Part shown: positions 1 to 64,000 of the stretch, piece by piece
Layout: each line of letters starts with the position of its first letter
Position numbering within the stretch: the first letter of the stretch is position 1
Assembly: GCA_965285935.1 (NCBI GenBank)
Contig: OZ260665.1
Coordinates: forward strand, 31,496,001 to 31,560,000
Length of the DNA stretch: 64,000 nt
Reading direction: 5' to 3'
Source of the DNA: Ophelia neglecta
Taxonomy: Eukaryota
Notes under the pieces: model-generated
What the model saw: only the letters and a program-made list of their open reading frames with translations
Databases searched by the model: none
Told to the model about the DNA's origin: nothing
Translations under genes and position numbers: made by a program

Positions 1-328
1 GTCGCGATATGTTCTGAGACTGGGAGAGTTCTATAGGTTGGATCATTTATTCCTTGACGATGTAGTGTAAGTCTTTTTCTTAGGGAATTTTTTGTTTGTC
101 CTATGTATTGTTTATCACAGCCTTCACATTGCAATACGTACAATAAATTTTCGGTTTTACAAGTCATGGAATGCTTCACCTTAAACGTTGTATTGCTGGG
201 GTTAAATATAAACGAGTTGCCCTCGATTATATGCTTACAGGTACCACATCGGCTTTCATTACATTTTGTCACAATCGGGTTTGTGTCGACATTTCCATGA
301 AATGCAGCCCTAGTGAGTATTTTTTTTA
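1..328 (-). mobile_element. Inverted duplicate of the 3' part of the Penelope-like element (reverse complement of 1475-1802); continues past the left window edge
   Basis: Position x pairs with 1803-x. ORF 103..300(+) translates identically to ORF 1503..1700(-). The junction to the forward copy is at 328/329. Confidence 0.95.
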
Positions 329-1935
329 AGGAACAAAACAGTCAGTATGTGAGTATCAAAAATCCATCCGACTTGAAATTTCGGCCAATTGTAGCAGGAC
401 CAAGTTGTCCCACACATAGAATAAGTGACCTGACTGATAAAATTCTCAAACCTCTCCTCCCTGAAGTAAAAAGCTACGTCAGGGATGATATAGATTTTCT
501 CACCAAATTACCCGACCAGGTAGGCCCCAACGACATTCTAGTATCATTTGATGTAACCAGCCTCTATAGCAATATACCACATGTACTGGGCCTCGAAGCT
601 ATAGAGTACTGGCTTGAAATTCACCACGAAAAAGTATCACGAGGTCGTTTCTCTAAACAATTCATCAAAGAAGCAATAGCACTTATCTTAGAAAATAATT
701 GCTTCCTTTTCGATGAAAAAATGTACCTCCAGACCAAGGGTACCGCAATGGGTACAAAGGTTGCCCCCTGTTATGCAACATTAACCCTAGCATACTTAGA
801 GGAAAAATTACATGGCATCCTTTTAACTCGATACCCCGCGGATTACGCAGAATACATATGGGAAATGTGGAAAAGATATCTTGATGATTGTTTCCTAATA
901 TGGGACAATTCCAAAGGAGATATTGCTGAATTCCACCACATAATCAATGGCCTGCATCCCGATATCAAATTCACCATTGAATCGAGCAAAGACAAATTAC
1001 CCTTTTTAGATATTCTGATCATAATAAAGGACGGAAATTTAACAACAGATATTTACAGCAAAAAAACAGATAGCAAACAATACCTCCACTTTAACAGCTG
1101 CCACCCTAGACACACAAAGTACAACATTCCATACAACCTTGCCCGCAGAATTTGTACCATTGTCAAAGATCGAAGAACAAGAGATTTAAGATTAGAAGAA
1201 TTAAAATTTAATCTCCTGGAAAGAAAGTACCCCATGGACCTGATAGAAAATGGCTGCAATAAAGCTAAAAGGCATAGCATCGAAGAACTGAGAACAACCA
1301 GGGAAAAAGAACCGGACAAAGGAGTAATCACTTTTGTTAGCACGCACAATCCAAACAACCTCAATTTATTTAGCTTCACCAGTTCTACGATAAATGTACT
1401 AGAAAGGGACCCTAGGTGCAAACTGATACTAGAGAAAAACAAAATCATTAGCAGCAAACGCCAAGCACCTAGCCTAAAAAAAATACTCACTAGGGCTGCA
1501 TTTCATGGAAATGTCGACACAAACCCGATTGTGACAAAATGTAATGAAAGCCGATGTGGTACCTGTAAGCATATAATCGAGGGCAACTCGTTTATATTTA
1601 ACCCCAGCAATACAACGTTTAAGGTGAAGCATTCCATGACTTGTAAAACCGAAAATTTATTGTACGTATTGCAATGTGAAGGCTGTGATAAACAATACAT
1701 AGGACAAACAAAAAATTCCCTAAGAAAAAGACTTACACTACATCGTCAAGGAATAAATGATCCAACCTATAGAACTCTCCCAGTCTCAGAACATATCGCG
1801 ACCTGTGCGGCACATTTAGACAAAAAATTTAAAATTTACCCGTTCTATAAAATATGCAATCCCCAGAAAGCCTTCATTGATTCCAAGGAAATGTACTTCA
1901 TTAACATGTTCAAACCCACGCTCAACGCAAAGTAA
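329..1935 (+). CDS. Penelope-like element (Neptune-type) reverse transcriptase + GIY-YIG endonuclease, 5'-truncated
   Basis: RT motifs RPIV, SFDVTSLYSNI, QTKGTAMG, RYLDDCFLIW, LPFLD. Thumb YLHFNSCHP. Cys-rich linker CNESRCGTC. GIY-YIG domain NLLYVLQCEGCDKQYIGQT..RLTLH. The ORF is open to the stop at 1935. The apparent start at 313 comes from the inverted segment. Confidence 0.93.
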
Positions 1936-2140
1936 ATTTACGGCGGATTAGAGGTCAATTATTGAATGCAATCATGTTGGAGTCTGTATGTGTATGGGGC
2001 TGGAACGTGCCCAAACAGCGAGGCCGAAACCGAGAACAACGACTTGCATGTAATTGCGTGAAAAACAACATGTTATAACACACTATCACTGTACTATATA
2101 TACACTGGAAGACGTGTATATAGCAATCATTATGTACCAA

Positions 2141-2182
2141 TTTTTCTGAAGAGACAGGAGTACTGTCGAAACTAGTAAAGAA
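2141..2182 (+). ncRNA. Minimal type I hammerhead ribozyme in the PLE pseudo-LTR
   Basis: TTTTT-CTGAAGA-GACAG-gagta-CTGTC-GAA-ACTAGT-A-AAGAA. The CUGANGA and GAAA cores are intact. Stem II is 5 bp, stem III is the short palindrome ACTAGT, the GUA cleavage triplet ends at 2177, and stem I is UUUUU/AAGAA. Confidence 0.85.
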
Positions 2183-2260
2183 ACCATTTATGATTCAACA
2201 GGTGTCTCAACTTCTTTTTTACTACATTTACACTGCATATGCCCACACAACTCATTTTGG

Positions 2261-2286
2261 ATATATATATATATATATATATATAC
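2261..2286. repeat. (AT)n microsatellite
   Basis: About 13 AT units directly after the PLE 3' end. Confidence 0.95.
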
Positions 2287-3424
2287 TTGTATGTGGCATG
2301 GAGAGCAAAGTATGGTCAATAAAGTGGTTGTGAATTCTTCTGGTTTGTACAGAAACAAAATTCTAACCCTGGCTCTCAATGAATCTGCTAAAAGATGTCT
2401 AGATTGCAGATTAGTTGGATAGCATGGTCTCTTTCTAAAATCAATGCTTTAAGGTTGAATGCAACTAGCCATAGAAGTAGCAATTGTTTACATTATAATA
2501 ATGGTAAATATGAGGCCCTATAAATACTGACAATTGTGTTTACTTTTAAATTATAATAATTTGATAGACCAGTACAAGTTTCCATGACGTGGTTCCCATT
2601 CTCATTAAGTTGAGGATACTAATAAAATACATACGGGTAACCGTATGTAACTTTAATTAAGCGAAGGATTCTAATAGTTACTTTCCAACACCTATTAAAT
2701 ACTTGGATGTGCAGTCAAATCACATCAACTAAAGCATTGCGCATCCTCAACAGGCGACTTACAAGCACCAGGTACATTTATAAAAAGTTAACCCGCCGTT
2801 ACATTTATAATACAATTTGAATTTAAGTGTAGAAGTAGGTATCGAGACAAAAAGTACCATTGGGGATCTGACGAAACTGTTATCAGTTAATGGTGTCCCA
2901 AGAATAAAGAATTGTTGCAACTTTAACTGTTAGCTCGGTGCAAGATAGGCGGGAATACACTCTCAAGAGAAAAAGTGGACCGCACAATAGTTTAAATCAT
3001 AAGATTTGCCGAAGTAGCCTTATAATATAACTCCGATCAGATACTCAGATGCCCCTGCCAGGCCTAGAAAAAACGCGAAGGAGAACCAAGGATAAGTTCA
3101 CAGCAATAAAACCTGTTGAAAATGACTTGTAAAATCAAGCATGGCTGATTTGATTTATGGCATTATAAGATAAAAAGAGATGGTATTAATTATCGAGCAT
3201 AGCTCAGTATTAGCTGAAGTATCAAGTATAGGCTTTTGTTTAATAATACATCAGCAAAACCAATGTGACAAAAAAAGAATAAGTTTTTAAGCCCTACATG
3301 CGTTGAGACTTGCACCAATGTTTCCTACCGTACCGTAAATTATTATAATTTATATATGTTTAAAACGAATTTTCGAGGTTTTTCTCAGATGTGTGAATAA
3401 GTGCAATTTACAGATATATAATGA

Positions 3425-3612
3425 TATTAATAATAAAACAAAACAAAGCACCAGGGTATATATTTCGAATTTTCGGCAGGCAAGCCTGCCTTCTTCTGGA
3501 CTTTATTTAAAAATCTTATGTCTTATGCTTTAAATAAAGTCCAGAAGAAGGCAGGCTTGCCTGACGAAAATTCGGCATATATAACCTGGTGTTTTGTTTT
3601 ATTTTAATATTA
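3425..3612. repeat. Foldback inverted repeat (~85-bp arms, ~17-nt spacer) carrying a degenerate hammerhead-like motif in each arm
   Basis: Arm ~3425-3511 is the near reverse complement of ~3529-3612. Each arm reads AATAAAGTC-CAGAAGA-A-GGCAGG-cttg-CCTG(C/A)C-GAAA outward from the spacer. Confidence 0.85.
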
Positions 3613-4091
3613 TATTGCTACGAATGATTCAAATGATATTAATAATGATAATAATAACAATCTAATGGTATTAAAACCGACTCTTGTGTCTTTGCTCTCT
3701 TCAGGGCCTCTCTGGTCCTCCAAAAGTGAGGAGAGAGCCGGAGATAAACCTTGACTATGCCGCCTGTCTCCATCTAAGGTGTTGGATGTTTTTATGCAAG
3801 TTAGGATGTTTAAATATCACATTAGTAAAATCAATATAGTGACTTATTCTTTTGCAATTCTAAAACATGTTTGGCAATGTCTCACCGAAAATAATGAGGA
3901 AAAAAACATTTCAAAATATAATAAAATAAAATAAAACAAACATGTCACAGATTGTTATATACTGATGAATGGTGTCGTAAACACATCTCATAATTATTAA
4001 TAAGACGACATTGAAATAACAAAAGGATATAATAATTCAACTGTAAATTACAAACATAGTTCGTTTAATAGTATATGTGGTTCTCGTTATG

Positions 4092-7000
4092 TGTTTTATT
4101 CCTCCTCGTGGGAGAGTACATTATGATGATACAGTTACGATATATTATGTTAAGAAAAATGGAAATTTAAAGTACATCGAATAAATAATAATGATTATTT
4201 CAAAAACACATTAACACGCAAAATGGGCCACACTAGCAATAATGTAGTCCATAGCCAGATCAAAATTTTCACCATAGTTCACAGAGCTTTATGGCAATAA
4301 CAGCTATACACGGCTTAGGGCATCTAGAGTGTTGCGACTTTTACACCCAGAATGCGATATCTCGACATGTACATGGAGTGCACGGCCGCTGCAACCTGGA
4401 CGTTGATGTCAGCGTTGCTCCGGTCAAATTGCTCGCCACACCAAAGGATCCATAGAGACCGGCGCTCATCCCATGTTAGTGAGTCGGTTCGGGGCGGACC
4501 CATCGGGCTGACTAGTTCCTCCATCGACAGGGCATCTTCTAATAGGACTCGCTGTTCGCGGAGGCGGGGGCACCGTAGGAGAAAGTGCATCTCCGACTCC
4601 CTCTCTTCAACACAAAGATGGCATTCTCTCATCTGGTAGAAGCTATGCTCTCGTCTCCCCGAGTGGGTGGCTAGCCCAGCCTCCCCCAGGATTAGCTTAA
4701 CCATCGTTCTGCACGATGGGAGAGACGTCGGAACTTTGACTGCAACCAGCCACCATGTGCACATGGCTATCGGTACAACGGTCCCTTCAGAGAACTTTCT
4801 TAGCGTCTTTAGCCTAGGATACATGAGTGTCGAGGCTGTCCACTCACTGACTCTTTCACTGTCCATCGCTAAACGTATTGTTCGCTTCCACGAGTGCTTG
4901 GAAGGAACGGTGCCACTCAGTAACATATGATCTAAATATGTTTGTAGTCCGTACACAGAGCATGTTTGCAATGCCTGCGCCAGCGGGTTGTCCTTATTGC
5001 TTCGGTTTGAAAGTTCGGCATCAACTAGGGCCTCAATGGCCATCCATTTGAGCCATCCAGGGTCACGATCGAGAAGTCCCCTTAGGGAGCACAGTCGACT
5101 GTGTACCAGCTCGTGCCTGACACTTTTCCACCCCAGCAGGCAGTAGGCCGCAGGTGTCGAGGTGTGGAGTGGAAGTCCTTGAAAGCGCTTCCCCCAACAT
5201 CGATGAAATTTTTCCAATTTCTCCAATTGAGTTTCATTCTTGTAGACGGAACTAGTTCTAGTCCATAGAGCAGAGCCGGGAGGACGACTGATAAGTAGAG
5301 CTTGGATGCGAGGGTTGGCTGTATACCCTGGAAACAAGTTCCTATTCCAATCAATGCACGACACTTAACTCCGGCTTTCACAATCCTCTAGTCAAGGTAT
5401 GAGTCAATAGAAGTGCGCGAGTCTCCCATATGGGTTCCTAGGTGAACGCATCCATCGCTAGCGTTCACAGTAATGCCACACATTGTCACTGAAGGTTTTT
5501 TCATCATTACACCATTCTGTTTCTCCTTGCCGGCGAACCGTAAGAGTTCCGTTTTGGATGGGTTAAAGGAGAATCGCCACTGTCTGCTGTATTCCTCTGC
5601 GGTAGTTAGCAGCCTTTGAATGCTGCTTAGATGAAGAGCAACCAAGGCGACATCGTCCGCAAAGGCTGGTTCCGTACACACATGTCCGTATACAGAGGCT
5701 CCACATCCCACATTCTCGAGGGTCTCAAGAAGCCCCGTCGCAAAAACCTCATACAGTCTCAAGGAGAGGCGTCCACCTTGGAACACACCCTGTCGGACGG
5801 GGAACGACGCCGATGTTTTTCTACCCAGTCTTACGACGCAATGGAAGTCTCGGTACCACCTTCTCAGTAGCGTCCACATCACACCTGTCACCCCGAGATT
5901 ATATAACTTGTAGAAAAGTCCGTTTATCCACACCCGATCAAATGCCTTCTTGGTGTCCAGGAAGGCGACGTAGACGTCACTGCCACGGTTCCGATTGTAC
6001 TCTATGGTTTCTCGTACCACCATTGAGGTTTCCTTGCTCGAGCAGCCTGGAAATGCTGCTCCTTGCATGCGACCTAGCCGATTATTTTCTAGGAGCCAAG
6101 GGTCAATTCTGGACAGAAGGATCCCCTCAAATGCTTTACATGTCATGGTAAGTAGTGTTATTTTCCTGTAATTATCTTTGATCTGTTTTGATTTATTTCC
6201 TCCTTTATGCAGAGGTATGGCAACTCCTTGTTTGAGGTTCTTTGGGATATAACCATAATCAATAATACTATTTAGTATTAATGTCAAGGCAACTACGACT
6301 GCTTCTCCTCCAAAGCGAAAGTGCTCGGGGTCGATGTCGTCCCAGCCTCCAGCCTTACCAAGCTTAAGTCCTCGGACCTCAGTGCTCACCTCCAGGAAAT
6401 ATATGGGTTGTTTGAGGAACATACATGGATTTAATTTTGCTGAGGTCTCCATGTTGCAGACTTCTTCCTCCACCTTCCTTTTGAAGTCTTCGCTGTAAGT
6501 AGGGTCGTTCGAAGGGATTGCCAGCTTTCTGAAGTAATCCCGCCACTCGTCGCACATTGCGTTAATGTCATTAATTAGCTCTCCTGTATCTGACTTAATG
6601 GCGGGGAACCTTTGACCCCTTGGACCATTTCTTCGTTTATTTGCGAGATAGTAGAAATATTTTTGGTCAACTTCTTTCGAGCGTAACAGTTCGGATTCTT
6701 GGGTCAGCTCGTAGTTCCTTTCTTCAAGTCTTCTGCTTTTTCTGTAAAGCCGTTTCTCTTCCTTGTAGGCGCGAAAGAGGGCATTTTCTGGATCCCTTGG
6801 TTCTCCAGCCTCCTTCCACTTCCAGCGCGCTCTAATTAAGGTTTGACCGTTTTTTACTCGAAAGGTCCCGATTCCAGAAAGGCTTGATGTGAGGCGAGTA
6901 CTTTGAACGCGGCACTCCATTGTTGGCCACATTTATCATGTTCGCCAAGACCTCATTAAGAAATGGATCAATCTGGTTCACAACTAGTCTCTCAGTACAG

Positions 7001-9790
7001 CACCAATTTTCCGCTAATGTATTTACACAATGCCGCGCAAAAGTGTTTGCCATGCTTATTTGGAGTGGAACTGTGTACACCCGTTGTCTCTCATTTTTTT
7101 GTCAGTCAATCCCATTTCCTTCTGCCTATTGTATCCGTTTCTAAATTGTGTTTCATCAACCCGCTGAACCGGACGCCCGCCTTCAGTGGTAGATGATCGG
7201 AGGTATTAAGGCATTCATCAAGCACCTGGCACTGAGCGATAGTGCTAATGAGCTGATTCGAGACAATTAGGTGATCGAGGTAAGAGGTGTGTCCTCTGGT
7301 GTTTGAGAACGTATAGGCAGGACCGTCGCAATCACTCACGATGTCATATTCCGTACAATCTGCTCTTAAAAAGGTCATGTGGACAGTGCTGGCGTTATTG
7401 CTAGATACTCCCCATCCCCTCATTCCATACTCAGAGCCAAAATGAACATTTAAGTCTCCCATCAGAATTACCGGATAATTAGATGTACGAATGCATTCTT
7501 CAATATCACTTAGAACATCACAGTAATTTGCTATTCTACAGCCGGCTCAGTTACGCAACTAACACTCTTTCTCCAGAACACGGCAACACCACCGTGACCA
7601 ATTTTATGTCCATAATCAACATTATCGAGCCGCGCACTTGATTTGGCTATTACATACAAATCTTATCTGACAATTTGTATAGCTCACAAGGGAACAGCCA
7701 GTGCTCAGATAAAAACAATACATCACACGTGCTCAGCAGTTGCATTAAATACTCAGATTTCCCCCTAACGCCATGTGCATTCCAGGAGATAAAGGTTACA
7801 TAACAAGATTTTCCAGCGATCGTGTGCTTCTAAGGGACAACAAATAATGGGAACGCACAAACATATTATCTCTACACATAAGTATATGATAGGCCTATAT
7901 TTTCATTCTGGTACGACATAAACATGGATTTTATAATGTTAGTGGCTGTCATATGAATATTTGGGCATGGCTCACACAACATAAGGTAAAAGTACACTTC
8001 GCATTTTACATAGAAGACACACAAAGTAACGCAAAAACTGTAATAAGAGTAGAGACAATGTGACGAGAACCGCAGTAGCCATACAGTGCTGGTAAATACG
8101 AGTTCAGAATAACCTGGTTTGCCTAACAGGATCCCCTTACATATTAGCACAATCGTGATTCCAAGATACCTATTCACTATAGTTCCATATCTAATATGTT
8201 CAACGATGCGCGCTAAGACAAAAGGCATGCATGGTTTTTTAAGGCACGGGGCTCTATTAGGCGACGCTAGGGCTGAAACACTATCGGCTACGATTATGGC
8301 AATTTCACTGATAATATCAATAATCATAAGTATAATTAGAGTTTTCATAATAATGTTCATTTCTTCAAACGGCTGGGTAGTCTTCGCCGTGGCGATAATC
8401 CCAATAATGACTCTCGTCAGTGGTAAGTCGAGGGTCGGGTCGATGGGCGCGATAATCCCTGGCTCGATTGTTACGCTGAGGAGGGTCTTTGGACCATTCG
8501 CGGCACTCAATGTCCTCAGGCCAGAATCCTGATTGTGTGCATAAATGGTATTGTGCAGTCGGGACGGACAATTTGCAGCCGATTGTCTCTCTATATTCCC
8601 CTCGCCTTGGCTTGATTAGCCGAGCGGTCAGCACTCTGATAGTTTTTGACCTGGCCCATTTTCTGATATTGCGTAGTATTTCATGATCCGGTTGGTCATC
8701 AACATTTATATTTGTGACCTAAAGCTCTTTGGCTAGTTCCGGCTTGCTTCCCGAGAGCTTAGTGGTCTGTTTGTTGCTGGCCTCGTTCCCAGAAGAGCGT
8801 CGCAGAGCTCTGTTTCTCTTCTTAGCCCATGGATCTATCCACGGACCTTCAGACTGGGCAAGAGCATCGCAGTATGACTTGTCCTCAACTGACACATCTA
8901 CCAGTGGTTGGGGATCTCCTGGCTTCTCAACGCCTTAAGATGCATTGGGGGTTGCCTCCTCTTTCTTCCTGACTAGGTGATCTTGCTGAATTGGCGCCGT
9001 GCTATTTCGATGGTTCTTAACAACTGCCATTCGGTTAGCTTTCATGGGCGCGTTGCCTGTTAGCTGCACTTGTGTTTGTAATGGAGGGGCCATTTCTTCC
9101 CCGCCTGGGGTAAGGTTCTCCTGGGAGACGATTTCTTTGTCTAGCCGGCCTCTACTCTGGTTAACAGGTAGGCTGTCATCGAATCTCTGAAGCTCACGCG
9201 CCAAAAGACCATCAATTGTTGTTTGTTGGGCGGCGAGTTTATTCCGCAATTCACCTATACAACCTGGGCGCAGTCACACTGAAGACGGCATCCGCCTTCG
9301 AGGAGGCCGATCCTATTGAGAGCAGAGTTCACATTGGCCGCGAGTTTGGCCAATTCACATTTAATCTGGATACTGTCCACATGGGGGTTCGCATTCACCT
9401 GGGCACTAGGATCACGCAAATCATTATCCTGTTTTCTAGGTGGGAGCTCAGGCAGCTTGGATAACGAGCTGAAACAACTTCTCGGAAGAACGTCCTCCAG
9501 GCAGGACGCGTACACATATAGAGATATCAGATCGTCGGCAATGCTGTCTAGCCTAGTGCCTTGTCTCCTCTTCTCTCCTTCAACTTGAGGTTAAAGCCTG
9601 GGGTGATCCCACTGTCATCGCATTGCTCGTCAAATCTTCTTGATATTAAATAGGCACCTCTTATCATAAGGTATTCTCCAGACAAGTTTGGTGAAGCGTA
9701 AAACTCAAATTCGCTCATAACACAAGTTAATCACGAAAAGAAATATATAGCATAGAATTCACATGGAATTCGAATGTCAATATTGTGTAC
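4092..9790 (-). mobile_element. Near full-length, decayed non-LTR retrotransposon (LINE, probably RTE-X-like): ORF1 + APE-RT-CCHC ORF2
   Basis: ORF1 remnants at 8365-9717 (FWPEDIECREW). APE remnants at 7106-7800 (MGDLNVH, SYLDH, SDHLP). RT at 5388-6932 (NYRKITLL, FLDTKKAFDRV, GVFQG, FADDVAL). C-terminal CHLC..E..HFLLRCP in 4324-5364. 3' end CTCCCACGAGGAGG-AATAAA at 4095-4115. Frameshifts and stops between the pieces. Confidence 0.88.
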
Positions 9791-9814
9791 GGTTATATAC
9801 AAATGAGAGACATT

Positions 9815-10285
9815 ATTAAAGATTTAATTCATACAACCAGACTTTGATTTCTGTCTTACTGTTTGGGGATTTTGTTCTGAGTAAAACTCAAACAAAGTGC
9901 AACGCTTGCAAAAGAGAGCGGTGCGCCTGATTTTAAATAATTATGATCGTAGCATTTCTTCGTCCCATCTCATAAGGCAACTTTGTTTATACACCATATG
10001 ACAGCATCGAGATTATTTCACAGATCTTCTCACATTTAAGTGTTTAAATGGTCTTGCTCCTGTTTCACTTAGTGATTAATCAACATTCATGTCTGAACAT
10101 CGCCTTAGATTAACATGGGCTAGCAACAGCATGAAGTAATTTAAATATTTTCCTCGGTGTGAATTCACCAGGCACTAATGTTTTTATATGTACCAGGGTC
10201 CACACATTTGGAATAGTTTGCCGCTGAAGTTACGTGGCATTACTTCAAATCATAGTTTTAAAAAAGCTTTGAAAGCGTTTAATGA
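9815..10285 (+). mobile_element. 3' fragment of an L2/Crack-type LINE ORF2
   Basis: Broken translation gives FIQPDFDFCLTVWG, VQRLQKRAVRLI, FKCLNGLAP and GPHIWNSLPLKLR..SFKKALK, typical L2/Crack C-terminal motifs. Confidence 0.75.
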
Positions 10286-10899
10286 GATTGGCGCTTTTTT
10301 GGCTGTCATCCATATAATTATGCGATCGCTCGAAAGAATGATTTCATTCGCCATTGGAGATAAGTGACAAAGTTCCGAGATGCGATTGGTTCTAAAATAT
10401 TGCATCATACATATGTAGGCTCTGAGTTAAAGTAGGAAAAAGGTGGAAGTGTTAAGAGTCATGGTCTCCCTTATTTGTTGAAAGAATGCGAATAAAAAAT
10501 ACATATGTAAGCTATCATAGTTATACTTTTGATATAATTGTTACTGTTTTTGTAAGGCGCACCCATATTGCACTTTATTAATCAGAAGTAGGCCTATTCA
10601 TTAATAATCGTCTTATTAGCAAGAGATCACAATCAGCATGATTGTATTAAGTTCAACAAACTAAATTCCTTTTCTTCACCTTATTTGTTCTTAATTATTA
10701 AATAAAACAGGTAGCTTAATTAGAGTCAGTTTAAAGAATAAATGGAATAATAATGGCTTTAGACCTCGTTTGACCCTCACTTAAGCAGGCGAATTAATTT
10801 TTAAAATCGAAGTGAGCAATATGGTATGCATGTTTCATCAAAGAATGGTGATACAGAGTCCACGATAGATCATTGTGATATTAACAGCGTCTCACTGCA

Positions 10900-13800
10900 G
10901 GTGTGGCGGCATTTTCTCCTCCGCAGCAGCCATTACATCAGCAAACAATAGGATTTCCGCAAAATGCCTACAGGCCTGTAAATTATTATGGACCATACGA
11001 CGCATCAATCCAACAAACAAGACCATGCTATGGGACTCAGCGTCCACAACTACCCTCTCAAACCAGTTATAGCAGGGCGGCAACCCCCACAACTGGACCT
11101 GTTATGCCACCTCCGCTGATTGCTCATCGTGCTCCGGGTATGATCCCGGCCGACGGTCCTGTAACTGCGTCAGTCAACCTAGCGGGCAATCAACAGTTTG
11201 CTGCGCCCAGGCCAAATGCCACATCATCATCAGTAATGAGGAGTACTAGTGAAGGACAGACAGTCCCTGTCTCCACTGGCATACGGACACAACAGAATGA
11301 TCTTCTGCATGGAACACAGGAGGCGGGTCCTTCGGCTGATGGTGGTACGGGAACAGTAAACCCGCCAGTGGGAGATCAAGGCCTTCCTGCCGACACCGGA
11401 CAGCCGCGGGCAGTGTAGGTGCCACAATCGGTAACTGATCTGTCCTTCCTGGTCTGGAATATCAGAGGTCTTGCAACGAAAACTTACTCCAAGATTTTAG
11501 ATCCCCAGTTCTTGGAGATTGTGGATCAATCTGACATCTTGTTGTTCACCGAAACATGGGGCAATGATTTGCAAAACCTGGATATTCCCGGATATGACGC
11601 AGTTTATGCGCATAGAGAAGAACTTAACCCTAGAGCAAAAAGGTTTTCAGGTGGTATCGCCGTTTATTTTCGGTCGCATCTGGCGAAGGGAATAACAATT
11701 CTAAAAAAAGTAAAAGATTGTATATTATGGTTAAAACTGTCTAAAGCAATTTTTTGGTGATAAAGACATTTTGATTGCTCTGGTTTATAATGTCCCTCAG
11801 GACTCGACTAGAGCTCCAGACTCACCAAATGTTTTTGCTTTGTTGGAGTCCCATATTGCAGAGTTCGAAAGTGTACAACCAGATAGATATGTATATATTG
11901 TGACTGGGGACTTTAACGCCAGAACTTAGGTATTGAATGATTTTATTCGATTCGATAATAATTCTTCTGATCATATATTGCTGCCTGAAGAGTATGCTGA
12001 TGATTCTACCTTACCAAGAACTTCAATGGATGTTACTGTTAATAATTATGGGCACAGGTTACTAGATCTGTGTTGTGCTACCGGCCTCCGTATTGCAAAC
12101 GGTCGGCTTGGGAATGATAAAGATTGTGGTAAATATACATATATAGGTGGAGTCGGAGCAAGTGTTATAGATTATGTACTGTGTAAGCAGTCAGTGACCC
12201 AAATGTAATGACCCAAATGTAATGAGAGACCATAGCCCTCTTAAATTTGAATTTAAAAATTTGGGTAATAAGCCGGAGAGCAAACCTGCAGTGATGAGTA
12301 CTAAATTAGTTTGGAATTCAGAATGTGCATGTAGGTCAATTTAGAGCCTCATTAAATAGTGCTCTCGGTAGTTTAAATCTAAATTTAACTCCAATGATAT
12401 ATAGCATTGACATCCAGGTTACTAAATATACAGATAAATTACTTGATGTCGCGCTGCCTCTTCTCGGCAAACAAATCCGGCCACATGTTGTACGAACTAC
12501 ACCAGTTATTGATACTCCTGCGTGGATGTGCAATAAATGCAAGACCTTGCGAGATGAATTTCATGAAAAGCTTGATTTATATAGACAGAATAGTATCGAA
12601 GATATTCGGGCGAATTTGAGATTGGCCAGATCTAAATACTCTAAGCACGCTGATATTTGTAAAAAGAAACATAGCGTAGGTCAAACAAAATCATTGCTAG
12701 ATGCCCGTAAGAATAATGCCAGATTATACTGGAAAATGTTGAAAGGTTCAGCTAGTCGTATTTACCCAAACATTGAAATGGCTGAATTCTATAATTTCTT
12801 CAAAACTATTTCTAACCCCCCAAATATTGAAGACTTTGAGATTGCTAATGAATATAAATCATTTGTGCAAAACTATGTAAGAGATAAGTCTATGTTTAGT
12901 GAATTGGATACGGAGATATCTGTAAATGAGATTCTTTCAGCGATTCGGCAGCTTAAGGCTGGTAAGGCGGCAGGGCCCGACTTACTGATTAATGAAGTAT
13001 TCATTTATTCAGATGATTTGGTGCCGTCGTTGCAGGGGCTCTTTAACAATATCTTGAGTGCAGGTGACTTTCCGTCCTCTTGGACAGATGGTATCATTTT
13101 ACCCATCCATAAGAAGGGCTCTTTACACCAAGCTGAAAACTATCGTGGGATAACGTTACTTAGCGTACTGGCAAAGCTGTTCACTCGCATTCTTAACAAT
13201 CGTCTGATTTCTTGGGCAGAGGAGTATGGGGTGTATATCGAAGGTCAGGCAGGGTTCCGTGCTGGCTATGGTACAATAGACAATTTATTTGTTCTGCATG
13301 GGCTTATATCAAATTATTTGAATTCTAAAAAACAATTATACTGCTGCTTTATTGACTTCCGTAAAGCCTTTGATTATGTCAATAGAAATGGTCTCTGGTA
13401 TAAACTTATAAAGTTAGGAATTTCTGGCAAGCTTTTTAATGTTATAAAAAGCATGTATTCTTGTGTTAAATAAGCTGTTCGGTCCTTGACTGGGAAAATT
13501 AGTGAGTCGTTCGAATGTTTATTAGGCGTCCGTCAAGGCGAAAACCTCTCTCCATTTTTATTTTCCATTTACTTTAATGATCTTGATCATGAATTGTCTA
13601 ATAGCCAACAACCCACAGGAATTAGCATTGATTATATTAAGCTCTATATACTTTTGTATGCTGACGATGCCGTCATATTGGCAGATACGTCGGAGGGTCT
13701 GCAATCAGGACTGAATACACTAGGAACATATTGTGAAACATGGATATTGAGGTTAAGCACAGAAAAAACTAAAGTGGTAGTTTTTAGAAAAGGGGGCAGG

Positions 13801-14970
13801 TTACCGGGGAATCTGGGGTTCAAGTATAAAACAGCAAAATTAGAAGTAGTCTCGAACTTTTCTTATTTGGGTTTAGTCTTATCAGTGGGCGGCTCTTGGA
13901 CGGCAGCCCAGGAGACCCTGGCGAAGCAGGCCACGAAAGCAGTTTTTTGTTTGAAAAAATATACATATAGATATAACATGAGCCCCACAGACATGTGCTC
14001 TTTATTTGATAAATTAGTTCTTCCCGTTTTAAACTATTCCTCTGAGCTATGGGGCTTTCATCGGGGGGTGAATGTAGAGAGGGTTCATCTCAAATTTTGT
14101 AAAAGTATTTTAAACTTAAAAGACAGTACAAAGAATGAAATGGTTTATGGGGAGCTTAATCGGTTTCCTTTACAAATTAATAGGTACCTAAATATAATTA
14201 AATTGTGGCTTAAACTGATTCAAGTAGGTGGTAATAAGCTAATGCGGAAAGTCTATTTAATGTTATACAGCAGAATACAGCAGGATAATTGGGCCAGTAA
14301 AGTAAAATCTCTTCTGTTCAAATACGTTTTTATGAGAAGCTTGGCTGAATTAAGGTGTTGCCGATGTAAAACAATTTATAGTATTATTTAAACAGAGACT
14401 CTTTGATTGCTATAAGCAAGATTGGCATGGGAATATAAACGATTCCCCAAAGTGTATATTTTATCGGTTTGTTCATCCAGACTTTGGCGTTCTGCCTTCT
14501 TATATGGACTGTGATGTGAGCATCATGAATAAAAAAAACCTGTGCAGATTTAGGTGTCGCAATCATTTTTTGTATGTGGAGAGGGGCAGCTGGCAAAGGC
14601 CACCTGTAGAGTTTTCAGAGCGCAAATGTAGTGTATGTGATAAGTTGGACGATGAATACCATTTTGTACTGGAATGTTGTTTATTTTTCGAACTACGTGC
14701 CAGATATATTCCAAGATACTATGTAGTAAGGCCTAATGTATACACATTTTTGGAACTGCTTAGATCTGCCAATAGTAAAACTCTAAATAACTTAGCAATT
14801 TACATCAGAAAAGCATCTGATATACATAAATCTTATAATTACTGATACCATATTATTCATTGAATTTGTAAGCATTTAATGGTCTCTCTGACGCCATGTA
14901 TGTTCATTATATGTATTGACTGTACAACACGTAGGGTGTATTCCCTTTTGTTGAATAAAACACACTATCA
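10900..14970 (+). mobile_element. RTE-X-like LINE, 5'-truncated in ORF1, with a disrupted APE-RT-CCHC ORF2
   Basis: P/Q/T-rich ORF1 tail at 10903-11418. APE motifs VWNIRGL, LFTETW, SGGIAVY, GDFNAR, SVIDY. RT motifs NYRGITLLS, FIDFRKAFD, GVRQGENLSP, LYADD. C-terminal RFRCRNHFLYVERG..CSVC..DDEYHFVLEC. AATAAA at 14954-14959. Several stops and frameshifts. Confidence 0.9.
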
Positions 14971-16649
14971 CTGGTAGGCCCAATTTCGCTGCTGCCCTCT
15001 GCCGAATGACAGTGACACTATTGTCAATTCGTTTATACTATCTTTTTAACCGCTTATCGAGTATATCGGAAGAATCGAATCCAAATTGTTTATTCACACT
15101 TTATAATTCACAATACGTAATACACTTCAGACTTATCTGTCTAAAGCTTACGACCTGGAATCAGCTGTGTATGTGCGTTCCTTCTCCACTTAGTTCTAAT
15201 AGCAAACTTGTTCGTAATCACTATGTTCCGATGGTCAACGTTTCTAGATTATATCAAAACTTGTCCTTGTTGTACTTAAATCACTCTTGGTATTAATAAC
15301 AACGTCCATATATCTGGGTTCGTCTGTCGTTGTCAGTATCTCAATGTTTGAGATATTAAAATAAACTTATAATATTCAATAGTTCTCAATGTAATGTTTT
15401 CTCGTAGTTCTATATATTCGTTTTTCTCTGTTAGTCTCCTCTCCTGAACCCGCACTGAAAGTGTATCTTGTGATTGTGGTTATTTGCATAAAACAAATAT
15501 GGTCGCCAAATTTAAGTAAAAATGAATAGTCATAGATTTTGCTTGCTACAATATTTTGATATGCACGTTATTGATTGGTAAAACTAATTTAGCATGAATA
15601 CAAATTGACTCCCTTGTTTGACTGAAGGCAGCATATAATGGCATTTCATTCCTGCAAAGTGAAATAAAGTCTTTAAATGAAAAGGGGTTTGTAAGGAAAT
15701 AGAATGTTAATGTACATATTTTATTGGCATAGCGGTACTTGCATGGTCCATTATATGGCTGCATATTTGTCTGGAAGAAGTAAAGATGGAAATTCCCAGC
15801 CCAAATATATAAATGAAGAGGGCTATAAACGAACCAGTTACGAGAAAACCGTAACTTGTAACTGTAGAATACAGCAATGTTCTATTATTCTTGGATTCTA
15901 TTGTCGGTTTTGTCACTCTGCATCATGGGTCGCAGGTTACGCGTGTTACCGTCATTCAAAGTGGCCGTCGCACAAATCTTGCGCCGATATACCATCCGTG
16001 GTCAGGTGTTTATGGTCAAGTATGGAATGATTATTTTCAGCAAAGCATGGACGGGGTCATCTTGCTTCAAACACACTTATTTCACTCGAAAAATAAAGTC
16101 TTTAAGCCGCGGTTGGTCACAGAAAATATTTCGAGGGGGCGCTCGAATCACAAGTGGCCGCAAGTGACTTCTTTAATAGAGAATTACTACGCAGAATGAC
16201 CAGCAATCCTGTTCAAGGTTTCACATAAAAACATTATACGAATATCAAATAATTCATGCAAATTACTTATGGTTAACTAAAATTGCTTCTGTTTGTATTA
16301 TATATTCTCTTGTTCTATTTTTAACGGGTGTATTAAATTTGAAAGGGATTTTGGCTTTATTATTTATGGAGATACAAGAGTACAATAAGCTGTTTCGTAG
16401 TTTGTGTTATAATTCAATTCCTATATGGTATAAGTATGTGTTTTTTTATTTTTGGAGTATTTTTTTAAACGTATTTTTCGCTTTACTTATTTTGGAACAA
16501 ACATGCATATACCAATAAGTTTAACGTGCATGCTATTGAGCTCTTTGGAATTATATATGAATTATTCTTCTGTTGATTTTCATTTATTTTATTGTTTAGC
16601 TTTTTTCTTGTATTTAGCTGAACCTTTCCTAGCCTGGCATTGACCCGCT

Positions 16650-18865
16650 TTTTGGTGTTATGTACAATATATTGTATAAAACACCAGGATGCGTAAAGCA
16701 GTTAAACGGTAGGAAAAGTTATCATAAACATTCGAAAATATGTCAACAGAAACATACTTCTGGTAAAACTGATAAATTACTGAAGTTAAGAACTAGGGAT
16801 ACTAGAAAATACTGGGACATGTTGAAGGGAGAAAAAACAATGGATTGTCTTAATGTTGAGTTGAACTCATTTTATAACAATTTTAAGAAACTTCACCAAC
16901 CAAATGTCCTAAAACGGTATGAAATAAGTGTTGACGTAGAAACCTTTATGTCTGAACATGTTCAAAGTGACCCGGTGTTTCTGGACCCTGATAGAGAAAT
17001 ATCAATCGAAGAACTTGATAAATGTATGCAAAAGCTAAAGACAGAAAAATCACCTGGTCGTGATGGTGTCATAAATGAACAGATCAAGTAATGAAATTCG
17101 TGTACCCCTATTGAAATTGTTTAACGACATATTTGAAACCGGCGTATACCCAGTCATGGAAAACTAGTCACATGCTGCCTATATTCACGAAAGGTAGTGC
17201 TACAGACCCTAATAATTAGAGGGACAAGTTGTATTTCAAATTTGTCCCCGAAAATTCTGAACGAGATAGTGAGTGTATGGGCGGAAGAAAAACAGCAGTA
17301 TATAGAGGGCCAAGCAGGTTTTCGTTCAGATCATAGCACTGTAGACAATTTTTTCATATTTAACAAATCGATTTTTGGTTGTAAAAGTCAAAATCAGTAA
17401 TTATAAATAGCATTTAACGTTTTTAAGAAAGCCTTTGACCTTATTAATAGATCCAGTCTCTGGTACAAAATATTGAAAATGAGCGCAAGGGTTAAATTGC
17501 TGGCAAGCATGATTGTATATAATATAAAAACACAAATGAAGGGAAAATATGGTAAATTGTCCTCTGAGTTTGAATGCATATTAGGGGTTAGGCATGGGAT
17601 AAATCTGTCCCCCATTTTGTTTTGTTTCTACATATATGACCTAGAGTCTGAATTGTGTAAGTCAGATAAACCTGATAAACCAGGAATCTCTTTGGGCTAC
17701 TTGCGATTGTATGTACTCCTGTTTGCTGATGATGCTGCAATAATCAGTGAAACCTCACAGGGTCTGCAAAACGTTCTCGACTGTTTATATCAGTATTGTG
17801 AAAAATGAAAATTGTACATTAACACTGACAAAACGGACATTTTAATTTTGGTTGGCTTAGCTTTATCATTCCTTCTATCTTTACTTATAATAATGTTAGC
17901 ATCAAAGTAATGGCCGATGGTCAAAACAGAAAACAGGAGGAATTCTTACTAAATAAGGCACAAAAGGCATTATTTTGTATGAAAAAATAAACGTTTCAAT
18001 TTAAATTGAAAGCAGTGGCAATGTGTCAGATCTTTGATGTTTCATTTGTCAGAACTCTAAACTATGGCTGTGAGGTTTGGGGTTTTGCCCACTGTCCAAA
18101 AATGGAAAAAAAAAATTTTAAATTCTATATTGAAGGTCAAACGCTCCACAATGACTGACATGGTGTATAGAGAATGTTGTAGACTGCCTTTGCAATGTGT
18201 CAAATATTATAGAATTATAAAATATTGGTGCCGTTTGATTACTGGTGATAAAGGTACATTTGGCTCAAAAGTCTTACTCATTTGTCATTAAAATAATCTT
18301 CAGGCTGAATACAACCAAAAAGTGAAATATTTGTTGTATAACACTGGATTTGGTTTTGTGTGGGAGAGTAATGGCCCTGGAAATATAAAACAATATCTAT
18401 CTCAGTTCAAGAAACGATTGTTCTATATAGGCAGAAGCCAAATCCACGAAAACATTGCCAACAGTAGAAAATGTGAGGTTTACAGTAAACTCTGGGTTAA
18501 TATTAATATTAATTCAGTACCATATTACAGATCTGTCGGGCTGAGTGTCATTAGTGAGTTAACAATAACAAGGTTCCTCTTAAGAAACCATCACCTTTCT
18601 ATTGAAACAGGGACGTGGTCAAGGCCCAAAATACCCCGGAGCACAGATGGTGTTTTGCATGTAGAGAAATTGAAGTTGAAATTCATTTCCTTTTAGTGTG
18701 TCCACTATAAAGTAGTCTACAAGAAAATTATTTATCTTGTTGTGAGTTTGCAGGTAGCCAAGAGTATGTATTTGTCAGGATATCTAATGAAGACAGCAGT
18801 AAATATTAAACAATATAGCTGTGTATATCAGAAAGGCCTTTGCGCTTCACCCTAAACTGTTGTAA
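16650..18865 (+). mobile_element. Highly decayed RTE-X-like LINE ORF2 (related to the 10900-14970 element)
   Basis: Fragments KYWDMLKG, KSPGRDGV, EGQAGFR..STVDN, KKAFD, GVRHGINLSP, LFADD and RNHHLSIETG, colinear with the neighbouring copy but with many lesions. Confidence 0.85.
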
Positions 18866-20368
18866 ATTCGGGTACCATCCGTTTTTTATATTATATATAT
18901 ATATATTATATGATTAATATTATATATATTACATGGTCACAATTTACTGAATATGCATGAGGGAGAGGGATTCCAGGAGGGTAGCCAAGGGCATGAAAAC
19001 TAGCATGAGAATGAACCATAATTTGCGTCATCTCACACAGACATCAAAATATTTAATCTTCCCAGCTTATCTTCCGAGTTAAAAAGGTTTCTATAAGCCC
19101 CCTGGTAGAACTTTGATCCATTAGGTAAAATTGTTCATTGAACCATCTGAAACTGTTCTAATATATCAACGCATGCACACACTTTCGATCCCAAATTTTG
19201 TAGAGAAACGTTATATTTTTCGTTACTTAAAACAGAAACAAATGATTATTACCTAGTGTTTTACGTACCATTCGTTCAGAGCAAACATCTGTTAGATCGA
19301 AATGGAAATGACAAGTCAGACCTTACATACCAAAGGATCGTTCCGAGTTCTCCAATTTTGTGCCTACTTGCCAATATCCTAGTAAATACACATCCAGTAC
19401 CATTTAAATAGAAGGCCGCCGAAGAACTATGTCTCAGATTCATCGAACGTAGGCCGAACAACATTGAAAAGAGGAAATGTATGTCTGTCTAAAGCTCCTC
19501 GCATACTCACGCGATTTTCTAACCAACTGCCAATGAAGGATTGCATCACATTTTACCTTCACTGCCATCGGTTCTCATTTTATTAATTCATTGATCGATT
19601 AATGGATTGTTTGATTGAATTTATTTCTATTCGTTCTATGCAATGGCACATGACATAAATAACCTGGACAAAGCATATAGTATAAAAATATAACACTGAA
19701 ACGCTCCAAATACCATGTATCATACATACGTTTTTCAACTGTGGCCATTCTTATGGCTTGAGTAATCGTAGAAAACACAGTTCTGATTATCAAAGTGACT
19801 TGAATATGGTTAGCTCCAGAAATACGCAAATTGTTAGTTAGATATTTAAAAAACGAATCTTTAAGGGCAAAATCTTTGCGCTTGGTGGCTACATGCTGGA
19901 AAGCCAATACGGCTAAAAGTACTAAACATAGTAGTAGACTAGAAACAAGTTTTGATCTATAATCACCATTTTTTTCAGTTGATATAGTATGCTTATTATT
20001 AACCTCCTTATAGAGCGCCACAGAATGACGCTAAGGTCACTCCCTATATTGATCTTCGGCCTCGGTAAGCAGATTAACTATGAACGTGTTCTTTTTTTTC
20101 AAAAAGGATTACATTTTGCCAAGTAGATCAAGGAAAGTATATTATAAAGTCGTAAAGATTGCGGTGCAATAAAAGTACATGCGGTAAAATGCGATGCAAT
20201 AAAGAATACACCCGGCAATAAACTGCTGTGTTTGTAAAAAAAACAGGTTTGTTTAAAATGGCCTACTGTTTGGAAAATACCTTACAGTTCGCCTCAATAA
20301 CAATAGCTACGATTGACCACATACATATATGTTCACTGATACACAGTAGATAACCCCAGTACGTTTTC

Positions 20369-23300
20369 CTAACAGTTGACTATATCGTCAGGTAGCCTGA
20401 GGCCGTGGATAATGTCTTTGACTTGACCCCCCTGTAGATAGACTCGCGGGGTGCGGGGAGGAAGTCTGTTACAGATCTCCTGGGGGTTGGTCCCTATTTG
20501 TTTACCCACTCCAGTGACGGAGGTGTCCGGGTCGAAGTCCGGGGTGTACACGGTGAAAACTTCACCTGCGTCTAATTGTTCCGGGACGCGAACTGTTATC
20601 GCGTCCATACTCACTTTACCAACGACGTGACACTTCTCACCTGAAAATTATTATTCTCATTATCATCATTATAATTATCATCAGTCATCTTTAAGCAGGA
20701 ACGCACGGTCAATGACCAGTGATTGTTCTCCCCGAGGCTGCTGCCCGGCTCACAAACGAGCACAATAAGGAATATGATTTAGGAAAAACAAATGAAAAAT
20801 GTTAAATCTGGGACTAAGATGGATCCATATTAGTCCCAGGTTAAATACACTTGAATTTTGACTAGGACATAAAACCCACGACCAACCATCAATTTAGGTA
20901 TAGCACAGCCTAAATAATAAAATGGCACTACAATAAAATATATATTCAAAACAATTATATAATTTCCTGTATCTTCAGGTACATTGTAAATTCAAATTCT
21001 TAGATGAAACTTTACACCCGTTTTCTGCTTTCCCGATCAAATAGGGGTGGCAATTTATTTTGATATCTTTAGATAGAGAAAGATAATAAACAGGCAGCCC
21101 TACTTAAATCTTTATTTTTGCTCAACCACATGTTCACTGGTGTCCTTCTCTAAACGGATATAAATGTCCCCAGCATTAATGACCGATGCAATACTACCAG
21201 ACAGTATATTCTGAATTGTCTTCTTGGCATTAATTGTTAAGTTTACGGGTTGATATTTAGCCATTTCTTAAAATTTAACAATTCTTCAGAGAGAGTCTGC
21301 TGAATCATCAGTTTGTCCTTATGATTTAAAATCGAAGCAGTTCCATCGTCATTTCACAGCTGCTACTGCTTAGTCATTTAAAACACAGTAACCAAAGAGG
21401 TTGAACACTAAGGCACCCCATGCATTGTTTCAAAATACAATTCAAACCAGAGTAATGCCCTGCCCCCATCCCACGGTGCCGAAGTTTATTCAAGAAAACC
21501 GGTCAGGATCAATTCCTACCCCTCCTCAGGGGGGGGGGGGGGGTATGATGCCATTGAGACAGTTTTGTCCTGGCCCATGTTAACTGTGAGTTGGTTTGTT
21601 CAAAACGAACAATGAATTTTTGGATTGTGTAAATGAACCGCGCGGCACAATTTCTTTTCATATCAATTCATTCATCTCCTGCATTCTGTTTTAAAAATCC
21701 TCTTGTTCAGTCCAGGTTGCGGCATTACAAGCCTGAATATTTACTTTCATTTGAAACAAGGGGGCCACCTTAAACCGCCATAATAATATAACTTGGCTGA
21801 GGAAATATCAATCATTGGCGATATCTAAATTAACTGATTTGAGAAGGACATGACTGCTCCAACCTGTTTTATCTCGGATTACGATTCCTTTGTTCGCCAG
21901 GTGGCGCCAGTAGCCATCCGCGAAGCCTATAGGTAGGGTGGCTATCCACTCATTGTCCTCACAGGTGTACGTACAGCCGTAACCTACCTGTGAAAATATA
22001 CTCTATGAAATCAATAAAAGTGATTAATTGAACTTTAACTGAATTAAATTAGGATAACGTTAATATAGTATAAAAGGCGGGGTCTCAACTTCATATACCC
22101 CGTTCAAAAACTGCTGCTTATGGCAAGTCTATAAAAATAAGGGGTGTATATTATGGGATAATGTTTCTGAAATAATTGACTGTAAGTGTAATTTTTTCTC
22201 ATTTAAAAAACGTTTAAAGCTTTTCTTGTTGAAAAACGAGGTTCCTGTGAATCCTCCGACATGATCTGTTTGTCAATTGCTCGTAGCATGTGGTTCCCAT
22301 ATTAATTATCTGTTTTTGTTGATGTTTATACATGACTTCCACCTTCGATTTTTTTTCTCTTTTAGCGCACTCACTGTTAATTTGAACTTATTTTTATGTA
22401 CCTAAGTTGAGGGCTCATACTCCAATCTGGAGTCCTGCCCCCTTTGTTCCTTAATATTATTTATCTGGAACAGTTGGATTTTCTCATTAGTGCTTTAGTG
22501 CTTAGTTGCAATTGGGTTATTGTTCATGTTATTTTTGTGTATTTGATATATATAGGAACAATAAACAGATTTTGAATTGAATTGAATATAAGTTATTATA
22601 CAGAGATGTAAGAGCTCGGAGAAGTCCGAAACATTTCTATTAAAGTTTGACGCACATTTACAGCAAGTAGTGTCGTATTTTTTTCTTCATCCTGCACACT
22701 ATACTTGATTGTGTAATGTCTCGTTTTCAAGTCTCAATTATATAAACATAGTTTAAAAGAGTCACTGTATTTATCGTTATCCAAAATTATCATGCATATT
22801 TTCGTTAGGCTTCTGTTGTACATATGTTTTAATACTACATGATGTACTCTCTCCCACGAGGAGGCGAAATAAAAAAATAAATAAAAGCAAGGTCTGCTTC
22901 AACAATTCTGGACACTTTTTTCCCTGGAAGTGACCCATATTTCCCCTATAGGGTGGTAAGTTGGCGCCCGATTGCACATAGGTGTTTTCAACTGATTGCC
23001 ACAAGGCAAATTACTTTTGAACGAAATTCAAATTCTAGAATTAAAAAGGAGTCAAATGGATATACCTAGCAGAAATTGCGTAGCTATTAGACAAAGACAT
23101 ATATCATTTAGGAGCTGAAGTGCGAATTTATATTTCTTCATAGGCGGCGCCAAATTACAGATACTCCCTTATAAATCGAAGCAAACTCGTTCTCGTTGTA
23201 CTTTGATACCTGGACATTGAAATTAGCCATTTACCAAATATGCATAAATAACAAAATTAGGTTTTTAAGAAATAAATGTTGGCTAAGTTGAACAAATCTC

Positions 23301-26300
23301 AGATAACTGTTTGCTAGCTAGTAGGAAGAAGTCCTATCATTTCATCCCCACAAGTATATACCAGGACCTTTTCCTAAAATACCCTAACCTCCATGTAAAT
23401 ATAATAACTTAACCTTGTGTACCCCTCCCCCCTTCCTCCCCCGCCCCTTAATTATGCAACGTCCCTAATAAGATATCGCTGGCATACAGAAGGATACATA
23501 TTTACCTTAGCTCCTTTTGTCAGTTGTTTCGACAAGGTAGCATAGCACTTTATTGACATAATCGGTTTAAATCCCATGCGTACAAAGCCTTCCACATCAT
23601 CTCCTTTGAATCAACGAATTCACAAAAACAGCCATGGTTAGCAAATGGCAAACATAAGAATCAAGTATTCAAATCATTAATTATCCTGTGCACCGTACTT
23701 ATCTGTATTCAAGCGTAAAAGGAAGATTTTCAATGTAATTAATAAGATGATTTTAGGGAACTACTGATATGATATTTCTTGATTTGCTGTCACCAAATGT
23801 GCTCACCAGGGGGCAGGCCATATAAAGTAATCCCAGGTCTGACATAGTCATATTCAGTGCCGTAGTTGTTGAGAATGCCACCCGCGTGGGCTAAGTGAAA
23901 CACCAAGCCACGTTCTCTGGAAAAAAAATCCAAAGAAAATATACAGATGAGAATAAAAACCACATTAGTTTATAGCCATACTGACGTATAGCTTTAATAA
24001 TGTGTATTTTTGTATTTCTGAAGTCAATTTTAATCTAATCACCAGTGTAAAGTGTTTACGCTTGAACAATTTGCACCTTCAACAGATAAAAACTATTTAT
24101 AAACACATATACTGAAGATACATTTACCACAAAAGACTGTGGGGTGAAAGCAACATTTTTAGCTCGGTACCTTGGACTTCACGTAGTAGATAAAATATGA
24201 GGCTGCGTGCCTTCGTTGGTATACGAAGGGCGAGTGGGTTTTAACAACGAAATCACAGAACCGAATACTTTAACTGACTAAAAATAAACCTGCAATTTAT
24301 TGATCATGGTTATTATTGTACTATTTGAACTAGTAGGACTTGGAATGGTAATTCACAAATACACAAACTTCAATTCAATCAATAATATTTGTAAATTCCC
24401 GAATCCTTTCAAGCGCTGCATTCTGTTTGTCACTCAAGCCATACAGAGGACGCGCATTCGTAGAAAAAAATGCACGGCCACTACAACTGAGTTGTGCAAG
24501 CAAGTTCTGTTTAACAAGCCCCGATTTATATGTATCAACACTTTATTCAAGTTTTTTAATACCTAGTACGTGTACCGTGGCATGTTCCTCTATACATAGC
24601 CTCCGTTATCATGTACAATAGTGCCTCTAAGGCATGCTAATAGCTTACATGCTTGCGCCGCTAGTTCCCAAATATTTATTCATAATTTTACTGTTTGATC
24701 CTTGAATCATAGTGTTGACTGCTTTCCCCCCGTTTAAGGTTCTTTAAAGCGACCACTAAACACTCAGATCGTACCTGTACGGAGCAATGCAGTCCGCAAA
24801 GCCTACCATTTGCTGTTTTGTGAACTCGGGGTCTTCATAATCGGCAAAATGAGAATATATACCGTCTAAGTGAACGCCATATTTATCACATGCCTATATA
24901 AAAAAATGAAATTTGCAATTCAAACAAAATGTGGGCCCTATTGAACCAGGTTTCACTAAGCTAAATGTGAGTATATCTATGTTTTGATATTTGATACTGT
25001 AATTAAAATGATCACGAGTAGAACTCCAATGATAAGTAAGTAAGCATGACAGGCTTAGTGAACAATATCTGGTAATGGAATAAATTATGACCAGTTGTAT
25101 ATCGTGTTTCTTCAACACGAGGAAGAAAGATGCCAACCTCGACAAGACGAGCCAGTTCTCCAGGCTGACAACCATTTCTGTTCATTCCTGTATCCACCTT
25201 TATGTTGACAGCCCCTCGTGGAAGGTATCTATTACTGTTAATATAAATAAATACATATTTTATTGCCGATGTTACTTATTGTGGATTTGAAAACTAACAG
25301 CTTCTATGTCTAGATAACAGTGTTACCCCTCAGGGATCTCTTCGATCACTCCGTTAATGTCGCCGTAATCCGGGTAGGTCTTCATGGCCTCGGCCATCCC
25401 CTTGATGGCGTCTTCGTCCGCCACAGTCGGCGTCAGGTTGTACCGGAGACAGCGGTGCATCTCCCAAGATTTCACGTTACCTGCCAGCAAAACTTTGACT
25501 TAAACACTAAAATCAAAGTATTACAGTAAAAATGAGCAAATAATGTTGCTCAATATTTCTATCCAATTATCGGCGTTTACTTGCACAGTTTCAGTCCATA
25601 AATATAAGTTATAGGGTCCTATTATATAATAGGTTAAAGTCTTAACTTACGCTAGTACACAGGCCTTTGAAGTAAGACATTACGGTAGAGTTCTATATCT
25701 TACCAAATACGTGAATGGGTCCTTTGATTCCTGCCAGCCTCAGTTGTATTCCCTCCAAGATGGTAGCCAGCGCGAGCCGTTTGATGCCAAGGGTCTTTAG
25801 ATGTTTGCCGATGGCAGTGGCACCATGACCGGTCGCATCGGCTTTCACCACACCCATTATTTCTAACAGCATAAAAATAATAATATTTTATAGAACAATA
25901 ATAGAAATTGTGATATGCGTCAGCGTCAGTATTAAAGAGAATGCTCGGGTTTTATGTCAGTTTATGACAAACTTAATATTGCAGGTAAGCCCTGCGGTTT
26001 AGCGTATATTTCACATTATTTCTCTCCCTATCAGTGGGGTATCTTTAATGAAAATGGGGCTTTCGCAAGGTATGCTATCAATGGGGTCATCACGTTTATA
26101 TGCGTAACAAAAGAATCTAATTTTCTTTAGATCGAAGGAAACTGACCATACTGTGAGATCGTAAAAATAGTAGCTGAAGAAGTTTTATGAGGACTTTTGA
26201 TCAAATCCTAAGACTATAAGACCCCCGGTTTCAAGCCTGCTTGGAGAACCATCCCCTTCCCCGAAAATAAAAGGAAGTACCATCCCGGCTATCGCCCAAT

Positions 26301-27100
26301 TCTGGGAATCTTTCGACCAAAGAATTAATCAATAAATTGTTCAAGGGATGGGCTCTATAGGACGGCATCAAGAGCTTAGTGAGATTCGATTCAAAACCCT
26401 TATGATTGTGTCGATCGTGTCGATTTTTAAATGTGTCGTGTCCACCTGTCTATAGTGTCGGTTAAAACCCATGACTTCCAACCTATAAATTTAATAAACA
26501 ATAAATGAAAAATATACAACCGAAGGAATGTCGCGGTACAATATTTCGTGAATGCATAGAGCTCTAGCATAACTTTATTAGTGACGGTGATTTATTTTAG
26601 AAGAATCATTTCTGACTCAGGACTTGATACCTATTTGTACACAGATTAAAATATGGTGAAAATCATAAAAATAATATATAATATCTGTTAAATAATTATA
26701 TTAATCTGAAATTCCAGACGGAGTATGAAAGCTCCATATCTCCTAAAGGTAAACCGCTCTGTTATATTATCTTGAATAGTATTTTACTTGCAGATCCTGC
26801 TATAACAGCGCCATATTCGATATTTATTAAAACTATTCCATGCCAACTCATGCAGGTTAACATGGGAAAGTGGACTTAATCTATAACAGTTACTGGTTGG
26901 TAAGTATAGGCATATATCACGTGTTATTGTCTGTTGTCACCTGTTTTCGGGTGGTCCTTCATACATTCGTAGTGGAGCTTGACATTGTTGGTCAGGGCAT
27001 CTAGATCCACCTGGATGTAAACAGGTCGCCCCACTCTGTCAAATAAACCTCCGCCATGTTTCGTCTCAGAGTGAGAATTACTGTCACAGTTCGTGGTCAT
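20369..27100 (-). CDS. alr: Alanine racemase-family enzyme (PLP fold-type III, bacterial-type), 9 coding exons, ~430 aa, divergent active site
   Basis: Exons: 27100-26941, 25862-25704, 25480-25327, 25234(or 25228)-25138, 24893-24775, 23916-23807, 23603-23506, 21987-21864, 20640-20369. All introns are GT-AG and phase-consistent, giving 1293 nt with no internal stop. Motifs in order: [19 protein letters not shown] (PLP Lys), [30 protein letters not shown] (catalytic Tyr), [28 protein letters not shown]. Confidence 0.92.
22075..22586 (+). mobile_element. 3' end of an L2/Crack-type LINE inside a racemase intron
   Basis: Broken translation [28 protein letters not shown], followed by a 3' UTR ending in AATAAA and a (TTGAA)3 tail. 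Confidence 0.65.
22838..22886 (+). mobile_element. Isolated LINE 3' tail matching the end of the 4092-9790 element
   Basis: TGTACTCTCTCCCACGAGGAGGCGAAATAAA, versus TGTACTCTCCCACGAGGAGGAATAAA on the minus strand at 4095-4120. Confidence 0.6.
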
Positions 27101-27134
27101 CTTATCATCTGTCGTCAAAATGGATTCATGTTAT

Positions 27135-27312
27135 TTGATTTAAAAAGATAATAATAATTACTTAGTTACTTAATTCAAATAGATGATTATTCTTTAATTT
27201 AAATATATGATAATTATTATCTAATTTGAATGGATAATGATTGCTCAATTTAAATATATGATAATATTTTTCGGATTTAAATAGATAATAATTATTGAAT
27301 CTAAATAAACAA
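27135..27312. repeat. Degenerate AT-rich ~26-bp tandem repeat
   Basis: Recurring TTTAAATA(T/G)ATGATAATTATT-like unit, about 6 copies, just upstream of the first racemase coding exon. Confidence 0.6.
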
Positions 27313-30300
27313 TTTGAGTTTAATGTTAAATCATTAAGTCGGACAGCGTAACTGAATGAATAAATTATTATAAGCAGAAAGGGAACATGCTTAATGTCCT
27401 TAATTAAGCAACCAAAGATAGTTCAAATACACCAGGATCTGCCGTCTGCGTGTTTACAAAAAATCAACAGTTTTCCAAGATGTGTCTCAAATCACGAGAC
27501 ATAGAAGCAAATCAGGGTGAAAGTGGAACAAAAATGAAATGTGCCCAACGAGTTTGAGATGGACATATTGGGCTTTTAGATGCTATGAAAACACAATGTA
27601 CATTTAGTCCCTGTATTCTTGGCCGACTTATATGGAGGCAAACTGCCCCGTTACGTACAATCTGAAAGGGTCCTACCACTTCTCAACAATGGAATATATG
27701 TATATATATGATGGCCATGTGGAACAGTCGCGCTTCCATTGTGACTGAACAAGTTGAAGTTACTTATATAACGTGTTAAAATATGCAAATTATCTCACCA
27801 ACACAATGGTTAAAAGCTAATTATTAAATCTTAATTATTTTATCACACAATGGAGGAAAAACATATTGCATTTGCGGTTCAAATTCGGCTCATATAAGTT
27901 AAAAGGTAGAAATAATATAATATTGAATGAAATAGACTTAAAAATACTATGCTAACTCAATGTTAAGCTACGAGAGTGTGGATTTGAATATACCCCATCG
28001 TAGCTGTTTTCATTGGTTACTTGTTGTCACAAAGTGATCACCACGAGAAAACTTGCTTGAAAAATGGGCAAATACTCTTGCAAAGTCTTGCAGCAAGGGC
28101 CCGGCTTTAAGCTCATGAGCAAAATTTGAAAAATAATCCATAAACATGTAATACTAATGTGCATTTAAGTTTGGATTCTGTGACACAATGAATGTTTTAT
28201 TTTAGTAAAGATGGTTTTGATTGCATTTTTCTAACAGCACAATCAAGTAGATTTCCCAGTATATTTGTGTAAAATTTAAAATTATAATGATTATTGTGCT
28301 AAAAGCATATAATAATATCATGCGGAGAGTGGTGGCCATATCAATAAATATTTATCAAATGAAACCGGAGCATCTTGCATCTTAAATTCTCTGTGTACAA
28401 AAGCTATTTATCGGAGAGAAAGTGATAATTCGCATATCTAGTGGTAAAGTTGGCCAAGAGCTGCTTTTTAAGACTTTCCTTGTAATTATATTGGTTATGT
28501 TGCAGAAAGGTAGGCCTAGTATACCAGCTGCTGGTCAATAAGATCCGACCTAAAAAGCCATATAAGGGGTCAAAATGAGCCCAAGACATTGCTTTGTAAT
28601 AAACTGAATAGGAGGGATTGAATAGTATCATTTGTTTTACAAGAAAACTTACCCTCAATTGGTTTTTTCTGCAAGCTAGGAATCTAACCTTTTAGCAAGT
28701 GTGCACGAATTCACAGATAAAAGTAGCGCTTTGGTAATGCGGTCACATTTTTTCTCCAACTCTTGTGAGTTATATACCTTATCAAAAATCCCTATGAGGC
28801 TTAACGTTACTCACTACAGGTGGTACTGATGTGGAAAATGTCCGACCAGGCCCAAGGTTTTCTGTCTGTAGTGTGATTTAATATTACTGTAAAGTCTATC
28901 CTGTAAAAATGTCTTCCCTGGAGACTGTCAGTGCGTGAGGCAGTACGCCAACATGTATCAAGTCGAAAGGAAATTCAACCTTATTATTATTTATTTGGTA
29001 CATATATCCTAAGACTCAATAATGTTCTACAATATGCTTCAACATACATGTATATTCGCTCTGAGTTTATTAATTTATGTTCACTGTTTATAAATCGTAG
29101 TCAAGTTGGCAGTTAGCCGTATCGTAATTCAATATCTTCTGAACAGGCATGTAAACAGGCTGAGTGGAGTGCATGAAGTGGGAACTTGAAAAGATATCAA
29201 AATGCGGTCGTGAGTAATGTACATTTCCTTGGTGAGTTTTTGACTTCGACATAAAAGGCTCTTGACAACAGTCACAGTTATAGACTACCGAGTGTTAGAT
29301 CGTGTATGAATGAATGAAATTTTACTTTCTCAAGCGATATATAACTGTAAAAAAAGCAAACGACGACAAGGTACATGAGAAAGGGACCAGAAAAAATCAA
29401 GTTTATCGAGCTGGTCCCTGTCAAAGGAAGAAACAGTATATATACAGTCCTACTTACGAGAGAATATCTGATACCTTGGTACAGTATTTAGGTATTACAT
29501 CGGGAATATCGCATGTATATAAACAAAACATATTTAATCAGTCCCCAACCCATATAAACACATCATACTTATCATATCCCACCCCAATTAGCTATGTGTA
29601 AATAGAACAGAAAAGGTTAATAGCGAAGCCCCCTATTTTGTTGTTTATATACAAATTTCGAAATATTCAATCTATAATCTTCTATCATATTGCAGTGCAT
29701 TTGTTGGTGTCTTAAAATATTGGCAAACACAATATTTAAAGCTCGATTTTGTTGAGTCTGAATGTTGCCATTAATTGATTAATTGCTTTGCAATAAGCCT
29801 CAATGCCACTTTGTATACTTGAGTAAATATAATTATACAAAATGATGTGTTTAGCTGCTAATTGTATTTTGTTTCTCATTTCTTCATTATATATGATCGG
29901 AAACCAGAAACATTACCAATCTGGGAAAAGGGTGATAATGTATGTTCATGATCCTACCCTCACACCTTGACTATTTTGTGTGTGACTATGAGACTGCTGC
30001 GCAAAGAAAACTTAAAATCGATTTATTTGATATGTTGTCTGCCAAAAAATATTGTGGATCACGACTCGTCCATAATTCAGTGGCACATTTACTGCTGGAG
30101 AAGTGTCAGAAAAAAAATAACGACAATGTTTAATATAGAGCAGGAAAAGTGGCGCTTTCCATATCAACCAACATATGGCAGAATTTTTCTGATAGTACGG
30201 TCAGTAACGCGCGAGAGAGCCCTGGATGTAGATTTCAAGGTCGTCACCAAAATTGATGTTAATATCGCAGTTTTTAGCTTAATCCAGAATTTAAACAGTG

Positions 30301-33300
30301 TCTTGTCTTGGCTGAGAATTCGTAGTACATATTGTCATCACTATGTATAATAATTATGTAGTTACGTTATGCCTTCTGAAAAGAATGGAATTGTGGATGT
30401 AAGATAAGATATTTTCAAAGATTAACTTTTAAAGGTCAAGCCTTGAAATCAATACATTTTGCTTCACAGCATGCACTAAAGCCGTTATATGTGTGCATGG
30501 CGAACGGCTGCGCAACCTTATTCCTCAAAAACTGGGCAAAAACTGGGGAAAAAACCAATCTTAATTGGTACAATGTGGAATGGGGCACATGAAAACTATT
30601 TATATTCAATGTGTTAGAATATAATCAGTAGTTCAAACTGATGCCCCAAGTTTTCACTAGTTTCCAAGTGAATATTCGGCCGTGCAGGGTACATGTAGAT
30701 TCGAAGGTACTATTTTTTTTTAATGTGCCATCGATTTTACCTCAACAAGTTACATAATAAAGAACGGTACCTTTCTTTAGAAAGGAATGTACTATAGACA
30801 ACGATGTATTTGTATCCACTCGACTCTGATTAAGTCATTTTTCTGGTCCAGCTGAATTCTGTTTTCCTCTGCCTTTGACAAAACTTTTTTTTCTTTCGTG
30901 CATATTGGAAGATACTAAATCTACTCATTGTTAAACAATATGGCTAAACTTCCATATTTATGTCTATAAAAGTTTAGTTCGGTAGGCATGCTTCACGTAT
31001 CAAGTATCCTAACTAATTATTTAAGCAGCTAAATGTAAATGTAAGGTTACAAATAAAAAATATTGGTACTCAATTCCAGCTTTTAAGCTTAGCGGGTGAA
31101 TGAAATCACACCACGGCTTTACGAAGGGTGGAAATCACACTATTAGGGATCGCTGTTGGAACAAGAATATAAATGATAACTTACAGGAAAGTCAATAGTC
31201 GTTCACCCGATGGTCAATATTCTTTAACTTCTTATCAAATGCGGTGACAAATCGCAGATTTCAGGTTTAATACCTTTTATAATATCATAGAACAGGGATG
31301 TACGTGTTAGGAGACTATAAACTATGCTCGTTCCCGAATATCCAAAGTGACTAAGGGTCATGAACTAAAATGTTAGTCTATAGTCCAAGACCAAAGACTC
31401 AAATATCTCTTGCAGGATCAAAGACCCAAAAGTCCATGGTCTAATATATGGTGATTTAATATATTCTTGTTTCAGATGGAATAGGAAGAGGATCATATGA
31501 TCTGGGAGAAAATGGCTGGTTACGACAGTGGTATCTGGCATGTGATGGCAGTCTCAATGCGATTTAGATGTACAGTATAACTTCATGAAACAGAATGGTT
31601 TTGAGCAGAATGAATGTTTCAAGAATGTCTGATGTACATCGAACACCATTATCATGAACGGGACCAGTAAATATAATTGTCCGGGATTAACTATATACAT
31701 TGTCATATAGGCCACATCCGCAGCTAGGGGTCAAATGTATCGAGCCCGGGTAGACTTTGGAATGTGATTGTATATATAGTTCAGCTTCTATAGGCATACA
31801 CTGTTAGGTTATACTGTTTAAAACTATATGTTGATATCATTAACAGAGACCAGCCTGTGTGATTTCCATTTGTTATTGGTGAACAATCAGCACTTGCAGT
31901 TGAGGTCATATAAAAAGCGTAGGTGCCTGGTTTAACGAACAAGGTGCAGCATGTTAAGTTGCGGTATTTTCCAAAACTTTGGTAGTCAATTATTAGCTCA
32001 TTGAACACAGCCGAAGAAAGTCAAGGCAAATTACAGGAAATATAGATTGTCAAACTGAAAGCTAATATTTAGATTTTTATGGATGGTTCATGCACGTTTT
32101 ACATGATTAATGTTAGTTTCAAGTGGTCTAGCGAGCCATGACAATTCAAGCCGTTCGATTTACAAGTAATTTGATAGTGCCATATGTGATATTGAATAAG
32201 GACCGATGCGCTGTTTACACGTACATTAATATATTGATTTAAGACAAGAATTAGGTCACATGTAGACCAATACACTATATAAAAAGGGACAGCGCACTCC
32301 TCGTTAAGAAATATTTTCGATACTACATTTATCTTGAAATAAAACATATTGCACAGGGCAAGTAAATCACTAGGCAGTACCACTAGCTTAGCTCATACGT
32401 GTATATATCTGTAGATCAAAGATGACATCCATTGGCAAGCAGTGAATACATGTGCTTTTGTGCCCTATATTCTAACGAGATCGTTTCGATCATATGCACA
32501 TCCGTTTCTACCATATACGCATATATTTCGATCATAAATTTGATGGTGGGGGCTGGGGGGGGGGGGAGCATGCCCGGAAAATGCATACAAAGATTGACGT
32601 ATTTGTCAATTTTAATAAATACTATACCGCAGCATTTTCACCCACTTATAGTATATTGGCTATTATAGCATATATATACAATGCACAAATGAATTTGCCA
32701 CTGTCATGCAGAAAGATGTACACTGGCAGGTTCACAATCTTTCACACAAGGCTTTGGTTTTTTTTCGCACGTAGGCCTACATCTCGAAACAATCTCTATC
32801 TTCAAACAAAAATGGTTGGCAAAATTATGCTTTTATGAGCATGCTGTTAACTAACACACTGGTATAGACAAATAATACAGGTAGAAATCATCTTATGAGG
32901 CCGCCACATGCCATGACCAATAACAGGTAATATCATTGCGCCCTAGGGACAGATTTAAGGTTAAAAGGGGAAAAGACTAAACATTGAAAAGTAAAACCTT
33001 CAGGAGGTTCACAGTGCTGGAAATAATTACCTTTTTCTTGAAAATCCGGGTATTTTACCTGGCCGCTAGAGGCGCGGCGATATTCCTTAACGTCTCGGCA
33101 CAAAATCAATTCACGCGCAGTTTTTGTAATATATCATGCCACGTTTCACAAGTTAGATTGTCTCATAAATTAAACAGTTGTTAACATATATTATTCACTA
33201 GGTATATAGGATTAGTTCATCTATCCGAGTACAAGCCGGTGTGTTTTTAAGTGCCCATCAGAATGTATCTGTCCTCAAATCACCCCAGACGTCCTGTAAC

Positions 33301-35895
33301 ATGTGTAAATGCAGGTCATCAGACTGGGATCCTGTTAGACATAATGCCGATCTTCGTCAATTGCCGAGTTCAGTTTATATGGTAGTTTATATCGTACCAA
33401 AAAGTATCTACAGGACTTAGACGGTTGTAATTTTATGCCATCGATAGTTCATTCAGCCTGCTTAATTTGCTCTAGTAGGTGTCTCTATCCTTGCTACCCA
33501 TCATGCATCAAATAGAGACATTTTCACTTTAAAAATGCTATATTGGATACCGGGCTGACCATAAGGATAGTGAACTGTCAATGATGTTCTCGTATAGACG
33601 CTTGTTGATCACGGACCCGGTTATGCTTGACGCATTCACTCATATCTATTTAGCCGATTCATTTATGAACACTGTGTCGTAATAACTAGACAGACCCGTT
33701 CGCTTCGCTCCCTTTCAACCCCCTGGGTCTCCTAACAGCACGTTTATTCTCTGACAATAACTTAATGCCTCCAAATCACATAACCACCTTTTCACCAATC
33801 CTATCTATTAATCAAATAAACCCCTGTTCATGTCCCCCCCCCCTTCCTCCCCCAACCAACTGCAGTTATCTTTGTGTGTTCCTCAATTACTCTGTCAGAT
33901 GAATCTAGCCTTAGCAAGACAGATTTCCATCTGTGTATCTCAGATATATATAAACCAATGATTAATGCATCATGCTTTATTATTTACTGCGTCTGCTACA
34001 AATGGTTATACATCTGCATCTATCTAAATAGGGAACAGCTTGTTTTTTCGAACCCATTGTATTCGAACCCTCTGTACTTAATGCATATACGAATAATTTA
34101 GTCTAAACTTAGACTTAAGTAACCTTTCTATCTTATATGGAATACAGTCATACTTACGAAAATACTCTGAACAAACTAAACACAAAAACGTTTCAGCACA
34201 GCCTCAAATCTTATTCTCAGACTCAACTGAAGTTTAAGAAAATCTAAGCAAGCCGCCATTGTATTCCATGTCAAAACGTAGCCAAGTTTTTTTCTAGCAC
34301 TGAGTGCCTAGTAGGTACAAGCAGGTGTTCGTAGATGATAGGTCAACCGACACGCATGGCATAATATTTCTATTGACTAGTAGGCCTACTACACAAAGAA
34401 ATGTGGACGCATTCGCGGAGGTCGCCTATTCGCACAAAAAATATGTGCAAATTTAAGATGTGTAAATATTACCCCGTAAATTATTTTTTGGTAAAGATAT
34501 CGCGATACGTGACTGAATTGGCGATGTTTCTATTAAGTACCAGCGCTTTGTACAGTGACTCGCGTCCGTGTTAGTTGTGTTTCAAAAAACCTGGAGGAGG
34601 GGGGGTGGGGGTGGGGGTAATAAAGTTGTTTCAAGCAAAAACTTTCATTGTTTGCGATATTATAATGAACTGTTTGGTCTGCAGGTGATAGCTATTAACT
34701 CATCACTTTAGTATTTGTTGATAGGCATATACAAGACTGCTTAAGTTGGTATTTTGTTACAATGTAATAAAATTAAAATGATGCAGAAACATGATTATTC
34801 TGTTACCGCGTGGACACAGTAGTTATACCCCTGTTCAGTTAGAGATACCCCTGTTCAGCAGAGGTTTGAAGATTCCGCACCCCCCGACATTAATTGTTAG
34901 AAATCCTCATTTGTAATTGCCCACTCCATTATTTGGGGAGGTAGGCGTCGTTCTGAGGCGGGGAACGAAATTCTTAGCGGTCGACTTATTGAGGCATCTT
35001 GACCACTCGGAATCACATACAAATCTAAGGCTAAGCCTAGTATCATGGCTAGTTTTATTAATCATCATTTTGAGTTGTTCAAAACGCTCCGATTTAAGGA
35101 AAACATTGTGCTTTACGTTTCTTTCATAACACCCCAATGTGTACCCGTTTAATTGGGATTTTTGTGCAAGACTAAACCCTTCTTATATTGAATTCACCTT
35201 GAATGTGTGGAATATTCTTCAGCCCGTTCTTCAAAAACTTTTGGTATGTCAACAAACGATGGAATGGTGATCCTATTTGTTAATTGTAATGTAAAAATAT
35301 GGTTTAACACCCCCCCCCCCCCACCCCCATCTCGTTTCAAAGGCTATCTCACGAAGATAACCCGGTAAATACATGATTGTACAGTTTTATTACATGTAAA
35401 TGTCAACAATTTTTATTAGTTGGGTTTTACATAAACTCACGATCAGCCTGAGGCGCATGACTGTGCATGCGTCCGAACGCATGTGCGTAGGCCTATACTA
35501 ACTTCGATTGCACTTTTTTCTTCTTTGCGTGGTTAATTATGTATACATAACTCAGTCCATGAAGACATGTATGGTTATATCAGTACACACATCCGCCATT
35601 TTATTATATATATAGTCTGGCGATGTTCAGTCATTTCTGTAAAGGTCAGCAGAGCATTATGTGTATAGTCACACCCTTCACTACAGACATAATAAAACAT
35701 ATATTTTGGTTAGTGGACCGAAGTCGGCGGTCCTGGGAAAAAACTTATGCAGGCTATTTAGCTAGTAACAGTCAGGCAATGTATGATAATTATGAATTGC
35801 TTAACGTTTTAAGCTACTAAAGTTAACATTATTTTCAACTAGGCCTTCTCTGCTATATATTTCATCTACGATTCTTTTGACAATTCCGTGAGCTA

Positions 35896-37827
35896 CCCAC
35901 CAAACCAAAAAAACGTTTTTTTAAATGTCTTAAAAATGTTTTTTTGTAAAACATATAAACGTTTGATAAAACCCAGATTAAACGTTTATTTAACATTAAT
36001 TTGTTGGTTCTTATTAACATTTGTTTAACGTTTTTTAGAAACATTTTCAACATGCGTTTTTATAATGTTTTTCCTCAAACGCCTTTTCAACGTTATTTTG
36101 TTGGTTTTTTAAACATATTTTTAACGTTTTTAAATAACATTTTTAACAAACCTTTTTTCTCTCAAACGTGTTTCCAACGTTATTTTGTTGGTTATTTTTA
36201 ACATATTTTTAACGTAAAACAAACATTCACAGTATTATTCCTTAAATGCATTTTTTTTAACCTAGTTTTAACATATTAACAAAAACATTCTTAACAAACG
36301 TTTTTATAATGTTTTGTCTCAAACGTGTTTCCAACATTATTCTGTTGGCTTTTTTAAACATATGTTAACGTTTTTAAAAACATTCACAGTATTATTTCTT
36401 AAATGCGTTTTCAAGATTTCTTTCTTCTTTTAAACATTTAAATAATAAAAATACAATATTTTCCAACTATTAACAAAGTTAATTTAATGGGGCAACACTG
36501 CCATAAATGATAAAAGCTTTACTTTTACACAATTAATCAAGCATGCCATTGCTTTCTAGCTTCCTAGAACATACTTTGTAGCTTCCTTTATCATACTTTT
36601 TTATGGCACAAAGGTTTCCAAACCTTTTACGCTGCACATCTCAGGTGATATAACACATCTAAAATCAATCTAAATTGAACTTTAAACAAATGACAATATA
36701 CTTTATTTGATCATATTATAGAACCCCTACTCCAACATGTGATATATAGTGGACATGTTATACCAAAATAGTATTTCATAAGTGAATAAACATAAAGTTC
36801 AAAATATGGTAGAAAGTTAAGCAAATAGTTCTGTTATTCTGCGCCATTATTTAGAACAAAGAACCATAGAAAAAAATCCTATGACAAAAATGTACATGCG
36901 CGTGCATGTGTCAGAATCGTACATGCGCGCGCATGTGTCAGAATCGTACATGCGTGCGCATGTGTCAGAATCGTACATGCGCGCGCATGTGTCAGAATCG
37001 TACATGCGCGCGCATGTCTCAGAATCGTACATGCGCACGCATGTCTCAGAAAAGTACATGCGCGCGCATGTCTCAGAAACAAACATGCGCGCGCATGTCT
37101 CAGAAACGTACATGCGCGCGCATGTCTCAGAAACGTACATGCGTGCGCATGTCTTAAAACTGTTTATGCGTGCGCATGTCTCAAAACTGTTCATGCGCAT
37201 GCAGTTAATGTTTTGAGCCATGCGTGCCCAGACAAAAATTGAGTAGCCTCGTAAGTGGTTGCCTTTCAGCATACTTTAGGGCATTCTCTTCAACAGAATA
37301 TTTGTCCTATACATAATTGGACATCATTAAGTTAATGGTGTTGTAGTGATTCATAAAAAATGTGAACGTGCTTGACTCATGCTATTTAAGATTTTAAGAG
37401 GCAACATATTTCCTAGTCCAATATTTGTTATATTTTGATAATTTACACAGTGGGAAATTCTGTATGTAGGTTGCTTTGATACTTATTTGTTTATTTCATG
37501 AATAGTTTAGGCCTAGCACTACTATGGATATACATTTTTCATACGTTTTTCATGACTATCTGTTTTATACTGCTTTAGTAACGTTAAAGTAGTAACCATG
37601 AATGAACGTTTGCCTTAAATATTTGCGGTAACATAATTATCACATAATAAAAAATGCATTTCAAACGTTATGTAAACCTTTTTATTCCAAACGTTTTAAG
37701 AGAACTTTACTTTTTAACATTTATTTAGAAAATTAAAGATATTTCTAAAACGTTTTGTCTAAACATTTCTCGTTAACCATTTCATTCCACTTTAAAACGT
37801 TTGATAAAATGTTTTATGTTTGGTGGG
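35896..37827. mobile_element. Non-autonomous DNA transposon (CCC...GGG termini, TA flanks; CMC/EnSpm-like architecture)
   Basis: TA|CCCACCAAAC ... GTTTGGTGGG|TA. Many subterminal AAAC(G/A)TTTT motifs in both arms. No transposase ORF. A second copy starts at 63207. Confidence 0.8.
36890..37203. repeat. 27-bp minisatellite (~12 units) with palindromic core ACATGCGCGCGCATGT
   Basis: Unit GTACATGCGCGCGCATGTGTCAGAATC. The overlapping ORFs show 9-aa periodicity. Units diverge progressively toward the right end. Confidence 0.95.
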
Positions 37828-40800
37828 TAGGTCTTTTAAAGCAAAACCTCATTTTAATGAAGTGGTTCAAAGTAAATGACTTATTTCAATAAATTGCCTT
37901 TGTAGGCACTGTTCGTAAATACTCACCTGGTTAATTCATCTGGCCATGGTGTACAGAACACTTGTTTTCAATATTACGAAACACACATTTATTTCGTGCA
38001 AGCTACCACCACGTCAAACACAGCACTAGACTAATACAATGTTGTATCAATTTCCACTGTTTGAATATATTTTTCAAAGGCAATTTACTCGGAACTTAAA
38101 TAAGGCTTTGATACAAGGTCAGAGTCAAAGGTCACCGGTGTTGAAATGTGGCCTTCATTAGAATTTACTGAAAAGTGCAAAATTGGATATATTGGTATCA
38201 GCTTGGTTACAAGTTAAAGCCAAACCACAGGCAGCCACTCTCTTAGATATATGATGTGGAAAAATGGTTTGTAAACATATTAAGTACCACATTAAATTAG
38301 TACATGATCTGGGGCCCGCACTCGGAGCCCCCACGCAAACTTAAATATGCGATTCAGTCGGTCGAGCCGGGAAAAACTACATGTAGAGTGGCGTGTGAAG
38401 TGCCGTGTTACATGGCGGCCACTATACTAGCTACGGGTATCGTTCATATATAACCAAGAAGTTTAGGTCAATAGCGCATTTATATAAGACCCCCTCCTCA
38501 ACGCATGCAGTCATTTAAAAATCGAATAACTATTTCAATTAACCGCCAGCAAGGGCTTCTATGATTAATTATCTCAAATACGCACGGAAACTACGGTTTG
38601 TTAATGTAGGCGATTTTCATAATGTCCGCCTCAAACGACATAACGTCATAAATATGAAATATTATTATTATTATTATTTCTATTACATTGTTTTCATCGT
38701 TATTGTTATTCATATACAACAATTGAATAATTACCCAATTATTAGCCGGTGTTTTTTCCTAATATTATCATTATAATTCATGATTATCAGAAACATACGG
38801 TGTCTTCGGTGAACACACCAAAGATGAGAAAAGAAGGATTGGTGACCTTCCTGCATCTTAAAAATTATATCTATTTTAAAGTCCATAATTAATAATAGAG
38901 TTTGGAGACAAATAATAATTAATATATGGTTACTGGTCGGAAATGAAAGTATAATGATAATAATGTTAATAATGTTTACCAAATATAGATTTCAGTATTC
39001 GAACAGTTTCGTCTTTATTTATACATTTGCTGCAACAGATTCTCCGATACCATAGGCGCCTACGTTATTTCCAATCTCTCAAAACCGGCAGCTGATTTGC
39101 TTGTTAACAATAACTAAAAACACACTTAGCTGATTGGATTTTGGTCGACCAACTGCGCCTAGTGATTCCGGCATGCTGGTTACTACTTCTGGAGGTAGTA
39201 TAGTTTCATAACTTTGTTAGTAGTCTTTTGGTGAAGCATATTCGTTTACAAATTCTACCTTTGCAGTTTTTATATAGGAACCATGTTATCAGCCGGTAAT
39301 TATAAACGGACATGAATAGAACTCTCCCCAAAAATTACAATTACATAAGGCAGTGGCGGCACCTGCTGCCGTTGCTGGTACTATAGTACTGGCCTACAGC
39401 GTACTACCACAGAATGCCCCACTAATTTACATTTACTTACTTGTGACAGAATGTATAGCTATATTAAGAATGTTTTCCATTCATTTAGTGAAAGGAATTA
39501 ACCATATAAATTTAAGGTGTTAGCCACAGCATGCTTAAACATAGGCCAATTCCGCTCGTGATAAAAATTATATTAATCAAAAAATTATATTATTTTGGTC
39601 TCCAAAATAGTTTTTTATAATACATTAAGACAGTAACAAGTTTTTTTGCCACATCGGTTTGGTTGAGATGTTTAGCAGTATGCTCGATACATTTGATCCG
39701 CAGTTTCCCTATGTCTGTTCTCCGTTTTGTTCCCTTATCCTCCGTTTTCTGCTTCATTTTCTACATTTTGTCTTTTGACGAATTACTCCCTGAGGGCAGA
39801 GATAAACAACTACATCATTCCCAGTTCGTGGTCAGTTAGGAAAGAGTAACTGTATAATTGTCACTGAATTCACTTCAAGTAAATTGTTTCTCAAGTAAGA
39901 ATGTTTTCCATTCAGTTTATATATTTTTTTTCAATCAGGGTTTTATGTTGTGGAAAAAAACATGCCAAATCTTAAGGCAAAAGACGAAAACAAACTAGAA
40001 AAAAAGCAAATACGGAGGTTTCTTTTATAAGTCACACTTGGTCAAATTTATGAATGATCGGTGACAAGGGTGAAGCATTCCGTTGAACACCTTAAGTGTA
40101 TAAAGTAAACAAAATTGTTCTGTGCCCGTTAAGTTTTTTCTTTCCTTTTCACTCACAGGTGTAAACTTTATCATATACCCCTTGTAAGGCTTCGCTATAA
40201 CCTATTTATCTTTCTATTTCATAATATTCTTTTGTTTTCAAAGCCTTGTTAACAAAGGCTCTGGACTTTTATTTACTATGACTAATTATTCATAATGGGT
40301 GATCATACATATTGCCCCATGCCATATGCAGACCTTTGTTCCTAGATTAGTCGGATGCCTTCGATTCTCCCTCCATACACTGTCCCTTTCACTGTCTGCT
40401 TCCTCTCATCATAGAATATGATTTAAAGCGCTCGCCCAGGAAATCTCCTGTAGCGTTTACCATCTACAGACAATAGCTTTGATTTAAGAATAGATCTACC
40501 TGGTTGGGCCCTGACACTTTTAAATAAGTCCTTATATTGGTTCAAAATCCAAACGAAGCATTTTAAGTACTGCAGCGGTAAAATAAAGTTCGGGGCAATC
40601 TGAATGTCGGCGGCATATTATAGGGGGCAAAGTGAGCGGTCCTTAATTAAACTAACTATTTGGTCTCTGACAAAAACTGAATTAAAAAAAATTGACAATA
40701 TACTAAGTAGTGGATAATTCAATGAAGCACAACACAATTCATTCAATATTAATTCTGTACAATTTATTACATAGAATTTCAGCAACATTAAAATATAATA

Positions 40801-41078
40801 TCATCAATATTTAACAGCACTTAATCATAAAAGTCACAACAGTCACGCTAGTTACTATACCAGCGATAACATATTGATGCTTTACTGTCTTCATCAGCAA
40901 CTCTAGTGAGCTTCCGGTCCGAATACAGAGTTTGCCTCGTGTGTTATCAATAAACGACTCACTGTCGGTTAGAAATATGAATCAATGTACGTTTCCCGAC
41001 AAGTTGATATTATTAATATTAAGATGTGTCAGATTTCCTGTATGAGCATAAATAAATCATATTTTCCTCCAACCGAAA

Positions 41079-41663
41079 TCATTCCTTTTCACAGACGGGA
41101 TCTCGGTCGAGTAGTTCCTGCAGAGCGTTTATGTAAGTCTGAGCCATTTGCAGCGTCTCGTATTTGGAGAGTTTCCGGTCGCTGCTCATTTCCGGAACTA
41201 CTTCTCGGAGTCGATCGAAGGCGACATTCAAACTGTTCATACGGCGTCTCTCTCTGGCATTGGCTGCTAATCTCCTTTGGCGGAGAGTTTCTTTTGTCAC
41301 GGGCAGTTTACTTTCTAAATCACTATCTGTATCCTTTTCCGCGTCGGGCCTAATTCTGCAACACAAAGAGTCAATTTTGGTTTTTCTTTTTCTTCTGAGA
41401 GGCTTATTTAATTTGTTGGAGGTAGAGTTCGTCATAGGCTTTCGACTTCTATCCATCTTCAGATGTTGGTTCTCTAAAGCAGTTTTTGAATGATTGAAAC
41501 ACAAGTTGACACTGTCCAATTCCATTTGATTCATGTTATCACTTTCTTGGAAGTTATTGTAAGAAAAGTCTTGCTGTGTGTGATATAGGCTGGCTCTCGT
41601 CGGAGGCATCTCTCGTGAAACACATCCTTGCCACAGATAGCTTCCTCTCTCGGAACATTGCAT
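41079..41663 (-). CDS. ato: Atonal-family proneural bHLH transcription factor (ato/amos/ATOH1/7-like), single exon, 194 aa
   Basis: b[59 protein letters not shown] has the atonal signatures [10 protein letters not shown] and [11 protein letters not shown]. First ATG at 41663. AATAAA downstream at 40768-40763. Confidence 0.95.
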
Positions 41664-41929
41664 CGTTCCTGGACTCACGATGGAAATCCTCAACAATGGA
41701 CTAAAAGGCTTGCCCTCTCTGGACTTCTTGGAATCCTAAAAATGGAGGACGACAAATGTCCCCTCAAACAGCTCCACCGTGAAAGTATGAAAAAAAAACC
41801 TTTTATGTTCTCAAATTGAAAATATTATATTAACTTAAAAGTGTTCAAATCGTACCCAGACACGTGGTCAAAACTAAGAATAATGGGTAATTCAGCTCTG
41901 GAAAGCCAACTCCTTGCGTCTCTTGATAC

Positions 41930-42050
41930 ACAGAAAATGCTCTACCTGGCATGCCACTAGCTTTATATGCCTTGGTGAGCCTCATTAGTCACAGAAAACA
42001 GAGTCATTATCTTGTCAATCTTAGATTGCTGGGCGGCCCATTGTCATTCA
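41930..42050 (-). promoter_or_regulatory. Putative core promoter of the atonal gene
   Basis: TATAAAG at 41967-41961 (minus), a GC box GGGCGG at ~42031 and a Sox-type ACAATG at ~42044-42039, about 300 nt upstream of the ATG. Confidence 0.45.
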
Positions 42051-42088
42051 ATTGAGACTGATGACATCCCTCCTCGCTCGGCTCACTC

Positions 42089-42153
42089 AGGCATGCTGTC
42101 GTGGTCTAGAGGCATGCTGTCGTGGTCTAGAGGCATGCTGTCGTAGGCCAGAG
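42089..42153. repeat. 21-bp tandem repeat x3
   Basis: AGGCATGCTGTCGTGGTCTAG twice plus a diverged third copy. Confidence 0.9.
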
Positions 42154-45100
42154 ACCACTCGTGGGCGAGTCTTATTTAATAAAAGCGCATAGGATACTTC
42201 ATCTGCAGGACACGGCTGCATAAAACTTGACAACAAGTCCTAGACGATCCAGGAAATGGTATAAAAACACAATCAGATATAAACAGAAATATAAACACAA
42301 AACCATAACCTTTCAACAGAGATCTTCTTGAAAGATTAACATTCTACCAGGAAAATTGTCCGTGTCGAGAAGGGCATGCATCCATTTCTCAGAAATTGGT
42401 TTAGTCAATTTAATTCAAGAACAGCGGCTGCTGCTTGTTGAAGATTGATTCATTTTGCTACTGTTAGCTATAGGTATTAGCTTTAGTTACGAAACAATGA
42501 AAAGCTATCCCCTTTGCCGGCAGTTTTTCTCCTACTGTCAGACTTTTGGCTGCCATTTTGTTCCTAGTAAAAACTATAGTAGGCATATTTTTAAAAAAAA
42601 ATTCCTACAATATGCCCTTTAATGAGTGGATGTTGCATGCTACAACACCTGTGAAAGTAATATTCATGCTTAGATTATAGGGGTGTATGAATCTAAAGCC
42701 ATTGAATGATCTCTTAATGAAATGTTCTGCATGCCAACCATTGGTTATTCAGAATCTACCACTTTATCAGGCTTAAAAAACATGGCACATGATTCTAAAT
42801 GAATAAATAATGTTTCTTGAATGTTCTGCAAATACAACTGTCTGCAATTTTGAAGCTTGTTTCTTCGTTAAATTATGTAGTCGCGGCATTGAAGTCGCCC
42901 GTAATAAGAATTTGCACGACCTTTTCAATCCGTCTTTTGTGTCACACTAGACACTTCTGAAGATGCGGCTAACCATACCCGCCTCCCGGTATAGGTCACG
43001 CGAATTTATCAGGATAAAGTGTGCTACAGCGACTCCGTTCTTTTCATCAGCTTGACTGATATGCTTAACTCGATTTAATGACAATCGAATGAGGAAAATT
43101 TTGTCCAGCAACACGCTATGAACAATTGGTGTATCAATGACAGAGAAAGCTGCCGCCTAGCACCAAACCTACGTAAGAAGTGTAAATTATGGGGCATTTG
43201 AAGCTAATTCACCTCTCGTCCAAATAAGATCACACCGAATTGAGGACTTCAAAGAGTAATAATAGGCAACTTGTTACTCAAGAACAAGACATCATCTCAC
43301 AGTCTCCAATTTTGGTTTTTCTACGCTTTGGACGCGGTAGACACTGGTTTTCTTTGCCCAGCCACAAGGCTTATTTCTTGCCGCTGGTTTTTGCATATGA
43401 TTTCAACTTCAGGTCGATGCATGAATTCAAAAGAGTTTCCAATTTGGCTGCCATATAACATGATTTTACTTGATAAGACATGCTACATATACATAATCCA
43501 TACAAATATGTCGGTTTATTTTTTTTATTTTGGCAAATTAAGACATTTTACATTTCAACTCTTATGAATAATATGTTGTTTACACTTCACCTGCTGGCCG
43601 ATTCGTTCGTCTTTTCTTTTCTGTTATTGCAAGCCGATTCTTAATTTAGTCACGCGACTGGGGTTGTTAAAAAACACCGACCTGACCTTTTCGTACGTCT
43701 GCCCAATAAATCAACCAACTCCGGAAGTTTATTTGTCAAGTTGTCAAAATGATATTAAATGCCGAGCTGGAAGCCTTGCAAGGAATACAAGTGTATAAAT
43801 GTTATAATTTCTTGTTATTTGGCACGAAAGTTGTCTTTAATGTCAGTCATCGGATGAACTTAGCCACGTGTTTGATATGGTTTACGAGACTATGCCAGCT
43901 TAAACATACGGTAGACGGTGAGATTTATTGAAGAGTTCATCAAATATGGATGTTAAATAACCACAACGACTAACATAATTACCACGTGCTATTTGGCAGA
44001 AAGGCATTATTCAGTAATTCAATAGAGCCTCTATCCTCAATCCTAGAAAATAACCCAGTACACGAAGCATTAAAATGAAATAGGACTCTTGGGGTGCTTT
44101 ACCCGGACACATGTGCTTCATTTTGCAAGAATTTGGGAAAATTTAGACTAACGGTCTAGTTAAGAATTATAAGGGCTACTTATTGAACTGACCTCAAGAG
44201 GTACAAATGGAAACAAGGCATATACAGATTCTGAAGAAATTACCAATGGGGCGAACAATATGCTTTGAGTGTTTATTTTTCATTGTAAATTACCCATGTT
44301 ACCTAGGGCTATGGCTATTTGTATATATTTCTGATAGTAATATTTGTTAATTTCTGATAGTAAGTTGCGTTTATCCATATATCTGGACCCTTGTGTCTAT
44401 TTAAGTTTTTTCTTCATAAATTTAGCCAATCTTCCTGTACTTGAGTCTATGGCCTAAACTATTTAGAGTGGGTATTGATTTCTCTTCTTTTAAAGAAAGC
44501 TCAGTGGTCTCCCATTTTCTACTGGCCATAAATAAAGTTCAGTGTTATACTGGACCAGGTCTAGATTAACTTATATTTGCTTTTGAAATGTGGCATCGAT
44601 TATGAGACATCGCCGGAAAATACATAATTATATTTAGAATTGTTAGAGCAGCCAACTCAGGTAATGCACTGAATATAGAAGTTCAGTGTGGCAATGCCAT
44701 GGATGCTCCGGACGTAGAGTATATTCATACGAAAGAATGCCGAAGTCAGTGGACGACAGGACCGAACTCTCGACGGACACTTCTCCCCAGACGAAACACC
44801 CCCGGGGAGGAGCAGTTAGGACCGGGCCGCTCTCCCTGCCAGCTGACGGGCCGTGTCCACCCCTATTGACGGGACGCTTCCCGCGACAATGTGACACCGC
44901 CTATATTGGGGGTATTTACCCCCAGGTGGCCTCGCTACATAATCGAGTGGGGGCGGGGATAGTGGGTTAATGAAATAAGCCATAGATCACAGCACTTTGT
45001 CCAAGAAGCAGACGACAGGTGTCATATGGCGAGTTGGGGATGGGAAAGTTTGTAATGTGGAAAACTAACAACAGTTTAAGATTGATATATTATTGGTCAT

Positions 45101-48100
45101 GTACGTCCTGTATATACACGTAACTGTCCTAGATATAGAACAGCAATGAAAGGTATCTTGCTGTCATTAAAAACCAGTGAAAGGCCAGTTATAAATCAAA
45201 ACAAGTAAATTAAACGCTGTATATATAGGAGTCTTGACGGGCAAACTTTGTCAACAACAATTTGATACAAAGCCGCTTCGTGATGCCACCTAAAATTTGG
45301 AAATAATTTGTCATATATCAGACTGGCTCAATAAGCAGTAGGACAGGTTAATAATGAGTTGGATAAACATGCACTTAGTCTTTTATTGACTATAAATGGC
45401 AACCTTACACACTTTATTCACGGCTCATAAATTTGTAAATTGAGAATTCTTACAGCATTCATACCAGTGCAGATATTATGACCATTCGTCGTATATAAAC
45501 GTATTATATGTGCAATATGCAGTAGTAAATGGTAGATTATTTTTTTTCTTTATCAAGACGCAATCTGTTATTTGTTCATATTTAAAGTTGATGTAGGTGT
45601 TACATGCGAACTCTTAACCACGAGTTGGACATTATCCTCGCCAGATAAACCACTCTAACTACATGTATCGTTTTGTCGCTGTTCTCCTGCTTAGAAGTGG
45701 GGATCGTTGCCAGAAAAGTCTGGTTTCATACTGAATTTTCCCCCCGTTTCCATAGTTGTGGTCATAATTTTGGATGATTTTCGAAGCGTGCCAGACACTG
45801 GAGAAACCGCTACTACACGAATCAGTTAGGTATCTGGTTCTAAACCACATGGTATTATTGTTGACACAAGACAGCTACTCAGTAGAAAGAGAGGGTGCCA
45901 TAATCAAGTTATATAAGCAATATACAAACAAAGATATGACAAAATTCTGATGTGCACCTCTGTAGTTTGTTTACTTCAATAAGATGCGCATAATGACTTG
46001 TTTATTCTTTTCTACCTTATCAACACAAATAAGCCTATCGGGGATTTTTGGGAACATGGATTTTAAAACTGTGGTTAATAATGCTGCACTTCTAGTTATA
46101 CATCAATCCACATCTCTATAGGCATTCCCCTTAGTAGGTCTACCTCGGCACTTTACTTTTGCTTATTAAGACCTAAGCCTAAATATATTCGTGGTCAATA
46201 GTTTGGTCAATCTCATATATTTTATGTTTTATCGAGCATTTTTCAGTATTTTAACAGGAAGGCGAATATTCGATTCCATTCCATTAAACCATTAGTCAAT
46301 TTAGCATGAATAATCATGCTAAGTCTTCTTCGAAATGGCTAAACAGTCGACATAGAGATATGTCATTAAACAGGAAATTGCCGATATTTGGCTACTCGTG
46401 TGTTAGACTTGATTCGGTAACTTCACTAAGGCACTTCGGACCCACCTCGGATACCGTAAGGCGAGCCTTGATGGGTGGTGGTGTCAGAAGACCCCCTGAA
46501 AGCAGGACTCGGCGCTAAATTGATTTTATTGGCCCTCACTGCGGGATGGGGTAACGAGGGGATCGGGCGGGTTGTTACCGAGATCAGAGGACCCCCGCTG
46601 CCCAATTCATAACCCAGTAGGCGACTCTCCTCCTCGACACTGATTGACGTCTCAAACGAGTCACTTTTAAAAACTCTATAATATAACAGGCAGTCGAGAA
46701 GTCAGAAGTGTCGACGGAAAGTCATCTTCAGGTCTAATAGTCGACAACCGCTGTCACCTGAAGGAAAATGATTAGCCTTGCTAAATTTAAACTTTGAAGT
46801 TTTCCGACATGATTTTCAAAGGAACGTAACATAATTGATTTACAACTAAAATCTAGAGGAGGGATGCCCTGTAAAACATAATATGTCACGTAATACGTCA
46901 ACAATAATACCGGATAGTGTCAGGTCTTGGTTGAGAGCTTAATGTATATACTTTCTTATAATATTCGTGTATAGTAAAGGGAGTTTTAAAATACTATAAG
47001 AGAATGATCGATGAAGTCGATAAATATAAAGACAAGTATTAGGCTATAAGAAAGAATGAACTTTGTCATCTGAGAAAAAAGGCTTTTTTCTTTGGAAAAA
47101 AGATGTTACAAATCCTAGTAATGTTAGTTCTAAGACATACTAACGATGCTAGTTACCGCAACGGACTTCCCAAAGAAAGAAAATAACTGGTTGGTTGACA
47201 TGCAGTTGAAATGAGCTTTCTTATCAGCATGTTACAATAAGAAAAACAAACTACAGGGACATTAGCGATTTCCAATTACAGATAGAACATATCAAAGTAA
47301 GTGAACAAATACCCAGACAAATGTAATTAAATTATCCGCCAGGGGCCCGTCGCTGGTGCCAGGAAGGACAAGCCACTGCCCGGGTACCCTGACAAACACT
47401 GACAATCAAATATAGCCATCTCAAAACACCCAAGGCTACGAAAGAAACATCACTTTACCACCAGCCTGCAATAAATACAGCCCAACTGAAAAGAGATGTT
47501 GAAATATTCAAACAGCGAGCATGAAGCCTATTGACACCTGCACAATGGATCTCCCGTAGATTACAAGGTGTTTAAAGCGGTGATTATCACTGTTAACTTT
47601 CCGCCTAGTTATTCAGGTGGTCGGTGGGCACTCATTATGGCTCCAATTAGGGCCCCGGGGTTAGACACCAATGTCAAATGGCATGGCAATGTATGTCTGG
47701 CTCCACATTGAACGCTAACTACAGACAACCAAGGAAATGAATTAATGAATCTTTGCATTTCTACAGACAGGAACACTTAAGGTAGCAAATGGTATATTTC
47801 ATTTTCTCATTTCCTCCTACTTGGGCGACAATCTTACAGACTTACTGGTGACATCCACGAAATGGGCCTAAATGGAGAAAAACCCAGTACAATCATTGAT
47901 ACTGTATTCTTAAAGGATTATTGTGTTAATGACTTGGAAAAAATGTTTATTCGCGATCCCAGAAATCAGATGATTGCAATGATGAACAGTATATAAGGAC
48001 ATTTAAATAATTATTAGCATATAAACGACATGAAATACACGAATTTCTCCTTATTTACTTTCCAAAATGTGCATAGTGTTGTTCTTTGTCATTGTCAAAT

Positions 48101-48213
48101 TTATAGGTTGTTAATATTTGGTCTTTTTGAATTTTAATGTACCAATGTTAAGGCTACGAATGCCCATATCTATAACTTTGGTTTGGTACCGTGATTTTGT
48201 GGCTTGCAACTTA

Positions 48214-49071
48214 TGGCCCAGTCACAATGTCGGCGATCTGTCGGGGATTAGTTTTGGCCGGGGGTCGTCGTAGAAAATAAAGAATCCTTGAACAATCCTA
48301 GCAATAATCCTAATAAAAGTGGAGCAGTCACATTGTCTGAGATTTTTTCAAGGATTTTGACCCGGTTTTGTCGAAAAATCGTGGGATTAGCCTCCGATCG
48401 CCTCCGATTGCATCGGAGGCGATCGGAGACGATATCTGCGAGCGTCTTTTCTTTTAATTTTTCCCCCACCATGGGTAGGCCTATATGTGGGGGAAAAGAA
48501 GGGTTTTCTGACCTCGCATCTCTAATTCTCCCTGTACACTGTAGCGTGGTATCCCTCATCTGCTTGTACATAGAACAGTCACTTCAACTCTGCAGAGAAG
48601 CTGGCGCTGATTCCGCCCCAGAGGCTCCGTGTGGGCCGTGTTACAGAGTTGAGGAGAAGGGAGGCAGTGATGCTGGCCCTTCTGGCTGATGAGGAGGAGA
48701 GGATCGGTGCTGTTGAGAGAAGGCGCAGGAGACCAAGACAGATGTGGGTGCGGCCCACACAGAATCTTGCGACTAGTCTCAGATTATTCGGAGGACGCCT
48801 CCGATAAATCGGAGGGCATCGTAGGTCATCGGAGATTGTGTCTGGGATGCCCAAAATGGGTGAAAAATCGTGCTAGCAATCTTCAAATTTTAAGCTCAAA
48901 GATGGGGACCGCGACGGGTGTGGCGATGCCTAAAAAATCAGCGACAAGCCGCAGGCGTCCGGAGAGCGCCTCCGACGGGTGCAAAATCGTGAGATCTGTC
49001 TCAAGATTTTGTTAAAATTTCTCGGGTTTTACCCATCGCCGACGCATCGCAACTGATTTGTGACTTGCCCA
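48214..49071 (+). mobile_element. Internally deleted PIF/Harbinger DNA transposon
   Basis: TTA target-site duplication (48211-13 and 49072-74). Imperfect TIRs TGGCCCAGTCACAA / TTGTGACTTGCCCA. Subterminal TCGG(A/C)G/CTCCGA repeats. Internal remnant ..MLALLADEEERIGAVERRRRRPRQMWVRP resembles a Harbinger transposase N-terminus. Confidence 0.8.
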
Positions 49072-50230
49072 TTAGTGAAAGGGGGATTGGTGTGGGGGTG
49101 GGGGGTGGGGGGTGGGGGGGTGATGGTTAGTAATGAAATGATTAAATCGGTGGCTGTTTCAACTATGCCCGTATTGTAATCTTTCTCCACCCAACTGTCG
49201 CCCCCCACGCCCCCCCCCTCGCCCCCCCCTCGCCCCTCGCCCCCACCCCAACCTTCGCCCCCCTCGCTGTTGGTGCAGAATGAATGTTGATAAACCACGA
49301 CCCAAGCCATGAGAGTTTATTAAAAGTATAAATTATTTCCTAACAAAACTATTCCAAATCATACTGGAACAATTATGACAACAGGACAAGAACACGTTAA
49401 ACCGCTGAGCACCGCTGATTCGCGTCATACATTTATACTGGGCCCATGTTCAAATTCTTCAAATTGTCATAACAAGCATCTCCTAACCATTCGGTACAAT
49501 AATGTAGTGTACAGTCGGCTGGCAGAGCAAAAATGACCGAAAGCAGCCCGTTTTAATATTAGTCCGATTAGAAGATGATGACACAAAAGAAAATAAATAG
49601 TAAGAACTTTCATTCGAAAATATATCAGAAAATGAAAAACCATTAGCCCGTGCCATAATTCATAAAAAGATAGCATATAATAATGATTCGTTGACTGTAT
49701 GTTCTGAAATTATACTGGGGTATAATGAACCCTGTAAAATGTCTTTAAGACGTTTTGAGGCAACTTTAAGATGTGACTTTTCAGGCAGTCTTATTGGATT
49801 CCAATCTGTATGAGGTGTGGGAAGGATGGAAAAAGTCTTAAAATCTTAAATAACCGTAGGCCTAATACATTATAATACATTCAATACTAGCTTTCTTCCA
49901 ATTAAGTCAGATGCCAACATAAACTGTCACATAAAAGTATATGCTATGGAACCAGGAAAGCATTTGAAAAAAAGGCATGGAAAAGATGTTGCAAGATATT
50001 ATCTCTTGTCCCTTGACTTTATAATCTTAACTCGCAGGAGGGAACTCTCTAAAAAGTGAATTTGAAAAACTCCAAAATTACATTCAATGCATTGATCTCA
50101 AATCTAAACCTAGACTGTCAACTGGATCCTAGGCGTAGAAGGATAGGTAATATCATACTCCATTGGGTAAGATTTATATATTAGATGGAATATGTATTCC
50201 TCGTATACAATATTATGTCACATCGGTATA

Positions 50231-50394
50231 CAGTGAAACCTGCCTTAAAGACCACCACTTTATTCAGACCACCTGCCTATTCAGACCATCAATAGGACGA
50301 CCATAGTATGCACAAACATTGTAAACTAACCTGTTTAAAAAGACCATCTCTATAATCAGACCAGTATTTTCCAGTCCCTTCACAGGTTTCACTG
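50231..50394. mobile_element. Tc1/mariner-type MITE
   Basis: TA|CAGTGAAACCTG ... CAGGTTTCACTG|TA, a perfect 12-bp TIR, with internal AGACCA repeats. Confidence 0.85.
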
Positions 50395-52353
50395 TATTTT
50401 CATACACTTCCAAAGACATTGTACATATATGAGAATCAATTTCTATGTAAGATAGGCCCCTACCGTATAACCCGGTTTCACCCTGCGTGACAGGCAGGTT
50501 AGAAGTAGTAATTTCTTTCGACAATTCATAGACATAGTATAATTCTTTATACTATTCTTTATACTATTCTATCAGACTGCAAGATAATGTCACCCAAAAG
50601 GTTTATTTATTGTATGATAGTTAGAAAGCCTAAAAAGCCTTGTGAGTTATTTTAAGTTTTAATACAAACTAAGACGAAAAGAGAGAAGAATTTCGGGCTA
50701 CTTTAGGCATGGAATGGTAGATAAAAAACGTAATGTTCTGCCGGCTACAGTTCATTAACAGACAATATGGATCCAAGTGTAATTTGCTTTGATACAATTG
50801 CTTTAAAAGATTGCAAAGGTGTTGATAATCGATCCTGCTCATACAAGTGACAGCGGCCACGTACGCCTGCTTTAAACTCACATCATTGTATTTTGGAGAT
50901 GCGAGCATTGAGTCGCAAATAAAAAATAGTGCCACAAAACCGTCGTTATTCTGAAATAATGATATATTTAGTATAACACATCTCAAAGACTGAGAAAAGG
51001 AATTCAATCAGCCTGCTGTTAAAATGCTTAATTTCTGGCCACAATTCATGAATATTGAATAAAGGGTTCATCCGTTGTCGTTGATATTATTTACACAGAT
51101 TGGAAGAAATAATTACATAGAAAAGTGCTCGAATTAACATACGCAACCATAATTCATCATATATCTCATACCTTAACCTAGACTCTAACCCACATTAGGG
51201 GTTGAAAGAAAGGTAAATTGTTTTGTTTGACTTCATGGAAAATGTTGACTGCTTCCCCTTTGCAAGTGACACAAGATTTGAATTCTTTTCAAAGAAAACT
51301 GAATTATTAGGGTATTTTTTAAATTCCAAAATATGGCTGAAATCTAGGTTCAGAGATATCACAGATCGAAATTCGTCTTACTTGTTTTAGAACTCATCTA
51401 TTATTAGTCATTGCCTTTCAAAACTGTGAACTACAAACCATTGTGCTAGAGGTAAACTTAAAAATCAGTAAACGTTAGTTCTATCCAAGATAGATCATGT
51501 AGTTGCCATAGTTTCCAGATAGTAATCTTTTCCAAAGATTTCTTCGCATGAATTTGATTAGAGATAGCAAATAACTAGCATGATCACATTGTCTGGTGTG
51601 ATTAACACAATAAACTGACATTAAAATCACTATATGTATAAATCAACAAAGCAACACTTCTTTATAAATATGTTGCGTTATATATTATTCATGTAGAACA
51701 GTTCTTTACTTACAAAATTCACTTTCTTTTATGAATAAGGTATCAATGATTTGTAATAGAAATTCACCTCAAACATTTCAACGCAGAAAAACTGCTATAA
51801 TTAAAATACACGCAACTCGGGGACACAGTGTAGCGCAAATTCATGAATGACATATGCCGCATAAATCTACATGTATTTTCTAAGTTGTAGAGCTAATCAA
51901 AACCATCATAATTATGGCTGATTTCATAGTTAATAGTTATTATCACTTCAAAGCTTTTAAGCCATATATCATATTTTTATACACATACATTTATTAATTT
52001 ATTACCTTGATGTCCATACCCGATGTAACATCTAATCATTTACAAATATTATAACAATGCAAATGCATACTTTGCATGTAACATCTTCAGTAAGATTTTA
52101 GTGCATATGATGCGGATAAAATATGTACAAGTAATTGGAATTGCAAATACTAGTATTGATACTTATCTGGCACCGAGAGGCTGTTTATAAACAAAGGTTT
52201 TTCGAAACAAGATACTATTAGACGTTTGACAACATTTGCTAAACAGCGGTATCTTTCAAAGAATTCATATAATTATCAGCTATTAGCTTTTTCTAATATA
52301 TTTAGGATTTATATGTAGTCCATTGTTTTTTTGACTCAAGACTCTGTAGTTTA

Positions 52354-55300
52354 TCATCCCCGTAGAATCTCATTCACTCGCTGCAATAAGAACTGCTTAT
52401 CTTGGCCCTCCTGGAAACAGGTAAATGAAATACTAAACATATTTTCAATATCATGTAGAAATAACTATTTTGTAGGGTGAAAGATTTATATTTCTCTTTT
52501 TTGATTTCAACAGGTCAGTTGTTGTTCATCACCGAAGAAGACATGATTTGATTTGATTACTAGTCACTAAGTAAGGGAAATATCGATATAACTGTCTACA
52601 TTAAAAAATATTTTAAGTTATAAATTAACTAAATGAACGCACAATGTATTAGGAACAAAAATCTCGACAATATCTAAAAGAGGAACTTTACATGTGCTTG
52701 TTTTAAACATATATAACTGTACTCACTAATCTAAGTTGTTGTCGTAAAAGTTTTGCCATTCTCTTATGACCAGACACTATTGCCATGTGGAAATATATAG
52801 CCAGACTGAACAAATAGGAAGGCATATGGATAGAAAGGAAATAAGATTATGGAATACCAAACAGTACTTATAAATACATTAAAGCTGTGGTCGGTAAAAC
52901 CCAAAAGTTGTTCTTTAAAAAGGTTCAAACTCTAATCGGATAAGACCACATCGAATTTACAACAAATTATATTGTGCCTTACCTAATGATAATCACAAGG
53001 AGTAGAAAGAAGAGGAATGAGGATATCACCCGAAAGAAGTTCCTCGCTAGGCTGGGCAGAGTGTTAATAGCATCTGTTACACTCATGTACATGTAAAACT
53101 CATCTGTACTGAACACTCGGAAAGGACCACAGCTTTGGGAGGGAGGCATTCTTGGAAATTAAAATGAGAAAATGCCTGTATCAAGTAAATGAACTACGTC
53201 GAAATTATTTCGATATTATTGAAGCTTGCCAACAACCACTCCAACTGCCAAGTGAATGTAATCTCCTATCGGTCGGACATGTTTTGTAAGTTTCTTTAAT
53301 TTCAGCTGCACAGTGTCCTAACCAGTTAGTAAAGAAAGGCAAAAACTCAAATAATAAACCTCATTGAATATTACTTAATATAAAGCGTCAATGGAAACAA
53401 ATTTACCTGCCAATCGCATATGAAATCGCAAATGAGCAAAGTGCAAATGATATTAGAAGTACAATCATAAAGAAATAGGTAGTCTTGGAGGCAGTATTTT
53501 GCCTGGGTTGTGGGACGCAGTTCTTGAATAAAGTCAGCTGTAATCGAGAATCAAAAGATACACGGAATACAGTTTTATTTTGATAAGTGACCCATGAATC
53601 ACTTCAAGCTTAAAAAGCTAAAATTAATGTAAGAAGCTTTAATGGCAAGTAACTGTAATTGTACTGCCTTCTGTGCAAGTGGGGACATACGTTTTATATT
53701 TATGAGTATGCGTAGTTAATATATTAGTTATAGTTCTTGGGCTTACCTTTTTAAGATAAAATGTCATTAAGAATCTGACAACAGCAATCATAGGTAGGAG
53801 AGGACAGAAGAATCCCCCAATCCTAAAAATGAGTGACATTTATTTCATGATACACCCGGTTCCTATTATTATCCACAGTACCTTTTGCTCAGAACTAAAA
53901 GATTACTGTTCCTCTAATAGAATTAGCATATTTTGTGATTAGAGTTTTCAATATATTTACCGCACTTACCAAATGATAGTCTGTGCGTAAACAATGTCTA
54001 AAACATTGATGACAATATCAAATACAGGGGGCCCAACTATCTTGAATAGTTTGTTTTCTGGAAATCTGTTAATTATTAATCTGAAATAAATTAAATATCT
54101 TCTTAACGGCTTGTACTGTAGCTTGCAATAAATGGACCTAAAAATACACCATGAGCTTTTATACACATTCAAAATATAATAAAAGGTGATATTAAAAAAC
54201 ACGGTAGTGGATGCCATGCAGACAAAGGAAAATCATCAATAAAGAATATTCAATTCAATCGGTTCGAAATCATCAGGAGCCAGTAGCCATAGGGCCACAG
54301 CTCCTAAACCGTAAATAAAAAAATAATTCAAAAGAATAGTGTTTTTTTTTTCATTTTTACCTCCTAGGGAACTCCACAAAGAAAGTCAAGCCAAACATCA
54401 CAAAACAATCTGTAATTGCTAGTTTGAAGAATTGTTGGCCCATATAAGTCTCCCAACACTGAAATAACAAATGAGCGGATCCTTTCTTGACAATGGTGAT
54501 GCGAAAATTAAAAAGGCGAAGTTTCGGAAACTAAATGTCAATCAACTTTCAGCATGTTATTTTATTTCAAGTAACATGTAATAAACACAAATATTTCAAA
54601 CGAAGAATGTTCGTAAAAGGAAAAAGTAAACTTACTAAATAAGGTTCACAACCACACTGATGTGTATGCTGAGATGTGTCACAATCCATAACTTGCAAGG
54701 ATATAGTAACTGCATACATAGCTATGGTGGCAACTCTCAAAAACACTGTCCTTCAGACAAGAAGCAAGATAATCAGATAATACCTACACACAATGTACTA
54801 AAATAAGCCGTGTTGGATGACCAGACGATCATCTAGAAACAAATACACTCAAATCCTGTTGGATTAACCGCACATATGAACACATAACATTGACTAGTAA
54901 GTATGGTTCTGATTACGCCATCGAAAAGAAAAAGTTGCTTTAATTGGATTTTAATACCATACCTACCTAATTATAGTAATTTTAATTTCATTGGCCGGGG
55001 TGTAATCTTCAGCGATGACAAGTTTGAGGAACACAAACGGTACAATAGCATTAAGGACAGTCATCGTGGTTGGTGGCATGTACTGCACGAGCAGTCGGAG
55101 GAAAGCATTGTTTTGAACAGTTGCTCTTGTCAGGAGCTGAAACCCAACAACGTAAGAAAACTTTAAAACCAGAATTTGACAGTTTAAGGTAGCATGCCCT
55201 ATTCATAATAAAATCAAATTGTCAATGAGAATAAAGATACCACCTTAATGGAACATAAACGGAAATCAGGTGATTTATTTATCTAATACGTTCAGAATAA

Positions 55301-58300
55301 GTAAAATAACTTATGTGGTTACCTCAGGCATCCAAATTGTGATAACTTCATATATGAGAAATCCAACAACACATAAAATGACCACAACTATGATGTTGAT
55401 GAGAAGTCTTATCAAATATAGTTTCACTTTGGCCTTTGTACTCCTTTGTGATCTGAGCTCGGCTCTCTTCGCTTCATCGATATCAAACTAGACGGTTAAA
55501 AAATGAAAGTTTATAGGGGTATTAGGACGCCAGGATTTTATTTTTACCATAACTCTGCTGGCTTTGAAAATGCCTGACTGAGTGTTATGTCAAAGTAAGC
55601 AACCCGAACATGCTATCTGAATTCTTGCAGTTAAAAGTGCGTTTTTTCAATGACCATTCATACTGGCATTGGCGAACGGCTCATGGTCATTTTAAATGTT
55701 GTCTGGCTGAACGTATTTCAGTTTGACACTGCATCCAAAAATTATCGCCAATAAAGTACCCCACTGTCGCTGCAAAATTGTTTGCCGAATTAATAAGATT
55801 ACTTCACGAGGTCCAGTCTTTGGTCCAAATTCTGCGCTAACAGACTAGCATAATAATTAACGCGTATTGCGATATTGCCTTGAAGTCGATCTTTCTGCAT
55901 CATACTTTTGATATTTCAGAGATATATTTACCTTTATATGGCAGTGCTACTTATACTACTCTTGTTTTGCATGTAGTTTAAAAACTGTCGGCTAGGCTTG
56001 TGTACTTCCTAAACATTAGCGCACTGTGCTCGTTCCACCTACCTTGAATTCAAAGTGAAGTTGATTTTGTTTAAGGTGTGCACCTTTCTCAGTTGACAAA
56101 CCATAATCCCAGCCACAGATAACCATATTGCAATATCTGTAAAACCTGTCACTACTATTCACTAGTTTCTCCTTTGATTCATGGGCAGTGCTGAAAGAAA
56201 TATGTTGATGTTATCACAAATGTCACCAGTAAGGTTAGTAAAGCCACAAATCCAAAATCAAATGAATAAACGGCGAGGAAAGTAGAAAAATCATTCAATG
56301 GAATTGTTATCATAGTGATCCCAATGACGGTAGGTATATTTATTTCCTCCGTGTTTCTTTTTTAGTTGTTTCATGAAATCTACTAGTATTACATGTTGTG
56401 TATGATTAACCAAGTTCAAACCATGGCCTAAGGTGGATGATACACCCATACTAGTATTTTTTTAAATGTAGACAATGCAACAGACGATCCAAATTGGCTA
56501 AATATAGATATTTGTATTTTTGCATAATTTTACTTACTATGCCACCATGACAATGAGGCTAACTAGCATATAGCCTACAAGGCTGAAGAGAAATGCCAGT
56601 GGCATGTTGTAGTGGGCTCTGTACTCTTCAAACACAAAGGTTTTGTTATAGTAGTATCCCATAAACACATAGGTGTTCTCCATCCATCCCTGAAGTATAG
56701 AGTAGTTTTGTAACTATATAAAGCGGGGAAAACATTTCTTCAAAGGCTGCGTTTGATGGTTTCTGTGTGTATTTTGCTCGATTTAATTATTTGAATTTGT
56801 CATTGCGGGTATCTTGGATGTGCTCCCATTCCCCCTTTTTCCATTTCCATGGTCCTAACGTACTCATAGCAATCTGTACACACGAACAGTCCAAAACATT
56901 TCAGATAAACTGGTAGGGCCATATATTTCAGTGTACGTTGGAAACGTGTGGCTTGATTAATGAGTTGCCGAGTTATTAAGCAAAAAGAAGGGTTACAACG
57001 CCCTATAGAAGGTCTAAGATGTAAGTGTTTGTAAAAGAAGTTTTAGTTTAAATTTGATTACAATAACGGCAAAAAATAGAACGTAGCCAATGCTGAGATT
57101 CAGAAAGTGTTCTTTGACGGAAAATGGTGACAGATGACTTGGGCTGAATGCTCGTTTTAGGTAAATATGAGATATACCATTTTAATTTCTGTAAATCATT
57201 GCCTCAACACAATGTGTAGCTCCCTTGCATAAACTATAAGTACATGGATAAAATGTTTGCGTGAAACAAACGTGCCTTCCAAAATGAAATCGATAGAGGC
57301 ACTCGGGGATAGCCTACAAATTAACTTAGTCCGGGGATGATGACTGCATCCGACTATATTCACTAGTGATGTTGTAGCGGTGGCAGCCTTACTATATTCG
57401 ACGCAGCCTTCACTCCAATATGAAAAGTACAGTCTGGTTTAAGACTGGTGGTTGCTACTTATATTATACCATACTACTTTCTCCTTTCTTCGTGCCACTA
57501 TTTTAGTGGATTAAATTCCCATTAACAGGTAGGGGAAATTGTCAGCTCTGAATAGATTCCCAATGTTAAATCCCATGCGCAGCTGAAAGTTACCTAACTA
57601 GCCTACTTTTTCTTCAATTGCAATCAGGATTTAAGGAGAGAAATATGGCTACTGACAAGCAGTATGCAATAGGTCCGACTGCCCCAAGTAGTTGAGTATT
57701 AGTTTGATTTACTAACCGTTCCTTGGAAGAAATCGAGAATACCGTCAAGGACGCCCTGAGACGCTACTTCCTCGGAGACATTAGTGCTGTACATGTGACT
57801 ACAGGTTAACGCTGTGTGCTCATAATATGTTAGACTCTGGTCTGAAAATAATTGTAGTTTTCATTTGAATGTGAATCATTGATGAAGACGGTATACTTCA
57901 TTGAGTAATGCCAAACGTTTAATTTTTATTTTGATACCTTGACATATATGATACAAATGTACATAAACGAAGAAAAAATGATAATCATAATGCGTGCCTA
58001 CTTTTTTGGTTTTCCAAGGTTTGGGAAAAGCTGTCTGGCTCCATGAATGCCTGAGGTAGAACAATGACTGCCAGTATGATAAGCGTGGAGAGCACATTGA
58101 GCAGAAACAGCCATTTGATGAAGCGAAAATAAGAAAGAACCGAGGGCCCAGAATGTCCTGTCGAAAATGAGTTTTCTTATACATTTGTGTTGTTAAAACA
58201 TGTGCCCAACTGGTACAATGATCCTGCACATAAATCAGTATCTGTATTTCAGGGCACAAGGCAATATGAGCAGGCTACAAATTTTGAAACAAACAGTACA

Positions 58301-60128
58301 TCCTTACATTATTATTCGCATAAAATTAAAGTCAACATTCGTTTGGTTCTTAAATTTGTCAGTACTGACATATTTAATGAGTTTGATAATTGTTATCCAT
58401 TTTTCTTGAACTGTAGATATTACATTAATTCGGTTGAACACCTTTAATCTAGTTAAAGTTCTATATAACACAATCACATATACCCATACTTGATCTGACA
58501 ATACCTTCTATCTCCTTGAAGGAGCTGTGCCAAAGGCTGAGATTAGAAAATGTCTCTCGGATTTTACTTTTCTTTATTTGCCATTGCTGAAAGAAGGTTG
58601 TAAAGAGACAACATTAGAAAAAAAGAAAACTGTTTTATAGGCCTAAATGTTAATGGATTAGTAAGGAGTTCAATCTTTGGCAAATATAATTATACTTCAT
58701 GTAGCAATTAGGAATGTTCAAGTTTATTTTGCTTAAATGTTCTGAACGTTGAAAAAACAGCTGAAAGATCAGTTGGCGTTGTCGCCTAGAAGATCACGTG
58801 TAACATAATGTATCAAGTAATTATACTGGGAAAGGTATTTACCAAGGATTTTTTGTGCTTCCACTTTTTAAATCCTGACACCCCTTTGCGTGTGTGCAAC
58901 TTTTGATGCCTGAAGATTAAAAAAACGTATGAAATATCAAACACGACAAAGTTTACACTAGGAATATAGCAAACAGGCTGCGCACCCAGTAAATAGGCTT
59001 ACCCTGTATTAAGGCACCTCATTTATTTGATTAAAGGCAAAAGCTTAGGTTTCAATAGATAGCTTTGTGGTATCCCTTATATTTTTTGGCTGCATATACA
59101 GTTTGCGATGTGCATGGGACACCCTGCTGGCCCTCGCGAAGAAATAAAATTTAAAACAGAAAATCACCTTGATTAGGAAATTCCAGACTTTAAGGACTGT
59201 GAGTTTTTATATTGGAAAGGGAGGGGAGGGGGGGGGGGAAAGGTAGGGGGAAGAAGATTACTTTCGCCCGAACTTTTTTCTTTTTGACTTACCTAAGAAA
59301 TACAATTTTGAACAATTTTCGAAACAACATTTTTTTAACATATTTTGTTTTTTAATTTTTTGCCGAAATACTTTTTTTCTCCTTCAATACTTTTGTCTCC
59401 GAACATGGGGCAAACATTTTTTTCTTCAAAAATCTTGAACCACCATTTTGAATTTGGGGGATGCGGGGGGGGGAGGGGGTAAGAAGAAATATTTAAGCCC
59501 TTGTTGTTCTCGTAATTCCCCAGAACTGCCCCTTTTATGCGCATACACTAATGACATTCAGTATGAGAGATTGGCCTAGTTGGCAGATTCTCACCAAATA
59601 TGTGAACCCAGCTTTTAGTGTAGAAATAAAATTTAAAATATTTAACCTATCAAATGTTTCTCTGGCAAACTCCCTGGTTACTGTGCTCGCCTTTGACCGG
59701 TCTATAGTGTCGAACGCATTTATTCTGACCAGGTGAGCGGACCGGTCAAGATGTGATGGAAGACTGTCCTCCTCCCCACTCGAGTCCTCTGGCGGGAATA
59801 AAGACTTCCTGTTAGGGAGATGAGGCTCGAGCCTCTTAGCCCCTTCATCTCCTAACAGCTGAGCAATGTCCTCAATGTTAAATCTTTTCAACCTCCTTCG
59901 TAGTACTGGTACTCCGTCAATTCCCACAGCATTGGCTGATCGCGGCCCCCAGGTTTGGAACCCATTGCGCTGGGGAGAAGTGCCGCTCTGATTCTCGGCT
60001 GACCGGGTGGCTGCCACTCTTTGATGCTTTACGCTGGTTGTCCGTATTCTCTCAGGTCCTTCGTAACCATAATTATCGTGACTTTTTTTCTCCGCGTAGC
60101 CAACACCATTGTTATTATGGTTATCCAT
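52354..60128 (-). CDS. TMC: Transmembrane channel-like (TMC) protein, probably TMC7-like (TMC4-8 group), 17 coding exons, ~793 aa
   Basis: Exons: 60128-59647, 58909-58843, 58586-58505, 58157-58002, 57841-57717, 56689-56538, 56190-56043, 55487-55323, 55136-54967, 54750-54636, 54458-54361, 54080-53970, 53822-53747, 53537-53407, 53150-52983, 52805-52727, 52410-52354. All introns are GT-AG and phase-consistent, giving 2382 nt. Motifs: LWHSSFKEIEG..SYFRFIKWLFLLN, QGTGWME, YNMPLA, GWDY, CWETYMGQQFFKL (TMC domain), FFCPLLP, PSQSCGPF, EGQDKQFL. Kozak context GCCATGG. The exon-1 donor is the least certain junction. Confidence 0.93.
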
Positions 60129-61728
60129 GGCGTAGCTTTGCACGAGATGTTCTTTACTCCAGTTCCTAAGGTAAACTCCAGTGTTAATTATCCGTGGGTC
60201 GGCTTACTGTCTGCAGCAAGGCGAGGGTACCTACAGTCAGGTGTTGACAAACGCTTGTCCTAAAACTTGTCGGTTATATTTGGCACCCGTTTATCTATCT
60301 GTAAGTGTGAAAAATACCGCAGCCCGAGCTCCATATTCCACCGCTCGGAGTGTCATAAAACATTCGATTACATCTAACAAGCCCACAATCACTAAGAATA
60401 GACTTTCTCCCAAGTATCGCGCAAAGTACACAATGCATTAAGACTTCCATGTGTAATTACCAACAGTGTTAAATTATTTAGTCTACTATAAGCCACTGTG
60501 GGAGAGTTCCAATGCCACGTATACATATACCGACCGTCTTGGCGACCGTACCTCGAAAAAAGTTAGTACATCATCGGAAAAAATCCAGGGTCTATCCACA
60601 TGCTCACGTTATATATCATATTGCTTAACTACACAACTTGTCCAAGTGCTAACATTTCGGTACAAGAAACCTTTCCACTTACAATCTGAAAGAATAATAG
60701 CAGTTCGACCCAATTTATGACCACAGCATGCTCTATTAAATGGGAAAGCCCCCGATACATAATAAGAAAGGTCACGGCTAATAAATCCATGCATTAGGGA
60801 GACTTAGACATTTCTGACGCGTCCTACCGCGAAACGATGTGCGTTTGTCCGATTGTAATTAACGAGAACGCGGCACAGCACGTAGGAGATGACTATTGTC
60901 TTGGTGAAATGATATACAAAACCGGAATATTACTTGAAGAAAGAGAGTTAGTGACATACGTGTAGTTCACCGATAATCATCGATGACGCTCCGCTTTATT
61001 ACAAGAAAATAATGCTATACACCTAATTAATGTAGGTATTGAATTAAGGTTAAATTCCGATATCCTATATTTTGAGAATTACATTTGCATGCTGCTAGTA
61101 CACGGTTCCCAAATTCTTACTATAATTATGATGAAATGGGCGGCTTTTGTATTTCATTTGACAAAATATCCATTTAAAATAGAATGCACATTAAAGAATT
61201 AAAGTGTCAAATCACCCAAGTGTCAGAACCCAACAATGATAACATACACTACATACATGTATAGGAAAGCAATCCTTGTAATTTGTATTGTGTTTATGAT
61301 TGTATTCTACCGTATGGTAGAAATAGTAGCCATACTAATAATATGCAAACACCATTTTGTTTGGCTTAAATAGATTCCCATCACTTTCCCATCACTTGCA
61401 GTAAACAGTAAAACGGTTGTTGCTTTTTGTATTTTTTTAGAGTTACCCTCGAGAATGTATGTGTCCAAAGTAGTAGTCAGTATTCCTGGTGAGTTGGACC
61501 TCGTGTACGGTTTTCAGACGGACAATTAAATACGTAAACAAAATCTAAAACTGCCTAATAGCAATAGCTTCGACATTTCTAATCCGTAATTAAGCGCTTC
61601 AACCTGATTGCAAATAATTATATAAGCCCGGGCCTATTGCAATCACATGTATTTATGTACGGATAACTGGATTGTAATTTCTATATTTCATTGTTTTCAT
61701 AGCCACAGTAGCGGTAAATAATCATACA

Positions 61729-61898
61729 CAGTGAAACCTTTCTTAAAGGTTGCTCCTCTATTCAGACCACCTGCAAATTCCAACTATGTAATATTAGACC
61801 ATGCAAAATTAACATTATAAACCTTAAATAACCTGTCTAAACAGACTACCTCCAAAATCAGATTAAAATTTTCTAGACCCTTGGTGGTTCAGGTTTCA
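61729..61898. mobile_element. Degenerate second copy of the Tc1/mariner MITE
   Basis: CAGTGAAACCT..CTATTCAGACCACCTGC..AACCTGT..CAGGTTTCA, colinear with 50231-50394. Confidence 0.7.
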
Positions 61899-61991
61899 AA
61901 TAATGACTCCCGCTGAGAGGGCAACAGGATGAATTATGATCCCCTCGGGAATATGGCCCACCCTGTTGCTCTCAATGGCAGTCATTATTTT
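61898..61991. repeat. Short imperfect inverted repeat (hairpin/MITE-like)
   Basis: AAATAATGACT..GAGAGGGGCAACAGG pairs with CCTGTTGCTCTC..AGTCATTATTT. Confidence 0.6.
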
Positions 61992-63206
61992 TTTACTATT
62001 AAAACTTTATGATCTCCTGTGGCCGCAGAATATGTTTGGGAATTTCGCTCGTATTTATACAAGGAAATACAATTAATATGTTGGTATTAAACATTAAATG
62101 ATATTTAAAAGCTTCCTTTTGAAAACGTTGAACTTAAAAATGAAATGTACAGTATGAAATATAGTATTTGGTATAATTAATGGACAGTTGAAAACCTAGA
62201 TTGGCATCCCAGCGGCGCTGGGGTCGCTGCCGCCAGTCGCCCCACCCGATATCTGGGGAAAAATGCCAGAGAGCCCCCGATTTTGTTTTAGAGTTTCAGC
62301 AGACGCGCGGGTGACTTCTAGATGGGCAATTTTCGGTGTCATTTTCTGACGTTTAAACCCCCACTGACCTCTCCCTGACTGGCGCTTGTGTAGCTGCCGG
62401 CACTCTCCCCTCAAAGCGAATGAATATAAATATGAAAATATATATGTATATGACTATGAGTCCGAATCTGAATCCGAATCTGAATTGATTTGAATGAGCC
62501 AACTTCCCGCTGCTGTCCAAAGAAAGTCATTTTTTAAATGGTAGGCCTATGATTTGATGAAATGGCTTGATTGAGTCATTAACATGCATGTTTTTTCTGC
62601 AAAATATTGCTGACATGGTATTGAATTAATTTACTGAACTCCTAAATGCCAGATTAAACAATTTCTATTTTTAACTCTGTTTTTGATATTCAAGCTTTAA
62701 GATGGAATATACAGTTTAAATTGTCTGAAGATCGAACAAACATTTTGTGAATTTATTTGCAGTCGAAAATGCTTGAATAATGTTTAAATTAAAAGACAAT
62801 CCCGGGGTTTACGAGGCATTTAGTAATTTTAAGACGTAGAGCGGTTGTGACGAACAACATTTGTCCATGGCTAACGTTTATCATCAGTGTTGGTACTAGT
62901 CCGAAAATCTCTTGACTATATATAGCCAATATAGTCGGAGACCACTGGCTTCAAAAACACGTAGAAATTTGCAGTTCGATCCTACCGGCACTTTGACTGG
63001 GGTTGTTTTCAGTAAAATGTTGCTTGTACCTTGTATTCTGCGCCTGGCTTTTATTCTTTAATAGATATTGCTTCTGAAATTTACAATTTTCTAAGAATAA
63101 GCTTGTACACAACCAGAGTGGCCCGATACTAATATGGCACTTCAACGTGAGAACAGAAGAAACAGAAGCATTAAATTGTGAGATATCGATGGCAAAGAAT
63201 ATACTA

Positions 63207-64000
63207 CCCACCAAGCCAAAAAACGTGTTTTAGATGTTTTAAAAATGTTAATTCAAAACATATAAACGTTTGAAAAAACCCAGATAAAACGTTTATTTAA
63301 CATTAATTTGTTGATTCTTATTAACATTTGTTTAATGTGTTTTAGAAACATTTTTAACATACGTTTTTATAATGTTTTTTCTCAAACGTCTTTTCAATGT
63401 TATTTTATTGGTTTTTAAACATATTTTTAACGTTTTTAAATAACATTTTAACAAACTTTTTTCCACAAACGTGTTTCCAACGTTATTTTGTTGGTGCTTT
63501 TTAACATATTTATAACGTTTAAAAAAAACATTCACAGTATTATTCCTTAAATGCGTTCTTTTTAACACAGTTTTAACATTTTTACAAAAACATTCTTAAC
63601 AAACGTTTTTTATAATGTTTTGTCTCAAACGTGTTTCCAACATTATTCTGTTGGCTTTTTTTAACATAATAATTATGTTAACGTTTTTAAAACATTCACA
63701 ATATTATTCCTTAAATGCGTTTTCAAGACTTTTTCTTCATTTAAACATTTAAATAATACAACATTTTCCAACTATTAACAAAGTTTATTTAATGGGGCAA
63801 CACTGCCATAAATGATAAAAGCTGTACTTTCACACAAATAAATCATGCATACCATAGCTTTCTAGCTTCCTAGAACATATAGCTTTCTTTAACATACTTT
63901 TTTATTGCATAAAGGTTTACAAATTTTTTAACGCTGCACATCTCAGGTGATTAACACAAATCTAAAAGCAATCTAAATTGAACATTAAACAAATGACAAT
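63207..64000. mobile_element. Second copy (left arm) of the CCC...GGG/TA non-autonomous DNA transposon; runs off the window
   Basis: TA|CCCACCAAGCCAAAAAACG.., colinear and highly similar to 35896-36696. Confidence 0.88.

What the first reader, a model, noticed from the sequence alone, without database searches (positions are those of the whole stretch)
20369..27100. Intron-containing animal alanine-racemase homolog with a remodelled active site: a candidate D-amino-acid racemase of altered specificity
Seen in sequence: a complete, correctly spliced fold-III racemase ORF that the ORF track misses because it is split into 9 small exons. Compared by eye with G. stearothermophilus Alr (recalled sequence), it retains K39, K129, R136, H166, H200, R219, Y265', M312 and D313. 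It has KADATGHG instead of KA(N/D)AYGHG (Y43T), HLAHAGG instead of HxANSAA (N203H/S204A), IGFADG (Y284F), and GTNPQEI instead of TINYE (Y354Q). Established: Y43, S204 and Y354 contact the PLP phosphate. Y354 gates substrate size; replacing it raises serine racemase activity, and the VanT serine racemase has Asn there. Inference: this copy may make D-Ser or another D-amino acid rather than only D-Ala, which would be a fold-III route to such D-amino acids in an animal, whose known serine/aspartate racemases are fold II.
Basis: partly seen in the sequence, partly recalled or inferred. Interest (0 to 1): 0.85.

Follow-up and report, generated by a model that had tools for sequence, protein, structure and literature searches.

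The report
Worm alanine-racemase paralogue with remodelled pocket
This is a real, nine-exon animal (probably annelid worm) gene for a bacterial-type alanine racemase whose cofactor pocket and substrate gate have been rebuilt; it is kept under strong selection beside a normal copy in the same genome, so it may make D-serine or another D-amino acid as well as D-alanine, though no activity has been measured.

Summary
A minus-strand gene (27100..20369) has nine GT-AG exons and encodes 428 aa with both alanine-racemase Pfam domains. K39, K129, R136, H166, H200, R219, Y265', M312 and D313 are kept. Y43T, N203H, S204A, Y284F and Y354Q are present, and I add R309K, I352N and N353P.

The genome holds four paralogues:
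- A is this gene.
- B carries the same derived residues (dN/dS to A = 0.04).
- C has the canonical residues.
- D has Y354N, as VanT does.

Two further lineages in environmental contigs keep the HA/F/Q residues, so this is a conserved subfamily. It lies on a long stem inside a clade whose only named member is an annelid. That clade sits within a choanoflagellate-plus-animal alanine racemase clade.

A natural bacterial alanine racemase (AlrTt) already combines Gln and Ala at positions 354 and 204. It is still an alanine racemase, with 28% relative L-Ser activity. Relaxed Ala/Ser specificity is therefore likelier than a clean switch of substrate.

No RNA data exist for this species. The scan noted this same stretch once before (s1-748451). 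Verdict: new variant of a known kind, interest about 0.6.

The parts
26941..27100 (-). Exon 1, with ATG at 27100. N-terminal stretch and first barrel strand. No signal-peptide-like start by eye (no predictor was run).
   Evidence: The start codon and sequence are conserved in paralogue B (75% aa).
25704..25862 (-). Exon 2. PLP-lysine motif KADATGHG: K60 (= K39, codon 25845-25843) and T64 (= Y43, codon 25833-25831).
   Evidence: Pfam PF01168 at 49.6 bits. PDB alignment to 1bd0 residues 34-84. 96% identical in paralogue B.
25327..25480 (-). Exon 3. Variable barrel segment with an animal-specific insert region.
25138..25228 (-). Exon 4. K168 (= K129) and R175 (= R136) in [11 protein letters not shown].
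   Evidence: Pfam hit; residue table; coordinates.
24775..24893 (-). Exon 5. H203 (= H166). It is followed by a loop one residue shorter than in relatives and carrying a Tyr (HFADYE), which is conserved in paralogue B and in L021.
23807..23916 (-). Exon 6. H235 (= H200), H238 (= N203), A239 (= S204) in HLAHAGG, and R254 (= R219) in VRPGI.
   Evidence: HLAHAGG is identical in paralogue B and in environmental contig L021.
23506..23603 (-). Exon 7. Linker and start of the C-terminal beta domain.
21864..21987 (-). Exon 8. Y300 (= Y265', the second catalytic base), F319 (= Y284') and R325 (= R290').
   Evidence: PF00842 at 42.4 bits. Phe284 is kept in paralogue B, L021 and L022-24.
20369..20640 (-). 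Exon 9, ending in stop TAG at 20371-20369. K347 (= R309), M350 and D351 (= M312, D313), N390-P391-Q392 (= I352, N353, Y354), plus a conserved C-terminal tail.
   Evidence: PF00842; PDB alignment. 92% identical in paralogue B and 84-87% in environmental contigs, with the NPQE motif (GTNPQE or DTNPQE) kept.

Best explanation
Gene A is one of four paralogues of the animal (holozoan) fold-III, PLP-dependent alanine racemase family in this probably annelid genome. It most likely encodes an active head-to-tail homodimeric racemase.

Inferred mechanism, from the family:
- K60 (K39) holds PLP as a Schiff base and acts as one base.
- Y300 (Y265') of the partner subunit is the second base.
- R254 (R219), H203 (H166), R175 (R136) and K168 (K129) tune the cofactor and bind the carboxylate.

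What sets it apart is a derived subfamily state that arose on a long stem branch and was then frozen. The three side chains that hydrogen-bond the PLP phosphate are changed (Y43T, S204A, Y354Q). The neighbouring and entryway residues are changed too (N203H, Y284F, R309K, I352N, N353P).

Y354 is the steric gate that excludes side chains larger than methyl. Enzymes with Gln or Asn there accept serine. The most likely outcome is therefore a racemase that still turns over alanine, with relaxed specificity towards serine and perhaps other small polar amino acids. PLP binding may be weaker or altered. It would complement the canonical paralogue C, which presumably supplies osmolyte D-alanine.

Shown: the gene structure, the residues, the paralogy, the conservation and the selection. 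Inferred: activity, dimer formation, substrate range and physiological role.
For: 1. Gene and domains.
2. The catalytic residues are intact and the eight substitutions are mapped.
3. The genome has four loci. B shares all derived residues with A. C is canonical (AYGHG, ANSGA, GYADG, SYE). D has Y354N.
4. Selection. A versus B gives dN/dS 0.042 over 420 codons, with pS 0.67. A versus the environmental relatives gives pN 0.10-0.15 at saturated pS. All 7 listed exonic differences among the DNA contig sets are synonymous.
5. Subfamily. A, B, L021 and L022 form a clade with 100% support on a stem of 0.5-0.58 substitutions per site, sister to the Asn354 clade (D, P0088, P0094). Both sit inside a clade with the annelid Paralvinella at its base. 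HA/F/K/NPQ are kept in L021, and F/K/NPQ in L022-24.
6. Functional analogies from papers. AlrTt (PDB 4Y2W) naturally has Gln360 and Ala209. It is a weaker alanine racemase with 28% relative L-Ser activity, and Q360Y narrows its specificity (PMC4517790). BsAlr Y354N gains 62-fold serine activity, and VanTG N696Y loses 30-fold (PMC4542195).
7. Polychaetes contain free D-Ala, D-Ser, D-Asn, D-Asp and D-Pro (PMC10918092).
Against: - No transcript, protein or activity data exist for this gene or its subfamily. No RNA run is on record.
- No structural model could be made of the joined protein. Whether Thr64, His238 and Gln392 still hold the phosphate is unknown.
- AlrTt shows that the Gln/Ala pair is compatible with being mainly an alanine racemase, so specificity may be little changed.
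- Position 354 and Y284 vary among animal homologues, including Trp284 in the crustacean clade. Some of the 'remodelling' may therefore be tolerated drift.
- Loss of three phosphate ligands at once could mean poor PLP binding.
Confidence: 0.55

Rival explanations
1. It is an ordinary alanine-specific racemase. The substitutions are compensated or neutral within this lineage, and the paralogues differ only in tissue, timing or kinetics, for example D-alanine osmolyte supply under different salinities.
For: The catalytic core is intact. AlrTt with Gln360 and Ala209 is still chiefly an alanine racemase. Animal alanine racemase is an established osmolyte enzyme. Positions 284 and 354 vary among animal homologues.
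Against: Eight pocket and entryway changes arose together on a long stem and were then frozen in four lineages. A canonical copy persists in the same genome. Every tested replacement of Tyr354 by Asn or Gln relaxes specificity.
Confidence: 0.27
2. It is a PLP enzyme that has left racemisation for another reaction, or a catalytically weak regulatory or binding protein (a pseudoenzyme-like role). On this view the phosphate pocket was rebuilt for a different cofactor mode or ligand.
For: All three hydroxyl ligands of the PLP phosphate are replaced. Thr43, His203 and Ala204 are found in none of the ~45 relatives compared. The loop after H166 is altered and a conserved C-terminal tail has been added.
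Against: K39, Y265', R219, H166, R136, K129, M312 and D313 are all kept under dN/dS 0.04. That pattern is hard to explain without two-base racemase chemistry. Thr and Gln can still hydrogen-bond a phosphate, and the backbone amides of 204, 221 and 222 are unaffected.
Confidence: 0.12
3. It is bacterial contamination or a recent horizontal transfer misread as an animal gene.
For: The family is best known from bacteria, and earlier surveys flagged some eukaryotic racemases as transfers (PMC5169069).
Against: The gene has nine GT-AG exons and four intron-bearing paralogues on 85-149 Mb contigs. It lies between animal retroelements and an atonal-type bHLH gene. Choanoflagellate and animal sequences form one clade, at 99/98 support.
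Confidence: 0.01

Closest known systems
Animal alanine racemase (kuruma prawn, black tiger prawn and crayfish enzymes; Corbicula and other molluscan activities)
   Same: Same fold-III family and domain pair, an intron-containing nuclear gene and no signal-peptide-like start. It falls in the same choanoflagellate-plus-animal clade as the crab, krill, mollusc and nemertean homologues.
   Different: The crustacean clade keeps Tyr43 and Tyr354 and has Thr204 and Trp284. This gene has Thr43, His203, Ala204, Phe284 and Gln354. I did not have the prawn sequence itself, only crab and krill relatives.
AlrTt, alanine racemase of Thermoanaerobacter (Caldanaerobacter) tengcongensis, PDB 4Y2W
   Same: It naturally has Gln at the Tyr354 position and Ala at the Ser204 position. 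It is the top PDB hit for exon 2. It shows weak PLP fixation, lower activity and 28% relative L-Ser activity.
   Different: It is bacterial, keeps Tyr at position 43 (Tyr44) and keeps Tyr284 (Tyr287'). The resemblance at 204 and 354 is convergent, because the animal clade is ancestrally canonical.
VanT serine racemases (VanTG catalytic domain, PDB 4ECL)
   Same: A fold-III alanine racemase derivative in which replacement of the Tyr354 gate opens the site to serine while alanine activity is kept. 4ecl is among the top PDB hits for exon 2.
   Different: VanT has Asn, not Gln, and is fused to a membrane acyltransferase domain. Paralogue D of this genome, not this gene, carries the VanT-like Asn.
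Broad-spectrum racemases (BsrV type) and lysine racemases
   Same: Fold-III enzymes in which a smaller residue at the 354 position widens the substrate range.
   Different: I did not compare their sequences here. The paper reports Pro, Ala or Thr at that position, where this gene has Gln. From my own knowledge they are bacterial periplasmic enzymes.

Membership tests
Fold-type III PLP alanine racemase family (Pfam PF01168 + PF00842) | N-terminal barrel domain PF01168 | tested here: met
   Exon 2 alone scores 49.6 bits against a cut-off of 24.1. Exons 4 and 6 also match.
Fold-type III PLP alanine racemase family (Pfam PF01168 + PF00842) | C-terminal beta domain PF00842 | tested here: met
   Exons 8 and 9 score 42.4 and 39.6 bits against a cut-off of 25.
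Fold-type III PLP alanine racemase family (Pfam PF01168 + PF00842) | PLP-binding Lys39 and second base Tyr265' | tested here: met
   K60 and Y300 align to K39 and Y265.
Fold-type III PLP alanine racemase family (Pfam PF01168 + PF00842) | Arg219, His166, Arg136, Lys129, Met312 and Asp313 | tested here: met
   All are present in the alignment.
Strict alanine racemase (canonical bacterial Alr active site) | Phosphate-binding hydroxyls Tyr43, Ser204 and Tyr354, within the KA(N/D)AYGHG motif | tested here: not met
   Thr, Ala and Gln at these positions.
Strict alanine racemase (canonical bacterial Alr active site) | Conserved entryway residues Tyr284', Arg309' and Ile352 | tested here: not met
   Phe, Lys and Asn at these positions.
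Strict alanine racemase (canonical bacterial Alr active site) | Alanine racemase activity (EC 5.1.1.1) | not testable with these tools
   Needs a recombinant enzyme assay.
Holozoan (choanoflagellate plus animal) alanine racemase clade | Groups with the animal homologues in a supported clade | tested here: met
   Support is 99/98 for the holozoan clade and 98/95 for the animal clade. The result is the same with Paralvinella and the environmental contigs added.
VanT-type serine racemase | Asn at the Tyr354 position | tested here: not met
   Gln392 here. Asn is found in paralogue D.
VanT-type serine racemase | N-terminal membrane acyltransferase domain | tested here: not met
   Exon 1 encodes a 53-aa segment that runs straight into the barrel and contains no hydrophobic (membrane-span-like) stretch; the conserved ATG is shared with paralogue B.

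The most novel reading that the evidence does not exclude
Annelids split the animal fold-III racemase into three conserved types at the specificity gate: Tyr (canonical D-Ala maker), Asn (VanT-like) and Gln with a fully rebuilt phosphate pocket (this gene). The Gln type would be a dedicated racemase for a non-alanine substrate such as serine or asparagine. That would give animals a second, fold-III route to signalling or osmolyte D-amino acids, independent of the fold-II serine/aspartate racemases.
Probability: 0.25. Interest if true: 0.8.

Novelty: new variant of a known kind. Interest (0 to 1): 0.6.

Why it matters
Free D-amino acids are abundant in marine invertebrates. Polychaetes hold D-Ala, D-Ser, D-Asn, D-Asp and D-Pro (PMC10918092). 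The only cloned animal sources, however, are one alanine racemase type and the fold-II serine/aspartate racemases.

A conserved, strongly selected subfamily sits beside a canonical copy and an Asn-gate copy in one genome. Its specificity gate and phosphate pocket are rebuilt. This gives a ready natural experiment on how fold-III racemases change substrate, and concrete candidate genes for the unexplained D-amino acids of worms.

It also shows that the Gln354/Ala204 solution, known from one thermophilic bacterium, arose independently in animals.

Tried and rejected
1. RNA evidence. The look-up of sequencing runs found only three DNA-like runs of one sample. Read laying therefore gave DNA contigs and polymorphisms only, with no splice joints.
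2. Joined protein. Under the operators' rule the spliced 428-aa model was not sent to any search, fold or complex tool, so there is no AlphaFold model, fold search or dimer test. All searches were exon by exon, by reference. Inside scripts only, exon rows were merged column-wise into one alignment row for the residue table, the trees and codon numbering.
3. Species identity. A search with the neighbouring atonal-type ORF matched mostly the bHLH domain, across arthropods, molluscs and an annelid. It did not name the taxon. 'Annelid' rests on earlier scan notes plus Paralvinella sitting at the base of the clade that holds all four paralogues.
4. Literature. Five searches found no paper on annelid alanine racemase genes or on gate-residue paralogues in animals. 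The library lacks most subscription papers, including the 2009 prawn cloning paper.
5. Contamination or recent transfer: rejected (see rivals).
6. Pseudogene: rejected by the intact frames in A and B and dN/dS of 0.04.
7. Exact dN/dS against the environmental relatives could not be computed, because synonymous sites are saturated.
Full report
**1. Observation**

The stretch holds a minus-strand gene that the ORF list shows only in pieces. Reading the strand and checking anchors and phases by script gives nine exons:
- 27100-26941
- 25862-25704
- 25480-25327
- 25228-25138
- 24893-24775
- 23916-23807
- 23603-23506
- 21987-21864
- 20640-20369

Every intron begins GT and ends AG, and the phases fit. 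The frame is open for 428 codons to a TAG.

Single exons already match the two alanine racemase Pfam domains. PF01168 scores 49.6 bits for exon 2. PF00842 scores 42.4 and 39.6 bits for exons 8 and 9 in the six-frame genome scan.

I therefore did not send the joined protein to any search, folding or complex tool. Exon rows were merged only inside scripts, for alignment columns, trees and codon numbering.

**2. Residues**

Exon-wise phmmer against solved structures fixes the Geobacillus numbering.
- Exon 2 aligns to residues 34-84 of 1bd0. Its motif reads KADATGHG, so Lys39 is kept and Tyr43 is Thr.
- Exon 9 aligns to residues 303-378. Met312 and Asp313 are kept and Tyr354 is Gln.
- Exon 6 HLAHAGG lies on the HxANSAA segment, giving N203H and S204A.

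An alignment of 44 relatives plus the four copies from this genome confirms K129, R136, H166, H200, R219, Y265 and R290. In this protein the sites are K60, T64, K168, R175, H203, H235, H238, A239, R254, Y300, F319, R325, K347, M350, D351, N390, P391 and Q392.

Thr43, His203 and Ala204 occur in none of the other sequences compared. Position 354 is variable among animal homologues (Y, N, H, S, Q, M, V). Position 284 is Phe or Trp in several of them.

**3. Context in the genome**

The window is C8:31,496,001-31,560,000 of a 762 Mb assembly. The genome holds four loci of this family. I fetched the other three and compared them exon by exon.

| Copy | Location | Residues at the key sites |
|---|---|---|
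| A | this window | [27 protein letters not shown] |
| B | C1, about 72.39-72.41 Mb | the same four motifs; all nine exons intact; same splice phases; 75-96% identical per exon; intron 2 stretched to 14 kb |
| C | C8, about 48.19-48.20 Mb | fully canonical: AYGHG, ANSGA, GYADG, SYE |
| D | C1, about 21.99-22.00 Mb | canonical apart from N203G and Y354N, the residue of VanT serine racemases |

**4. Selection**

Nei-Gojobori counts summed over the nine exons give, for A against B, pN 0.069, pS 0.674 and dN/dS 0.042. The duplication is therefore old and both copies are strongly constrained.

The last search in the 90%-clustered protein collection found two closer relatives of exon 9, at 87% and 83% identity. 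Their contigs are:
- L021, an ENA assembly contig with short introns that carries exons 4-9.
- L022-L024, from three marine metagenomes including a TARA sample, which carry exons 8-9.

L021 keeps HLAHAGG, Phe284, Lys309 and NPQ. L022-24 keep Phe284, Lys309 and NPQ. Against A their synonymous sites are saturated while pN is 0.10-0.15.

Logan contigs of three DNA runs of one sample cover exons 2-9. The seven listed differences that fall in exons are all synonymous. 'Relaxed pseudoenzyme' is therefore not supported.

**5. Phylogeny**

A full-library phmmer with exon 9 and a search with its nearest full-length hit, P0007, gave the relatives. Named ones come from a nemertean, gastropods, a bivalve, a crab, krill, the annelid Paralvinella and two choanoflagellates.

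In a careful IQ-TREE run:
- Choanoflagellates plus animals form one clade (99/98), nested among bacterial alanine racemases of the Oceanithermus type.
- Animals form a clade (98/95).
- All four copies of this genome fall in one clade (100/99) together with unnamed transcripts.

With the partial rows added:
- Paralvinella sits at the base of that clade (95).
- A, B, L021 and L022 form a clade (100) on a stem of about 0.5 substitutions per site.
- That clade is sister to an Asn354 clade (D, P0088, P0094), at 99 for the pair.
- C groups with the canonical-type transcripts.

So there are three conserved types, Tyr, Asn and Gln at the gate, and the Gln type evolved fast once and then froze.

Earlier notes of this scan call the genome an annelid. 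My tree agrees, but I did not identify the species. A search with the neighbouring atonal-type ORF was uninformative.

**6. Mechanism**

- In the Geobacillus enzyme the phosphate oxygens are held by the Tyr43 hydroxyl, the Tyr354 hydroxyl, Ser204 and the Ile222 backbone (PMC4517790).
- Tyr354 faces the substrate side chain.
- Y354N raises serine racemase activity 62-fold with little effect on alanine.
- In VanTG, Asn696Tyr lowers L-Ser conversion 30-fold (PMC4542195).
- AlrTt naturally has Gln360 and Ala209, the same pair as here. It binds PLP poorly, is a weak alanine racemase, has 28% relative activity on L-Ser, and is narrowed by Q360Y.

Inference: this gene keeps the whole two-base machinery, so it should still racemise. 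With Gln at the gate and Phe284 in place of a carboxylate-bonding Tyr, it most likely accepts serine, and perhaps other small polar amino acids, beside alanine. Thr64, Gln392, His238 or the extra Tyr in the HFADYE loop may hold the phosphate in a new way. None of this was modelled or measured.

**7. Comparison with what is known, and novelty**

Fold-III alanine racemase in aquatic invertebrates is known, with enzymes purified from prawns, crayfish and molluscs and a prawn gene cloned (references seen). 'An animal alanine racemase with introns' is therefore not new. The Gln/Ala pair has a bacterial precedent.

I could not find the following described in five literature searches:
- a multi-copy family in one animal with a canonical copy, an Asn-gate copy and two Gln-gate copies;
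- a Gln-gate type with eight pocket and entryway changes conserved across lineages under strong constraint.

Polychaetes contain several free D-amino acids whose sources are unknown. I rate the finding a new variant of a known kind, with interest 0.6.

Noticed in passing
G000:C1:21987684-22001373 (loci L019, L020): Paralogue D keeps the canonical pocket apart from N203G but has Asn at the Tyr354 gate, exactly as VanT serine racemases do. Its nearest relatives P0088 and P0094 also have Asn. On sequence alone it is arguably the cleaner candidate for an animal fold-III serine racemase.
   Followed up: partly
G000:C1:72391542-72412911 (loci L013-L016): Paralogue B has the same nine exons and the same derived residues as the window gene, on another chromosome-scale contig. 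Its intron 2 is expanded to about 14 kb, against about 0.2 kb here.
   Followed up: yes
G000:C8:48200498-48200713 (locus L018): In canonical paralogue C the parts matching exons 7 and 8 lie only 6 bases apart in one frame. The intron between them seems to be absent in that copy.
   Followed up: no
window 20369-20440: The Gln-type copies share a conserved C-terminal tail (..HGLRLPD..VN.) beyond the usual end of the racemase. It is present in A, B, L021 and L022-24 and aligns to nothing in the canonical copies. Its function is unknown.
   Followed up: no
window 22100-22900: Within intron 7 the summed contig depth rises about tenfold (to 200-580 from about 40). Many loose ends and a 128-base skipped form also occur there. 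It is a dispersed repeat and an indel polymorphism, not part of the gene.
   Followed up: no
window 313-1935, 4324-6932, 12325-14391: Long ORFs that look like reverse transcriptases by eye (no domain search was run) lie on both strands upstream of the finding, suggesting retroelement insertions.
   Followed up: no
window 41079-41696 (-): A single-exon atonal/amos-type bHLH ORF of 205 aa. Its bHLH domain is 70-84% identical to arthropod, mollusc and annelid proteins, and the rest is conserved only in unnamed contigs.
   Followed up: partly
L021:2763-5698: In the environmental relative, GMC-oxidoreductase exons lie just downstream on the opposite strand. The window has retroelement-like sequence in the corresponding position, so the neighbourhood is not shared.
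   Followed up: no
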